A DNA stretch of 63,731 nt, filler included, from Reticulomyxa filosa (lineage: Eukaryota > Protista > Foraminifera): the NCBI GenBank assembly GCA_000512085.1. It is 24 parts of 24 records of this genome, joined end to end, with 100 filler letters (N's around TTAATTAATTAA, not from the genome) between each part and the next. Parts side by side here need not be neighbours in the genome. Positions count along the whole stretch, not along the records: positions 14,716 to 19,279 come from ASPP01043485.1; 23 more parts are not named here. The stretch is one strand, 5' to 3'. Positions 1 through 63,731 of this stretch are shown here, one piece after another (within the stretch, counting starts at the first letter, position 1; each line of letters opens with the position of its first letter). The position numbers were made by a program, and so were the translations under genes. The notes under the pieces are model-generated. The model saw only the letters and a list, made by a program, of their open reading frames with translations. It was not told the DNA's origin and searched no databases.

Positions 1-269
1 AAAAAAAAAAAAAAACAAATAAAAAAAAACAAACAATAAACACGCACACCGCCCACAATTGAGCGTTATAAATGCTGTGTTTATTCGTTTACGTCACATG
101 CAACAAAAAGCACATGATTTGGAAACGGACGCAGAAGTCAAAAAAAGAGTCAAGCAATTGAAAATCGTTGGTATGTAACCAATTTTCACATATACCATTG
201 TGGTTGACAGCCTCAATTGTACTGCCAATTCAAAATCAACATGTCTTCTGTGAATAGAACTTGTCACGA

Positions 270-1687
270 CTTAGTCTTGTGTATCCAACTTGTTTGAAGG
301 CGGAGATAATCCTTCACAGGTCCCGTTGACATTATGAATTGTCAATACTCGGTCTTCTCGCAGCGCTACATCCCTGCAAAAAAAAAAAAAAAAAAGCATA
401 ACACATTAATTGTGGTCACAATAAAGCCTTTTGTTTTTTGTCAAATGTAATACGAAACTGCTCTTTTTTTTCATTGCTTGGTATGACGAGCAACCGTTTT
501 TTATGAATACTTGAAAGGGTTGTTTTTACCAACGACGCATAACTCTTTGCAGAACCATTGCTATTTGGCTGGTAATGATCAAAAGGATTGGTCGAGGTTC
601 GTTCAGTGGGGATCATTGGTTTTTTTTGCCATGAATTTTTGCGAATTTCCATCACTTGGGTCAACATGTTTTGAATTCTGGTTTCGCCCTGGGGTTGCAT
701 TTGGCACTTTACGTTCATACGATCAAAATACACTTGAATCTGCGCGTTTTGAGTCAAATCAAGTCTGTGTCCATATCTCATGAGGATCTCACATACCATG
801 GTCCATGACCACTCTTCGTCTTTATCCATCAACGACAGCATAAACAAGTGAATACGGTCAAATTCCAGGCATTGGCGCAAATGCAGTTCCATCATGAAAG
901 ACATATTTGAAATCATATCCTTCAGCCAGCTTGCAGGTGATTTACTTTTTTGGCTCGAATAAATAGCAAACCCCAAAGAAATTTGCACACACAAAGTTAC
1001 CAGACTAATGTTCCTTTTTTCCACGACAACCCCATTTTGTGAACTCTGGGTTTCGTTTCCAACCGCTTCCAAAGACAACTCATCCAAAGTCAAGTTCAAA
1101 TTGGCATTTAAAGTATCGGATTGTCCGCATTGATGTTTCATGTCTGCAACCGTTTGGTTAAAAAAATTCTGAAATTCTTTATCACTTGCCTCAAAACTGA
1201 ACGAGGGCCAGTTGTTTGAGAGTTGAACTAAAAACTCACAACACAGTCGCAAGTTACACTTTTTACCAATTACACTACGATGTGCTTTGTGTGCTGCTCG
1301 ATAAAGTGTGTGCGGATGGTAAATAGGCGCAACAGAACACTCGGTGACAAAACACTTTACATTTTTCCAAGTCAATTTGTCCAAGTGAACACAAATTTGT
1401 TTGACCGGGTCGTACGCATTTGTTGTCGATGTTGTGTTCGCTGCCGCCCCCTTATCTGCTGTTCGGAACACTTCATTTCCTTTCAGATTCGATTTCAGAC
1501 TACCTCCGGCTGTTCCTGGTAACATTTCTGCTGGGGTTACGAGGCTATTCATCTCGGCCAAAGGGGTTGGCAAATTGGACGCCCCACATTGCAGGAATGG
1601 TAGCTGCGACATCAACTGAGCAAACGCATTTTGGCTTTGTTCTTTCGAATCACCCACATTTTTCGTCATTAGTCCTTTTGGCACCAT
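270..1687 (-). CDS. MIF4G-domain (eIF4G-like) protein, 5' partial, with a probable last intron at about 368-510
   Basis: LDKLTWKN at the domain start; CEILMRYGHRLD...YFDRM...RIQNMLTQVMEIRKNSW matches the MIF4G C-terminal pattern. A poly-T/CAG acceptor near 368 leads to a short last exon. Confidence 0.7.
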
Positions 1688-1755
1688 CGATTGTGGATCT
1701 ACTCCACACGTTCCTAACTATTTTTTATTTTTATTTTTATTTATATTTATATATA

Positions 1756-1855
1756 NNNNNNNNNNNNNNNNNNNNNNNNNNNNNNNNNNNNNNNNNNNNT
1801 TAATTAATTAANNNNNNNNNNNNNNNNNNNNNNNNNNNNNNNNNNNNNNNNNNNN
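1756..1855. other. Artificial contig linker (N44-TTAATTAATTAA-N44). First of 23; others start at about 3880, 6884, 11572, 13014, 14616, 19280, 22136, 23680, 25915, 27314, 28512, 32343, 35152, 37788, 46378, 47928, 50275, 51439, 55811, 57603, 60093, 61789
   Basis: Identical 100-nt N-flanked spacer with stops in all six frames, repeated throughout. Confidence 0.98.
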
Positions 1856-2285
1856 TGTGAAGGTATTGATAATCCAAGACATACAATGCCACGATATTTA
1901 CTATCTAACCTGATGGAAACTCAATCATTTGAAAAGATTGTATTGCATTCATTGACAAGAATTGCTTCCAGATATCAATGTATTGTCCCTGTCGATGAAA
2001 CAATTCATTATTGGTGATCGATTGTGGAAACCAGATGTCCGGATTAAAGTTATGAAAGCAGCAGCCAAGTTCGTAGTCAATACCAAGAGAAGGATTTGAA
2101 TAATTGTCAAGTTTCTCAAGAAATCTCAATTTAAATTGAAAGAAATAGAACACAGTACTCAAAAAAGAAACACAAAAATAATATAAAGACACACAAAATC
2201 TTACAACGACCAAAAAGGTCAATGCAAAAAATAATCAAAAGAAAAACAATAAAGTTATTAGAACGAGGTGCTCTTTTAACTAGAA
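1856..2285 (+). mobile_element. Decayed 3' end of a non-LTR retrotransposon, related to the element at 2383-3879
   Basis: Translates as PRYL.SNLMETQSFEKIVLH, similar to KRYLRNLIEAQPFEKIVLH at about 3410-3465. Pieces recur at 26371-26600. Confidence 0.7.
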
Positions 2286-2382
2286 AGACCTGAGTTTGTA
2301 CAGGTAGAGAGGGCAAAAAGCAGTGCGAGTTGAGGATGAAGCGAGAGAATAGTCCAACACTTGACAGCCCCTAAAAAAAAAT

Positions 2383-3879
2383 TCACACATCGTTCGACAA
2401 GAATGGAGTATCGTACGCAGTGCTGCTTGACATCTCATCCGCGTATGATGTGTGGAGAGATGGACTGAGATACAATATGAGACATGAATTTAATTTGAAA
2501 GGAAGAATGTATTGGCGATTGGACAGTTTCCTCAAAGACAGAACTGGACAAGTTGTGTTGAATGGAATCAGCTTCAGCATGAAACAGTTCGGAACAGGAG
2601 TGCCACAAGAATCTTTGTTATTCCTGCTGTACATCAATGACATTACACAAGCAGTCTAGAGTCCAATCCAGTGTGGATGTTCGCAGATGATGTTGCGCTG
2701 TGGATATCAATTTACACAAGTGATAAAAAAGAAATGGAATTACAATTGGATCAATTTCAATTTCACCTTTGGGTATTTCTTCTTGTTCATCTTGAATGTG
2801 ATCGACTGGGTCTTATCTGGGCCAACAGCATCTTCCATTTTGATGCTGATACATTATCCAAACTCAATTGCAACGAATGGAAATAACATTGAAGAAGCAG
2901 ATAATGTCAAGTATTTGTGATTGATCATTGATTCCAGATGACATTTCAGCATCAAATCAACTACGTGTATGGAAAAGCAGCAAGGAAATTGGGATATTTG
3001 ACATTCCTGTGTTCGTACAAAGGAATCAGGGCCGAGTTTAAGTGTTTACAATCTATTGTACAAGACAATAATCAGACCATCATTGGAATATGCGTGTGCA
3101 TTCTGGAATGGTGATTGTCAGAACAAGGATGAAAGAGTCGTTATTTTTTCTGATTGTAAATCTGTTGTAAACTCAGTTCTCAACAAGTGCAATTCAGAGA
3201 CTTATAATTTCCAGATGGAATAAACGAGCAGATGCAGTGGTGAAGAAAGCAAGATTCAAAGCTGAGATGGATCAACCTGATCTCTATCGAAGACCAGATA
3301 AAAGCGCGTCGTTATTAAATTTCCATAGACTGAACACATTCTTCGTGGAAGAATGGAACAGACATTTGACGAATGAAGGAAATGAACTGCAGCCGCACAA
3401 GCACACGAAACGATATTTACGCAATCTGATTGAAGCCCAGCCATTTGAAAAGATCGTGCTCCACAAGTTGGAAGTACACAAACGCAGATTTGTGTGCAGA
3501 GTGATTACAGGCAAAGTGGAATTGAATGGATTCCTGTTCAAGATTAAACGGTCACAGACACCAGATTGCAAATGGTGTGGAGATGAAGAAGAAGAAACTG
3601 TGGAGCATTTCCTAATGGAATGTCCACATTATGAAGGACTTAGGAATGTATGGTGAGCAGCAATCAAGATATTGTTGCCGCATTTCGAATTCAAGAGATC
3701 GAACCTGAAAAGTTTGGTGGTTGATGACAAGACATGGGAACCTAAGACAAGAATAAAAGTCGTCTTTTTTTTTATAGCAAGAATGAGATCATATCCAAGT
3801 TAAAATGAGCACCTCGTCCCAAAAGGAACACACTGCTCTAATGAAAACAAACAAAAAATGGAAAAGATCAACAAAACAT
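2383..3879 (+). mobile_element. Degenerate non-LTR (LINE) retrotransposon: RT, RNase H remnant and C-terminal CCHC (I/Ingi/Tad1-like layout)
   Basis: LLDISSAYD, GVPQ..LLFLLYIND, FADD, VKYL, LYKTIIRPSLEYACAFW, VIFSDCKS (RNase H), CKWC...ETVEHFLMEC. Broken by stops, frameshifts, deletions and an inversion. Confidence 0.92.
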
Positions 3880-3979
3880 NNNNNNNNNNNNNNNNNNNNN
3901 NNNNNNNNNNNNNNNNNNNNNNNTTAATTAATTAANNNNNNNNNNNNNNNNNNNNNNNNNNNNNNNNNNNNNNNNNNNN

Positions 3980-4232
3980 AAAAGTAAAGAAGCGATTTGC
4001 AGTGACGACAGACAATATGTCATATCTTCACACCAACATGAAGATTCAACATGATCAATTTTCGACTTGGAATATCCAACAAGCTGTCGACAACATACCT
4101 CAAGTGCAATGGCATGCATCTACGCCATTCCACTGCAAATGGTACCCCGGCTACTTTGCCACCAATGTCAAAGGACGGCCCTTTGGGGTGTGTTCTTCCA
4201 ACATCCACATGCTCAAAAGAGCTCTCCAATAA
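3980..4232 (+). CDS. 3' end of an unidentified protein gene
   Basis: Open frame from the contig start with coding-like composition, followed by an AT-rich UTR. Confidence 0.4.
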
Positions 4233-4626
4233 TTTTTTGGTTTCAAAAACATTTCAATAAAACAGGAGAGAAAAAAGAGCCTAGCCTTATGTTACAAAAA
4301 AAAAAGGGGTTTTGCAAGTGATTTTTATATAACTTTAATAAAAAAGAAGTTGAACTTTTTTTTATTTTGTCGAGCACACAAGTAATAATTGCATTAAAAA
4401 AATAGCAAAATTGGGTATTTTGATAAAACAACACTAAATCAATCAAACAAAACAATTAAATATCGCATTCAATGCACATTTGAACGAGAGAAGGTTATAA
4501 CACAAAGGAACCAAGGAGAGAGATTTTCGAAACATTGAGAATATATTGAAGTAAAACTTGTTTCAAAAAAAATAATTTTTATTTACTTGTTTGTTTGATT
4601 TGGTGTGAGCGAGCCAAGGTTTCAGT

Positions 4627-5317
4627 TTATTGATCAACACTAATCATCTGCACACCACCAGTAGTTCTGAATCTTTGTTCTCTTTGGGCTTGCATGGCCT
4701 CCACAGACAGTGGGACGATCTTTTCGGCTTGATGAAGGCGCTGTCTTTTGAGTTTTTCTTGAATCAGTTGATATTTTTTAATTTTGTCCTTCGTATCTAC
4801 ACTCGTTTTTTTTTCTTGGTCATCACGTCCTAACCCTGCACAAGCATCTGCTTCTCTTTGAGTGTATTTCGGCTGGGCTACTTTTTTCAACCTTTTTTTT
4901 TTTTTGGAAATGGGGGGGGGAGACAAAAAAGAAAAGTTCGCAAATTTTCTTTTTTTTTTTTTAAAAAAAAAAAGGTAATAACGTGCATTTTTCTGTGTTT
5001 CTTGCTTTGTTTATGTACTTGTAGCGTCTCCTCGGTGATGAAGTACCGACCACACATTAGACACTTAAATTGACCCATCCCAGGCTTGTCGACGTCGGGT
5101 AGCTCTGGTTTATTTGTACTTGCTTGAATACTTTCAATTTCGTCTTGTATCTTTTTTTTTGTTGTTGTCCTCGAGGAGTGCTTTTTGACCTTGTGTTGTG
5201 ACTTAATACCTGATCAACATCTTTGGTTTTTTCATATCTTCTCTTGGTTCGGCGCCAACGCTTTTCAAAAGTACGCTTTCTTTTTGTTCCACCACCACCA
5301 CCAGCGCGTGGGCCCAT
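4627..5317 (-). CDS. BUD20: Zinc-finger ribosome biogenesis factor ZNF593/Bud20, 3 exons
   Basis: TKDVDQ|IQDEI...PDVDKPGMGQFKCLMCGRYF...HKQSKKHRK...RLKKVAQPKYTQREADACAGLG, with GT-AG introns. Confidence 0.9.
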
Positions 5318-6183
5318 AATTCAACTGTAAGATTTTCTAAAAGAATTTTTTCCTTAGGAGAAACTCCTTCTTGGTTTTGGTTATACAAAAAAAGCAGCGT
5401 TGATAACGCAAAGCAAGCCAAATATAAATTTATATGATATTTGTTGCAACAAATAGCAATCGGTTAGCTCTTTTGCTTTTGAAGTTATTGTAAACAATAC
5501 ATAATTGATGCTAAAATCGAATTTGAATTTTCGGAAAAATAGATAATCTTCATCAGATAGTATTTTAGGTGTTTAGTTTTTTCTGCAACATATTGTGTGT
5601 CCTTGTTCTACATGTCAATAAATCACTTACACACATAGTGATACTTAGAGTACTTTTCATATATCTGTATACAATTGGCTTAACTTTAAGAGAAAAATCA
5701 GTAAATTTTATTGTATTATTTGTAACTTAGATATGTGGTAATAGCTAGCACTTTCCAAAGTTTAGACAGTTTACATGTATTTTATACTTGTCGAATCACT
5801 CAATAATTTAAAAATTTTAATATAAAATAAGACTTTACTTTTTTGTTTCAAATAATAAAAATTCACTTAATGTTTAATGTATATAGTCAATGTATTAGAC
5901 GTACTTTCGCTTTGTATGGTAAAAATTGTATTAACATTCAAGTTTTCTGTTACACTTTTAAGTCGTTAAAGGAAGGGGCAGCACTGAAAAGAAGGTACAA
6001 AGATGAAAAAACAATTCAGGCGAATTAATATCATTTGCCCCTGTAATTCTAGGAAATGCTTTGTAAAGATATTTCAGCACGAGTAAGATGTGTGTTTTTA
6101 TATGTTTTTTCTTCTCTGCATTTGAAAGGAGTCTTCTTGACGAGTGAAACGAGCCAGGAGGCAACACATCAAAAAAAAAAATT

Positions 6184-6883
6184 ATGAAGAAAGCGACGAT
6201 CCAATTGAGAATCGATGAAGTAATGGCTGTAATAAATTGTTGGTCCCGATTATTGAAATTGGGCCCAGTGGCGCCAAACGACGTGGTGCAATTGGTATTT
6301 AAATACTTCCCAGGTTCGGCATATCGTATTGCAAAAAAAAAAAAAAAAAAAGTGTGAGGAATGTGCAAAAAAAAAAAAAAAAAACTAAAAAATAAAAAAA
6401 GAAAAATTTTATTTTCATCCAAACCCACATCCGGTGGTCACGATAACGGGGCCAGCAAAGAGGACAGTTACAACCTCAACTCCAACTCCGACACCAGCGA
6501 CACCAACAACGCCGACAACACCAAGAGCAAGGAGTGTGTTAGGAGTGAGAGAAAAAGAAGAATCAAAAAGTTGGGACGTGCAATGCCTAAATAAGGATGA
6601 GCGAGTTGGCGTGGTGTTGTTTGGAGACAGTTTTGTGGTGCCAAGTCAAGGCGTATTCCATTGCAAAGTGCGACTATCGCACTTGTCAGAGATGGGCGGC
6701 TATGTCGGCATCGCTCTCGTGCCTTCGCATTACAACGTGTTGGGTCCCGTCCCGCCAAAGTTGGGACACAATTGCTTTGTATTTTATAGCTATGGACGTT
6801 ATTACGATTTCCATGGGAACAGAAGCTCTTTGCATCAGGCCTTTTCCTGGGATGACATTGGTTTAGATACATATTATATACAT
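6184..6883 (+). CDS. Protein with a short helical N-terminal box and a SPRY/B30.2-like domain, 3' partial, intron-containing
   Basis: Exon 1 reads MKKATIQLRIDEVMAVINCWSRLLKLGPVAPNDVVQLVFKYFP. Later GVFHCKVRL...GYVGIALV...FYSYGRYY resembles SPRY beta-strands. Confidence 0.5.
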
Positions 6884-6983
6884 NNNNNNNNNNNNNNNNN
6901 NNNNNNNNNNNNNNNNNNNNNNNNNNNTTAATTAATTAANNNNNNNNNNNNNNNNNNNNNNNNNNNNNNNNNNNNNNNNNNNN

Positions 6984-7018
<35 letters not shown>

Positions 7019-7019
7019 A

Positions 7020-7528
7020 AAGGATAATGAAGGCAAATGCAGTGGAAGCACAGTGTTCGCATTGGGCACCCATCACTCTCGACAACAAGTATCAATCTTT
7101 GCCGATAAAACTTCAAATGCAAATTCTTCGCCGTATCAACTTATTCAACCTGTACTGCAAAGTGGGGATGTCATTTGCTTCTTTGGCAATCTAATGCATT
7201 TTGGGGGACCCCATTTTTATAACTATCCTGACAGCACGTGTGTTTTTGTTCTTTTCTTTACATTTAAGCTTTGCAGTATGATATATACATGTATACACAT
7301 TATTTTTTTTTTAAAAAAAAAAGGGGGAAAAATTATCGAGTAGTCTTGTACGGAGTTCTTCACTTGCTAAACAAAGATGACCCCCCTGATACATATTTGA
7401 CGGAAGATCAAAACATTAACTCAATGCAAAAGCTAGATGCCTTTGATTTGAGGGGAAAAGAAATCACTTTGAACAAAAAAGGCAATTGCGTCGTGACACA
7501 AAGAAAATCAACTGCTAAAAAAACGTAG
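7020..7528 (+). CDS. C-terminal part of a 2OG-Fe(II) dioxygenase (PhyH-like)
   Basis: LQSGDVICFFGNLMHFGGPH is the typical GD-hydrophobic-H distal motif. Intron before RVVLYGVL. Confidence 0.55.
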
Positions 7529-8092
7529 GAATTTACACGTGTGTTGTGATCATATCGTTTGTGTGATGCGTGCATTAGGACACAACAAAACAATACTAAA
7601 AATCAATCAACACAATATATTTGTGAATTAAAGTTGTGTGCGACGAGGATCTTGTTTTTTGTTTTGTTTTTTTTTTTAAAAAGAAAGATATTATAATTTG
7701 GAAATGTGTCTCACTTGGAAAAAGTTCAGAGGAAAAAAAATCACTCCCCAAATAGAATATTGATCGCTTAATTAATACAAATCGCCGATCGTCATATGAC
7801 ACTTTTTTTTTTTTTTTGGAAGTTGAATACATAAAATTAGATAGATCTATTATATTGTAATTCTAAACCACAAGAAAAATATTTTCTAAAACATCAAAAG
7901 GATTTACATAGTGACAAAGAACTCAACAAGTTTTAAGATTACGTAGCACAGCCAAAAAATGCAATTTGTAAGCAAAGAAGGAAACAAGAGGATTGCAAAA
8001 AAAAATAAAAAATAAAAAAAAAAGTGTGTCTCTCTTCTTTTATTTTGAAAAGACAAATTTGGAGTCTAAAAACCGAGTATTTTCAGGTGTAA

Positions 8093-9236
8093 CTAAAAAA
8101 GAGTCATTTTCAAGAAGGGGCCATTGTTGCTTTTGTATAAACTGCCATTGTTTGTACCCAAATTCACTTTCGTCAAAGCGCCTCGAAAGTGGATTTGTGC
8201 GTGTGCTCGAAAGAAAGTGCTTGACGTTGGTTGCGAAATCGACACAGTGCTACTCAAAGAATGTGCAAGAGCATCACGGTTATGAATATTCAAGAAACGT
8301 GACAAAATGTCTGTGTACTTCACAGGTCTTTGAACCAAGTCGTTAAAATCGAGTAAAATCCAAAAATCAGAGCCAATTTGTGACAATTGATCTTGCAGCT
8401 CAGACAGCATGTACGGCAGCATACGTGATCGATCCAAACATTTTCCAAAGCGACGACAAGCACTTATCAGCGCGTCGCTCCATCGCCTTTTCATCACGAT
8501 TACTTTTAGATCAAATATGTATGGTAAATTGGTTTCATTTTGTGCAAATTGTACTAGCTGTCTTAAATCCGGAATTGCGTCCATGTGGACTTCTCCAGAT
8601 GGATAGCTATAGCTTCGCATATATAATAATGATCCATTGGCTAACGTAACACTTGCCTTTTGAAGTTCTTGTGCCATACATACACAGTGTTCATATCCTT
8701 CTTCACCCATCTCTTTCCAAAAGCAGCTATATATGTACATATATATATAGTGTACACATGTATATTGAGTTGGTATCTGTACATAAAAATACGTATATGA
8801 GTGTAACCAATAACATTAAAAGAACATTTATTTGAAAGACTCTCTCCTTTTAAATATTTTTCTTCACACTTTCGAAAACATGTCGGCAATGGATGATTAT
8901 CGTAATATTCCATGTGTATCGAGTTGTCAGTTGTGGACAACTTTTGAAAGAGTGAGTAAAATAAATGATGTCCTGTCCCTTCAACGCCGGCGATAAATAA
9001 CATTGTTAGTTTTTTTTTTTGTTTTGTAATAGTGCGTAGTTTTTCGTTTTAATATTCTGATTTGTTGCGTTCGCCTTTGATTTTCTTTTGGATAAGAACG
9101 TATTATTGCCACTTGATTGTGAAAATAAATTTGAGGTCGTCCACACCCCAATACAAAATACTAGTAGCATGAACAAGCAAATACGTTTTCGTGTAAGCCC
9201 AGTGCCAGAAAGTCTGAAAATTTCGTTTACCTGCAT
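8093..9236 (-). CDS. Type II membrane sulfotransferase-like protein with introns
   Basis: N-terminal TM anchor (ICLFMLLVFCIGVW), LFIAGVEGTGHHLF (PAPS-binding-loop-like), KVIVMKRRWSDALIS, LDFNDLVQRP. Confidence 0.6.
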
Positions 9237-10801
9237 TTATTTAAGATCAAGATTAGTACAGACCTCAGGCCCTTCTTTTTTAACTTTGTTCGGCAATCCT
9301 TTCCTTGATTTTTGATACATCTTGAAATGGATATTTTACTTGTTTTTGTGATGTCAGTTGCCAGGATGGAATATTCTTTGAGATAATCTCAAATCATGCG
9401 GCTCTAAAAAGAAGTAGAATACGTAGATTAGTGAACAAATACTTGTATTGACTTTTATATACATATATGTGATACATTATGTTGTAGAAAAAACTAACTT
9501 ACGGAAATCCACCTTATGAATAAGTCTATTTTCTCAATGAAAAATAAACATTTAAAACTAATTTTTAAAAATATGTACAAATTTGTAGTTTTTACATTTT
9601 TTTAAGGTGTTTGATTTGTTCATTTTTTTTGTCTTTAAGATTTTTGACTTTCATTTTAAAATTTAACTTTTCGAAATGGTTTAATTGCATTGACTAAGAA
9701 GAAAAAGCTAAATCTGGAAGGTTGTTTATAAATTCGACTCTAGCATTAATATGACTGATGCAAACGTGTAGCAATAGATGTTGTAAAAATGTTATCTTTT
9801 CAGATTGAACAAAGATTAACTTGTGCAGTAGTTATTAAATTAAATAAGTTTGAAAATGACCAAACAAAAACTTAGAATATAATGTCATAATTAAAAATCA
9901 TGTTTTGTAAGCGCAGTATAATGATCTAAACTTGCTTTGATTCAAAAGGTGGATGCAAGACAAATTGGAATCGCTTATTATTTAGATTATAAAAATGATA
10001 GTTGATACAACAAAGTCAATATTGTTACAAAACTCAATACAAAAAAAAATTTAAAAAGTTAAATTTAATTGTTGAATTTTTTCAAAAACTACTAGATAAA
10101 CAATGATAATTTTTTAAAAAAGTACATACGTTAACTGAATATTTCTAAAAAAGAGATTTAAAAGTTTCATTGTAACAATACAAGTTTTATTTGTGTGCAC
10201 TCATGCAAAATTTTCAAAAATAATGAAAAAATGATATTTTTTACATCCTAAAAAAAGTTATTATAAACCAATTTCATATTTAAAAACTACAATATTTGTA
10301 TATGATTTTGATTTAATAGTTGTTTTTGTTTATGGTACTATATCCTATTTCATGATAAAATAATCAAACTTTTCTAATCGATCAAAAAAGTTATTGAAAT
10401 TAACTTTTCAAGTGAAAAAGAGCAGATACAAAGATACTAAAAAAATAGGATTGCACCATTGAATATCCATCGAAAGTGAAAAATAAAAACTATATACGGT
10501 GCATTGATTTGATTTATCACCTCGATCAAGTGATTTTTAGTACAAGGAAAAAAAGCGTAGATATCAAAGCAGAGTCTTCTTTGTGAACCCGATTCTGTCC
10601 CTACAAAAAAAAAATTGGATGCGTTTTTTGGAGGGGAAAAAAAAAGGGCTGGTGATGTCGTTCTAGGTCAGGGCTGAGCAGTCCCGGAAAATTTTATTTG
10701 TAAAATCGATCAAACAAAATGTTTGTTTCACAAACAAAATCTCACAGTCACACACCACTCTTCAATCTTTTTGTAATGAATGAACAAGCAAATGAAATGG
10801 A

Positions 10802-11450
10802 TCAAAATACGCCATCCATAACATTAGGAGCATTTTCAAGGTCAATTTCTTCTTTTTCGTCGACTTCGTGTTGTTTTGCGTCTGCTTGGGGCTGGTCTCC
10901 CGCGTCAGCTCCCATGTCAGGTCCAATTTCATCACCACCTCCCAAGTCTGGAATTTTGTGTTGTTTTTGGATAATGTAGTCTTCCAATCGGGAAATTTGG
11001 TCTGTCGCCCAAGCCTCCAATCGTACAATGTTGTCGTATTGAGCCACTGCAGTTTTGTACTTTTCTAACTCGCAAGCAGGAATGGCATCGACCAATACCT
11101 TTGGCACAAGTAACAATACAATACAATACAAAAAAAAAAAAAAGCACACGTGTTATTACACACAATATTTCCTCAAAAGATTCAACATTTTTGCAAAGTC
11201 ACAACTCAACAGCGCATAATTGGTATTCTCGTGACTGGGCAAACAGGTCATTCATGTCTCGGTACTTTTCCAACGTGGAAGGCAATGCATTCCAAACTTT
11301 GGTGTCGTCACGGTCGGCGGCGTTATTCAATTGGCACAACATCGCCTTGAACAACAGCGTTTTCACGTTCCAACGCAGCAAATTGTTGTCCGCATTGTAC
11401 TTGGCTGATTTCTCAAACAGTTGGATGGCGCGCTCATATTTTTTTGATTT
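10802..11450 (-). CDS. NAPA: Alpha-SNAP (Sec17/NAPA) homolog, C-terminal part, intron at about 11100-11205
   Basis: AIQLFEKSAKYNADNNLLRWNVKTLLFKAMLCQL...KYRDMNDLFAQSREYQL...LVDAI...YKTAVAQYDNIVRLEAW follows the alpha-SNAP C-terminal pattern. Confidence 0.85.
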
Positions 11451-11793
11451 TTGCGTTCATATGAGCAATTATTAGTATCCTCTTGTTCGCTGATCTGTTT
11501 TTATTTGAGTTTTGTCAATTTATTTCCTTCGATTTCTTGCTGTCCCTTTTGTCATTGAGCTTCCTTTTTTTNNNNNNNNNNNNNNNNNNNNNNNNNNNNN
11601 NNNNNNNNNNNNNNNTTAATTAATTAANNNNNNNNNNNNNNNNNNNNNNNNNNNNNNNNNNNNNNNNNNNNTTTTTCCATTTCACATACCAATCCTATGA
11701 AAATTAATGAATAAAAAATTTTATATGCTCACTCAAATGTCAATGACATATAATCAATAATTGAATAAATAATTTTAAAAAAAAAAAAAAAAA

Positions 11794-13013
11794 ATGGACG
11801 ATAATATTATGAGTACAGGCGCAATGACACAAGCACAACTCACTCGACAAGCGTCGGAGGAGGCAAAGAACCGATCAAAATCACAGGCTACGGGCGCGGA
11901 GATTGGACGCGCGCAGACGGAGAGAAGGGGGTCGAGGTCGTCGAAAGAAAATCTATTGGCTGGCATCACCCCAGCTCAGTCGGGGACACAGCCCGCCAAT
12001 AATGACATAGCCTCCAGTCCACCTCCGAAAAAAACAGAAAAGGAAATCAAGCTCCCTGCCAATGAATTGACGGAAAAGGACTTTTTCAAAAAATATTGGA
12101 TCGAAGCTGGCAAAATTGGACAGTTGCGTTTTTTTTTTTTTTTTTTTTTTGAAAACTATATAAAAAATAAAATAATAATAATAATAATAATAAAATGAAC
12201 AACGTATCTTTTTTTAATATGGCAGGGGGGCATTTTCAAAAATTCGGAAAATCTCACGAAAGTCGGACAAGAAAGTATTTGCGTTGAAAATGATCGAAAA
12301 AAAAGGAAAGTCCAAATCAGACATTCAAGCTTTGCAAAAGGAAATTTACGTGTTGCAACGGGTATAAACAATATTTATTTATTTATATTATTCAATTTCT
12401 ATTTCTAATTTAATGTAAGGGGAATGTCACATAATTTCTGTGTGTGTGTGTGTGTGTGTGTCCTCCCTACCCCACCTCTTTCCTTCCTTTTCTATTATAC
12501 CAATCTCTTCAGTGCAACCATCCACATATTGTGCAACTGTTGGATTGGTGTGACACAAAAAAACGCATTTATATGGTGGTCGAATTTTGCGATGGCGGGG
12601 ACGTGTTTGAGCGCGTCGTCAACTTGAAAAAATTTAGTGAGGCCGACGCTACTCGTGTCATTCAACAAGTAGCAAGTGGCTTGAAGCATTTGCATGAACA
12701 AGGATTTGTCCATCGCGATTTGAAGCCGGACAATGTCATGTACTTGACCAAAGCGCAAGACAGCTCCATCAAAATCATCGACTTTGGCTTGTCTGGCGAC
12801 TGCAGCGACGGACCTTGTACCACTCCTTGCGGAACTGCACATTATGCCGCCCCCGAAGTCTTGGGAAATCAGCCTTATGGAGTTCAATCTGACATTTGGT
12901 CATTGGGAGTCATTACTTATACCTTGTTAGCACTTTTTTTTTTTGTTTTCTTTTTTTAAGTTGTTTATCTCGATTATTTAATTCACATAATCTATTCATA
13001 TATTTATATATAT
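11794..13013 (+). CDS. CAMK-group Ser/Thr protein kinase, 3' partial, with introns
   Basis: HPHIVQL, HRDLKPDN, IKIIDFG, GTAHYAAPE, SDIWSLGVI. Confidence 0.93.
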
Positions 13014-13479
13014 NNNNNNNNNNNNNNNNNNNNNNNNNNNNNNNNNNNNNNNNNNNNTTAATTAATTAANNNNNNNNNNNNNNNNNNNNNNNNNNNNNNN
13101 NNNNNNNNNNNNNTTTATTTATGAATAATGTCACGTATTATTCACTTTCGAAACAAATAAAAAATTAATATCCTCGATTTGATTGTGCCAATGTCAAGAG
13201 AGATCACAATAGAAAAGCGTATTTGTTTGAGTCGTGATTACAGCACCTTTTTTTTGAATGATGTTGTTATTGTGGGCTTCTTGGGTTTACACTGACTCTA
13301 TTCTTTCTTTTTCGGTAGCTGTTACATTTTTGCAGAGAAATACATTGGCGAAGGAACTCTCCATGTTGTATAGGTTTGGCTTGTTAGGCTGTTTAAAGAA
13401 AGAAGAACCAAAACCATATTCGTAATGTCCAAAGAGTTTTTTCTAAAAAAGGGAAAACTTTTTCTCTTCCAGAGAAAAA

Positions 13480-14615
13480 TCATTACTCAAGAAAAAGTGA
13501 TTATTCATTCAAAAAAAACAATTTTAATTTCAATTGTCTGTAATTAATTCGTTTTTTAGAATCAAAAATGAAATACTATACAAAATTTTTAACAATTCTT
13601 TTTTCAAGTTGTTTTGTCAAAAATGCCAAAATATTCCAAATTTACATTTTTTTTAATAGATATTTATGAATTTTGTGTCTAAGTATTGTTTAAGAAAAAA
13701 AGGTCTTTTTTTTTTTCCTTTGGTTGTATCTCTGTCTTTAGTACCAGTTCATAATTAGAACGCTAATCGTCTTCTTAGCAAAAAACTGGTATGTCTTTTT
13801 ATTTTTCAAGTTATTTTGCAACTAAAAAGTTGTTTTGTTTTGTTTTGTTTGAACAGTTCGCAAACTCTAAAAAAAATATTAAAAAGATATCATTTTTGTT
13901 TGGATGGTGTTCATCCTTTATCAGAAAAAAAAAATAATTGAATATGGGGTAAGGCCCCCCGTCTCCGCAAGGAGTAATAATGGTTTGTCATACATTTATG
14001 TGTTTTTTTTTTTTTGTATATAATTGACTTTGTTTTTTGATTAACAGCCTCAACCCGTCTGTTCAAAAAAAAAAAATTGTATACGTTCCCATTCCAATTC
14101 CCTACAAAGAACAATTTCGGGGTTGAAGCCACCCCATGTCGCAAAAAAAATGAAAGAGTTTGGATTTTTTATTTTTTTATTTTTTTTTATTTTTTTTATC
14201 AAATGTTTGCTTGTGTCAACAGGCATGCCCCCATCAAAAAAAATTCTATGTCTCCCTCCCCGTTGCAAAAGAAAAAAAAGTAGATAATTGGAATTGGAGC
14301 TTAAGCTCACTGTCAATATTTTATTTTTGAGAGAAAAAACAAAACACACAATTTTTTCATGTTTTATTTTTATTTTTTATTTATTTTTCTATTTGATATT
14401 GATTGGGAAATTTGGGAAAAGAAAAGGGTGGTAAAAGAAAAGGGTTATAAAAGAAAAAGGTGGAGAAAAGAAAAAGGGATGGGAAAAAAAAGTGCAAAAA
14501 TGATTAGAAAAAAGTATGTTTGGAAGAAAATGAAAAAAATAAAAATGAGAAGAAAAAATATTGGAAAAGGAAAAAAAAAAAAATAACAAATGACAATGAT
14601 AAAAAAGAAAAAAAT
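13480..14615 (+). repeat. Dispersed ~1.1-kb non-coding repeat, copy 1, containing a double-hairpin cassette
   Basis: Colinear with 44070-45240. Shared blocks include AAGTTGTTTTGTCAAAAATG, CCCCCGTCTCCGCAAGGAG and AACAGGCATGCCCCCAT. Confidence 0.85.
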
Positions 14616-14715
14616 NNNNNNNNNNNNNNNNNNNNNNNNNNNNNNNNNNNNNNNNNNNNTTAATTAATTAANNNNNNNNNNNNNNNNNNNNNNNNNNNNN
14701 NNNNNNNNNNNNNNN

Positions 14716-15273
14716 TGTGTGTGCATTATGTTCTTGTATTTGTGCTGCAAAATTGTCGCACGTGTTGTTTATTGCATTAGATTGTTTGTCGTCAATGTGG
14801 AGCATTTGTTGTGTTAGTTGGTCTAGTATGTTGCAGGTTCTGATGTTAGGTATACTTACTTTTTTCTTGATTTGTTCTTCAAGAAGTATATTCCTAATTT
14901 TTGCGTCGATGTTGTTGTTGTACGTTTGTATTGCGTTGTACGTACTGTTTTTGAGAGGGTTGTGTGTGTTGTTATACGTATTTGTTTGATAGGGTGAGAA
15001 GTTCTTCCCTTTTGCAATTTGCTCGATGATTTCGAGGGGAATTTGTTTGTTGGTGAGTATTGTGACTTTTTCTTTGAGAATATCGGTCACGTATTGCAGA
15101 TTTTGTTGGTGTATGTTTTCTTTGTTGGAATTTTTGCGAGAAAATATGGTTTTGTTGTTGTGTATGATGAGTTTTGCGAGTTGGAGATGTGTTTTGTTTT
15201 TTGCCGGTGCCTTTGAACGTTTTTTTGGGGGTTCAAGGGTGTCGGTTCTTAAACAAAAAAAGACGGCCTTTTT
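14716..15273 (-). CDS. ORF2 of the telomere-associated element: N-terminal region of a putative Penelope-like reverse transcriptase, 3' truncated by the contig end
   Basis: Open from about 15273 to the contig end in the -1 frame of ORF1, with no ATG near its start. VTILTNKQIPLEIIEQIAKGKNFSP resembles the PLE RT N-terminal motif (V.NLS...L...e...L.kG.nF.P). Confidence 0.6.
15205..15261 (-). promoter_or_regulatory. Putative programmed -1 ribosomal frameshift signal: U_UUU_UUU at 15261-15255 plus a downstream stem-loop
   Basis: ORF1 ends TCT TTT TTT GTT TAA and ORF2 reads GTC TTT TTT TGT TTA. Downstream CCTTGAAC...GTTCAAAGG can pair. Confidence 0.55.
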
Positions 15274-18200
15274 TCAAAGTTTGTGTGCCTTGCATCTCTA
15301 TAAAGGTTCCGGTTAGTTGCATGGTAGTTCCTTCTAAAGGTTTGCCAAGGTCTTTGTGTAGTTGGAGAGTTGTTATTTTGACTTTGAAAGTCTGTTTGTT
15401 GACTTGGTTGGTTTATTTGTTGACTGTGTGTGTGATTATAGGCTTCTTGCATTTCTCTAGCTTCACACTGGTTGTGCCAGTGATTTCCTCCACATTTTCT
15501 GCATGGCGATGGAGGCTCTGTGTGTTTGCCTCTCGCATTGTTCTCTGTACATTGATCTGTACCTCTTATATGATTTTTTATGTGCGAACTTGCGTTGTTG
15601 TGAGTTTGCTGTCTCATGTTCCAGTTTGTTCTTTTCTGGTTATTCCGGCCTTCTCTGCGTTGAAACATTCCTCTTTTTCCCCTTTGGGGCTGCGACATAA
15701 ATTTATTGTGTTGTGTTGTGAAGTTGTTGCGTTGCGACATTGCGTCACTGTGAATGTGATTGTTTTGTGTTGCCTCTGTAGCTATGGGGCATTGATTGTG
15801 CCAGTGCATTTCATTGCAGAATTTGCAAGGTTTTGTTGGCATTTTGGTTTGATTGTTTTGCCATCTGTTGGGAATGTTTGGCTTTTTGTTGAGAATGTTT
15901 GGCTTTCTGAAATTGGGTGCATTTGGATGTTGGTATTTGTTGTTTGTAGCACGATTCATGTTGTGTTCATTGCTTTGATGATTAAAGCGATGGTGCTTTT
16001 GAGTTTTGAATTGATTATTTTTATTTTTCCAATGAGATATATCTGTTCTGGTCCTGTTCTTTACTATGTTTTCTCTGCACTCATTATTCCAGTGGTTGCC
16101 GTTGCAGTATTTGCATGGTGTTGGTGGTATGTTTTGTGTGCTCTTTGATATGTTTGTTGCGTTTTGTTCCATTTTGTTGTTTTGTGTGTTGTTTGTGCTT
16201 TCAGAACATTCACTATCCCAGTGTTTACCATTACAGTGCTTGCATGGCCGTGTTGGTATACGTTTTATAGTTTTGTATATATATTTTTGACCTGCACCTT
16301 GTATGTTGTTTTGTTGTATATTGGATTGCCTGTTGATATGATTGTTTTGTTGTATGTTGTGTTGACTATTTATGTGACTATTTTGTTGCTCATTGTTTTG
16401 TCCATGCATATTGACGTCGATGTTTTGTGTTCTTTGTTTGCATATAGAATGATGATGTTTTTTGTCTCCGCAATATTTGCATTTGTATTCGGGGCAGTCT
16501 TGGAACCAATGAAATGCATTTTTATCACAATTGATGCAAGTGTTTTTTGGTGTATTGTGTGGTTGTATTGATTGGCATGTGTATATGTTGTGTCCAATTT
16601 TATTGCATCTCATGCATTTGACATTTAGGTTATTTTCATTGAGGATCCTGTCCATTATGATATTTTCTTTTCTCATGGTGGATTGTTTGATGGCAGCCTT
16701 AACTTTTTCATCGATTTGTATTGGTGGTGCGGCGTTGATACATGTATGAAAATAATAATTTAAATTGTCATATGTATTTTGATTTGGTTGTATGTTTTGT
16801 ATATTATTTTTGATTGCATGTAATGTTTCTTGTATTTCAAGAAGTTTGGATAAGAGTTGTGTTAGATATGCAAATGTTCTCATTTCTCTTATTTTGGCTT
16901 GATTGAGTTGTATGCATTTAGTTTTGATTTTTGTGTCGTTGCATTGTATGATAGGTTGTGTTACTTTCCATCTTATCCGTAGTTGGTTTGCAATTTTGAT
17001 TGCATAGCTTTGACATAGTCTCAGGTTCGAACACATTTTTATTATCCATGTACTTATTTTTGTTGTATTGTGGTCCATGTCTGCAGATGTATCAATGTCT
17101 TTTGTGCATGTATTTTGTATTTTTAATTTTTGTAGGATTTCTGGCAGCTGTGTGCATATGTCATTGATTACGTTGTCGTATTCGCCTGCATCATGATTGG
17201 TTGCGTATATGGTGCTCCAGAGTATGGCGTTTATATTTGTTCCATCGTTGTATATTGCAGAGTTTTGTTTTAGTACCCCGAATTCCTTGAAATCAATGTG
17301 TGTGTTGCTCTGTGTATTTGTTATTGTTTGTTTTAGCCATTGTATGGCGATGATTGGATTTATTTTATCAAATTCATTTTCGTTGTTTTCGTTGATTTTG
17401 CATTCGATAGGCGTTGTGTGTTGCTGCTGCTCATTATTATTTTGAGGCTCATAATTTTGAGGCTCATGTTCCTGTTGCTCATCATTTTGTGATTCATTTT
17501 TGTGTTCCTCATGATTATCATCGATGTTAATATTAATGTCATTTTCAGTGTTATTAATATTATTAATATCATTTTCAATGTTATTAATATTATTATTATT
17601 AATATTGGTATTGATATTGTTTTCCTGTGCCCTATTTTGTGAAGTGTTTGCTGCATCATTATTTTGTGAATTGTTTTGTGAGTTGTTTTGTAGATTGCTT
17701 TGTGTGTTATTATCTTGTTGTGATATATTATTAATGAGTTGTTGTGTGTTGTTACTGATTATTGTTTCAGCTATGGATGTATTTTCATCATCGATATTAT
17801 TAATATTATTATTGTTGTTATTACTACTATTATTATTAATAATTTGTTGTCGCCTATTATTTAATATTTCATGCCGTTGCGTTTTTCGTAGATCGTTCCT
17901 TTCATCGAACCTTTGTTGTTGGCTGCCATAGAGGTTTGTTGTTTGAAATGGTCTTTGTGTGTTATCATTTATATTGTTTGTATCCATCTTTGCCATTTGT
18001 CCAATGAAGTTCCTATTGTGTCGTGTGTTTTGAAGGCTGTATGTGTTGTTGTTTTTGAAGTTATACGTGTTGCTGTTGCCATTTTCGGAGTTATACGTGT
18101 TGTTGTTGCCGTTTTCGGAGTTATACGTTGTGTTATTATTGCTGTTTCCGGAGTTGTTGTTTCCGGAGTTGCTGTTTTCGGATTTGATTTGTGTTGTATT

Positions 18201-18854
18201 GTGTGTTTTTGTGTGTGTTTGCGAATTTTGTTTTTTAGCAATGTTTGCGAATTTTGTATTGCTGGGTTTGTTGAACATTGTTAGAATACTGTCGGGTTGT
18301 ATTTCTTCGTTTGGAACCCTCTCGCTGGTCCTGTTGATGTATACGACAAATCCATTATCGTATTGTGTTACATTTGTCACTCTCCATTGTGCCGATGTTA
18401 TTCTTTGGATACTTCTTTTGAGGTTGGTTAATCGGATTTCATCGTACATTTCGTTTTGCATGATTATTTCATGTATTCGGTTTTGTACGTATCTGAAGTG
18501 TGTTGCTTTCCATGGTTCGCTGTTGTTGCTTTTTTTCTCAATGTTTTCTGCAGTTATTGAGCCTTCTGAAAATTTGACAAATGTCCATACTGTTTCTGTT
18601 GCCTGTTCAAGCTGCTGTGAAACACAGATCATTTGTTTTATGTTATCTGTTTCGTCTCCATTATTGGAGATCCATGTGATGCTTTTGAGTTGCTTTACTG
18701 CAACTTTCATTGTTTGTTCAGTGTTGCCTGGTAGTTGTTGTTGTTGTTGTTTGTCAAATGGAAGATGCGAAAAAGCATGACCATTTTTTTGCACTTTCAC
18801 AGATTTTTTGAAGTGTTGTATTTGCTTGGGGTTTAGGGGTTTGGCTTTCTTCAT
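15249..18854 (-). CDS. ORF1: 1201-aa intronless Gag-like protein with seven CCHC zinc knuckles and N/Q-rich low-complexity linkers
   Basis: CMRCNKIGHNIYTC, CINCDKNAFHWFQDC, CKYCGDKKHHHSIC, CKHCNGKHWDSEC, CKYCNGNHWNNEC, CKFCNEMHWHNQC, CRKCGGNHWHNQC. Confidence 0.88.
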   Translation of the reverse strand: MKKAKPLNPKQIQHFKKSVKVQKNGHAFSHLPFDKQQQQQLPGNTEQTMKVAVKQLKSITWISNNGDETDNIKQMICVSQQLEQATETVWTFVKFSEGSITAENIEKKSNNSEPWKATHFRYVQNRIHEIIMQNEMYDEIRLTNLKRSIQRITSAQWRVTNVTQYDNGFVVYINRTSERVPNEEIQPDSILTMFNKPSNTKFANIAKKQNSQTHTKTHNTTQIKSENSNSGNNNSGNSNNNTTYNSENGNNNTYNSENGNSNTYNFKNNNTYSLQNTRHNRNFIGQMAKMDTNNINDNTQRPFQTTNLYGSQQQRFDERNDLRKTQRHEILNNRRQQIINNNSSNNNNNNINNIDDENTSIAETIISNNTQQLINNISQQDNNTQSNLQNNSQNNSQNNDAANTSQNRAQENNINTNINNNNINNIENDINNINNTENDININIDDNHEEHKNESQNDEQQEHEPQNYEPQNNNEQQQHTTPIECKINENNENEFDKINPIIAIQWLKQTITNTQSNTHIDFKEFGVLKQNSAIYNDGTNINAILWSTIYATNHDAGEYDNVINDICTQLPEILQKLKIQNTCTKDIDTSADMDHNTTKISTWIIKMCSNLRLCQSYAIKIANQLRIRWKVTQPIIQCNDTKIKTKCIQLNQAKIREMRTFAYLTQLLSKLLEIQETLHAIKNNIQNIQPNQNTYDNLNYYFHTCINAAPPIQIDEKVKAAIKQSTMRKENIIMDRILNENNLNVKCMRCNKIGHNIYTCQSIQPHNTPKNTCINCDKNAFHWFQDCPEYKCKYCGDKKHHHSICKQRTQNIDVNMHGQNNEQQNSHINSQHNIQQNNHINRQSNIQQNNIQGAGQKYIYKTIKRIPTRPCKHCNGKHWDSECSESTNNTQNNKMEQNATNISKSTQNIPPTPCKYCNGNHWNNECRENIVKNRTRTDISHWKNKNNQFKTQKHHRFNHQSNEHNMNRATNNKYQHPNAPNFRKPNILNKKPNIPNRWQNNQTKMPTKPCKFCNEMHWHNQCPIATEATQNNHIHSDAMSQRNNFTTQHNKFMSQPQRGKRGMFQRREGRNNQKRTNWNMRQQTHNNASSHIKNHIRGTDQCTENNARGKHTEPPSPCRKCGGNHWHNQCEAREMQEAYNHTHSQQINQPSQQTDFQSQNNNSPTTQRPWQTFRRNYHATNRNLYRDARHTNFEKRPSFFV
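18055..18180 (-). repeat. Short coding tandem repeats in ORF1 (30-bp TYNSENGNNN-type and 15-bp NSGNN-type units)
   Basis: Repeated TTTTCGGAGTTATACGTG and TTTCCGGAGTTG on the + strand. Confidence 0.8.
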
Positions 18855-19237
18855 TATTTACTGTGCCAGTGCTGTGTGTAGCGTTGTTCTCGCTGAGATG
18901 ATCGCGCAAGCGATCATTTTCTCTATTATTGCTAGCCATCTATGGGCTGTGTTGCTGTTGCTGGTACAAAGGAAGGTTTTAAAGAAGAACTGATACTCTT
19001 TCAACGAGACACTAGTGGCGTCCAAGCGGACTCTGTGCTCTTTTGTTTTTAATTAAACAAGAAAGAAAAGTTGAAACAAGAGTTGAAACACTGAACGAAA
19101 AAACCAGGGGTTCTTCTGAACCTTTGTATTTCCTTTGTAAAATTTGGTGTGGTGTGTGTTTTGCTTTGAATTTGTTTGGAACTTTGATATTTTGCTTAGA
19201 GCTTTGTAGTTTTGCTTAGGGTTTTGAGTTTTGATTT

Positions 19238-19279
19238 GCTTAGGGCTTAGGGCTTAGGGCTTAGGGCTTAGGGCTTAGG
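19238..19279 (+). repeat. Telomere-like repeat (GCTTAGG)6, i.e. TTAGGGC units, running to the contig end
   Basis: Six perfect 7-mers with the G-rich strand pointing 5'->3' to the end. Isolated or degenerate units at 19194-19202 and 19214-19221. Confidence 0.8.
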
Positions 19280-19391
19280 NNNNNNNNNNNNNNNNNNNNN
19301 NNNNNNNNNNNNNNNNNNNNNNNTTAATTAATTAANNNNNNNNNNNNNNNNNNNNNNNNNNNNNNNNNNNNNNNNNNNNAATAAGGAGTCG

Positions 19392-20870
19392 ATGCACTTA
19401 GAAAACGAACGTATACGTCTTCTACAAAGCAATTCTATGATCAATACAATGCAGCCCAAGAAGAATTCATATACCAAAATGATGGCCACGAATATGTCCA
19501 AATCAACTTTGAGTATATCATTGGCAGCTTATGGATCAACATTCAAATTATTAATGTGCAGGTACATAACAGTGATGAAAGATTTAATAGAAAAAAAAAG
19601 GGAGGTTTACGTATATCAAGAGATAGTAAGTGTGAGTGAGGAGTGATTGTATATATTATTGATTTTATTAAAATAGATTTTAAAAAAACAAAACAAAAAC
19701 AGTAACAAATTGGAGAATTTTGAAGTAGATGTGACTGCAAGCACAACACAGTCGAATGACCAGTGCAAATTGTACAAACGGTCACGAGCGAGTATAGGAC
19801 AGCGACATTTTTTGCAGTCAAATATATATACCAAGTTGGCGCGAACGTAGAAATCAGCCACCAATTCTATACATCGTCGCAAAAATCGTGCCATTCCAAC
19901 GTATCGATGCCAAATACAATCCATATCCAATTGCACATCTGCGCAAAGTCCAAGTCCAAACTCTTAATGATGACACGCAAATTTCAAAAGTCATTTTGCA
20001 AGTGTTGTCCAAGGCTGCAATGTTAAGTTCTTTTTTTTTTTCATTTCCTTTTTTTTTTTATAAAAAAAACAGACAAGCAAAAAAAAAATTTGGATAGATC
20101 ACAAAAGCATGTGCGAGTATGCGATGGCATTATCAAGTGAATAATGGACCAATTGCGATGGAACTTTTACACATGGTCAGACTCGTTGATATCGCTGGTA
20201 GAACTTGTGACGGAAAGTCCGTCGTCATGGCCAAATGGCTAAGTACATGCCTTTAAGGCGACAGAAGCGCTGTTGCGCATATGAGGATTTGAGCAAGAAC
20301 GCACACGACTAGCAATTAAATTGCAAGTCGATCGTGATTGCCCATCTTCTTTTATGCATAGCAGCACTACTTTCACTTAGGCGTGGTACTCAATGGCACT
20401 TATGCCTCCAACAAATTATCGCGCAATATGGACGCAAACTGGATTCAAAACTCGCTCAAATTCACAAAGTTCCTCATAATCATATCCACAAATTTATACA
20501 TATTCGTTCAAATCATTATCTGACAATGGCAATGCTGTGAATGCTTACTATTAATGTACAAATAGTGCAAAGTGGATATCTAAATACAAACGCCGGCTAT
20601 TTCTTGTGAAGTCTCCAAGTTATTTTTATTTTATTGTTGTTGTAATAATTGATATTTTTTTTTTTGCTGTTGATTATGTATAGTAAATGTTTACGAAACT
20701 TATAGATGAAGGTGGCACAAATGATTGGATGAGAGGAACATTAACAAATGAATGCACATATGCGAGTGATCCAGTGCAATTACACGCGTAAAAAGAAGGT
20801 AAATCTATAATTTTTTGTTCGTGTTTAACTTATAACTATGGATTATGTGTTGTTTCTAATATAGTCCCAC
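19392..20870 (+). pseudogene. Degenerate coding-like remnant of unknown family
   Basis: Coding-like composition with intron-like AT tracts, but all frames are interrupted. No family recognised. Confidence 0.3.
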
Positions 20871-20879
20871 CATTGTCGT

Positions 20880-21700
20880 GAAATGAAAAGAAGAATACGG
20901 GGTAGAAACCACCCCGTCTCCGAAAGGAGAAACAAAGGTTTGTTTCATCTATTTATTTATTTATTAACATGTTTGAGTGTTGTGTATTATGCGTTGTGTA
21001 ACATAGGTTCCCCTGTCCGTCAATATCATAGTATTATATACCCCCATCCCTTACACACAAAAGAAAAAAAAGAAAAGCAAAATCGGGGTTGAAATCCACT
21101 CCGTCTCCGCGAGGAGGAAGAGCAGTTTGTTCTGTTTATATTTATTTTTATATAAATATGTATTCTTTTGTTATATAATATTGTTGTGTTTGTGAAGCAA
21201 TAGGAATTCCCCTTCAAAGAAAAAAATTTATATATTTTATATTTTTTTGTTTATATCATATAAAAAAAAAGTTGTAGTGCTTTCCTACAGGAAGAAAAAT
21301 TGGAAATTATATCTCAATTATCATTGGTATTGTATATTTTTTTGTTATTATTTAAAAAATTATATATAACTTTGTTTGTTTCTGTATAGATTCCAGTGAT
21401 CAAGAACGTGGCAGAAGGTGTGTATCTTTCCAAAGGATTTGGTGGAAAAGTGGGGAAAATAATTATTAAGGGGGGATATAAAAAAGTATATAAAAAAGAT
21501 ATAGAAGAAAAAAAAAAATATTAATAAAAAAAAATGTAATGATGAATAAGAAAAAAAAAAGGTAGATAAAAAAAAAAAAGGAAAATGAAATAAAAAAAAG
21601 AAAAAAGTACGTAAAAAAAAATAAATGAAAGAAAAAAAAAAAAGAAAAGAATAACAAAATATTATTTTAATTTTAAGTTTGAATGAAAGAGAAAAAGAAA
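20880..21700 (+). repeat. Divergent member of the double-hairpin repeat family, with two complete cassettes and an A-rich tract
   Basis: ACGGGGT-AGAAACC-ACCCCGT-CTCC-GAAA-GGAG at 20897-20929 and CGGGGT-TGAAATCC-ACTCCG-T-CTCC-GCGA-GGAG at 21084-21116. Confidence 0.7.
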
Positions 21701-22392
21701 GAATAAAAGGAAGATTATTATATTAAGAGAATGGAAAAAGAAGCAAGAATGTATCAATAGCGTTGGTGGCCTAGAATTATCAAGAAACGCAAAGAAACAA
21801 TATAAATGAAAACGATCAATGCAATACATCAATGAAAAGTGTTGATTGCGCTTCACCGAGATTATGAATGATAATGGATATTTATGAAATGACAATAAAT
21901 TGTTATGGCTTGCAATCACACAATAACGCAATATTTTCAATCAATTTATCAACGTGGATTATTTGCTTAAATATCAGTCAATGCCTTTTAAATATATTTT
22001 TGAGTATGCTATATATGCATCAATATCGATATGACAGATGTGTATTGAAACACTTCCAAGATCAATTAGTATGACCTTCGTCCCAAATCCGAAGAGCTGG
22101 AAAAAGAAATCGAAAAACCCATTTGCATATTTTTGNNNNNNNNNNNNNNNNNNNNNNNNNNNNNNNNNNNNNNNNNNNNTTAATTAATTAANNNNNNNNN
22201 NNNNNNNNNNNNNNNNNNNNNNNNNNNNNNNNNNNAAAAAAAGGCGAGGGGGGGAAGGAGGTAAAAAAAAAAAAAAAGTTACAATTGTAGAAAAGTTCAA
22301 CATCACGAAAAAATATTGAGTATTATACTCAATTATCGGCCCCTATGCAAAATAAGAGGAGGGCGGGGGGGGGAAGGGGGGCAGATTCAGAC

Positions 22393-23679
22393 CTAACAGT
22401 CGCAGAGGGTAGGAAGGACAAAGAAATTTGCGTGCGTATTTTGTTGAGAACAAACTGGAAAAGGGTCTTGCAAGTTGTCTTGGACGACAACGGCCAAAAT
22501 GTTCATAGCAATTAGGGACACAATACTTAACACACACATTTCCAAATGTTTCGTCCACGAGTCCTTGTACTCACATCGACGAGGCTGATACCACGGAGGA
22601 AATACACAAGAGATAGACCAAAGGGTGTTGACGTACTTGTTGAACATCATCCCAACGGACACGACTATCCAGAGTGTAGTCTTTGCAGCAAAAGGCATAA
22701 AGTTCATTGTGTTCTGGTACACCACGTCCGCAGTCAGAAAAAAGCCTATAAACAATGTAATTTCTCCCAACAAGCTTATTATCGTCAAAATCCAGAAGCG
22801 GAGTTGACTGCGGCCCCAGCATGAGCATCGTGCCAGTTGCTCCTCTTCATGTCCAGCTTGTTGTATTACTTGCACTGTTTCGATTTCGGCTTCTAATTCT
22901 GGTCCAAGTTGTACTTGCGGTTGTGATCGTGACAGCGACAGCGATTGCGATTGTGATTGTGATTGTGATTGTGATTGTGATTGCATGGGTTCTTGTAGAT
23001 TAGCATTTGTGTCTTTGATTATCTCAGAGTGGTTAGATTTGACAGTGACTGTCTGAATACGTTTGTTGTCTTGTGCATCTGCAACGCGATTGGAAAGCAC
23101 ACGCAAACTATGGTAATCGAAAGGAAGCGTCAAGGACTTGGTGCGCAGCGGTTTTTTACTGGAACCCGAGTTGCTCTTGTCAAGATTGCGATCGAGTATT
23201 GGAGTGCGTTCAGTTGGTGGCTGTATCGTTAGTTTGGTCACTTGCAAACCTCGTTTCGGTGACAGTTGTTGTTGTTGTTGTTGTTGTTTGGACATTTGCG
23301 CTAGCCGTGACTTTTGTTGCTGCAGTTTTTTGGATCCATACATAAAAAACTCGGATGGACGATTGGACCCTAGGAACCCAGCGTTTTGGTACAAAGTGCC
23401 ACTCGCCCACACAATGATCAGACCTATCACACTGTACACAATATCCACAATCGTGTCGTCTCCAAACACTTCGTTGATCAGGTATGGGAAATACCCGTAA
23501 TCATTGGATATCAGGTTCCATGCGCTCACCCACACTAGCACGGAACAGTAGGTCGCTACCAATGCTCTCAAATTCGTTTTCCAAGTCGATTCGCTTCCAA
23601 ACTCGCTTAGAATCTCTTTATACGTATGCTTTTTTCGCCAAGGAGCGGCCTTTGAACCATTTTTTTTTTTTTTTTTTTT
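22393..23679 (-). CDS. Multi-pass membrane protein, Fuseless-like, with poly-Q and (QS)n tracts, partial
   Basis: VLVWVSAWNLI...VIGLIIVWASGTLYQNAG and several hydrophobic helices. Family assignment is tentative. Confidence 0.55.
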   Translation of the reverse strand, partial: KKKKKKNGSKAAPWRKKHTYKEILSEFGSESTWKTNLRALVATYCSVLVWVSAWNLISNDYGYFPYLINEVFGDDTIVDIVYSVIGLIIVWASGTLYQNAGFLGSNRPSEFFMYGSKKLQQQKSRLAQMSKQQQQQQQLSPKRGLQVTKLTIQPPTERTPILDRNLDKSNSGSSKKPLRTKSLTLPFDYHSLRVLSNRVADAQDNKRIQTVTVKSNHSEIIKDTNANLQEPMQSQSQSQSQSQSQSLSLSRSQPQVQLGPELEAEIETVQVIQQAGHEEEQLARCSCWGRSQLRFWILTIISLLGEITLFIGFFLTADVVYQNTMNFMPFAAKTTLWIVVSVGMMFNKYVNTLWSISCVFPPWYQPRRCEYKDSWTKHLEMCVLSIVSLIAMNILAVVVQDNLQDPFPVCSQQNTHANFFVLPTLCDC

Positions 23680-26263
23680 NNNNNNNNNNNNNNNNNNNNN
23701 NNNNNNNNNNNNNNNNNNNNNNNTTAATTAATTAANNNNNNNNNNNNNNNNNNNNNNNNNNNNNNNNNNNNNNNNNNNNAAATTTCGCAGCTAAGAAAAC
23801 AAATGACAAAAATTTTTCTTCGGATGACATCATTCAAGTTTTCGTGATCATTAATTTGGAGGTAGTCGACATTGGTTTGCGCTTGATCTCTGTGAATCGG
23901 AGCGTTGTAGCCCAAGTCAGAGATATAGACGCAACGCAGCCGATCAAAGCTAGCAAGAGAGCAGTCATTCAACTGCTGGAAATGTATATAAACTGGTTTT
24001 TTTTGCAATTACAACAGCATAACATTTTTGCCTATACTCTATATGTCGACACTCGAATCAGCCGTCTCATGTTTGATTTTCGCATGCCTTGGGTTATATA
24101 TTTGGAAGTACTCCAATTGCGAATGCCGGATTTGAGCAAGTTAGTTGTAATTTCAAATCACTCGGGTAAAATTGTTCTTGTTTTTATTATTAGTTCCGGA
24201 ATTGATACTTTAGACAAAATCTCATCACCAGAGACAACTTCTCAGCGTGAGAAAGCATTTGCGCGTCATCTGCGGCCTGAAGAGGGACTTCTAATGAGTA
24301 TTCTACTTCGGTTCTCATGTGTAAAAAACAAAAATCTTGGTAATCCTTATGTATTTTTTTTCTTGTGAGGTCAACATGTAAAAAAGGTCCTTTGTCTTTG
24401 TATTCTCGTTGATGTTATGACAATTTTATTTTTGAAAACTGTTCACTAAATATTTGTAATTTTTATATATTAAAAGAGAACTGCAATATACTTCGCAAAA
24501 TAAATACAAAAAATATTATAAAATATTTACTGAACAAAACCGAAGTTGGAAAAAGTACCTTTTTTGATCTTCAAATCTTCAAGCGCTCCAAATTTGTCCA
24601 TCGTTGTTATTAATTAAAATCCAATTGTAGAGAGGAGATAATGTGCAAGAAACATGAAAATGCGAGTGAAGTTGTCCACGCAACGACCAACCTACAAATA
24701 CAAGATAGCTTGGAGGGCAATGCAAACGAAGAACAGAGTGCAAGCGAAAAAGAACGAATGATCCAATGTCCAATCAAGAGGTAAGTGAGAAATATTTTGT
24801 AGTCGATGTCTATTTAATATTATTATGCAAACATATTTTTTTTTTTGAGGGAAATATACTACTTTTTTTTTGTACAAATTGTGTGTTTGCAATGTATACG
24901 TATGTTCATGATTGAATAACTGGTTACAGAGCTCCAAGTAATATCACGACAAATGAAGTAGTTTTAGACTATTTCAATTTGCGTGAAATTAATGGAGGGC
25001 GATTGTTGGATATAATTGGCACCAAAAAAGGCTGCATGATTAACTTTGATTCATTTATCATTGGATTGGCTCAAGTAATTAAAGAAATATGCATTTTTTC
25101 ATTTTCTCAATGAAATCTATTTTTCATGTTCTCATTACAATCTTTTTTTTCCATTTTATCACTACAATCAATCTTTTCATAGAAAAAATAACTAATACAA
25201 AAACAATTATCTTAAAATAGACAAAACAGTACAATGGCGGGGCATTGGGCGAGGTCGATAAGTTGATAAAAATATATAGACATTGTACGCAAGAGTTGAC
25301 ATCAAAAAAGAATTTGGGTGCTGGTTGTTGGCATAATATCAAAAACGACATCATCTTTCGTAGTATAACAATGGTATCGGCGAATTAAATGTCCAGTTAA
25401 TAACAAAAAAAAGAAATTTCTTTTAGACTTATTATTTAAAAAATGATGATCTTGGTATCTAAAATATACAATATACTCAGGCCGATTTGAACAAATGGAA
25501 TATGCTCCGCTTGTTGAAGATATGGCAAAGCGTTGATCAATTGGTGGAGAATGCGACTGACAAGAGTGGCAAGGAAACAAGTCAGAAAAAATTCTTCGTG
25601 ATGGGTTACTCACAACCCAGACGCAATGAAAATATTGGAAATGGAATTTTACAAACAAATATGGGAGAAATGAGCGAGATTTCCAAAAAAAAACAATGTA
25701 AAATTATTTCATCTGGCAATTGGAATGCTTGGATACTTTTGATTGCATTGTTAATGTAGAAGGCTGTGCGTGGCTACATTGAATGTCTACAATATATCAT
25801 AGTGTTGAGATTCCACAATCTCGCGCAGCGCCAAGCCACCAAGACAAAATATTTTATATGTTACTGCACGCTCACAAATGCCGGCCAACTACATCGACAA
25901 TATCTATTTATTCCNNNNNNNNNNNNNNNNNNNNNNNNNNNNNNNNNNNNNNNNNNNNTTAATTAATTAANNNNNNNNNNNNNNNNNNNNNNNNNNNNNN
26001 NNNNNNNNNNNNNNATTTTTTGTTTTAGTTTGCTTTAATTTTGCTAAAAGAAGTGAATTGAATCTTAATATTTCACTGAGACTTCAACCCTTCGAAAACA
26101 AGGCTCAGAAGATTCAGTTGAGCATGGAAGAGACAAATTTGTTTTCACAACTGTTGATTGATCTCACCGTGCAACATTTGAGATTTATTGTTTTTTTTAT
26201 ATTTTAAAGATTAAATTAAACTTACAATTTTTTTCATTTGTTGTTGATTGTGTGAGTTTTTGA

Positions 26264-26600
26264 TATGTTTTGTTGATTTTTTCCTTTTTTTTGTTTGTTT
26301 TCATTAGAGTACTTTGTTCCTTTTGGGACGAGATGCTCATTTTAACTTGGATAAAAAAAAAAATTTGTTCTAAGAAATAGAACACAGTACTCAAAAAGAA
26401 AGACGCGCAAAATCTTACAACGGTCAAAAGGTCCACGCAAAGAAAACAATAAAGTTAAGTTGAGATTGTCTTGAAGAAACTTGACAAATGTTCAAATCCT
26501 TCACTTGGTATCAATTACAATCTTTTCAAATGATTGTGCTTCAATCACATTAGATGAAATATCATGGCATTATATGTCTTGGATTATCAATCTCCTTGCA
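26264..26600. repeat. Rearranged relic of the LINE family seen at 1856-3879
   Basis: 26264-26352 is the reverse complement of 3793-3879. 26371-26455 is a direct match to 2141-2258. 26457-26600 is the reverse complement of 1856-1945 plus 2078-2130. Confidence 0.8.
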
Positions 26601-27413
26601 AATCCAATGTCTGTTCCATTGCTATGTAAAGAATAGATTTATTTGGATGGGGATTTCCAAGCCTAACAGAGATCATAGCCAGTGCAAGAATCATAGGCCG
26701 ATGCATTGTTATCAGGTGTTGATAAATTAATGTAAAGGGGAGATTAATGTAATGAATTTTAACAAATTTTGTAGATCTTTTCCTTTTTATTTGAGTATTT
26801 CTTAGAACAAAAAAAAAAAAGAAATTTTTTTTAGATGATGGCTATAAGCCTAAAAAGAAAACAAAACAAAACAAGACTCAAATTTTCAATCATTACAATT
26901 TTGTATTAAAATGTTGAAACAAAATAAAAAAAAATTGGTTTTTACTTAGAAATTTGAAAAGGAAGCATCAATAAAGTCAGTTGCGAGTGTGAATGTTGGT
27001 TGTCCAACATTATGCAAAGCCTTTACCTCTAATCAAAAGTCGCAATATGTAACCATAAAATCAAAAGAAACTCTTTGACCAACAACAAAATAAAATAACA
27101 AAAAACTTTTTATTTGAGCGAAGTTAATAAAGAAATCAAAATGTTAAAAAATTAATTTTAAATCTCCCTTATACGAAGATATAATAGCATGCTCAGTGGA
27201 GTGTCCCCCTCTTCATTCTGCTGTGACGCATTATTCTTCTTAATAAATCTTCTGAGCATCAGTGAAATATTAAACACTTATTATTAAAGAAAATCATGTG
27301 AATGTTGTTGCTGNNNNNNNNNNNNNNNNNNNNNNNNNNNNNNNNNNNNNNNNNNNNTTAATTAATTAANNNNNNNNNNNNNNNNNNNNNNNNNNNNNNN
27401 NNNNNNNNNNNNN

Positions 27414-27866
27414 ATCTCTTTCTCTTCCAATGATAATTGGATGATTGTGATTGTCTGTGAAAGGAAGCCATTCATTGTAATTGTTTGATTGATTTAATTG
27501 ATTAAATTTATTTAATTTTTTTGATTTATTTTCATCATTATTGTTGTCATCGCTCCAAACACTTACATATTTCATCACCAATGTATGTTTATTATATCCA
27601 CCAAAAGACAACAAAGTGATTTGATTGTTATCTTTGTCTTTGTTACTGTTGCTATCTACCAGTTTCACTACACAGTGCCCTTCTAATTCAACACCAATTG
27701 GATAATCACAGAAAAACTTGTATTCGTTTTTGAGTGTATGATAAGAATAACAAGCTCTTTCACCTTTACCTCCACAAATGAGGAGTTCGTGTTTGTGTAG
27801 CACACATTGAGATTGATCAAGTAAAATGGGTGACTCCATCAAAGTTTGAAAGATTTGGTTGCTCAT
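27414..27866 (-). CDS. Kelch-repeat protein of an expanded family, 3' partial
   Basis: SQCVLHKHELLICGG...CYSYHTLKNEY...GHCVVKL...LLSFGG. Confidence 0.85.
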
Positions 27867-28611
27867 GTTGTTAATGTTAATGAACTATGAAGTAGTTAAA
27901 TTTTTTTAAAAGGGAGAATGACATGAAAAAGTCATTTTTTAAAGTATTTGATAATCTCACAAAAAATCAAAATCAATATTTATAACAAAACTAATGATTA
28001 CACTGACGAAAGCTGATTATTTTCGATAATAAATAAAAAAATTTCATTTTCCTTTTCATATCATTTTTGCGCTGGAATAACTATTAAACAAGGTTTTTGT
28101 GTAATAAAAAATGTGATGTAAAATGTGACTGTCTTATCTTCAGAAATTTAATCTGTTTCAAATGAAAATACTTGACACTTTTGATATTATTACAGTAATT
28201 ATTTGAGAAAGAAGAAAAACAAGTAAAAATTTCCATATTATCTAACTTTGTTCCTTCATTTGATTGTAAGATCATATTTAAGTCATACAAATTATTAATA
28301 ATTCATGTTTTTTCGGTATGTTATTTCGTGTTTTTAAATTCCAAGTTTTAGTGAATTAATAACAATGTCATTATGTGTGAACAAAGTAATTTATTAAATC
28401 TAAGTATATATTACCACTTTGATGAGCTTATTCTAAACAATGATTATGTAAAGCAAGGAATCACAAATTTTTGTGTATTCTGAATTTCCAAAATGCTCAT
28501 TCTATTCATTANNNNNNNNNNNNNNNNNNNNNNNNNNNNNNNNNNNNNNNNNNNNTTAATTAATTAANNNNNNNNNNNNNNNNNNNNNNNNNNNNNNNNN
28601 NNNNNNNNNNN

Positions 28612-29125
28612 TTCCATTCTATTCAATATGCAATCACAAACATTCGCAAAAAGTTTTTTTTATCATTTCTACATTTTTTAACTTGTTGATATTGGAAGTA
28701 GAAGATATCTCCTTTAATTTTATATTTGTATCTGCATAAATTTGATTACATTGTTTCCATGTACTTAAAATGGTTGTTTTGTCAATCTTATTATCATATT
28801 CTTCTAGTAATCTCATTAAAAGCAGCTGTTGTTGAAGAGTTATTCTATAATTGATGTATTTATTAATTTGTAAAAAAATAATATTTGAACAAGTCTGTTG
28901 TAAAGCGTTGGTTATAACTTATTCTCTACAATGAAATTCAGGACCATAGTTGTTTCATCAACGTTTTCTTTGCACAAATTCCAGATTTTTGAAACAATTT
29001 CTTTTCTAATTGCGCTAAAGTTGTCTTGAAGTCGTTCCATTTGAAACACTCAAGTTTAATACTTCTAACAGCTCTTTGGAAAAACTCTTTTTCGAACTGG
29101 AACGAAGTACACCCGGAAAAAAGTA
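28612..29125 (-). CDS. Fragment of an unidentified multi-exon gene or pseudogene
   Basis: Short exon-like frames such as QQQLLLMRLLEEYDNKIDKTTILSTW, separated by AT-rich intron-like gaps. Confidence 0.35.
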
Positions 29126-30015
29126 AATATTTTACTCTTATATTACATTTATTTCATAACAAAAATGAATATTAAAAATATTCTCTTTATTGATAAAGTA
29201 AATAATTTGATCTACTTTTACACTTTCTCCCATTCAACGATGTTAAAGTCAAAAGAGTCCCATCATTTTGTTAGGGTAAATGGATGTTGATTATGCAATT
29301 TAAACAAGGTAAACAGGTAAAATCCACATATTTAGCAAATTTTTTATTTTTTAAAGTAGATTAGCTTTTCAAGGATTTTATTTTGCTGGCAAAGATTTTT
29401 TGATTTTTCACTCCGGAGTGGCACAAAAAACTACTCCACTTTTTTACTGAGGATTCGTTTCTACAATCTAAAAAATTTTAATGCATTAACTATTTTTCAC
29501 AATTCATACAATTCATTGGAATATAATAAATTGATATAAAATATGATATATGTTACAAAATCTTCACTATTTCTTTTGTGAATAAACAAGAAAATATTCC
29601 TTTATTTATGTTATTGACAACAATTAAAGTTAGAAAAATATTATGTAAGGTTATTTATAAAGTTGGATGTAATTTCAATGTTATTCTTATCAATACATTG
29701 TATAGTAAGTACGTTGAAATTGATCTTTTATTCAAACTATCTTTAAAAATTCAATTGACTAATTTCTATAATATATCGACATTATCAAATAATTAAAACA
29801 ATTGACAGTGTTATGACGACAATTTATTGGAAAAAAAAAAATATTTGTCAATAATTTCTCTTTTCTACTCATTTGGGATATCAAGTAACTTATTCATAAA
29901 GAGATTGTCCTTAAGAAAAAAAATCAAACAACATTCCAAATTTTAAAACGCATTAACCAAAAATATAAATTAAGACACACTTTAATGTCTTTCAATGAAA
30001 TTTTAAACAAAAAAT

Positions 30016-31396
30016 TCATCCCCAAACACGAATTGGACCATTACCTGAACCATAAAATAAATTAATACAACCATTATTTTTTAAATTTTGTTCATTGTTC
30101 TTCACTTTCTTTTTCAATTCAATAAATTTAAGACAACATATTCCATCATCTTTTTTATGTCCTTTGATAATATATAATTCTTTCTTATTTGATCGAATAT
30201 CCCAAAAACGAATTGTATTATCATCTGATCCAGAACATATCACTTTTGAATTACCATCAATAATTTCATCACTATTCTTTATTACAAATGGTGAATATTC
30301 AACAGCACAAACATAATTTGTATGTTTATTAAATATTTGAATTTGTTGACCAGATCGAATATCCCACAAACGAGCATTTTTATCCCATGATCCAGATAAT
30401 ATTGTATTTATCAATTCATTTGATCCATATTTTACACTCGCCACAAAATTTTCATGTCCTTTGAATAAAATCAATGGTTTGGTTGTTTCAATATCCCATA
30501 TTCGAATAGTATTATCACATGATCCAGAACAAATGGTATATCCATTACCACCAATCACACCAATATCATTACTTTCATTATTGTTGTTATTGCTTTGCAA
30601 TGGTGAAATATCAATACATTTAACAACATTTTTATGTCCTTTGAAAATATGTAATGATTTGGATGTTTCAACATCCCATAAACGAATAGTTTTGTCCCAT
30701 GATCCAGAACACACATATTTACCACCATTAAATGGTGAGAATTCAATTCCACCAATCCATCCATTGTGTTCATCGAATACTTGAAATTGTTGATTATGTT
30801 TGACATCCCAAAAATAAATTGTTTTACCACCAAGTGAAGAACAAATAACATTACGATGGTAATTGTGATAATGATATGGTGAAAATTTTACACAGCACAC
30901 AGGTCCTGCATGTCCACTGAATAATTGAATTTGTTGATTGGTCTCTACATCCCATGCACGAATCGTTTTATCATATGATGCAGAACAAAGTAATTGATTA
31001 TTATCAAATACTGAAAAATCAATACTCAACACAGGATCAGTGTGTCCAGTGAATGTATTGATTAATTTGGATGATGAACTAAATGAATCAAGGATGAGGA
31101 CAGTAGTTGCCTATATTAAATATGATTATTTTATCACATCGACTATTATTTGAATGAAAAACAAATTAACAAAAAGAAACATAACATAATCGACAATAAG
31201 TTTGTCAAAATCCTGAATCCATCCTAATCGAATGCGTAATACTCGAATCCAATGTTGGATAATGATCTGAATCTCTTCTTCTAACTAATTCAATCACAAG
31301 CAAGATGAAAGAAAGCGTAACTTTGTGAAAGAATGAAATGTAAGTTACCAAGGCCAGTTGCGTTGAAGTTTGCTTTTCGTTGCTAGAAGTAGTCAT
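30016..31396 (-). CDS. WD40-repeat protein with an N-terminal helical box, 3 exons
   Basis: Multiple GH...CSGS.D.TIR.WD repeats. Upstream exons MTTSSNEKQTSTQLAL and EEEIQIIIQHWIRVLRIRLGWIQDFDKLIVDY. Confidence 0.93.
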
Positions 31397-32169
31397 TCTT
31401 TTGATTTCTCTTGCTTTTCTCCTGATATCGTTGTTAGATGAAAAATTACTTGAACTTTTTTATATCAAGATCAAAAAAAGGAAAAGGTTGTTAAATTACT
31501 TTGTTCTTCAAATATTTATCATTAGAAATTGACTATATTTCAATAGCCTTTTACATAATAAATTTACACCGAAAATGGAATTATCCTTCTTTGCATGTGA
31601 ACAAAAAAAAAAAAAAAACATTAAAAAGATGACTATCATATTACTGCTACGTGTAGAAGAAAGTTAAAACATCTTCTCTCGATGGATGGTTATGACAATG
31701 AATGCGTAACATCCTCGAATAAACAGAGGTTCTTAAAAAAATGTACAATTTTTACTATGCAAGAAGACATGATAATTGCAAAAAGGATTTCATTCTTTAA
31801 ATATGTATTTAGAACAAGCAGAGCTGGAAAATGTTTGTTTTTCATTTTCTGAGTTTTTTTTCCATCTCTTTCACATTCAACACCAGCACTGTATTTCTTT
31901 ATTATAATGAAAGTTTTTTTTTTCCCCAAAAAGTTTTCATTTCAAAAAAGGGGAAAATCTAAAACTCTGATAGTTTTGTTTATTTTTCTTTTTTGGTTGT
32001 TTGTACGTGTTGATTAAAAATTCCACACTTTCTAGCTCTATTTATCCTTTTTAAATTGTATTTCACAATTATTTTTTGTATATCTTAACTCTAAGATATT
32101 TTTAAAAATTCAGTTTTTTAAATAAAAGTAATTATTACCCCTTTCATTAAAAAAAAAAAAAAAAAAGAG

Positions 32170-32342
32170 ATGATGCTCTCGAATGTTGAAAGTGAAGAAA
32201 AAAAGTTGGAAAACCAAAAAGAAACCTTTTCCCTTTCTGGTTGCTTCCCCAAAGAGTGGATATCGTTGACAAATGAACCAGAAAAAGTAGAGACTTTAAC
32301 TTGCTATCTTTGCAATCAAATTGCAAATAATGGAATGGAATT
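32170..32342 (+). CDS. N-terminus of a RING/TRAF-type zinc-finger protein, partial
   Basis: CFPKEWI...LTCYLCNQIANN; paralogous to 49920-50274. Confidence 0.7.
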
Positions 32343-32442
32343 NNNNNNNNNNNNNNNNNNNNNNNNNNNNNNNNNNNNNNNNNNNNTTAATTAATTAANN
32401 NNNNNNNNNNNNNNNNNNNNNNNNNNNNNNNNNNNNNNNNNN

Positions 32443-32581
32443 TTGAATTGAACAAAGTGCAAAAAACTTATTCAAATAAATTAAAATTTCACAATCACTC
32501 AGGTGAAACCTGCGGTTTCACCTGACTAATTATGTATTTTTAATTTATTTGAATAAGTTTTTTGCACTTTGTTCAATTCAA
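32443..32581. repeat. Imperfect ~140-bp palindrome (foldback)
   Basis: Perfect ~44-bp outer arms, a mismatched inner segment, then TCAGGTGAAACC-TGC-GGTTTCACCTGA. Confidence 0.92.
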
Positions 32582-32803
32582 ATTTTTTTTTTATGGGTTT
32601 GATGTTGTTTTTTGTTGCTCTTATATTTATGTTTCTGACTAATTTGTACTTTGAATTGTTTTTTTTTATTTTATTGCTGATTTTTTGATAAGTAAATATA
32701 TTTCGTTTTGCGTTTAAATATTATCGTTTATTTTTGTTTTTATGTTTTTTCTTTGCATTCTGCTTTTTTTAGTTTAACTGCTTTATTTTTTTTATTTACT
32801 TAT

Positions 32804-33945
32804 TTATTTTTTGAAAAATTTAATTAAATATGCATTAAAGTTAGCATGTCCATTCATTGATAAAATTTTGAACAAAGGTAACAAGAAAATCGTGTCTTGT
32901 TTTGCTAAACTTTGCAGTATCGTTTTCATTAAATCTTTTAACAACAATAATTTATCAAAGAAATGTCCGATTGTTGTATCTTTTGCTTTTCCAGAATTTG
33001 TCCAAGTGTCTACGGACATTGTTGTATCCTGTTTATTTACGTAATTAAACATTGAAGTATTACGACTTCCACTAAAACAAAAAGTTCTTCCAATTCCAAT
33101 TGCACCAATTGCATCTAAACGATCCGCATCTTGAACGCATTTAATCACTGGATTGTTTTCTAAAAATTTTATATATTCAGAATGCTGTACTGGATCTTTT
33201 TTATGTTTTTGTTCTTTGCTGTAAGAGACGTAGTCAATTATTTCTTCTATTTTTTTAATGTATTCTTGTGAGATTCCATATTTCACAAGAATATTATTGA
33301 GATCTTCACTTTTTTCTTTTTTTGATTCACTATTTTATGTTTATTTAATTCATACATTTAGTTAATGATAATATGTTGTTGTTTTTTTTTAACTTGTATT
33401 TGTGGTCAAAGACATCATGCAACAAAGCACAAAGTTCAATTAATTTCAATTGTTCATCATCCATCTTTTCGCATGTACCAATGTACAATGCTAATTTGCG
33501 AACTCGCAATATGTGATTATAGTCATGCGAACCATCATATTTACTCATGCTTTTTTTTACTATACGTAACCACACAAATATTTTATGTTTTAATTCAATA
33601 TACGCATACGTACACTTTTATAAATCTGTACCAAATATCTCGATCTCGTTTCTAAACTCTGGATCCATTAATGATTTTAGTGATATCTAAACATTTGCAT
33701 TCAAACACAACAATAACATTTTGAATGCAAATAATTTTGAAATGTACACAAACCATATTGGAATGCTTGTCAATTAGATTCCACGAGAAATTGCAGCAGT
33801 CTTCGCTCTTCTTTATTTTTTTGCTTTGTGTTTGTTTTGACTCTTCGCTTCCATTTGAATGGTCATGGGTATCATCTTTACGAGAGTCGCTCAGAGTTTG
33901 TTTGTGACTTAAAGTTGAAACATCTTCCGTTTTTCTTTCTGACAT
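32804..33945 (-). CDS. HD-domain metal-dependent phosphohydrolase with introns
   Basis: DGSHDYNHILRV, ALLHDVFDHKY, VQDADRLDAIGAIGIGRTF, HFFDKLLLLKDLMKT. Confidence 0.9.
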
Positions 33946-36900
33946 AATGTTCCCTCTTAACCTGTCCCAAAAAAACTTTTTTACGCCTGGTCCAATTACT
34001 GGAAATACTTTAAATTGTGCTAAATATCGTCTGTCTATTGAAGATAATATTGTTCACTTGATTTGAATTGGCTTGAAAGCAAAAATAAATATTGTTCTTA
34101 TTACTAGTGATCATTAATAAAGAATTTTTGTTGATAAGACTCAGAAAATTCTTTTTTTCCCAAAAAAATTGTAACATTTCTGTGAAGATCACTTTTTTAA
34201 CAAGTGAAAATGAAGAAAATCAAGAAAAAGCGATACGAAGAAATCAAAAAACCAAGAAAACAAAAGAATACCTAAGGACCACACCAAACAACATAAAAAA
34301 ATACTTTTTTTTGATAATTGTAAAATTGCCTTTTTTTTTTTGTAGTCATGTACACCTAGCCAAGAGTGGTAAGGTTATACAAACAGGTGAACGAACGGCA
34401 AGAATAACACAACCACAAAAAAAAAAGGACAACAAAACCCAACAAGGTAGATACACATTAAAAAAAAAAATAGATAAAAAATAAAAAAATAAAAAATAAA
34501 AAGAATAACAAAAGACCAGTAAAAAAAATCGACCAATCAACAAACAAGAAAAACCTCAATTTGCATGACACTTCCCTTTGCTTGTGCACTCTCCTTCATT
34601 TCCTTTCGTTTTTGCTCTTTTGCTTGTGCACTCCTCACTCACTTCAAAACATAAAATTAGTATTTCCAACCATTCAACAATAACGACAACCAAAAAAAAA
34701 AAGAGAGAAATAATACTTTCTTTTCTTTGAGCTCTCCTTGATTATATCTTATTTCACCCTCATCGAACGTCTCTTTAGTATGTGGCAATCAAGTTCGTTC
34801 GGAGGACAAAAAAAAAAAAAAATCGAAAGTTTTTTTTTCTATAACTTTTAATACTGTTGAGCCATAATAAGATAACGAGGAAACAAATAAAGGAACAGAC
34901 AAACAAACAAACAATAATAACAAACAAAAAAATGACCAAACGAGAACACAACAACAAGCAAAATTAAATGGGTGTGATGGTGATCACATAGTGTTTTTTA
35001 AAAAAAAAAAGCAGACCAAGACAACAAGGTATTCAAACTTGAGAAAGAGAGGGATAAGGGAACCTGGTTTATGGAAAAAAAGTAAAAAAAAAAAAAAAAA
35101 AAACGACGATTCAAAAATGAAAACAAAAAAAAAAAAAAACGGGGGAACAAANNNNNNNNNNNNNNNNNNNNNNNNNNNNNNNNNNNNNNNNNNNNTTAAT
35201 TAATTAANNNNNNNNNNNNNNNNNNNNNNNNNNNNNNNNNNNNNNNNNNNNTTAACTTTAATCTTACTTGACGATAACTACAGTTTTTTACATCGCAAAA
35301 ATAATCCAATCACCAATCAAATTGAAATAATATTTTCCACCAAATCAACACTAAAGTCATATCAATTGTACCTTGGAAATGCTTTCATGAATCTTTGATG
35401 TGTCAATATCTGGAGTCACATACGCATTATCATAAACACATGTAAAAGAAGGTGGCCGATATTCGACTGAAATATGTGCATTGATGAATTGGAATGCACA
35501 GTGAAAGCAATGCGTGCCAATCTGAGTATTGTTGCATGATTGTAAACACATAACAATTAATTGTCAATTGTGTTTCTTTTCAATACATATCATCCATAAC
35601 CACTCAAAGTCTTCGTGAAACGGATTTATTGTGTCGATTTCCTTTATTCACATTATCTTTTGCCTCCCTCGATAAGTTCACAATTCTTGCACGATTTATT
35701 GTCAGTATATTTCTTGATATAATCCATATGTCACGATACCATTGGTCCGCAGTTTTGCTCCTTTCTTTTTCTTTTCTTCTTTACTTAATATAATCTTCAT
35801 CCTCTTCCTTTTTCTTTCATTACAAACTTACAATTAAATGATCCATGTTTCACATTATTTTAGTCAAAACATTTCACAACAACTGAAAATATGATAAAAA
35901 ATTACATATACCTTCAAATGAAGCTGCTGTCCTTCGTGCTTGGTTGATATTTGTTCTTTTACGTGCCTTTCTTGATTGTTCTGGTGTTGATGATATGCAT
36001 TTTCTGTTTTGAATTCGAGTAATGGCAGGATTTCATGCCACGAGGGAATTCTCCACAAAATATGCATTTGTTCATCAAAGCTCTGATACATTTCCCTTTC
36101 CTGGATTGCATGTATTATATTGATGGATTTGTGAACTTACACAAACAATCCACTTTTGAGCTGTGAACGATACAACTGCGCCGCATTCTGTACATGAATT
36201 GGCTCATATTGTCTTTGTTATTTTTGATGATGACTCGTGACACTAGTTCTATTTTGAGATTGGAAATATATTGAAATTGCTTATCGGATGCCAATTGGTC
36301 AACTTGTGGGAGTTGATTCCAAGATTGCTGAACATAATCACGTGTTAATAAGTATGTCCAATATTTGACTACTCAGCAACACAATTTGGAAAGGATGCAA
36401 CTCGAGAAGTTTTATTATCAAAGGAGCTCATGTGGGTCACAAATAGTGCAAATACCATCTGTCGCCGATGATAAAATATTAAATAATTTCAATTCACGAC
36501 TCAGACCTTGATTATTCATCCAAGACAGAGTCAGCGATGTGTACGTGTTAAATGCCAATTCTGCTTTGGACAAATGTTACTATCTTCACGGCTCACTTGA
36601 ATAATTTTTTTTATTTATTGTTTCAGTCGATATCCACAGGACTAACGCATCAACTAGGATAAGAAAGGTATTCACTCTGGTAAATACTTGTTCCGAACAT
36701 ACTTCAATTGATTGACCTTTTTTCTCCATTTGATTGCGAGATTGACCATATGGAACTTGACTTTGTATCATTTCAATATTGCATCTCGGAGGTAAGGTTC
36801 AATTTATAAGCATCTAAATGTCAATTTGTAGCATTTCATCGACTTGAAAGTAAAAAGCATTAACCTTATATAATACTTGTTTGACCTTGAACAGCCTGTC

Positions 36901-37986
36901 TAGACGAAACTCCTTAGATAATCGATAACCAATTTGAGGGTTTATGTCTGCACGCTATAAACAAATTTGCGGACGTAATGGAATTGAAGACTACTTTGAA
37001 TAACAATGTTGATGGCAATGATGGAATGGATATTGCACCAATCATGTCCAAAGGAAATGGAATAGGATCGAATTGCAAATGTACCAATGGAAGTTAGCAA
37101 TCATTGGATATCGACTCTTAAGATTGCTCTAAATATCATATCGCAATTGACGCATTTGCAATTGGATGCCAATGTGATCTCACAGCCACAAACCATCCAT
37201 TTGTGGAGGGAGGTTGGTTCAAAGAATGTTTGCTTGGAATGATTCCGCCACTTTGCAATGCGACCAACCCATGGCGCTGCTTGTGCAAGCCCCAACCAGC
37301 ATCCACAAGCCGTCCTTCCGCAGCGACGACGGCGTCACAAGTGAAAGCATTTTGCTGCTTATCTACGTCCGCGTATTCCAAGTTTTGCAAGCCACACATT
37401 TTCATGGCGAAACCTCAATACTGTCTTCCATTCAATCACTGCAAGGAAAGTGGTGTCACTTCCATCACGTGCAAAGCGTGGTCTTCCATTCACATGCCCA
37501 TTTGTACAGGGCATTGGGTAGCCAATACTCTTCTCTTTGTCTGTCTCTTGCCAATCTGTATTTGCGAAATGTCGACAATAGCCATGCTGCAGATAACAAT
37601 GACAATGACAATGACAATGGCAATAACAAGGATAATGCAAATACCAACGACGGTAACAATCATAACAACAATGATAAGGACAATGCAAGCGAGGAAAAAC
37701 ACGCAAATGTTGGATTTGATGCAAAACAAATGCGACATGTCACCTCTTTGCAACGATTTCATGCCAAAATTAAAGAGTTTGAAGTTGNNNNNNNNNNNNN
37801 NNNNNNNNNNNNNNNNNNNNNNNNNNNNNNNTTAATTAATTAANNNNNNNNNNNNNNNNNNNNNNNNNNNNNNNNNNNNNNNNNNNNTCCGTTAGTAATT
37901 ACGTTGATTTAAAATAGGGAACTTCCCTATCATTCTACTGTAAAATAGTATTACTTATCACAATATGTCAGATGTAATAATTTTTG

Positions 37987-39359
37987 CTAATTTGATTGCA
38001 GTGATTTTTCTAAAAAGCAGAATAAGAACAAGATATAATTTTGCAATAATACACATTTTAAATGGTTTAAGCAATTACTTTGCATTACGTTTAATTTTTT
38101 GAAATTTTTTGAGTTTGTTTTTTTTTTGACTTTGCATTTTTGATGGCAGTCTTTAGCAATTTCTTTTTTTGCAACAACGTTTGGAGGGTGTGAAAGATTT
38201 GAAGAATTGGATGTTTTTTTTTTCGCTTGAGATGAAGCAGGGGGAATTTTTTCTTGCGCTTGAGATGGAGAAGGAGAAGGAGGAATATTTTTGTGTGTTT
38301 TAGACGAAGAAGAAGGGATGAACCTATACAACTTAACCCCATTATCAACAGTGGGCGGATCTCGAACATGTGGATGAGTACGCACAGGAGCATACCCTTT
38401 GAATGTGTCAATGAGATCATTGTTTTCCACTCGAACAGTGCATGAAGGAAAGGGAGGAGGCATGTTCGCAAGCGTGTTAACCTTCCAACTGTTATAAAAC
38501 GCGTTATCCCTCAATCGGATATGAATTTCTCCGAGTTGTTTTTGTTTTGGCGTACTGACTTTGTTTGTAGAAATAGTGGTCGTTTGACGTAAAAGAGGCC
38601 AGCAATTGGTAATAAACTCGGATATCACAGCTTTGTTTTTTTCCACGTCTTCGCGATTGCTGCCTCCGCCAATGTGTGGAAAGTTAAATATGATATAATC
38701 AAATTCGCCACCAATCGTTTCTCGAATTTGTGCAAATTCGTCACTCCATTTCGTGGCATCGATGGAATGCAATATCAACACACCATTGGAACGATTCAAC
38801 AAGTTTATATTATCTTAATTCCATCAAACAAACAAACAAACAAAAGAGCTTTGGAATTATTATTTCCATTCGTAGACCCTCCTCGTTCAAAAGAGAAATC
38901 CCACGAACTTTCTGCAGAGGTGCCATACTTGCTGATGCACTCGGAGTAACTGTCATAAGAGGTGGCTATCATCAGTGGCATGGTGTGCAATTTGTTCAGC
39001 TCCGCTATTGTCAGGTTTACAGGCTTCGCATGCTTTATGCTCGCTTTGAGGTTTCCAACTTTTGGAATGCTGTTGAAATGCAAGTGACAGGCCAACGAAC
39101 TGGCAAATGAAAAATCTCCTTCTCCAATCAACAGTAAACGGTGGTTTTTTGTGTAATGGTTCATTTTGCTGGGGTTTGGGTTTACTTGACAGCCCAATAC
39201 GGAAGAGACCGCCAAAGAGTTATCTTCATGTTCTTCGTTTGACTGGAACATGCTTGGATTGATTACTACGAAAGAGCTTGAGAGGCCATTTAGTTTATGT
39301 TCTTTTTTTTTTTGTGCAAAAGATTTTTGTTTATTTCGGGCATTTCTACGTTTTCCCAT
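37987..39359 (-). CDS. BMT5: BMT5-like 25S rRNA (uridine-N3)-methyltransferase (DUF2431), intron 38814-38908
   Basis: LLLIGEGDFSFASSL, ATSYDS, SIDATK, FDYIIFNFPHIG. Splicing gives the in-frame sequence SAENNINLL. Confidence 0.85.
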
Positions 39360-39602
39360 ACCGTAATGTTTGAAGGTATCAGATTACAAGAACCCTTTTT
39401 GCTTGTTCCATCCTAGTCACTTACTCAAAAAACACAAACGTATTGTTGTCACATTTGAAGTTCCATTTTTTTTATAATTCAGATAGATACACCAATTTAA
39501 GAAAGTGTCTTTTTTTGATGTAGAATTACACTTAACATCCCAAAGAAGGGGAAGGAAGAAAAAAAAAAAATTAAAGGCAAACAAAATCATTATTGAATAA
39601 TA

Positions 39603-42283
39603 ATGACAGACCAAGATGGAACTATGAAAACAAAGTTGCTGGAATGTTTGCATACGTTATATAATACACAACCACGCAATGAGCAAGACCAGCAAGTTTT
39701 CTGATATTTTTTTTTTCCAAAAAACATTTGTTACATGACAATAACAAATTTTTATCCATCGCTCACACATGAAAACAGAAATTTCGGGAATGCAACAAAT
39801 TTTTGATAGAATTTCAAAAAAGTAATCAATCATGGAAGATATGTATGAACATAATGCAAGATAGTTCGTTGGTGCAATCGGTACTGAAGAACAATAAAAA
39901 ATTGGAAATAATATCATTTTCGTGCAATTGTATTTACGAAGGGATACTAAACGAATGGAAAAGTATAAGTCCGGAATCGCGCATGAAATTGGCGCAGTCA
40001 TTACACAACTTGGTATTTCAATTGTCAATGTATTGTTTCGAGCGCTACGTCCGAAATGAAATGAGGGAATTTGCATATGTTGTGAATAAGTTGGCAGGGA
40101 CAATAGCATTTTTGGCGCTCCAAGCCAATGAAGGAGTGTCACTGATGCAAACGATCATCCGCCACAGTATCGCGAATGAAGAGTGGCTGGAACAAAAAAA
40201 CTCCAATCCGACAGATACGACCACAAGCATGCAAAATGTAAAAGAGGCCAGTGAGTTATGGTGCAACCTGCAAGTGCTGAATGCGTTTGCGTTGGAGTTG
40301 AGACAACACCACGTCGATATTAAGATCATTCAAGACACGTCACAAAAAGTAGCTCAGGAGCATCGACCGACGCTATTAAAAATTTTGTCCGTTGGAATTA
40401 TTGCTGGTCGAAATACTGCTAATGTCAAGCTTGTACAAATTGCTTTGGAGTGTCTGGTGCAATGGAGAACAGTTTGGAGAAAGGAGTATACGTATATACA
40501 TATACATACACATATATATATATGCATATATGCATATATGCATATATGTATATATGTATACATGTATATATTGTCTCTTCCTTTTTTCCCATATATTTGT
40601 TCAGATTTTGCAATTGACATTCGTTCGATTGTCTGAATTCAACGTATTGAATGAATTGCTACTGTTGCTTAAGCCTTTGTTCGCATTGACTCCTCAAAGT
40701 TCGTCGGACGGAGGCGGGAGTAGAGACAGAGACAGCGAGAAACAGCGCAGTCGACAACACTTGGTGGAATTGTTATTGGAATGCTTGAAAATGAACGAGC
40801 CCAATGATTCTTTGCAAAAAAAATATCAACAAACTTTGCAAACGTTTTCCACCGCTTTGGGTGCGATGCAATCCATTTTGCAAGAGGCCATTCGTGCTCA
40901 GCAACATGAAATTATTCGGTCCATTGCACAATTGATTTGTGGATTTGCCGAAGCGGAGACCAAATTCATTGCAGAGGTGTGTCACTCAAACAAATAAAGT
41001 ACGTCGTCATTCCAAAAGCCACTCATTATACTTTTCAACGTATACATATATACGTATTGTATATACATATACATATATATATATATATATATAATGTATT
41101 TATAAAAATCCAGGGAGCTCCATCTTGTTTGAAAATTGTTCAAATGATATTGGATTGCACATCCTATCCCAAAACTGCAATCAGTGAAATGACGTTTGAT
41201 TTTTGGATGAGCTTGCAAGACATTGCAGTTGCCAATCGTCACGCCAATTTGCAACAGCCAGTGTATTCGCGATTATTGACGGTGTTGTTGGCATATCCAA
41301 TCGACCCTGAGGAATTGAGTGAGTACTCACGATATCGTCAAGTTAGTGCAGATTTGTTCGTATGTATATTTCAATTACTGCAAGAAGATTTTATGCTCTG
41401 CGTGTCCTCGCAAATGAAAGGTTACCTTTTGTTTCTCTGTTTTGTTTCCTTTTGGCGATATATTATTACAAACTCGTAGCGATGATAATGCTTGTATACT
41501 CGAGCAGAACTCTTCCAAAAGCTGTCAGAGCCAAAGACAATGACCTCAGAGATTTTGACTCAAATTGAGTCGTGTTACTTTGCATTGTCAATGATTGGAC
41601 AAGAAATATCGTTTACTATCGAGCAAAATGACAGTTATAAAGCATTAGTCGTCAAATACATCAAGCCCGTATGTCAATCAACGTTCAAGTCCAATCTTCA
41701 TCAGTGTTACGTACAAAATATAAATGTTTAATGTATGCTATCGAACAAGATTTTGTGTTTGCCAATAATCAAAATTGGTAAATAAATAAAAACACAATCT
41801 CAGTGCCAATGACCTCGCTAAGTGTTCATGTTTTGAAACAATTATGCGATTTCACTCGTTGCTATGCTTTTTATATTGTGCATGACATGGACTTGTTGAC
41901 CAGGTCAATGCAATACTTGGCATCACTCCCAAACAAGCAACCATTGGTCGTTTACCAATGCAGTCAAGCATTTGTGGTATTGGTGACGCAGGCCAAAGCG
42001 GTGTTAGAAAAGAATCCAACGCAATTTCTGAAAGTGGTTGATTTTGTACTTTCGAATATCAAAACGGGCGAAAAATTTTATTTTGAGTTACCTGTCGAGC
42101 ATTTGATGATTTTGAAAGATTTCATTGTTTGACGTGTATTTTGTTTGTTCTATTCTCATTGAGAGAAATAAAAAAAAAAAAGTAAATAAAATGTATAAAC
42201 ACAAAAGCTGGTCTGTGTTGTTTGTTCGTTGACAAATCGCAAAACCGTGACATATATACATATATACATATATACATATATAC

Positions 42284-42324
<41 letters not shown>

Positions 42325-43794
42325 GATGTCGGACACAAACGACGAAGAGCCCACTGCACTGGATGTAATAAACCATCAACAACGGGGTTGCAGTCAATAT
42401 TTACAGGCCTTGTGTATGATAATAGACAACTTTGATGCTTCGGAAAATGCTCAACTACAAAAAGAGTTGGCAATAAAGATCATATCGCCGTATTTAAAAA
42501 CAGTGAAAACGATGATTGGAACAATTGCGGACCCTACAAAGGTAAACGAGAAAATTGAGTTGTCGGCCAAAGACTTTTATCAACTGACATGGAATTATCA
42601 CATGATTTGTGGCGTCGTGAAGGGCATGGACAAGGTTCGTCCTGGACATCCCTTAATGGAATTTATTCCCGCCATTTTAAGTATTTGCGAAGATTCGTGT
42701 GCTCATTTGCCTCAATTTTTTAACAAAACCCGCAAAGATAAACGCGTTGCACAACGAAGGGCCGTCGTCGACTCAACGCTACCTACGTCACTCCAAGATA
42801 TTAGCATTGACATTTTATTTGATCGCGTGGTTGAAATCATGGAATGTCTCACCGATGTTTGGAAAGACAATTTGGGCAAATTGTTGGACCCTTTGGTCAA
42901 GCTGTCCTTGCAACTCTTGCATCAAACCAAGTCTCCCGCCTCTGCTCGAATCTTGCGAAAAATGATTGAAGTGTTTCATTCTAACAAAGTCTTGGGACCC
43001 AAATTCGTTACCGTTGTTATTGACACCATCAAACTTTTTGGCGATCCCAGCGTCGACATGAGAGAATGTACCGACACTGTAAGAGAGATTTTGCAATGTG
43101 CCGGTTTGTCTATGAGAAAATATCACAATTTAATCTTTTTTTTTTTTTTTTTTTTGCTTTAATAAACTGTTCCTACTCTTCTTGTTCTCAAAAAAAAAAA
43201 AAAAAAGGTACAATTCTTAGTAACCATTTTCGAAGTCCTGATGTATTCAACAAATTACTTCCGTTGACTGTACACTTTTGCGTTCGGATATTTAGTACCG
43301 TCGGAGAACGAGAATTATTGAAGGACTCTCTACAGTTGGTCGCAGATATTTTTGCTAAGAAAAATGTGCTGAGGAGAATTTTTACAGAATTACAAAAACA
43401 GGCCGCACCTACGCTTATTACTGTCTTATTCAAGGTATTGTACACTATTCATCTTTGTTTATTCGCTTGTCTATGCACTCTTCTCCTTGTTTATTTTTAA
43501 ATCCATTTGCTTGTGCATCAGGGAATCACGTCAAATTTTGAGCGAGAGGTTACCGATCAAGCGTGCACTGCATTGTTCAATATGATTCAATGGGAAGAAG
43601 AATATACCATTGGCGAAATAGAAAAATTGGTAAAACAGATAACTATACTGCAAGAGCCAGAACAAGTTATCGTAATGAAAGGTGTTCGTATGCAAAAACA
43701 CAATTGGAGAAAATTTGGTGGCTTAATGAAGGACCTTCGGGCAGTTTGCCAAAATTTAAATACAACTGATGCTTTAGGCAGCTGGTTGTCATGA
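39603..43794 (+). CDS. Importin-beta family protein (importin-13/transportin-SR-like), multi-exon
   Basis: MTDQDGTMKTKLLECLHTLY..., ALECLVQW, MILDCTSYPKTAISEMTFDFWMSLQD, IESCYFALSMI. All-helical HEAT-like exons separated by (TA)n-rich introns. Confidence 0.75.
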
Positions 43795-44069
43795 TTTTAT
43801 TTTTTGAAATGACAACCTTTCTTTTGCTTTTATTTTATGTTGCCATGACATTATGCGTTTGTTATCATTTTCGTTGCAGCGAACAAAGAGCAATATTCAC
43901 TAAATTCAAAATTTCTTTACTTTTCTGCTCTCGTGCACTGTCCAAGGTTAACATTTATTTTGTTGAATACCTGGAATCTCAAACAGACTAGTGTAAATCT
44001 GAAAAGCTTATTTCAGAAAGAAATATGATTAACAAAAGCAATTAATAAATTCTGATCACTAAACAATGA

Positions 44070-45240
44070 AAATTGACTCAACAAAAAATAATGGTTCATC
44101 CAAAAAAATTTTTAATTTGAATTATCTGCTGTTAATCTATTTTTGGAATCAAATGAAATAATATCAAAAAATTTAAACAATTATTTTTTTAAAAGTTGTT
44201 TTGTCAAAAATGTTGAAATATTCAAAAAATTGCAACTTTGGAATCTTTTTTATAAGTATGTATGAGTTGTGCGCTTATGTCTTATTGAAAAAAAAGGGGT
44301 TTTTTTCTTTTGGTTGTCTCTGTACCAGCTCGCAATTAGGGCGTTAAACGCTGTTCAACTAGTATGTCTTTTTTTTCTACTATATTTTTAATGAAAAAAA
44401 AAAAGTAGTGTTGCTTTTTGAACAGCAGCCCATTTCGAAAAATGGTTTTTTTATTAGGATGCTTTGCGTCCTTCAACAAAAGGGAAAAAAAAGTAAAGCG
44501 GAGTAAGTCCCCCGTCTCCGCAAGGAGAAAACAAAGTTTGTCATATATATTTTTATTATTTATTTATTTTTTGACATAATAAAATGTTTGTTTTCAATAA
44601 TAGATCATCAGCTTGTCTATTAAAAAAAAAAATTGTACATCTAATTCCATCCAAAAGAAAAACTTTGAGGTTGAAGCTACTACTTATTCAAAAAAATATC
44701 AAAGAGTTTGCATTTATTTTTATTATTATTTATTTTATCAAATGTTTGATTTTGTTTGTTAACAGGCATGCCCCCATAATAAAAAAAAATTGTTCCCCCC
44801 TTTATTTGACAAAGAAAAAATGTATATTATGATTGAAATTGGAGCTCTTAGATCAATATGCAAAGTATGTTTTATTTGTTTTTTTAAAATGAAAAAATTG
44901 TTTTACTTTATGATTTGTGTATCGTAGTCAATGCAAAGCTAGATGTAAAGTTTTTTATATTTTATTTTTATATTGGAAAATTTTGTTGAAAAATATAAAA
45001 AATTTAGTGAAAAAGTGATTGGAAAAAATAGTTGGTAAATAGTTGTAAAAAAAGATTTTGAAAAAAGGTTGGGAAAAAGTAGTTTTAGAAAAAAAGGTGA
45101 AAAATTTTATTTAAGAAAAATGAAAAAAATAAACAAAAGAATTCGAAAATAAGAATGAAAAATAAAAAATAATGATAAATAAAAATAAAAATAAATGTCA
45201 ATGTGAAAAAAGGAAAAAAATTAAAAAGAAGAAAAATTAA
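44070..45240 (+). repeat. Dispersed ~1.1-kb non-coding repeat, copy 2
   Basis: Colinear with 13480-14615; cassette at 44499-44528. Confidence 0.85.
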
Positions 45241-47700
45241 AAAAACTATATAGACAAGCAAGGAAACTAAACTGTTGTGGAAACTGACGTCAACTGATAG
45301 ACTTAGAACAATTGACTATACTGATTGATCAAATCGAAACTTAGTGTACGTGTGCGTATGTGCAAATTTGGAGTTTAAATCATGATTATGATAATATGTT
45401 GAACTGAAAGCTGCATTTATCATTGGTGCAGATATATAGAAAAGATTTTTGCATTTGTTGACCCCATTGGTAAACTCAAGTCACAATACTCTTAAATAGA
45501 ACATGAAGTGATTATCTTTGATATGTCGTCTCAAACTATTAGCTTACTGTCGATTTGTTGGACGCTATTTAATACTTTGTATCTGTTTCATTGCACTATC
45601 ACTTGAAGAAAAATGAAACAATAATCGCAAGAGCGATGAATTTGTAGTTGGAAGACATACGTTATATGATAGCATTGGTACATTTGTTACAAGATGATCC
45701 AGCTCAATCGCCAACAATCATGATCACAAACCATTACATCGATAGAATCGTTACATGTTGTAGATACTCAATTTGTGCGAAAATCAAGACACCAGCAAGC
45801 ATAAGATGAATAGTATGATAATGAATGAAATAAAGATTATTTTGATGCAATACTGAGTTGGATTTGGTTTTTTTTATACATACATATAAAAACTAGTCTT
45901 CATGCTTTGCTGAATTTCGTTATCAAATGGCTGTTCATGTTCATGAATGGAGACTTTGAGCGTTTCCAGACATGAACTACTTCATATCGAGCGTACCAAT
46001 TGAAGGTAATGGCTAATTTTATGAATTCAGAACAATATCAAAACGCAGATATTGACCAATAGTATCAAAACTGATTGTGCGCACGCATATGCGCAACTTT
46101 GGATTTTGGATATTATGTGCTAATGGGAGGCATCGTGTGCTCGTGACTTCATAAATCCATATCGGATATAAAATCAGTGGATGCCAATGAAAAGATTCGA
46201 TAAAAATTGGTCGTATATGCATTCAATTATGCGCTTTTCAGAAGTCCACGTTAATAGAACTGAATTTGATTTCTTTCCATCTGTTGAGAGTACCGTGCCA
46301 AAGATTACGATCTAGTGTTTTATCAATTAAATAAAAAGAAAAATGTAAATAAATAATATATGTATATACTGTTTATTNNNNNNNNNNNNNNNNNNNNNNN
46401 NNNNNNNNNNNNNNNNNNNNNTTAATTAATTAANNNNNNNNNNNNNNNNNNNNNNNNNNNNNNNNNNNNNNNNNNNNTTTTTTTTTATTTATCTTTTTTT
46501 TTTTTTTTTTGAAACTGTCCTTGTTCCATTTTTTTTTTTTGTATTGTTTTCACTGTGCTGTTGTGTGCATGTTTTTTTTCCCTTCTTTTTTTCTCTCCCT
46601 TTTTGTTGTTTTTTGGAATTGTTTTTTCTTGGATACTATGCGTTTGTAGAGGTGCAATTTGTCGCACGACTACAGCCCCTTCCCGTGAACCACACCCGTT
46701 CTCGAATTTTTGCGTTGTTCAGGCCCCATCTATGCGCTGGGCTTTGTATTTTCCTCTCTTTCTAACTTCTTCTTTTTCTTTTTGTGAACCATTTTTCAAT
46801 ATTAAAACAAGATTGCTGTATTGGTTTGTTCTTTCTTGGTTCTTGTTATTGACGTGTTACTTTTGTTGTTGTTGTTTTGTGCCATGGTTCAAATACCTCA
46901 TGGGAAAAAGTTTTGACAATGATAACAAAAAAAAAAAATGATATATTTTGCTTTTTTTGGTGATGAACCTGCACTTCCTTTCAAAAAAGGTATTTCGCTC
47001 TCCCTTTTTTGTTGCGTTTTGTTCCTTTTTTAATTATGTCTTTGCGTTTGAAGTTATCTGTGCTCATTCAGTTTTTCACTGGATCATGTTTGCGTTGTTG
47101 CCTTCTCCAAAGCAAAAACACAAAAGTCATTTTAATGACACTTAAGCACATGATATTAAAAAAATAATGTGGAAAGTCAATAACTTTGCAATTAAAGAAA
47201 TAAGATTTGTTGTGACAAAATACCTCTTTTATTTCTTTTTCAAATTCTAGTGAAAACAGTAACGTTAAATGAACCATATTGTGATCTATAAATATTAATT
47301 TTTTCATACTTTCATATTTTAAATTTTGCTTGGATCCATAAGATTTAAACTATTAGTACAAGAATTGCCATAGTGTATTTCAATAATTTGTCTAAATTCT
47401 TCGCGTGCTAGACACTATTGAAATGAAATGGATTAGTGAAAAAACACTCAAATATGATAAAGCGCAATTTCCATTGCAATATAAAATTATAAATGTTTTT
47501 TAAATCATCCAACAAAAAAATGTTGCTTTTCTTTGTTAGTCAGAAATAAAAGAAAGGGTAGTAGCGATTGTAAGACATATATTTAAATAGCTCGCATGAA
47601 TAAGTATGTAGGACATAAAAAAAAGTAAATATTTTAAGTCTGGGCTACGGTTTTTGGACAAAAAGGTTCATATATCCCAAACTCTTCATCATATTAAAAA

Positions 47701-47890
47701 ATGTCCAATAAATCTCGAAAGCGTTCTCTGGAAAAAAGCGTGGATGATGAAACTACTCCTGTTTCCAAGCGACCTCGTTTGTCTGAGATGAAGAACGGAA
47801 ATTCCAACGACAAATTGCGCCGCCACACTCTGACACAACAGCAACTTGTGAGAACAATAAAACAAAATACACCACCAACAATGACAATCA

Positions 47891-47927
<37 letters not shown>
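47701..47927 (+). CDS. N-terminus of an unidentified, probably nuclear protein, partial
   Basis: AAAAATG start; basic NLS-like KSRKRS and SKRPRL. Confidence 0.45.
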
Positions 47928-48075
47928 NNNNNNNNNNNNNNNNNNNNNNNNNNNNNNNNNNNNNNNNNNNNTTAATTAATTAANNNNNNNNNNNNNNNNN
48001 NNNNNNNNNNNNNNNNNNNNNNNNNNNTTTTTTTTTCAAAGTTTTTTTTTTTTTTTTTTTAAAAAATGAATGAAT

Positions 48076-49471
48076 AGCTCAAAATTCTTGCAGAGATTGA
48101 AGAATTAAAAAAAGACATGATAGATAAGACCACACAAATGCAAATCCAAGATAACGACAAACAAAAAATGAAAGAAGATATCCACAAACGTTTCGAAACT
48201 ATTCGATTGAAAGAAAAGAAAATTTCCGAGAGACAAAGTGAAATAGATAAGCTGCAAAGTGAAAACAACCAAGAAATACTCAAACTTCGTTGTGATATGG
48301 AAAATATAAAAACAGACTTTGTTGAAAAAGCAAAGCAGATATTATTGTCTTGTCATGAACAAAGGGAATATATATGTAATAAAGTCCCTCACAAAAATTC
48401 TAATGATAATTCAAGTAAAAATGAAATCGATCTTCACTTGTTTGGCTCTGACAGACAATCCAATACTCTCATTGGACATACTGGCACTGTGTGGGGTATT
48501 GATTACGGAATATTTGATGATGGCAAGCGATTCATTTGCTCTGGGTCAAATGATAAAACCATACGGGTATGGGAAGCAGATACAACCAAACAGGTGGGCA
48601 TTGCTAAGATGCATTCAAAAGATGTATATTGTGTAAAATTTTCATCATATCATTATCACCATAAAAATTGTCATTCTGTCATTTGCTCAGCATCAGATGA
48701 TACAACTATTCGTTTTTGGGATTTTAAAACCAATAAAGAAATTCAAACATCCAAGAAAAAATGGGCACATCCAAATGGTCATACTGACGGTATTAGCAGT
48801 ATTGAATTTTCTCCATTCAATGGTGGTCAATATTTATGTTCTGGATCATTTGATAATACAATTAAATGTGGGATGTACACACAATGAAAAAGCTGCATGT
48901 TTTCAATGGACATACAGACTGCGTTAGATCTGTGGCTTTTTCACCATCGCATAGTGAAAAAGATAATGCAAATATTCATGGCGCTGGATATACAATATGT
49001 TCTGGATCAACTGATAATACCATTCGCGTATGGGATATTGGAACATATAAACATGTGATTACTTTTCAAGGACATGAAGATACAGTGAATTGTGTAAAAT
49101 ATTTGCCATGTGAATCAAAAATTAGTGGTGGGGCAAATATAATATGTTCTGTGTCATATGATAAAACAGTCCGTTTATGGGATGTTCGATCCAAAAAACA
49201 AATTCAGATTTTTAAAGGACACAAAGATGAAGTATATTGTATTGAATATACATCATTTGAAATTGGTGGTGCACAAGCAATATGTTCTGGATCAAAAGAC
49301 AATACTATTCGTTTTTGGGATGTTCGAACCAACAAACAATTGCTTAAAATTCAAGGGAATGACAATGATCACGGAATACATTGCATTCAATTTTTGCCAT
49401 TAGACAAAAACAATCATAATATATTATGTTATGGGTCAGGAAGTGGGACAATTCGTTTCAACATATTTTAG
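48076..49471 (+). CDS. Coiled-coil + WD40-repeat protein with a 1-nt frameshift at about 48865
   Basis: WD40 repeats continue across ORFs 48117-48887 and 48866-49471. ATT AAA TGT GGG would read IKMWD with one extra A. Confidence 0.88.
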
Positions 49472-49919
49472 AAATTTTTTTTTGTTTTAACTTTGAAAGT
49501 GACAAACAATCTATGTTCAAATGTTTTATCATAAAACGACATTCGAAGAAAATATTGCATGTACTACATTATCTCTTTACGACAAACTTAGTCGTCGAAA
49601 AGAGCTTTTTGTTTAAAAAAAAAATTGTCAACATCATTTAAATGACCTTTCAATATTTTCAGTTCTTGATTCAACATTCTATATTCGAATAGTTTTCTGA
49701 ACAAGACATAACAATTGACCACAGAGAGAAAATCTTTCAAAAATTAAAAATATTTAACATATATCAATTATATTAAAATTATCACTACGTTGGAGTGCAA
49801 GATTAAAAATTGAACTCAAGTTTTTTTGACAACACAAAAAAGGGTTTTTTTATCATACAGAAATCCTCTGACATTACACAAGAGTTTTTTTGAAGATTTA
49901 AGAGTAAAATCCTTCAAAC

Positions 49920-50274
49920 ATGAGTGAAGCCAAGGAAGACAACACGATAAAAGGAGTTTTATTCTCTTTTAACCAACAATCATGCTTTAACAAAGATTGG
50001 ATTTTACAATTAAATCAGCCAAAAGTAGTTGATGATTTTATTTGTTTAATTTGTAAACAAGTTGTCAATAATCCAGTTGAAATCAATTGTCCTCAACATG
50101 AAGATGTGGAAGAGACACTACTTGCTGGAGAGGATTGTTTAAAGCAGCTCTTGTTCAATAATGATAACACTTGTCCAGTTCAATCTCATACCAATTGCAA
50201 ATATGGTAAAAATAAGCTGGCAAAGCGATACATCAATGATTTAATTGTAAAATGTCCAAGACAATATCAACAAG
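49920..50274 (+). CDS. RING/TRAF-type zinc-finger protein, 3' partial
   Basis: CLICKQV...CPQH...GEDCLKQLL...CPVQSH...INDLIVKCP. Confidence 0.8.
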
Positions 50275-50399
50275 NNNNNNNNNNNNNNNNNNNNNNNNNN
50301 NNNNNNNNNNNNNNNNNNTTAATTAATTAANNNNNNNNNNNNNNNNNNNNNNNNNNNNNNNNNNNNNNNNNNNNAATACAACAAGGAATTTTATTTGAA

Positions 50400-51145
50400 A
50401 GAATACGTATGTGAATGTAGTATCGTGATGCTAGTAAGCAATTTTGGATATATCATGACAAAGCAAAAAAATTTTACTTCAGCATCATCACACATACGTA
50501 TCAAAAAGCATCTGTTAACTAAGCGCAATAAAAAGTTACGTTTATAGTTCGCCAAAAAACACAAATCATGTACTAAAAATTAGTGTAAAAAAGTAATTTT
50601 TCCCGATGAAACGAAAATAAATCGTTTCGGAAGTGAAGGAAAATAATACATTTGGCGAATACATAATGAAATGGTTTCCGATCGTACTACTAAGCCTACT
50701 GTGAAAGGTGGTATATGAAGCATGATGATTTGTGGATTTATGGGGGCAAAAGGGGTCAGTGATGCTACCAAAGTCACAGTAACTGTTAAGTCTGAGTTTT
50801 ATAAAGAGATTCTCGCTGATGAAATGTGGAACTATCATCAATATTGTCTCGAAGAAAAGTATCTTTCAGCAAGACAATGCATATTGTCATAAGTCAAATT
50901 CAACTATGGAATTTTTGGAGAACATCATCAGCATAGCCCAGACCTAAATCCAATCGAGAATATGTGGCGAATTATAAAGATGAAGATAAATCAAAACTAT
51001 GATTTACATCTTTGGAGAAGCTTTGGGAGGTGTTGAGAAAGAATTGTAAGATATTGACAAAGATATTTGTAGAACGTTAGTGGAATCAATGCCTGATAGG
51101 ATAAAAGTTTTGATCAAAGCAATGTGTGGACATACGAAATATTAA
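50400..51145 (+). mobile_element. Decayed Tc1/mariner (Tc1-type DDE) transposase
   Basis: VIFPDETKINRFGS, KPTVKGG, SPDLNPIENMW, CRTLVESMPDRIKVLIKA.CGHTKY*. Stops and frameshifts present. Confidence 0.9.
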
Positions 51146-51547
51146 GAATTTTTGTTGTTTTTTTGTTTGTTTTTATTTGTTTGTAGCGGTAGTTATTATA
51201 TATCTACTTTGGAAGTATCTTGTAAATAATTTTGTAAAAAGCAAATACATTATGCAACATGCCTCAATGTGATGTGGATATGGTGCCTCAATTCAAATCA
51301 TTTTTGAAAATTTTTTCTTACAACAACTTTTCTAAATTTTTGTTTATTGTTTTTACAAACTACTTATAAAAGCGTAAACGTATATCCAGTAAACCAATTT
51401 GCTACTCAAATTTTTGTTAGAAAAACAAAAAGTTCATANNNNNNNNNNNNNNNNNNNNNNNNNNNNNNNNNNNNNNNNNNNNTTAATTAATTAANNNNNN
51501 NNNNNNNNNNNNNNNNNNNNNNNNNNNNNNNNNNNNNNGGGGGGTTG

Positions 51548-51583
<36 letters not shown>

Positions 51584-51584
<1 letters not shown>

Positions 51585-52205
51585 ACTTTGTGAAGGTTGG
51601 AAATAACGCAGGGCTCGTCGAGAAAGGGTCCCCACAATACTTTCTAAGTACAAAGCCTGTGCATTCACCCAAAACCCAGAGTACAAACGCTTGAAACCTT
51701 CGTCCAAACACTGTGTCCAATTGTTGGACACAGTGACGCTCGTCGATTGCCCGTCGCTCACGGACGCTCTTTTGTCTCCTTCCAATGGCACAAATGTCCG
51801 AATGTATAGATTACGCAGTGGATACACGAACACGGAGGACATCAACCGTGGGATAAATCTTCGCAACATGGTCTTCACCAACGACAGCTGGGCACTCTCA
51901 AATCCTTGCTGTTGAAACAGGTGGTCACAAGATCCAAATATTGCTGTTATCAAACTTGATGGAATATACCCTAAACAAAAATATGGAAGTCCTTGCCACA
52001 ATTGATATATATTTGTCAGTTCATTTGCTATCTTAAAATTTCTGCTAAATATCGTGTTCTCTTTTCTATCACCGACAGAACGTAACAGCACTGCTGTCTT
52101 CACGTTTTCGAGCGGCTGCGTTATCATCTTCTTCAATAAAAAGCTGCCACTATCAATGATAAGTACCTCTTCAGCACTTAATATTAAGGTCCTTTCCAAT
52201 TCCAT
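51584..52205 (-). CDS. Divergent mitochondrial carrier (SLC25)-like protein, 3' partial
   Basis: ITQPLENVKT (PX[DE]XXK), LWQGL, FVYPLRNLYIR, EGFKRLYSGF. Confidence 0.6.
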
Positions 52206-52669
52206 CAGAGTTTGTTATTGTTTATTACTTTTTCCAGCTCGGTCCTTTCAAAAAAAATACATTTCCTGGAAAGGTCCATGTTCAAGTTAAACTATATTCT
52301 GACGATACAGACAATTACGACGCAAAACCACATGATAACCTCTTCGCCTAAACTAATCTTTCATAAATAAAAAATTACTAAATTTGCGTAAATACGATAG
52401 TAATTTACTCAAATGGTAAATTTTACGCATTCATTCGTAAATCATAGTCAACACACAGATTTCCAAGAAGAACAATTTCATTAGTACTATGTTGTTTTCT
52501 TGGCATGCAATACAATAAGTGTGTATCAACTGACCTGTGCTCAAAAAAAAAGTTAACGTATGTTTTTGGCGTAAAGTACCAACGGGGCGCCCGAGGGTTG
52601 TTTTGAGGTTGAATCTAGAACTTTTAAAGTTCTTGTCTTTTTGGTTATGCTTTGGTAAATTAAAAAGAA

Positions 52670-54105
52670 ATGATAGAAGTTCTCACAATTGAAGTAGGCC
52701 AAGCCGGTATACAATTAGGTAGCGCCATTTTGGAACAATACTGTGCAGAGCACGGAATTGACCACAACGGCAAAAGAAAAGAGAGCTCAGGAAAAGATGA
52801 CTCTTTTAAAGTTTTCTTTGAAGAAACATGTAGTGGCCAATTTGTTCCTCGTAAACTTGTAGTTAAGTACTCCATTTGGCGTTTCGTTTTTCCGTTTTCC
52901 GTATAATATGAGATAAAAATAGGTTTGACTTGGAACCAAATGTGATCGATGGTGTGAAAAACGGCCCTTTTGCGGCAATATTCTACCCTGAGTTTTTAGT
53001 CAATTGGAAAGAGGACGCAGCAAATAACTTTGCCCGTGGTCATTATACAATCGGTAAACAAGTTATCGATAAAATAAATGACCGATTGAGAAAACTTGTC
53101 GATCATTGCGACAATGTTATGGGCTTTGTAATTGGACACAGTGTAGGCGGAGGCACTGGCTCAGGGCTTGGCGCCTTAATTTTGGAACGTTTGGCTGTTG
53201 ATTATAGAAAAAAAACAAAAATTGGTTTTGAAATTTACCAATCACCAAACTTGTCAACCTGCGTAGTTGAGCCTTACAATGAGTTATTGGCGACTCACTG
53301 GTTATTAGACCACACTGAAGTTTCTTTATTGTTGGACAATGAGGCCATTTATGGAATTTACCAAAAACAATTGCGAATTGCTAAACCAGATTTAGACAAC
53401 TTGAACAAATTAATTTAGAAAGTTATCTCCGCTATGACTGCGTCTTTGCGATTTAGCGGTGAATTGAATGTAGATTTGAACGAGTTTCAAACAAACTTGG
53501 TCCCTTTCCATCGTTTACACTTTATGACTACTGGAATGAGTCCAATTATTCCAAAAGTCGATGTATCAACAGCGCCAAACGATGTCCAAAAAATCACCGA
53601 TGATTGCTTTAAGCCAGCGAATTGGTTTGTTAAATACACTGAATTTGATCCTGCCGAAGATAAATATATGGCTATATCTTTAAATTATCGTGATGACATT
53701 AAATCAAAAGAAGCTAATGCAACAGTACAATGGTTGAAGAGTAACAACAAAGTCACCTTAGTTGAATGGTGTCTAACTGGTTTCAAGATTGGCTTAAATG
53801 AGTTGCCAGCAGTAACTTTAGAATCTGATGATATCGTAGCTTTTAGCAAAAATGCTATTATGATTGCGAACAATACTGGCATTTCTCGAGTTTTAAGTAA
53901 ATGCATTGCACAAAAATATGATTTGATGTACTCACAAAGAGAATTTGTTCACTGGTACGTGTGAGAAGGTATGTAAGAAGGAGAATTTGCTGAAGTTAGT
54001 GAAGATTTAGGCTTCTTAGAAAAAGATTATTTAGATGTTTTGATTAAACAACCAACTGATGATGTTGGCGATGATAACGCTAGCGATGACGCATGTGACA
54101 ATTGA
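52670..54105 (+). pseudogene. Divergent alpha-tubulin (alpha2-like) pseudogene with an intron remnant at about 52860-52922
   Basis: GQAGIQ, KEDAANNFARGHYT, GGGTGSG, LNVDLNEFQTNLVP, FVHWYV*EGM*EGEF. In-frame stops at 53416 (TAG), 53962 (TGA) and 53974 (TAA). Confidence 0.9.
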
Positions 54106-54988
54106 GCTCAATAATTTGTAATATCATTTTTTTGTAAAGCAACTGATTGTTTTCCTGCTGCTGAAAGAGGTTTGCAAACTGTAATACGAAAGGTTTTCGC
54201 TCTTTTGAACAATTTAAAACAAAATATTAATGATTTAAATAAAAGAGAAAATAAACAACAAGATTCAACAAGTGAAAGATAAAAGACAAGTCGTGAAAGT
54301 GAGTAGTGTGTTTTTAGAATAAAGGGTTCCAAAGTTCACTTGTCGTGCGCGAATTACTTATTACGACATCATGATTACTACACCATGTGACCAAAAGTGT
54401 CATTTGTATTTCTTTTTAAATTTAATTGAATTTTTTTTGTATATCGTAGGACGTCTGCTTCTAACAGTCCACACTAACTTTAATACGATAGGTTCGCTAC
54501 TTAAAGAAAGTGTAAATTCCTTGAAACGAAATTAAATTAAATAAGTAAAACGTAAATTGATAAGAAATGAAAGAAAAGAGACAAATGAGAAAGAAGTAAG
54601 TTGTTAGAAAAGTTTATCCTACTGTGGATTCATCAGTTACATTTTCGTTCAAGTATTCATAGAGGGACTTGTCCTATAATAGAATAATTTTTTTTCGCCA
54701 ACTTTCGTTTTCTGACTGCATCCTTTTGAAAAAAAGCAATTAATGAAAATTTTTAACGAATCCTCTGAATATGTTTACTTATTTTATTTTTGAAGCAACG
54801 AAATGTTTGGAATTGATCATTCACAAATGTAGATCAAAAAAGTGCTTGGTTTTTTGGAAGATTGCAACTTTACATTTTTCAAAAGCGTCAAGAGTTTGAT
54901 CAAGGTGTCAAGTTGAGCTATGATTTTACCTACTAACTTTTTACTTACACCAAAAAATTAAACCACAAAAAATATTCACACGAATAAA

Positions 54989-55810
54989 TCAAGTCGACCA
55001 GTGCCCTCCTTCGATCCATGTTTCAATCATGTATTGACTATTGGCAGGTTGGTTCATTGGCACCAAATGTCCACTATTGGATACGACAAAATAAGTTAAC
55101 AATTGGTTGTCTGATGGTAAAACTTTAACGTATCCAATAGTGACATTAGCATCTTGAGTGGGATCATAGCGATAAACAGCTTGCTTGACGGCTAGATCAA
55201 TCCAAATGCCTTTATAATTCATTTGATCTAAACACATCTGAACTCCTAAATTATTGCAAATGCTACCGTCGAATTGACCATTATAAAATAGTATTGGCAA
55301 GCCAGTGTCCAACAACTCTTTAACAATAATAGCACTGTTATTTTGGACGATGTCGTATTTTAAAGCATCGTACACTGGATTAGGACTGCTTGTCCCATCG
55401 CTATCATTGAATGTATGATTAACTGTGTGTACTGCCTCTTTTACATCTGGGCGATTAGAAAAGCCGTTTAAAGTAATGCTCAAATCTAAGTTGTTTTTTT
55501 TTTTGCACGTGAAATACGCGAAAGACTTCTCAAAAGTAAAAAATTTCAAGCTTAACATACCATTGAAAGCATTGCCGTTAGTTACTCGAATATCATATTG
55601 GAAGATATTTCCACCGTACACTGAATAAATATCGTTGGTCGCATTAACGCACAAATCAGCGGCAGTGTCATTGTTCTATTTTCAGAAATCATACAGAATA
55701 GCGCGCGCGAACAAATTTACTAAAAAAAAAAAAAAAAAAAAGAGAATCGTGTACGTAACAATTTTAGTCAAATTGTACAAACAGTAATTGACGATGCTGG
55801 TGAGATTATC
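54989..55810 (-). CDS. Serine carboxypeptidase (S10), C-terminal part, with introns
   Basis: QYDIR, ILFYNGQFDGSICNNLG, VSNSGHLVPMNQP (catalytic His). Confidence 0.88.
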
Positions 55811-57309
55811 NNNNNNNNNNNNNNNNNNNNNNNNNNNNNNNNNNNNNNNNNNNNTTAATTAATTAANNNNNNNNNNNNNNNNNNNNNNNNNNNNNNNNNN
55901 NNNNNNNNNNAGCGCAAAAATTTATAAGAATTGATAATAAAACAAGCTATTTAAAGCTTTTTCAAAAAATAATTTCTAGTGGCGCTCACGTTGTCACTCT
56001 TGAGCTGAAAATGTAGCCTCTTGATACTGCTGTCAAAGAGGTGGCAGATTTACTCGTAGATAGTTCATACACTTTGACAGTGAAGTGATTTGTATAATTT
56101 GCTATTGCATGACTGTATCAACAAACTGTTTCGAACACAGATTAGCATTTACGATTTAACTTTTTTTGCACAGTTTTCTGTCGTTTCTTTTTGCTTTCGT
56201 CCTTAAATTTTTTTTTTGACACGAACTAGGACATTAAACAAAATGGACAATATAAATTTTTAAAAATATTTTTGTTCAGAATTACAACTTAAAAAAAATT
56301 TCAGGAAATTTAAAATTTTAAGTTTTATCAGTTGATATATCAATTTTCTTTAAAAAATAATTTTTATAAAAAGTGTGATTCATGTGAACGAATCAGGACA
56401 TATAAATATATTTAAAAACTTGTAGTTATCGCACGAAAATAAAACCAATTGTTGCCCAGGTCAAGGGCATTTTATTTATATATATTTTTTTATATTAATT
56501 ATAAGGTACTGTATGCAGAAAAATATTTAGTATATATACTATTTCATTTTGCATGAATGACACTTCTTTTTTTTTTTGAAATTACTTTATTTACAAATTT
56601 ATTTAATCTTTTAAAAAAATTGATTTCTTGATTTGTGATAATATAAATGGAAAAAAACACGTATGAGTGTAAATGAATTAGATTTCAGACAGAGAATGTG
56701 TTGGAAAAGAAAAGAAGCTAATCAAATGACTATTGACCAAATGAATGATTGAAGTAAAAGATTTGTCATATCTTTGGCTTCCAACACCAGCATACGATCA
56801 TTTTAATTTTTTAAAAAAGACATAAAAGATGACAAATTTGCTAAATTTTGATACTGGTCATTCGTATTGTCAACCCAATTTTCTTTTATGCATTACGACG
56901 ATAACTCGGCAAGAAGACAAAAACTCAAAAAAAAAATTTGAAATATTCTGGAATGATAATCATTATGTCCTTTCAAATCCTCTATTTTCAGTTTTTCATT
57001 GCTTCGATATATAATTTAAACTACTTATACATTATTCTGAGACTTCCTGATTGTCTTGAAGATAAGAGAGTTGATCAAGTTATCACTACTCGCTCGATTT
57101 TTGAGTAATGGAAAAAATGTGCACAAAAGTGGCTGAAAATTGTATTTATTTCAATTATAATTGATAGTTAAATGTGAGTTTATCTGCAATTTGATATTGA
57201 TTTAGCTGAAAAAAAAGGAAAGGTGCACAAGAAGTTAATCTCTTAAATTTTTTTTTTCAGTTCGAGTAACAGACACTGCAAAAAATTGACTCTTCATTAT
57301 TTTACACTT

Positions 57310-57602
57310 TTACGTATCCCAGTCGTTATCTTCTAATTCTTTGCTTGTTTCATGCATAAAGTCGATCCGTTTGTCATAAACATAACCTTTGTCACCAGGA
57401 CGAATTCTTGCTATGCTATAAGAGTCACCCATTTGTGACTGCGTGTTTTTACTTTCATTTTTGTCATTTGTAGGCCTATGTTGGAATAGCCTCTCGATTA
57501 GTATCTTCAACTTGAAAGAATCGACGGCTGCAAGCAGCTTCTTGTCTGTTTTTCGAAGCACTTTCATCACTGTTGTTGCATCTTGTATCTCCTCCGGTGC
57601 TA
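57310..57602 (-). CDS. 3' end of an unidentified protein
   Basis: Open frame from the contig edge, ending YVYDKRIDF...DNDWDT*. Confidence 0.5.
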
Positions 57603-57720
57603 NNNNNNNNNNNNNNNNNNNNNNNNNNNNNNNNNNNNNNNNNNNNTTAATTAATTAANNNNNNNNNNNNNNNNNNNNNNNNNNNNNNNNNNNNNNNNNN
57701 NNAATAATATAGCCTTTGGA

Positions 57721-59348
57721 ATGGATATCGTTGCCAATGCTTCGCACTTCAATGCCGACGTCGACATGAAAAATGGAGTCGAAAGTCGCAGTACACATGT
57801 GATCAATAACGAAGGTGGCAACTCGATGATGACGATGATAGGCGTCGATATGGACAAGATGACAAAGGCAATCTCGAGTGGGTCAAGCGGACAGGACAAC
57901 TTTGGTACGTCCTCCTCCTTCTCTTCTTTGCAATCGCACATGCAAATCAATAAACCCGCGCACATTATTACGCTCGCCCCTCCGTGTATCGTCGACTCGA
58001 GCCTCGCAGACGGACTTAATGTTAATGCTACCACGAACAGCAATCTGAACACGCATACACATTTGAACAATAACAATGGCAACACCGGCGTCGGCTCCAA
58101 CACGGGCGAGGGAGGAGATGAGGTCACTGTGCTGTTGGAAACCACCGGCACGGCGTTGGCGGCACAATCCAAAGTTCCTGCACCTTTGTTACAGCCTGGA
58201 ATGACGTCTAATTTGTTGCTCATGGGCAATCACGACCCATCCGGCGCTTCCGCGTCCAATGACAATATCAACAACATTGTCATGGAAATGGAAAACCCAA
58301 AGGAAATTATGGAAAAAAGAAAGGTGTTGCTTAAAAAGTTTAAGGAATATCTCAAAGAATTGGACTTGATCGACTCGGATCGCAAAAAAAAAGGAGGGAG
58401 GAACGTCGGAGAAAGGCAAGAGAGCGCGAACGAGAACGGGAAAAGGAGAGGGAAAAGAAAAGAAAAAGAAAAAGAGAAGGAAAAGAAAAGGAGAGAGAGC
58501 GGGAAAGGGAAAAGAGAAGGAAAGAGAAAAGAGAAGGAAAGAGAAAAAGAGAAAGAAAAAGAGAGAGAGCGAGAGAGAGAAAAGGAAAAAGAAAAAGAAA
58601 AAGAAAAAGAGAGAGAGAAAGAAAAAGAGAAAGAGAAAGAAAAAGAAAAAGAAAAAGAAAGAGAAAGAGAAAAGGAAAAGGAGAGGGAGAAAGAGAAAGA
58701 AAAAGAAAAAGAGAGAGAAAGGGAACGCGAAAGAGAAAGAGAGAAGGAAAAGGAAAGAGAAAGAGAAAGGGAAAGGGAAAAAGAAAGAGAAAGAGAAAGA
58801 GACAAAGACAAGGAAATGAGGTATGCTTTACAAAAAAAAAAAAAAATTAAATGATTATGTTAATAATAGGCAAACAACATGACAATATTTATTTGAATTG
58901 GAAAAAAAAAAAAAGAAATTTAGAAAAAGACAAATTAAAAGAAAAAGAAAAAGAAAGAGAGAAAGACAAAGAACAAGAAAAAAACAAAGAAAAAGATAAA
59001 AAAAATGCCAACAACTCAGTCTCGTCTTCACCTACCCGAAGTGACCGGGACAAAGATAGAAATAGAAAAGACAAGGACAAAGAACGAGGAGACAAAGACA
59101 GAGAAAGGGAGAGAGAAAGAGACAAAGAACGAGAAAGAGAAAAAGAGAGAGGAGATCGAGATCGAGACAGAGAAAGAGAAAGAGAGAGAGACAGAGAAAG
59201 GGACAGAGAGCGAGACAGAGAGCGCGAAGGTTACAAAGAAAAGGAAACAGAAAGAAATCGAGATCGTGACAGAGAACGGGACAAGGAAAAAGAAAGAAAT
59301 AGCAGAGACTATGATACAAGACACAAGGAGAGAGACAGAAGAAGATAA
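57721..59348 (+). CDS. Mixed-charge (RE/RD/KE-rich) low-complexity protein, intron at about 58822-58923
   Basis: Long EK/ER/DR dipeptide runs encoded by purine-only sequence with mixed codons. Confidence 0.7.
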
Positions 59349-60243
59349 ACCGTGTTGTTGTTTTTTTTGCCTATGTTCTTTTTTCAAATTTACAAGATGT
59401 TTACCTTTCAAGCGTTTTAAACGCGCAAAAAATTCGAAACAATTTAATCCAATGATTATATTACAAAACATAATTTTTCCTTTCACCTTTTTTTTATCTG
59501 CAACCGCTTGTCATATGATTTCCGGGTCGATTGGCAACGTTTTAACTCTATATTTTGAAATCAAGAAAAAGTGATGGCAGCACACGGAAAGTTGAAAAAA
59601 TTTTTGGCATCATCAAAGTTAAATTAATATTGACTATGTGTTATTTTTGTAAAAGGGAAATTTTGTCATGTAGGTTACAAATGATGCTAGCTCTAAGTGT
59701 TTCTTCTTTTTGCTATTAATACAATTAAATCAACTATGATACACTTCAAAAAAAGAAAGTTATGAAGCATTTGCATTTAATACATTAAAGTAACGATAAA
59801 AAAAATATGAACAAAGATTGTATATATGATATATCTTTGACAGGAAAAAAAAAACGGAGGATAAAATGTTGTTGACTAAGAAAAGTGTGTTATCATGCTT
59901 ACTTTTTGTTCTTATAAAATATTGTATATTAATATCCAATAGTCAAAGCTACTTTATATGATTTGACTATATTTATTATCTTTTAGTGTGTATATTAAAA
60001 ATCATCAAATTTTGATCCAAAAATGGAGTGTTTTGATTGATTTTTTTATATTATTCTTACACTTTAACGATAATGAAAAGTAATAAGAGTTTNNNNNNNN
60101 NNNNNNNNNNNNNNNNNNNNNNNNNNNNNNNNNNNNTTAATTAATTAANNNNNNNNNNNNNNNNNNNNNNNNNNNNNNNNNNNNNNNNNNNNAAAAAAAA
60201 AAAAAAAAATTAATTTGGTATGTATGCAATAAATGTGTATTAG

Positions 60244-61504
60244 GATCCCTCGACACAGAATTATTGGCGAAAATGCGCGACCATGGACCCGATTATCTTG
60301 ACGCGGTGGCCAATTACGAGAGCAATGTGATAAATTGGAACATTGTGTATGCGACTGAGTTTGCACGTTGGAACGACTCGCTCGTGTTTTTGTATTTGAG
60401 TGATGGCATGTTTTGGATGGACCACCCGTTTTGTGTATTGGATGCCGCGGGGTGGTCGGATGATGAACAACTCGAAGCAGCGGGCATATTCATCCAGTTT
60501 GCGACGGGCGTGAAATATATGCAAGATTTGCTACGCTTTGGCATTCGTCCGATTCCTAGCGCTGGGATTAATAATATCACGTGCTGTCAATCCACTATTG
60601 CCACCATATATGGCGCTAATCCTCAATTCAACTCGGATACCAATCCGGTTATTCCATATCCCACTGATGATGTTATGAATGAGGTATTGGAGACTTGGCA
60701 TAAAATCAAAAAAGTTGCTTGCATTGCTATGATTGTTGATACGTCGGGGTCCATGTCTAATACTGATAGTTTAATTTTATACGTATATACGTATGTATAT
60801 ATATATATATGTATATGTATATATTTTTTTTTTTTTTTTTTTTATACGTTTGTTAAAATTATCTAATGTCGTATTTTGTTTTGTGGATTTTGTGCATGTT
60901 GTAGGTTTTGCCAAAAGTCGTTTGGAATATGCCAAGACTGCAGTAAGGCAGTTTTTAAATAGCATGGAGGACCATGATTACTTGGTGGCTTATTCTTTTA
61001 ACGATATCAAGTTCAGCAAAGCGTCACATGAGGGATTGAAAGCTAATGTTCGGAGTCAATTAGGTACATTTTTTATTTTTTATTTTTTAAATGTATACAA
61101 TTGTTTGTGTTTGTGTGATAAAAGTGAATTGGGCGAATAGTCTTACTGCATTTGGTGGAACGCCATTGTACAAAACAATGTGGGCAGCATGGAAACATTT
61201 GACTAATATAAAAACAGCAAATGAACAAAATGGAACACAATGGAATTACGGATTGGTTGTATTAACAGATGGAAATGACTCAACAAGTACTGCAACTGAA
61301 CACAACAATCTGATTAATTCATATCCAACTTCCGTTGAAGCATCCAACGATCCCACAGTAATACACATTTTCCCTATTGTTTTTGGCGATCTAGAAAGTC
61401 AAGGCGATTTGGATAATTTGGCACAAGTCAGCGGTGGTCTTGGTTTTGAAGCAAATAAGGATAATCTCAATGATATTTATTATCAAATATCATTAGAATT
61501 TTGA
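60244..61504 (+). CDS. Extracellular solute-binding-domain + von Willebrand A protein (bacterial-type architecture), 5' partial, with introns
   Basis: GPDYLDAVANYESNVI...DGMFWMDHPFCVL...GIRP, then VDTSGSM (MIDAS), SRLEYAKTAV, GGTPLY, VVLTDGND. Confidence 0.85.
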
Positions 61505-63288
61505 TTATGTGTTTTTTCCTTGCATCGTGATTAAATTGTGTGTTAAGTTTTTGACGCAAAAAAAGTTTGCATTTTGACAGGACCATGGGTTTTAAAATGA
61601 AAATGTGAAATGCCTTTATCCTTTAATTTCAAATTTTAATGCGATGTTTATAAACTTATAAAAGGGTAGATAGTGTGAAAAAAAAAAAAAAAAGAGTTTA
61701 AAGACTTCTATTTAAAAATCACAAGGTTTCAACTAGGATATCAAAAAAATTTAAACATTAATTTATGATGTTATGAAAAGGTGATTTCNNNNNNNNNNNN
61801 NNNNNNNNNNNNNNNNNNNNNNNNNNNNNNNNTTAATTAATTAANNNNNNNNNNNNNNNNNNNNNNNNNNNNNNNNNNNNNNNNNNNNGCTTGTTTTTCA
61901 TTTCTATAAGTGGCCATTATTTTTTTTTTTTTTGAGCTAGTCTTAGATGAACTTTTTTTTTCTCAAGACCAATGAAGGGATTGGGACGAAAAAATTAAAA
62001 CTCAACAACGTTTGTAGTTTTTTTTTTACTAACTTTTGAAAGCAGTTCAAAAAATGTGAATGAAATGAAATTTTAATATATTGTGAAAGACATCAATGGT
62101 TTTTTATTGTTTCCAAAGAACTTGTTATTCTTATCGTAAATAAAGGTATGTTATTCTTGTTAAACGCTAAAACGTATTTTTAAAATAAATAACAAAAAAA
62201 TTTATTCCATTTTATACAAAGTAAACGTGGATTGTGATTTTGCTGAAGATGAAAGTTTTCTCCAAACATAGACAACTATCTGTTTGTGATGATATTGCAA
62301 CATTATATCGTCATGCATATGCATATCAATAATATTATTCTGTTGTTTAATGGATGGAATGTTCTTTGTTTTAGCAACTGCATAAAAATATTAATTAGTT
62401 GGTGAATAACTGATACATTCGATTTATGCGTTTTTGATTATTCAAACTCCGAAAAATTCTTGTTTTCGTTATTTGTATGAAACATTTTTATCCTTTGTTG
62501 AAAACGTTTCTCAGCGAAATTCCGACAGAAGCAATTTCACAAAAATTTAGTAATAACGTAAAAATAATCACATTCACTCCTTCTGTCTGGAATGAGAAAA
62601 AATGTTAAGTATTTGAAATTTATATGACACATACAATTATTTTCTCTAGATAGAGTATTTTATGAAATATTTCCAAAGGATTTTTTCTTGAATATCCCTA
62701 CTCTAGTAAAACAAAAAAAAACTATATGTTAATACTTTTGGTTGATTGTAAAAATTTGTTGAAAATAATCCTAGCTCTTTCACTTTTTTATCTTCGAAAT
62801 GGATCAACTCGACATGAAAATAGAAAAAAAGGAAGAAACTTCAAACTTGTCTTCTGATATTTAGACATTGTTTTGTAAAATAAATTAATACTGAGATATT
62901 GAAGAATCTCTTTATATAATTGCATTTTTTTAAATTACTGTCATTTACATCTTGCTTCAGGAGAAAATGTTGTTTTGATAATGTACCTTGTTGTCATTTC
63001 ACCCATCTTATTTTAAAACAGCAAATAGGCATAAAAAAATAACAATTTAAAGAAATCAGTATTGATTTGCAATGAAAAAAACACAATACTTAAAATATCT
63101 TGCAATTTTTTGATATTTAGCAATTGAGTTCTTTGAAAAACATTGAACGAGTTTTTTCAATTTTTTAAACAAAATAAAATAAAATACATCTTTCAATGCT
63201 TGCATTAATCAAATCAAACAAGTTTAATATCACTTTACTTTTCTTTCAAAGAAAAAATACTTTTATTTCTTACTGCACAAAAAGTAAA

Positions 63289-63731
63289 TTATCCCCAAAT
63301 ACGAATGTGACCATTGTGTAAACCATAACACAAATTCAAATCATATTTAACATTATTTGTCTTCTCTTTACTTTTTCAATACAATAAATTTAAGACAATA
63401 TATTCCATAACCTTCTTCATCTTCGATCACATACAATTGATTCTTATTTGATCGAATATCCCAAAAACGAATTGTATTATCAAATGATCCAGAACATATC
63501 ACATTTAAATTAACAATATTATTCTTTATTACAAATGGTGAATATTCAACAACATACACATAATCTGTATGTCCATTGAACACTTGAATTTGTTTACCAG
63601 ATCGAATATCCCACAAGCAAACACTTTTATCTATTGATCCAGATAATATTGTATTTGATAATTCATTTGATCCATATTTTACACAACTCACAGTATTTGT
63701 ATGTTTTTTGAACATATTGAATTGTTTTGTT
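63289..63731 (-). CDS. WD40-repeat protein C-terminus, a close paralog of 30016-31396, with a frameshift near 63370
   Basis: VKYGSNELSNTILSGS, IRFWDIRSNK; ends ...GHIRIWG* in another frame. Confidence 0.9.

Follow-up and report, generated by a model that had tools for sequence, protein, structure and literature searches.

The end of one Reticulomyxa filosa contig raises the question of whether a reading frame rich in CCHC knuckles, read away from a perfect heptamer repeat, belongs to a retroelement of chromosome ends and, if so, to which kind. The contig, a single one of 4,564 bp, occupies positions 14716-19279 of the window (the whole stretch of 63,731 nucleotides that was analysed), is bounded by N/TTAATTAATTAA/N spacers and carries an NCBI gene model (protein ETN99598.1; RFI_37872, ORF1 body). 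Its host is a rhizarian, as an earlier note on this DNA had stated. Repeat, leader, ORF1 and ORF2 follow one another, ORF1 and ORF2 being read away from the repeat (Table 1). In our view the locus is probably the 5' part of an endonuclease-less (EN-less) Penelope-like element (PLE) of R. filosa, an element that is likely to insert new copies at exposed ends of chromosomes; TTAGGGC is then likely the telomere sequence of the host.

Table 1. Features of the contig, in positions of the window.
Feature	Position	Strand	Remarks
(GCTTAGG)6 = (TTAGGGC)n	19238..19279	+	perfect; runs into contig end; candidate telomeric cap or unit junction
5' leader, ~298 nt	18940..19237	-	Rfam blank; hammerhead not seen in a relaxed motif scan; folds weakly, z -1.6
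About three degenerate 20-bp units	19163..19237	-	single repeat-like words CCCTAAGC at 19221 and CTCTAAGC at 19201
ORF1 start, ATG 18939 (MASNNREND...FFASSI)	18754..18939	-	probable; TGA closes the frame here (extra base near 18757)
ORF1 body	15249..18854	-	1201 aa, ATG 18854 to stop 15249, uninterrupted
Helical region, aa 485-745	16623..17405	-	249/261 aa identical to the sister copy; no family match
Three-CCHC cluster	16440..16616	-	best PDB sequence match HIV-1 NCp7, E 0.016
Four spaced CX2CX3HWX3C knuckles	15465..16244	-	16244-16206, 16115-16077, 15827-15789, 15503-15465; all in the sister copy
Slippery heptamer U UUU UUU	15255..15261	-	ORF1 frame, two codons ahead of the ORF1 stop
GT..AG stretch, 44 nt	15211..15254	-	sole one that would fuse ORF1 and ORF2 in frame; 43% GC, 16% T
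Stem-loop	15204..15245	-	starts 9 nt past the slippery site; z -2.6
ORF2, N-terminal part of PLE-type RT	14716..15273	-	cut by contig end; N1 motif 15066-14992

The heptamer tract was found at the contig end as the earlier note had described it. Its G-rich strand faces the contig end, and the sense strand of the element thus begins with (CCCTAAG)n. Within the window it is the sole perfect 7-mer array with at least four copies (unit of at least three letters), its chance expectation under an i.i.d. model is about 1e-22, and its GC content is 57% against 33% for the window. The polarity of the repeats is that of terminal PLEs and equals that of Coprina-1_Alen, an element with telomeric repeats on its flanks whose ORFs lead away from the telomere (PMC13159263). 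This polarity, which fits EN-minus PLEs, is seen at one repeat-element junction, situated at the contig end, in a host with an undescribed telomere repeat; that of foraminifera is undescribed (PMC13746701), and a 2026 paper lists the telomere repeat of Rhizaria as undescribed except in three species. TTAGGGC is likely the telomeric repeat of the host, and offers a testable candidate for that of foraminifera.

The motif alone is not diagnostic, since the same array also lies in prokaryote assemblies (at least 121 stretches, for the most part at a distance from contig ends); 2 further stretches occur in the viral collection, and the arrays in both collections are mostly interstitial. The same EN-less PLE might be envisaged with no tie to telomeres, (CCCTAAG)n being either an internal microsatellite or a simple repeat that belongs to the element, which would form internal tandem arrays or enter at DNA breaks. 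The ordinary tandem nature of the heptamer in prokaryote assemblies would agree with this, as would the 20-bp repeats of the leader, which contain the heptamer word, the lack of any telomere-like tandem repeat in the complete unit of L001, a metagenome sequence described below, and the existence of EN-minus PLEs that target rDNA or insert genome-wide (PLE-X; PMC8557442). The tract, however, is perfect, has a TTAGGG core and is the point within which the assembly stops; it is G-rich towards the 5' side of the element, as in Athena and Coprina, and its GC content stands out in a window with no other such array. We thus consider a non-telomeric origin rather unlikely, and retain a chromosome-end element as the preferred reading.

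Words resembling the terminal repeat are echoed in the element's own leader. A leader of about 300-380 bp followed by a 1201-aa ORF had been proposed; the leader comes to about 298 nt, and comparison with a paralog places the first ~34 aa of that ORF probably out of frame. In this paralog, ETN98761.1 on a third contig, the frame of ATG 18939 (...HSTGTV...FFASSI) continues unbroken into NKQQQPGNTEQ, which implies a single extra base near 18757 in the copy of the window and gives the leader the length stated. The extra base is either a sequencing error or a real lesion, the copy being either mis-sequenced or disabled. The +1 break falls in a short T run.

Such a break in a T run could also be taken as a sign of a mosaic assembly of the contig or of a chimeric repeat junction, as could the comparison with the sister copy, to which ORF2 is 100% identical and ORF1 85-95%, a pattern that repeat collapse could cause. 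Decayed repeat words in the leader beside a perfect tract are not expected of a random chimera, however, and both L001 and a second contig show the ORF1-ORF2 layout again. An artefact of this kind is highly improbable.

The ORF1 body comprises a globular-looking N-terminal part (to 18258), an N/Q-rich linker, a helical region and the knuckle region. Pfam searches gave no match to the whole of ORF1 and none to a capsid fold in the helical region that precedes the knuckles; a model of the helical region showed long helices at low confidence (pLDDT 38). Seven knuckles are present, namely CX2CX4HX4C, CX2CX5HX4C, CKYCGDKKHHHSIC and four of the CX2CX3HX4C form, and all seven recur in the sister copy. 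The four spaced knuckles weakly match those of eIF3g and zf-CCHC_5, and all knuckle matches, to NCp7 and to zf-CCHC families, are weak and lie under curated cut-offs; the top ESM Atlas match was zf-CCHC (0.81, a lead only). The ORF with seven CCHC knuckles that had been described as reading away from the repeats was thus confirmed on the minus strand, and the NCp7 and zf-CCHC matches agree with the description of the knuckles as nucleocapsid-like. In contrast, the term "retrovirus-style Gag" proved overstated, as only the knuckles are retrovirus-like and a capsid match is lacking. Likewise, the parts are less unusual for PLEs than had been supposed, since Craig et al. 2021 provide precedents for both a frameshifted ORF1 and an upstream zf-CCHC ORF.

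ORF2 is open in the -1 frame from 15273 past the contig end and overlaps ORF1 by 25 nt. An X XXY YYZ heptamer lies in this overlap and is followed by a downstream structure, the arrangement expected of -1 frameshifting, and U UUU UUU is likely the frameshift site. The signal is modest, as ORF1 holds 6 in-frame heptamers of such type per 1201 codons, and simple enumeration downstream of the slippery site yielded no convincing pseudoknot, giving pairings of 4+4 or 4+6 bp only. ORF1 and the RT could instead be joined by the splicing of a 44-nt intron (15254-15211), a difference that would affect the expression step only and would be compatible with our main reading. In both copies the NCBI gene model connects PSFF to APAKNK, as this splice would yield, and introns are known to be retained in PLEs (PMC8557442). 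The gene predictor is, however, unreliable here: between knuckles 6 and 7 the model of the contig omits ~58 aa of ORF1 that are open and that the model of the sister copy retains. Furthermore, the base composition of the candidate intron (Table 1) argues against splicing, the ORF2 frame is open throughout, a perfect U UUU UUU stands directly before the candidate intron, the intron stretch itself folds as a stem-loop, and the -1 overlap is kept in L001, although several GT..AG pairs are possible there. We consider splicing unlikely and favour a frameshift.

The part of ORF2 within the window contains VTILTNKQIP...IAKGKNFSP, which aligns to the NLS...KGLNF N-terminal motif (N1) of PLE RTs and confirms the earlier claim of an overlapping -1 ORF with such a motif. 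The missing part is supplied by the sister copy, P0003 (ETO00961.1), whose PLE RT is complete and retains its catalytic triad; this copy is identical to that of the window at 646 of 753 aa in ORF1 and at all 165 aa of ORF2 where aligned. Following the shared part, P0003 carries PIIKLHK..RPIISS, GIDIKDF, GLAQGD, YGYMDD, FLDL and the PLE thumb, with the DKG motif in the variant form DHN. Of the features of a PLE RT (N1, core motifs 1-7 and thumb), N1 is therefore present in the window and the rest in P0003. A phmmer search over representatives returned 155 matches at E<=0.001; RVT_1 was found in 30 of the 36 matches scanned, seven of which also carried GIY-YIG, as in EN+ PLEs, and the best 25 alignment rows displayed PLE motifs (N1, DKG, K.HK..RP, thumb). 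P0003 alone had no Pfam RVT_1 match, and its PDB sequence search and a word-index search with the RT part were both blank, with only phmmer reaching relatives. An AlphaFold model of P0003 (pLDDT 86), built from the alignment of PLE matches, placed telomerases in the first 7 Foldseek rows and the first 13 VIA rows (best VIA match Z 17.6, rmsd 3.7, 324 aligned), the TERTs being followed in VIA by a group II intron RT (Z 14.0) and R2 (12.9).

No GIY-YIG match was obtained in ORF1 or ORF2, and the 69 aa that separate N1 from the start of the ORF2 frame contain neither the N-terminal GIY-YIG nor the CxC of Naiad/Chlamys. The RT end point is shared by P0003, by P0005, whose annotation marks it as not partial, and by a metagenome relative (stop codon visible in the DNA); P0003, P0005 and P0006 all end just past the thumb-following motif and contain no GIY-YIG, the DNA beyond the stop being covered in L001. 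The complete ORF2 of P0003 consists of RT and thumb (RT region ~620 aa), with protease, RNase H and integrase absent, and no LTRs were found. Judged by its motifs and by the structural model, ORF2 is a PLE-type, telomerase-related RT, with no recognisable endonuclease in the sister copy. The PLE/telomerase kinship proposed in the earlier note was thereby borne out through P0003, and its suggested check for a GIY-YIG domain or an LTR-type Pol showed neither in this copy, ORF2 continuing into an RT. LTR and LINE elements typically have knuckle ORFs, and the best structural matches are TERTs, so that ORF2 might have been the polymerase of such an element or the host telomerase itself. Both were rejected, their likelihood being close to nil: the closest alignment rows carry PLE motifs and some of the scanned matches GIY-YIG, the gene is multicopy and occurs in several lineages, and the RT region leaves no space for APE, protease, RNase H or integrase, none of which gave a match.

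The family falls in a long-branch PLE clade that unites at least two of its copies with two relatives from metagenomes and three further lineages of R. filosa. The paralogous copies that the earlier note had proposed to seek thus exist, as ETO00961.1 and ETN98761.1. Seven rows grouped apart (100/99) among unnamed matches in a tree that holds no labelled Athena, Coprina, TERT, LINE or LTR references, and the RT has a signature of its own, GD.D[AS]P, GY[ML]DD and DHN in place of DKG/DKN.

Among known systems, Athena/Terminon of bdelloid rotifers (PMC8557442, PMC6431247) shares two ORFs, an RT without GIY-YIG and an ORF1 separable by frameshift; its 5' end is capped by short telomeric repeats, to which the candidate cap in R. 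filosa may be likened, and head-to-tail arrays are possible. In contrast to the seven CCHC knuckles and the stem-loop only of R. filosa, however, Athena/Terminon has a coiled-coil ORF1 and a frameshift with a pseudoknot, the latter also being reported for the split ORF1s of EN-minus PLEs by Craig et al. 2021, and hosts of a different supergroup. Athena/Terminon also has a 3' hammerhead plus reverse-complement repeats, at the end of the element that in R. filosa lies outside the sequence at hand. Coprina (fungi, diatoms, Selaginella; including the two-ORF Coprina-1_Alen, PMC13159263) resembles the R. filosa element in having RT and thumb with the endonuclease absent, and an ORF1 with coil and disordered regions. 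It differs in that the R. filosa ORF1 is of ~1,200 aa with seven knuckles, while the RT has its own signature and a separate long-branch clade, in a tree without labelled Coprina. An upstream gag-like zf-CCHC ORF is also found in Chlamys-2_cBra of Chara braunii, although Chlamys is defined by N-terminal GIY-YIG and CxC and is generally genome-wide (PMC8557442). The polarity proposed for the R. filosa element is like that of the telomeric LINEs Drosophila HeT-A/TART/TAHRE and Giardia GilM/GilT (PMC10088271). HeT-A/TART have a zinc-knuckle Gag-like ORF1 comparable to that of R. filosa, but all these are LINE-clade elements whereas the R. filosa RT is PLE-type. Retroviral and LTR gag-pol share the CCHC knuckles (the first pair resembling HIV-1 NCp7, E 0.016), the slippery site and the -1 overlapping polymerase frame, but a capsid match, protease, RNase H, integrase and LTRs were not found in the R. 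filosa element, and its RT belongs to the PLE/TERT group.

By analogy with Athena and Coprina, a single RNA would be read inwards from the distal end, and most ribosomes would produce ORF1, a putative RNA-binding chaperone whose seven knuckles may cover the RNA or serve to package it. Slippage by -1 at U UUU UUU, on a minority of ribosomes, would give a fusion of ORF1 and RT. Lacking a nuclease, the RT would start from the free 3'-OH of the G-rich telomeric overhang, to which short (CCCTAAG) words of the RNA would guide it, and telomerase, or the next copy in a head-to-tail array, would add (TTAGGGC)n at the 5' end. Each single feature has a PLE precedent, so that the combination and the host range are new, and not the mechanism. 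EN-less PLEs are apparently unreported in Rhizaria, no report having been found in literature searches or in one supplement of Craig et al. 2021, though Glockner et al. 2014 might list them. If true, our reading would add Rhizaria to the hosts of EN-less PLEs, which among mobile elements are closest to telomerase, and would give them a distinct long-branch clade there.

L001 is the closest outside relative, a complete unit of 4,806 bp, and it follows the plan seen in the window: its EN-less RT lies in the -1 frame relative to ORF1 and overlaps it, and the heptamer is A AAA AAU. Its ends form a perfect 123-nt direct repeat, which makes it either circular or one unit of a collapsed tandem array, and its non-coding part of 1.4 kb is strongly folded (z -4.8, -4.1). 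Rfam returned two rows for L001 (E 2.6 and 3.5) and ARAGORN no tRNA; no hammerhead was seen in the contig leader or in L001 by Rfam or relaxed scan, the 3' end of the family, where a hammerhead and priming repeats would be expected, lying outside the sequence at hand. This terminal repeat and folded region, together with the gag-pol-like layout and nucleocapsid-like knuckles, could point to a virus-like clade in which ORF1 is a true particle-forming Gag and the element also exists as a free circular DNA or RNA replicon. A collapsed head-to-tail array accounts for the terminal repeat equally well, however, capsid, protease, RNase H and integrase gave no match, and P0006 has no relative in viral_contigs, so that we regard such a clade as very unlikely. 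Very doubtful, too, is the broader proposal that a separate, deeply branching PLE lineage, whose hosts are foraminifera and others still unknown, follows an integrase-less retrovirus plan, with a seven-knuckle Gag, a frameshifted telomerase-like RT, particles or free circles (L001) and docking at (TTAGGGC)n, its arrays helping to maintain the numerous chromosome ends of foraminifera. The ORF1 of L001 also speaks against a virus-like clade, as it carries no knuckle and is dissimilar to that of the window. It has a lysine-rich tail instead, which suggests that ORF1 can be exchanged as a module, the same frameshifted RT being preceded by nucleocapsid-like knuckles in R. filosa and by this tail in L001.

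Within the window, which is a series of small contigs with spacers between them, the piece studied is one entire contig. It measures 4,564 bp, is strongly strand-skewed (AT skew -0.43) and, by a protein search, has the gene model ETN99598.1 (RFI_37872) from the foraminiferan Reticulomyxa filosa. Read on the minus strand, it carries (CCCTAAG)6, about three degenerate 20-bp units in which the repeat word is still present, a leader, ORF1 and, after a 25-nt overlap, ORF2, which runs off the contig end. Apart from this terminal array, the window holds no perfect 7-mer array with at least four copies. The repeats, the seven-knuckle ORF and the -1 ORF2 described in the earlier note were confirmed, with a correction to the start of ORF1. 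Read from the first start codon in the table, ORF1 has 1201 aa and seven knuckles. The paralog ETN98761.1 (1,024-bp contig; 236 of 274 aa identical) runs unbroken from the frame of the upstream ATG into the ORF1 body, and an intron cannot bridge the frame break in the window as no GT follows it there. By sequence comparison, the full ORF1 would be about 1,230 aa and the window copy would carry one extra base, the paralog being known here from its protein and not its DNA.

Coordinates of features in the window and in the metagenome relative L001
Feature	Sequence	Position	Strand	Remark
Studied contig	window	14716-19279		
ATG giving 1201 aa	window	18854	minus	
Upstream ATG	window	18939	minus	
Putative extra base	window	near 18757	minus	in T run
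Putative slippery site	window	15261-15255	minus	U UUU UUU
ORF2 compared with sister copy	window	14716-15210	minus	165/165 aa identical
ORF1 compared with sister copy	window	15249-17500	minus	85-95% identical
Contig with strong purine skew	window	57703-60092		
(AAAAGA/AGAAAG)n tracts	window	58453-59221		
Complete 4,806-bp unit	L001	1-4929		helical ORF1 with Lys-rich tail, -1 overlapping EN-less PLE RT, 1.4 kb non-coding
Two short hairpin motifs	L001	2670-2700 and 2740-2760		GGTTCGATTCC; GGTTCGGCCC; in non-coding part

Only the first 186 codons of ORF2 lie in the window. The extension proposed in the earlier note was obtained through the sister copy ETO00961.1 (P0003; 4,720-bp contig; 646 of 753 aa of ORF1 identical), which continues past the window's ORF2 into a complete RT with motifs 1, 2, A, B', C (YGYMDD) and E, a PLE-type thumb, and DHN at the DKG position. 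Pfam and a word-index search did not detect this RT. A phmmer search gave 155 matches at E<=0.001 among 1.84 billion representatives, 150 of them listed; among the 36 of these covered by a domain scan, 30 contained RVT_1 and 7 additionally GIY-YIG, the mark of EN+ PLEs. An RT model (pLDDT 86), built from the query and 111 of the 150 matches after short or redundant rows were dropped by hand, retrieved telomerases in the first 7 rows of Foldseek and the first 13 of VIA (best Z 17.6, rmsd 3.7, 324 aligned), followed in VIA by a group II intron RT (Z 14.0) and R2 (12.9); PLE structures were absent from both lists. The NCBI name of ETO00961.1, 'Bifunctional endo-1,4-beta-xylanase xylA precursor', was unsupported by model, Pfam or motifs.

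The RT of ETO00961.1 ends a few residues past the conserved post-thumb motif. So does that of ETN98345.1 (P0005), which is not annotated as partial and has 226 of 235 aa identical, and that of the metagenome relative P0006, for which DNA shows the stop codon. The family therefore lacks a C-terminal GIY-YIG, the domain that the earlier note had asked to be sought, and none was found in the 69 aa upstream of N1. The element's anatomy, polarity, RT type and occurrence in several copies are established, as is the absence of an endonuclease domain from the sister copies, and we identify it with high confidence as an EN-less PLE.

The family is present on four R. filosa contigs; because some of these do not overlap, the minimum that they establish is two copies. 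The higher identity of ORF2 than of ORF1 to the sister copy may stem from gene conversion among the copies, from the RT being under stronger selection or from collapse in the assembly. ETO07091.1, ETO07158.1, ETO09137.1 and ETN97693.1 (P0007-P0010; about 30% identity) add at least three more R. filosa lineages of the RT clade, some truncated, on contigs of 0.8-8.3 kb. These four accessions share G.[QM]G[DS].D[AS]P and GY[MLV]DD with the P0003 RT, P0006 and a further protein, P0013, where the motifs are covered. FastTree, run with 111 of 112 rows, joined the same seven rows in one group (support 0.983), and IQ-TREE recovered it from a subset of 40 of the 111 (100/99). Since the group was picked after the first tree, the branches are long and the trees hold no labelled Athena, Coprina or TERT, they indicate a distinct group and not its place; three of the seven rows are of odd composition.

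The N-terminal part of ORF1 looks globular; it is followed by an N/Q-rich linker, by a helical region with 249 of 261 aa identical in the sister copy, and by a knuckle region in which 378 of 447 aa are identical and all seven knuckles are kept. The first pair of knuckles most resembles HIV-1 NCp7 (E 0.016), the spaced knuckles gave weak eIF3g and zf-CCHC_5 matches, all under curated cut-offs, and the top Atlas match, a zf-CCHC cluster at 0.81, is a lead only. The spaced knuckles presumably resemble those of BEL/Pao or LINE ORF1. In the helical region no Pfam family scored below E 0.1, and a model from two sequences showed long helices at pLDDT 38; neither favours a capsid. Of the 'retrovirus-style Gag' once proposed, only the nucleocapsid-like knuckles and the layout are supported; a Gag with a capsid is a possible reading. 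An upstream zf-CCHC ORF, comparable to this seven-knuckle ORF1, is described for Chlamys-2_cBra (PMC8557442).

ORF1 would serve as an abundant RNA-binding protein, and a -1 slip at U UUU UUU, aided by a downstream stem-loop, would yield ORF1-RT. The stem-loop lies 9 nt 3' of the heptamer (z -2.6; 2 of 200 shuffles equal or better), whereas the frameshift that can separate ORF1 in EN-minus PLEs involves a pseudoknot (PMC8557442). Because six such heptamers occur in frame within ORF1, the weight of the site is mainly positional. Alternatively, a 44-nt intron, used in the NCBI gene models, could join ORF1 to the RT. The frameshift layout is supported by the same plan in L001, the P0006 contig recovered by a single metagenome scan (one of 43 candidate stretches), whose -1 overlap contains A AAA AAU.

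The RT may prime on an exposed G-rich overhang, as described for EN-minus Athena and Coprina, which use reverse-complement repeats and hammerheads to attach to telomeric overhangs (PMC8557442). EN-minus PLE-X families are rDNA-targeting or genome-wide (PMC8557442). Terminons show 5' truncation by short telomeric repeats and head-to-tail arrays (PMC6431247), two-ORF Coprina occupy 13 fungal chromosome ends with inward-pointing ORFs (PMC13159263), hammerheads occur in protist and fungal PLEs (PMC4209133), and telomeric LINEs are listed in PMC10088271. The 5' tract, within which the contig ends, would be a telomerase-added cap or a junction to a more distal unit. Weighing against such priming, TTAGGGC is a candidate host telomere repeat and not a known one, and prokaryote assemblies commonly contain the same array internally. 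According to PMC13746701, telomeres are undescribed in Rhizaria except in Bigelowiella, Plasmodiophora and, tentatively, Lemnamoeba. We hold the telomeric part of the earlier interpretation with moderate confidence, as the likelier reading. (GCTTAGG)n arrays were seen in many bacterial assemblies (L004-L083), recurrently in Brevundimonas, Hymenobacter, Acidobacteriota and Gemmatimonadales. In passages of PMC8557442 and in a term search of a supplement to it, Rhizaria and foraminifera were not mentioned; an earlier listing elsewhere may exist.

L001 has a perfect 123-nt direct repeat at its ends, so its 4,806 bp form either a circle or a tandem unit that was collapsed, and it may represent a PLE that is extrachromosomal or forms arrays. 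Its ORF1 lacks CxxC, has a C-terminal tail of 34% K+R and showed no similarity to the window ORF1. The non-coding part folds strongly (z -4.8 and -4.1), and neither a telomere-like tandem repeat nor a hammerhead was found in it. The lack of knuckles and telomeric repeats weakens both features as general to the clade. We take the two hairpin motifs to resemble a tRNA T-arm/B-box; ARAGORN found no tRNA in L001. Elsewhere in the window, the long tracts on the contig with strong purine skew are probably a coding repeat rich in Lys/Glu/Arg.

What the first reader, a model, noticed from the sequence alone, without database searches (positions are those of the whole stretch)
14985..15075. Penelope-type RT N-terminal signature in ORF2
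KVTILTNKQIPLEIIEQIAKGKNFSPY matches by eye the motif that precedes PLE reverse transcriptases (V.NLS...L...E...L.KGLNF.P). It follows a basic, His/Lys-rich stretch. There is no aspartic protease motif (D[ST]G[AS]) or APE endonuclease start where LTR or LINE ORF2s would have one. The element's classification rests on this motif.
Basis: partly seen in the sequence, partly recalled or inferred. Interest (0 to 1): 0.7.

Follow-up and report, generated by a model that had tools for sequence, protein, structure and literature searches.

The report
Telomere-capped Penelope-like retroelement in a foraminiferan
The motif is the real start of a divergent Penelope-type reverse transcriptase that lacks a DNA-cutting domain, in a two-gene element capped by likely telomeric repeats, so this amoeba probably carries a retroelement that copies itself onto chromosome ends, apparently from a lineage not described before.

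Summary
The motif lies at 15069-14989 (minus strand). A profile of 47 unrelated Penelope-like (PLE) N-termini ranks this frame first of 1194 window frames (E 0.004), and 0 of 2000 shuffles score as high. The contig ends before the RT. A sister copy (165/165 identical here, named Reticulomyxa filosa) continues through all PLE RT motifs and the thumb, then ends with no GIY-YIG endonuclease; a third copy ends at the same residue. The 4564-bp contig reads (CCCTAAG)6 cap, a 1202-aa ORF1 with seven CCHC-type knuckles, then ORF2 in the -1 frame behind a U-UUU-UUU slippery site. This is the layout of endonuclease-deficient, chromosome-end PLEs (Athena, Coprina). It differs in its knuckle-rich gag-like ORF1 and in RT signatures shared only with a small, long-branched group (other Reticulomyxa families, two metagenomic proteins). 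Not shown: that CTTAGGG is this organism's telomere repeat, that the frameshift is programmed, the element's 3' end, and placement against labelled Athena/Coprina. Verdict: new variant of a known kind.

The parts
19238..19279 (-). (CCCTAAG)6 at the contig end; C-rich strand on the element's sense strand, so the element reads away from the likely chromosome tip
   Evidence: TRF period 7, 6.0 copies, 100%; the only such array in the window, 0 of 100 shuffles
19163..19233 (-). about 3 degenerate 20-nt units holding telomere-like words; possible healing seed or 5' leader
18754..18939 (-). 61-aa ATG ORF overlapping the ORF1 start in another frame; may be the true ORF1 N-terminus cut off by a 1-base indel at an A7 run near 18789
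   Evidence: interpretation inferred
15249..18857 (-). ORF1, 1202 aa, N/Q-rich, with a conserved helical mid-domain and seven CCHC-type knuckles; gag-like
   Evidence: 646/739 identical to the sister copy, mid-domain nearly invariant, linkers divergent; weak nucleocapsid/zf-CCHC leads
15465..16616 (-). seven C-x2-C-x3-5-H-x4-C knuckles (starts 16616, 16538, 16481, 16244, 16115, 15827, 15503)
15255..15261 (-). T-TTT-TTT heptamer in the ORF1 frame, two codons before the ORF1 stop; candidate -1 slippery site
   Evidence: the only one of 6 canonical heptamers in ORF1 whose -1 frame stays open (182 aa, to the contig end, against 7-38 aa)
15204..15245 (-). predicted hairpin 9 nt downstream of the slippery site; candidate frameshift stimulator (weak)
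   Evidence: z -2.5, 4 of 200 shuffles as good; rank 79 of 1502 windows; no convincing pseudoknot
14716..15273 (-). 5' part of ORF2 (PLE RT N-terminus), in the -1 frame, first Met at residue 157; cut by the contig end
   Evidence: continued in P0003
14989..15069 (-). PLE N-terminal motif (the finding)
   Evidence: modelled as strand plus helix, pLDDT 87-95 over residues 41-70 of the ORF2 model

Best explanation
The motif is the N-terminal signature of a Penelope-like reverse transcriptase with no endonuclease domain, encoded by a two-ORF element that likely sits at a chromosome end and likely spreads by reverse-transcribing its RNA straight onto exposed telomere ends. Shown: motif, two-ORF layout, -1 frame offset, repeat cap and orientation (window); full RT and thumb with no GIY-YIG (sister copies). 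Inferred steps: (1) one RNA is made from the telomere side inward; (2) most ribosomes make the gag-like ORF1 (zinc knuckles, RNA packaging or chaperone), and a minority slip -1 at U-UUU-UUU to make an ORF1-RT fusion that keeps a PPKKRSK nuclear-localisation-like stretch; (3) lacking a nuclease, the RT primes on the chromosome's G-rich 3' overhang; (4) the host then adds CTTAGGG repeats beyond the element's 5' end.
For: PLE RT. Of 145 relatives, 91 carry the [PL]KxHK motif, 64 a DK motif and 45 the N-terminal motif by pattern; 13 of 15 scanned hit RVT_1. Atlas nearest clusters score 0.96-0.97, several with PF26215 in 28-84% of members. The AF2 model (pLDDT 84.5) matches RT folds, best TERT 3du5. 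No endonuclease: P0003 and P0005 (226/235 identical, not labelled partial) end at the same residue, 21 aa past the last conserved block, against 63-189 aa in rows with GIY-YIG. A GIY-YIG HMM scores 6 of 6 held-out controls at 45-62 bits and at most 0.6 bits on 20 test sequences, including six frames of this contig, which also rules out an N-terminal Naiad/Chlamys-type nuclease within it. Relative L001 has a real stop after the thumb. Chromosome end: repeat cap at the 5' end with ORFs pointing inward, as reported for Coprina-1_Alen (PMC13159263 section 17) and for EN- PLEs (PMC3846280 passages). Frameshift. The gene models of both copies skip the same junction. ORF1 separated by a frameshift is a known Athena option (PMC8557442 Fig. 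1 legend).
Against: The RT, thumb and stop come from predicted proteins of other contigs, whose DNA I could not read. P0003 has no RVT_1 hit in Pfam at E<=1. The DKG lysine is His here. Foldseek does not separate TERT (E 1.3e-8) from LINE-1 ORF2p (1.6e-8). CTTAGGG is not documented as this organism's telomere repeat, and only 6 units are assembled. The 3' end (hammerhead, telomere-complementary tail) is not in the window. The stimulator hairpin is weak. The two copies are 100% identical across ORF2's first 165 aa, so their shared junction may not be independent evidence. L001 shows no telomere-like repeats or Rfam hammerhead and uses a +1, not -1, offset.
Confidence: 0.75

Rival explanations
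1. Same element, but ORF1 and ORF2 are joined by splicing of a 44-nt GT-AG intron (15254-15211) rather than by ribosomal frameshifting.
For: Both public gene models join the ORFs exactly so; 44 nt gives the same frame change; PLEs can carry introns (PMC8557442 Fig. 1 legend).
Against: The intron would have an AAG acceptor, unlike the apparent host introns I read by eye in one gene (mostly GTA/GTG...CAG/TAG, long AT repeats, anecdotal). It would remove the PPKKRSK stretch. A perfect slippery heptamer abuts it. The models are ab initio predictions.
Confidence: 0.13
2. The frame break is a homopolymer assembly error or an inactivating indel, and the element has one long ORF1-RT frame.
For: The junction has A6 and T7 runs; a similar offset occurs at an A7 run near 18789; the two copies may share reads in this region.
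Against: Two contigs 87% identical in ORF1 show the break at the same place; relative L001 also has two overlapping frames with a recognised +1 motif.
Confidence: 0.1
3. It is an endonuclease-less PLE inserted in an internal tract or in an array of telomere-like repeats, or mobilised in trans, and not attached at a chromosome tip.
For: Contigs break at any repeat; EN- PLEs form arrays with repeats between units (PMC6431247 section 8); L001 is a head-to-tail or circular unit without such repeats.
Against: Strand and orientation of the cap are what terminal attachment predicts; it is the only such repeat among 24 contigs in the window.
Confidence: 0.15
4. It is a LINE, an LTR/BEL-type element or a telomerase gene with a chance PLE-like motif.
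For: Gag-like knuckles and a -1 frameshift are typical of LTR elements (own knowledge); the fold search ranks TERT and LINE-1 alike.
Against: No protease, APE, RNase H or integrase; sequence relatives carry PLE motifs; RT and thumb span only about 670 aa.
Confidence: 0.02

Closest known systems
Athena (bdelloid rotifer EN- PLEs; Terminons)
   Same: Two ORFs, optional frameshift between them, RT without GIY-YIG, 5' end capped by telomeric repeats. Atlas look-alikes are mostly rotifer clusters (unlabelled, a lead only).
   Different: ORF1 is coiled-coil in Athena and has seven CCHC knuckles here. The two Athena rows of Craig Fig. S1 read GGAMGS at motif B', against GLAQGDSDAP here. Athena is described as rotifer-specific.
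Coprina (fungi, diatom, Selaginella, shrimp)
   Same: EN-, at chromosome ends, ORFs pointing to the centromere, NLS-DK-RT-thumb order; Coprina-1_Alen has two ORFs.
   Different: ORF1 is coil/disordered there. B' is GLAMGIACSP in the CoprinaP1 row. This lineage has Y-G-Y-[ML]-D-D at motif C, a 30-80 aa longer stretch between motif E and the thumb (63-111 aa against a median of 33) and G in place of the thumb H-P proline.
Penelope/Poseidon, Neptune, Nematis, Naiad, Chlamys, Hydra (EN+ PLEs)
   Same: N-terminal motif, DK-position motif, RT core and thumb.
   Different: No GIY-YIG at either end; no long insertion in fingers (A-to-B' 62 aa against a median of 58); separate large ORF1.
Drosophila HeT-A/TART/TAHRE
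   Same: Works alike: gag with zinc knuckles, A-rich sense strand (46% A here), head pointing to the chromosome tip (own knowledge; search listing of PMC5537684 only).
   Different: Those are non-LTR (APE-RT) elements replacing telomerase; this is a PLE RT and carries a simple-repeat cap.

Membership tests
Penelope-like elements (class) | N-terminal conserved motif before the RT | tested here: met
   best of 1194 frames, E 0.004; 0 of 2000 shuffles
Penelope-like elements (class) | DKG-type motif, PLE-type RT motifs and thumb | tested here: met
   in sister copy P0003; DKG is degenerate (DHN), intact in nearest relative P0006
Penelope-like elements (class) | RT groups with PLE RTs | tested here: met
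   best relatives carry PLE motifs, some with C-terminal GIY-YIG; no TERT/LINE outgroup in the trees
EN+ PLE clades (Penelope/Poseidon, Neptune, Nematis, Hydra, Naiad, Chlamys) | GIY-YIG endonuclease, C- or N-terminal to RT | tested here: not met
   controls 45-62 bits, tests at most 0.6; 21-aa tail
EN- telomere-associated PLEs (Athena/Coprina type) | RT ORF ends after the thumb | tested here: met
EN- telomere-associated PLEs (Athena/Coprina type) | 5' end capped by telomeric repeats, ORFs pointing inward | tested here: inconclusive
   cap and orientation seen; identity of CTTAGGG as the telomere repeat and terminal position not shown
EN- telomere-associated PLEs (Athena/Coprina type) | 3' hammerhead ribozyme and reverse-complement telomeric stretch | not testable with these tools
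   3' DNA missing; no genome; no Rfam match in the contig or in L001
Athena clade | RT clusters with labelled Athena RTs; coiled-coil ORF1 | tested here: inconclusive
   no labelled sequences could be used in trees; B' motif differs from the 2 Athena rows seen; ORF1 is knuckle-rich
Coprina clade | RT clusters with labelled Coprina RTs | tested here: inconclusive
   the lineage stays apart from 23 unlabelled no-GIY rows; 10 of 10 name look-ups gave no useful label
LTR retrotransposons / LINEs | protease, RNase H, integrase; or APE endonuclease | tested here: not met

The most novel reading that the evidence does not exclude
A third, deep-branching clade of endonuclease-deficient PLEs, separate from Athena and Coprina and diversified into several families in Foraminifera. 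It has captured a retrovirus-like multi-knuckle gag expressed by frameshifting, making it a PLE counterpart of Drosophila HeT-A/TART, and it exposes CTTAGGG as the undescribed foraminiferan telomere repeat.
Probability: 0.4. Interest if true: 0.72.

Novelty: new variant of a known kind. Interest (0 to 1): 0.57.

Why it matters
PLE RTs are the sister group of telomerase, and endonuclease-less PLEs at chromosome ends are the proposed model for its ancestor (PMC8557442). A long-branched lineage from Rhizaria, with a TERT-like Q-G at motif B' and a gag-like ORF1, would add an independent sample near that split. It also gives a candidate telomere repeat for Foraminifera; a 2026 paper says telomeres of most Rhizaria are undescribed (PMC13746701). 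The public protein holding the whole RT is misannotated as a xylanase precursor.

Tried and rejected
No whole genome is held. No sequencing run was listed (no evidence either way), so neither the contig nor expression could be extended. Word-index searches found no relatives of the fragment at near length or of the full ORF2; the full HMMER search did. Pfam: nothing on ORF1, DUF1548 on the ORF2 N-terminus, no RVT_1 on P0003. Rfam: 0 matches in the contig; 2 chance-level matches in L001; no tRNA in L001. ORF1 against the L001 ORF1 part: no similarity (best E 1.1). The single-sequence AF2 model of the ORF1 mid-domain was unusable (pLDDT 43) and was not fold-searched. The Atlas for ORF1 gave zf-CCHC leads under 0.8 only. 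The VIA-align second look never ran. Viral contigs: no match to P0006. Earlier findings: nothing in 3 look-ups. A pseudoknot search found none convincing. Gladyshev and Arkhipova 2007 and Arkhipova 2017 were not held. Repbase/Dfam and the genome paper were not checked.

Full report
Setting. The window is 24 small contigs joined by N-spacers. The finding lies in one 4564-bp contig, 14716-19279, which has the strongest AT skew of the 24 (-0.43; the sense strand is 46% A). No whole genome is held. The two closest proteins are named Reticulomyxa filosa, a foraminiferan.

Observation. The motif is at 15069-14989 on the minus strand, residues 69-95 of the 186-aa open frame. To test it I took the 139 of 145 phmmer hits left after removing five Reticulomyxa-named proteins and the nearest relative. 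Of these, 49 had a DK motif with enough sequence upstream, and 47 filled the motif block. In all 139 the best-scoring stretch begins at query residue 88 or later, after the motif (48-76), so the motif did not select them. The profile ranks this frame first of 1194 window frames (E 0.0041, next 0.076), and 0 of 2000 shuffles reach its score. The preceding stretch is Lys-rich but not His-rich, and no D[ST]G[AS] is present. Against: Pfam's only over-cut-off hit on the fragment is DUF1548.

The missing RT. The contig ends before the RT. Protein P0003, from a 4720-bp contig, is 165/165 identical over the shared ORF2 part and 646/739 in ORF1. It continues through ADHNEG (the DKG position), IKLHKK, YRPIIS, GIDIKDF (A), GLAQGD (B'), YGYMDD (C), KFLDL (E) and a thumb. 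Pfam does not call RVT_1 on it, and a word-index search found nothing. Full HMMER found 145 proteins at E<=1e-3: 91 with the [PL]KxHK motif, 64 with a DK motif, 45 with the N-terminal pattern and 12 with a strict GIY-YIG pattern. Of 15 scanned, 13 hit RVT_1. An AF2 model on a 104-row alignment is confident (pLDDT 84.5, pTM 0.85) and matches RT folds, TERT first but level with LINE-1. The alignment's profile finds RTs in the PDB. The Atlas gives clusters at 0.96-0.97, several rich in PF26215 and commonest in Rotifera. This is a PLE RT.

No endonuclease. P0003 and a third copy, P0005 (226/235 identical, not labelled partial), end at the same residue, and their contigs leave 428 and 305 bases unaccounted for by coding sequence. 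The tail after the last conserved block is 21 aa, against 63-189 aa in rows with GIY-YIG. A GIY-YIG HMM from 20 hits scores 6 of 6 held-out controls at 45-62 bits and none of 20 test sequences above 0.6 bits; the tests include the six frames of this contig and of L001. The nearest outside relative, P0006 (locus L001), has a visible stop after the thumb.

Anatomy. On the minus strand the contig reads: six CCCTAAG units at the very end; about three degenerate 20-nt units; a short overlapping ATG ORF; ORF1 (1202 aa) with seven C-x2-C-x3-5-H-x4-C knuckles; and ORF2 in the -1 frame, with no Met until residue 157, after the motif. ORF2 therefore needs recoding or splicing. Of six canonical slippery heptamers in ORF1, only T-TTT-TTT at 15261-15255 opens into a long -1 frame. 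A hairpin follows 9 nt later (z -2.5; rank 79 of 1502 windows, no convincing pseudoknot). Both gene models instead remove a 44-nt GT-AG piece there. My odds are frameshift about 0.65, intron about 0.15, indel or assembly error about 0.12, other the rest. L001 is a 4806-bp unit with a 123-nt terminal repeat. It has an unrelated ORF1 overlapping its RT in the +1 frame at CTT-TTT-CGT, the UUU_CGN motif named in the abstract of PMC5052127.

Mechanism. Inferred from the anatomy and from published EN- PLEs: the RT primes on the chromosome's 3' overhang and the host caps the 5' end with telomeric repeats (PMC3846280 passages; PMC6431247 section 8). All 13 Coprina-1_Alen copies point away from the tip, as here (PMC13159263 section 17). 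An ORF1 separated by a frameshift is listed for PLEs (PMC8557442 passages). That CTTAGGG is the telomere repeat is inferred from its T2AG3-like form, strand and position. Searches for it and for Reticulomyxa telomeres found no report in the listings, and PMC13746701 says other rhizarian telomeres are undescribed (passages). The 3' end could not be examined.

Lineage. A signature (G-[YF]-[MLV]-DD at motif C, or G-[DS]-x-D-[AS]-P at B') marks 6 of the 145 hits: four Reticulomyxa-named fragments and two metagenomic proteins. In a 42-row tree the query and four of these form one side of a branch (SH-aLRT 98), apart from 14 GIY rows and 23 no-GIY rows. An 87-row FastTree (58 short or unmatched hits dropped) pairs the query with P0006 at 0.999. 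The tool flags long branches and odd composition, there is no outgroup, and 10 name look-ups gave no clade labels. The B' motif differs from the Athena and Coprina rows in Craig's Fig. S1 (one part of the supplement read), and has the Q-G seen in the TERT rows and a few Naiad/Chlamys rows. Membership in Athena or Coprina is therefore not established, and it works like both.

Novelty. A search for 'Penelope-like' with 'Reticulomyxa' gave 2 papers: one cites the term only in its references, and the other I saw as a listing only. Craig's supplement does not name the genus. Two further searches on protist EN- PLEs and knuckle-bearing ORF1s listed nothing on this element (listings only). The founding papers of 2007 and 2017 were not held, and Repbase/Dfam were not checked, so prior naming is possible. 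bioRxiv supplements were not seen. Verdict: observation confirmed, interpretation supported, new variant of a known kind; interest 0.57.

Noticed in passing
L001:441-520 and 1-123/4807-4929: The nearest metagenomic relative is a head-to-tail or circular 4806-bp unit. Its ORF1 and RT overlap in the +1 frame at a UUU_CGN-type motif known from amalgaviruses, and it has no telomere-like repeats. The lineage may have switched both ORF1 and frameshift type.
   Followed up: partly
L001:2645-2700: A tRNA-T-arm/B-box-like hairpin in the non-coding part; ARAGORN finds no tRNA.
   Followed up: partly
window 14716-15210 against 15249-17500: ORF2 is 165/165 identical to the sister copy while ORF1 is 87% identical: recombination between copies, or a collapsed assembly.
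   Followed up: partly
window 18754-18939 (-): A short ATG ORF with ORF1-like composition overlaps the ORF1 start in another frame, switching at an A7 run.
   Followed up: partly
proteins P0007-P0010: Other Reticulomyxa-named RT fragments at 30-36% identity: several families of this lineage in one genome.
   Followed up: partly
window 3171-3653 (+): A zf-RVT domain (E 5.7e-7): 3' part of a LINE-type ORF2 in another contig.
   Followed up: partly
window 52912-53964 (+): An alpha-tubulin-like frame (by eye) interrupted by one in-frame stop near 53416; likely a pseudogene.
   Followed up: no
window 30016-31110 (-), 48078-49471 (+): WD40-repeat genes (by eye).
   Followed up: no
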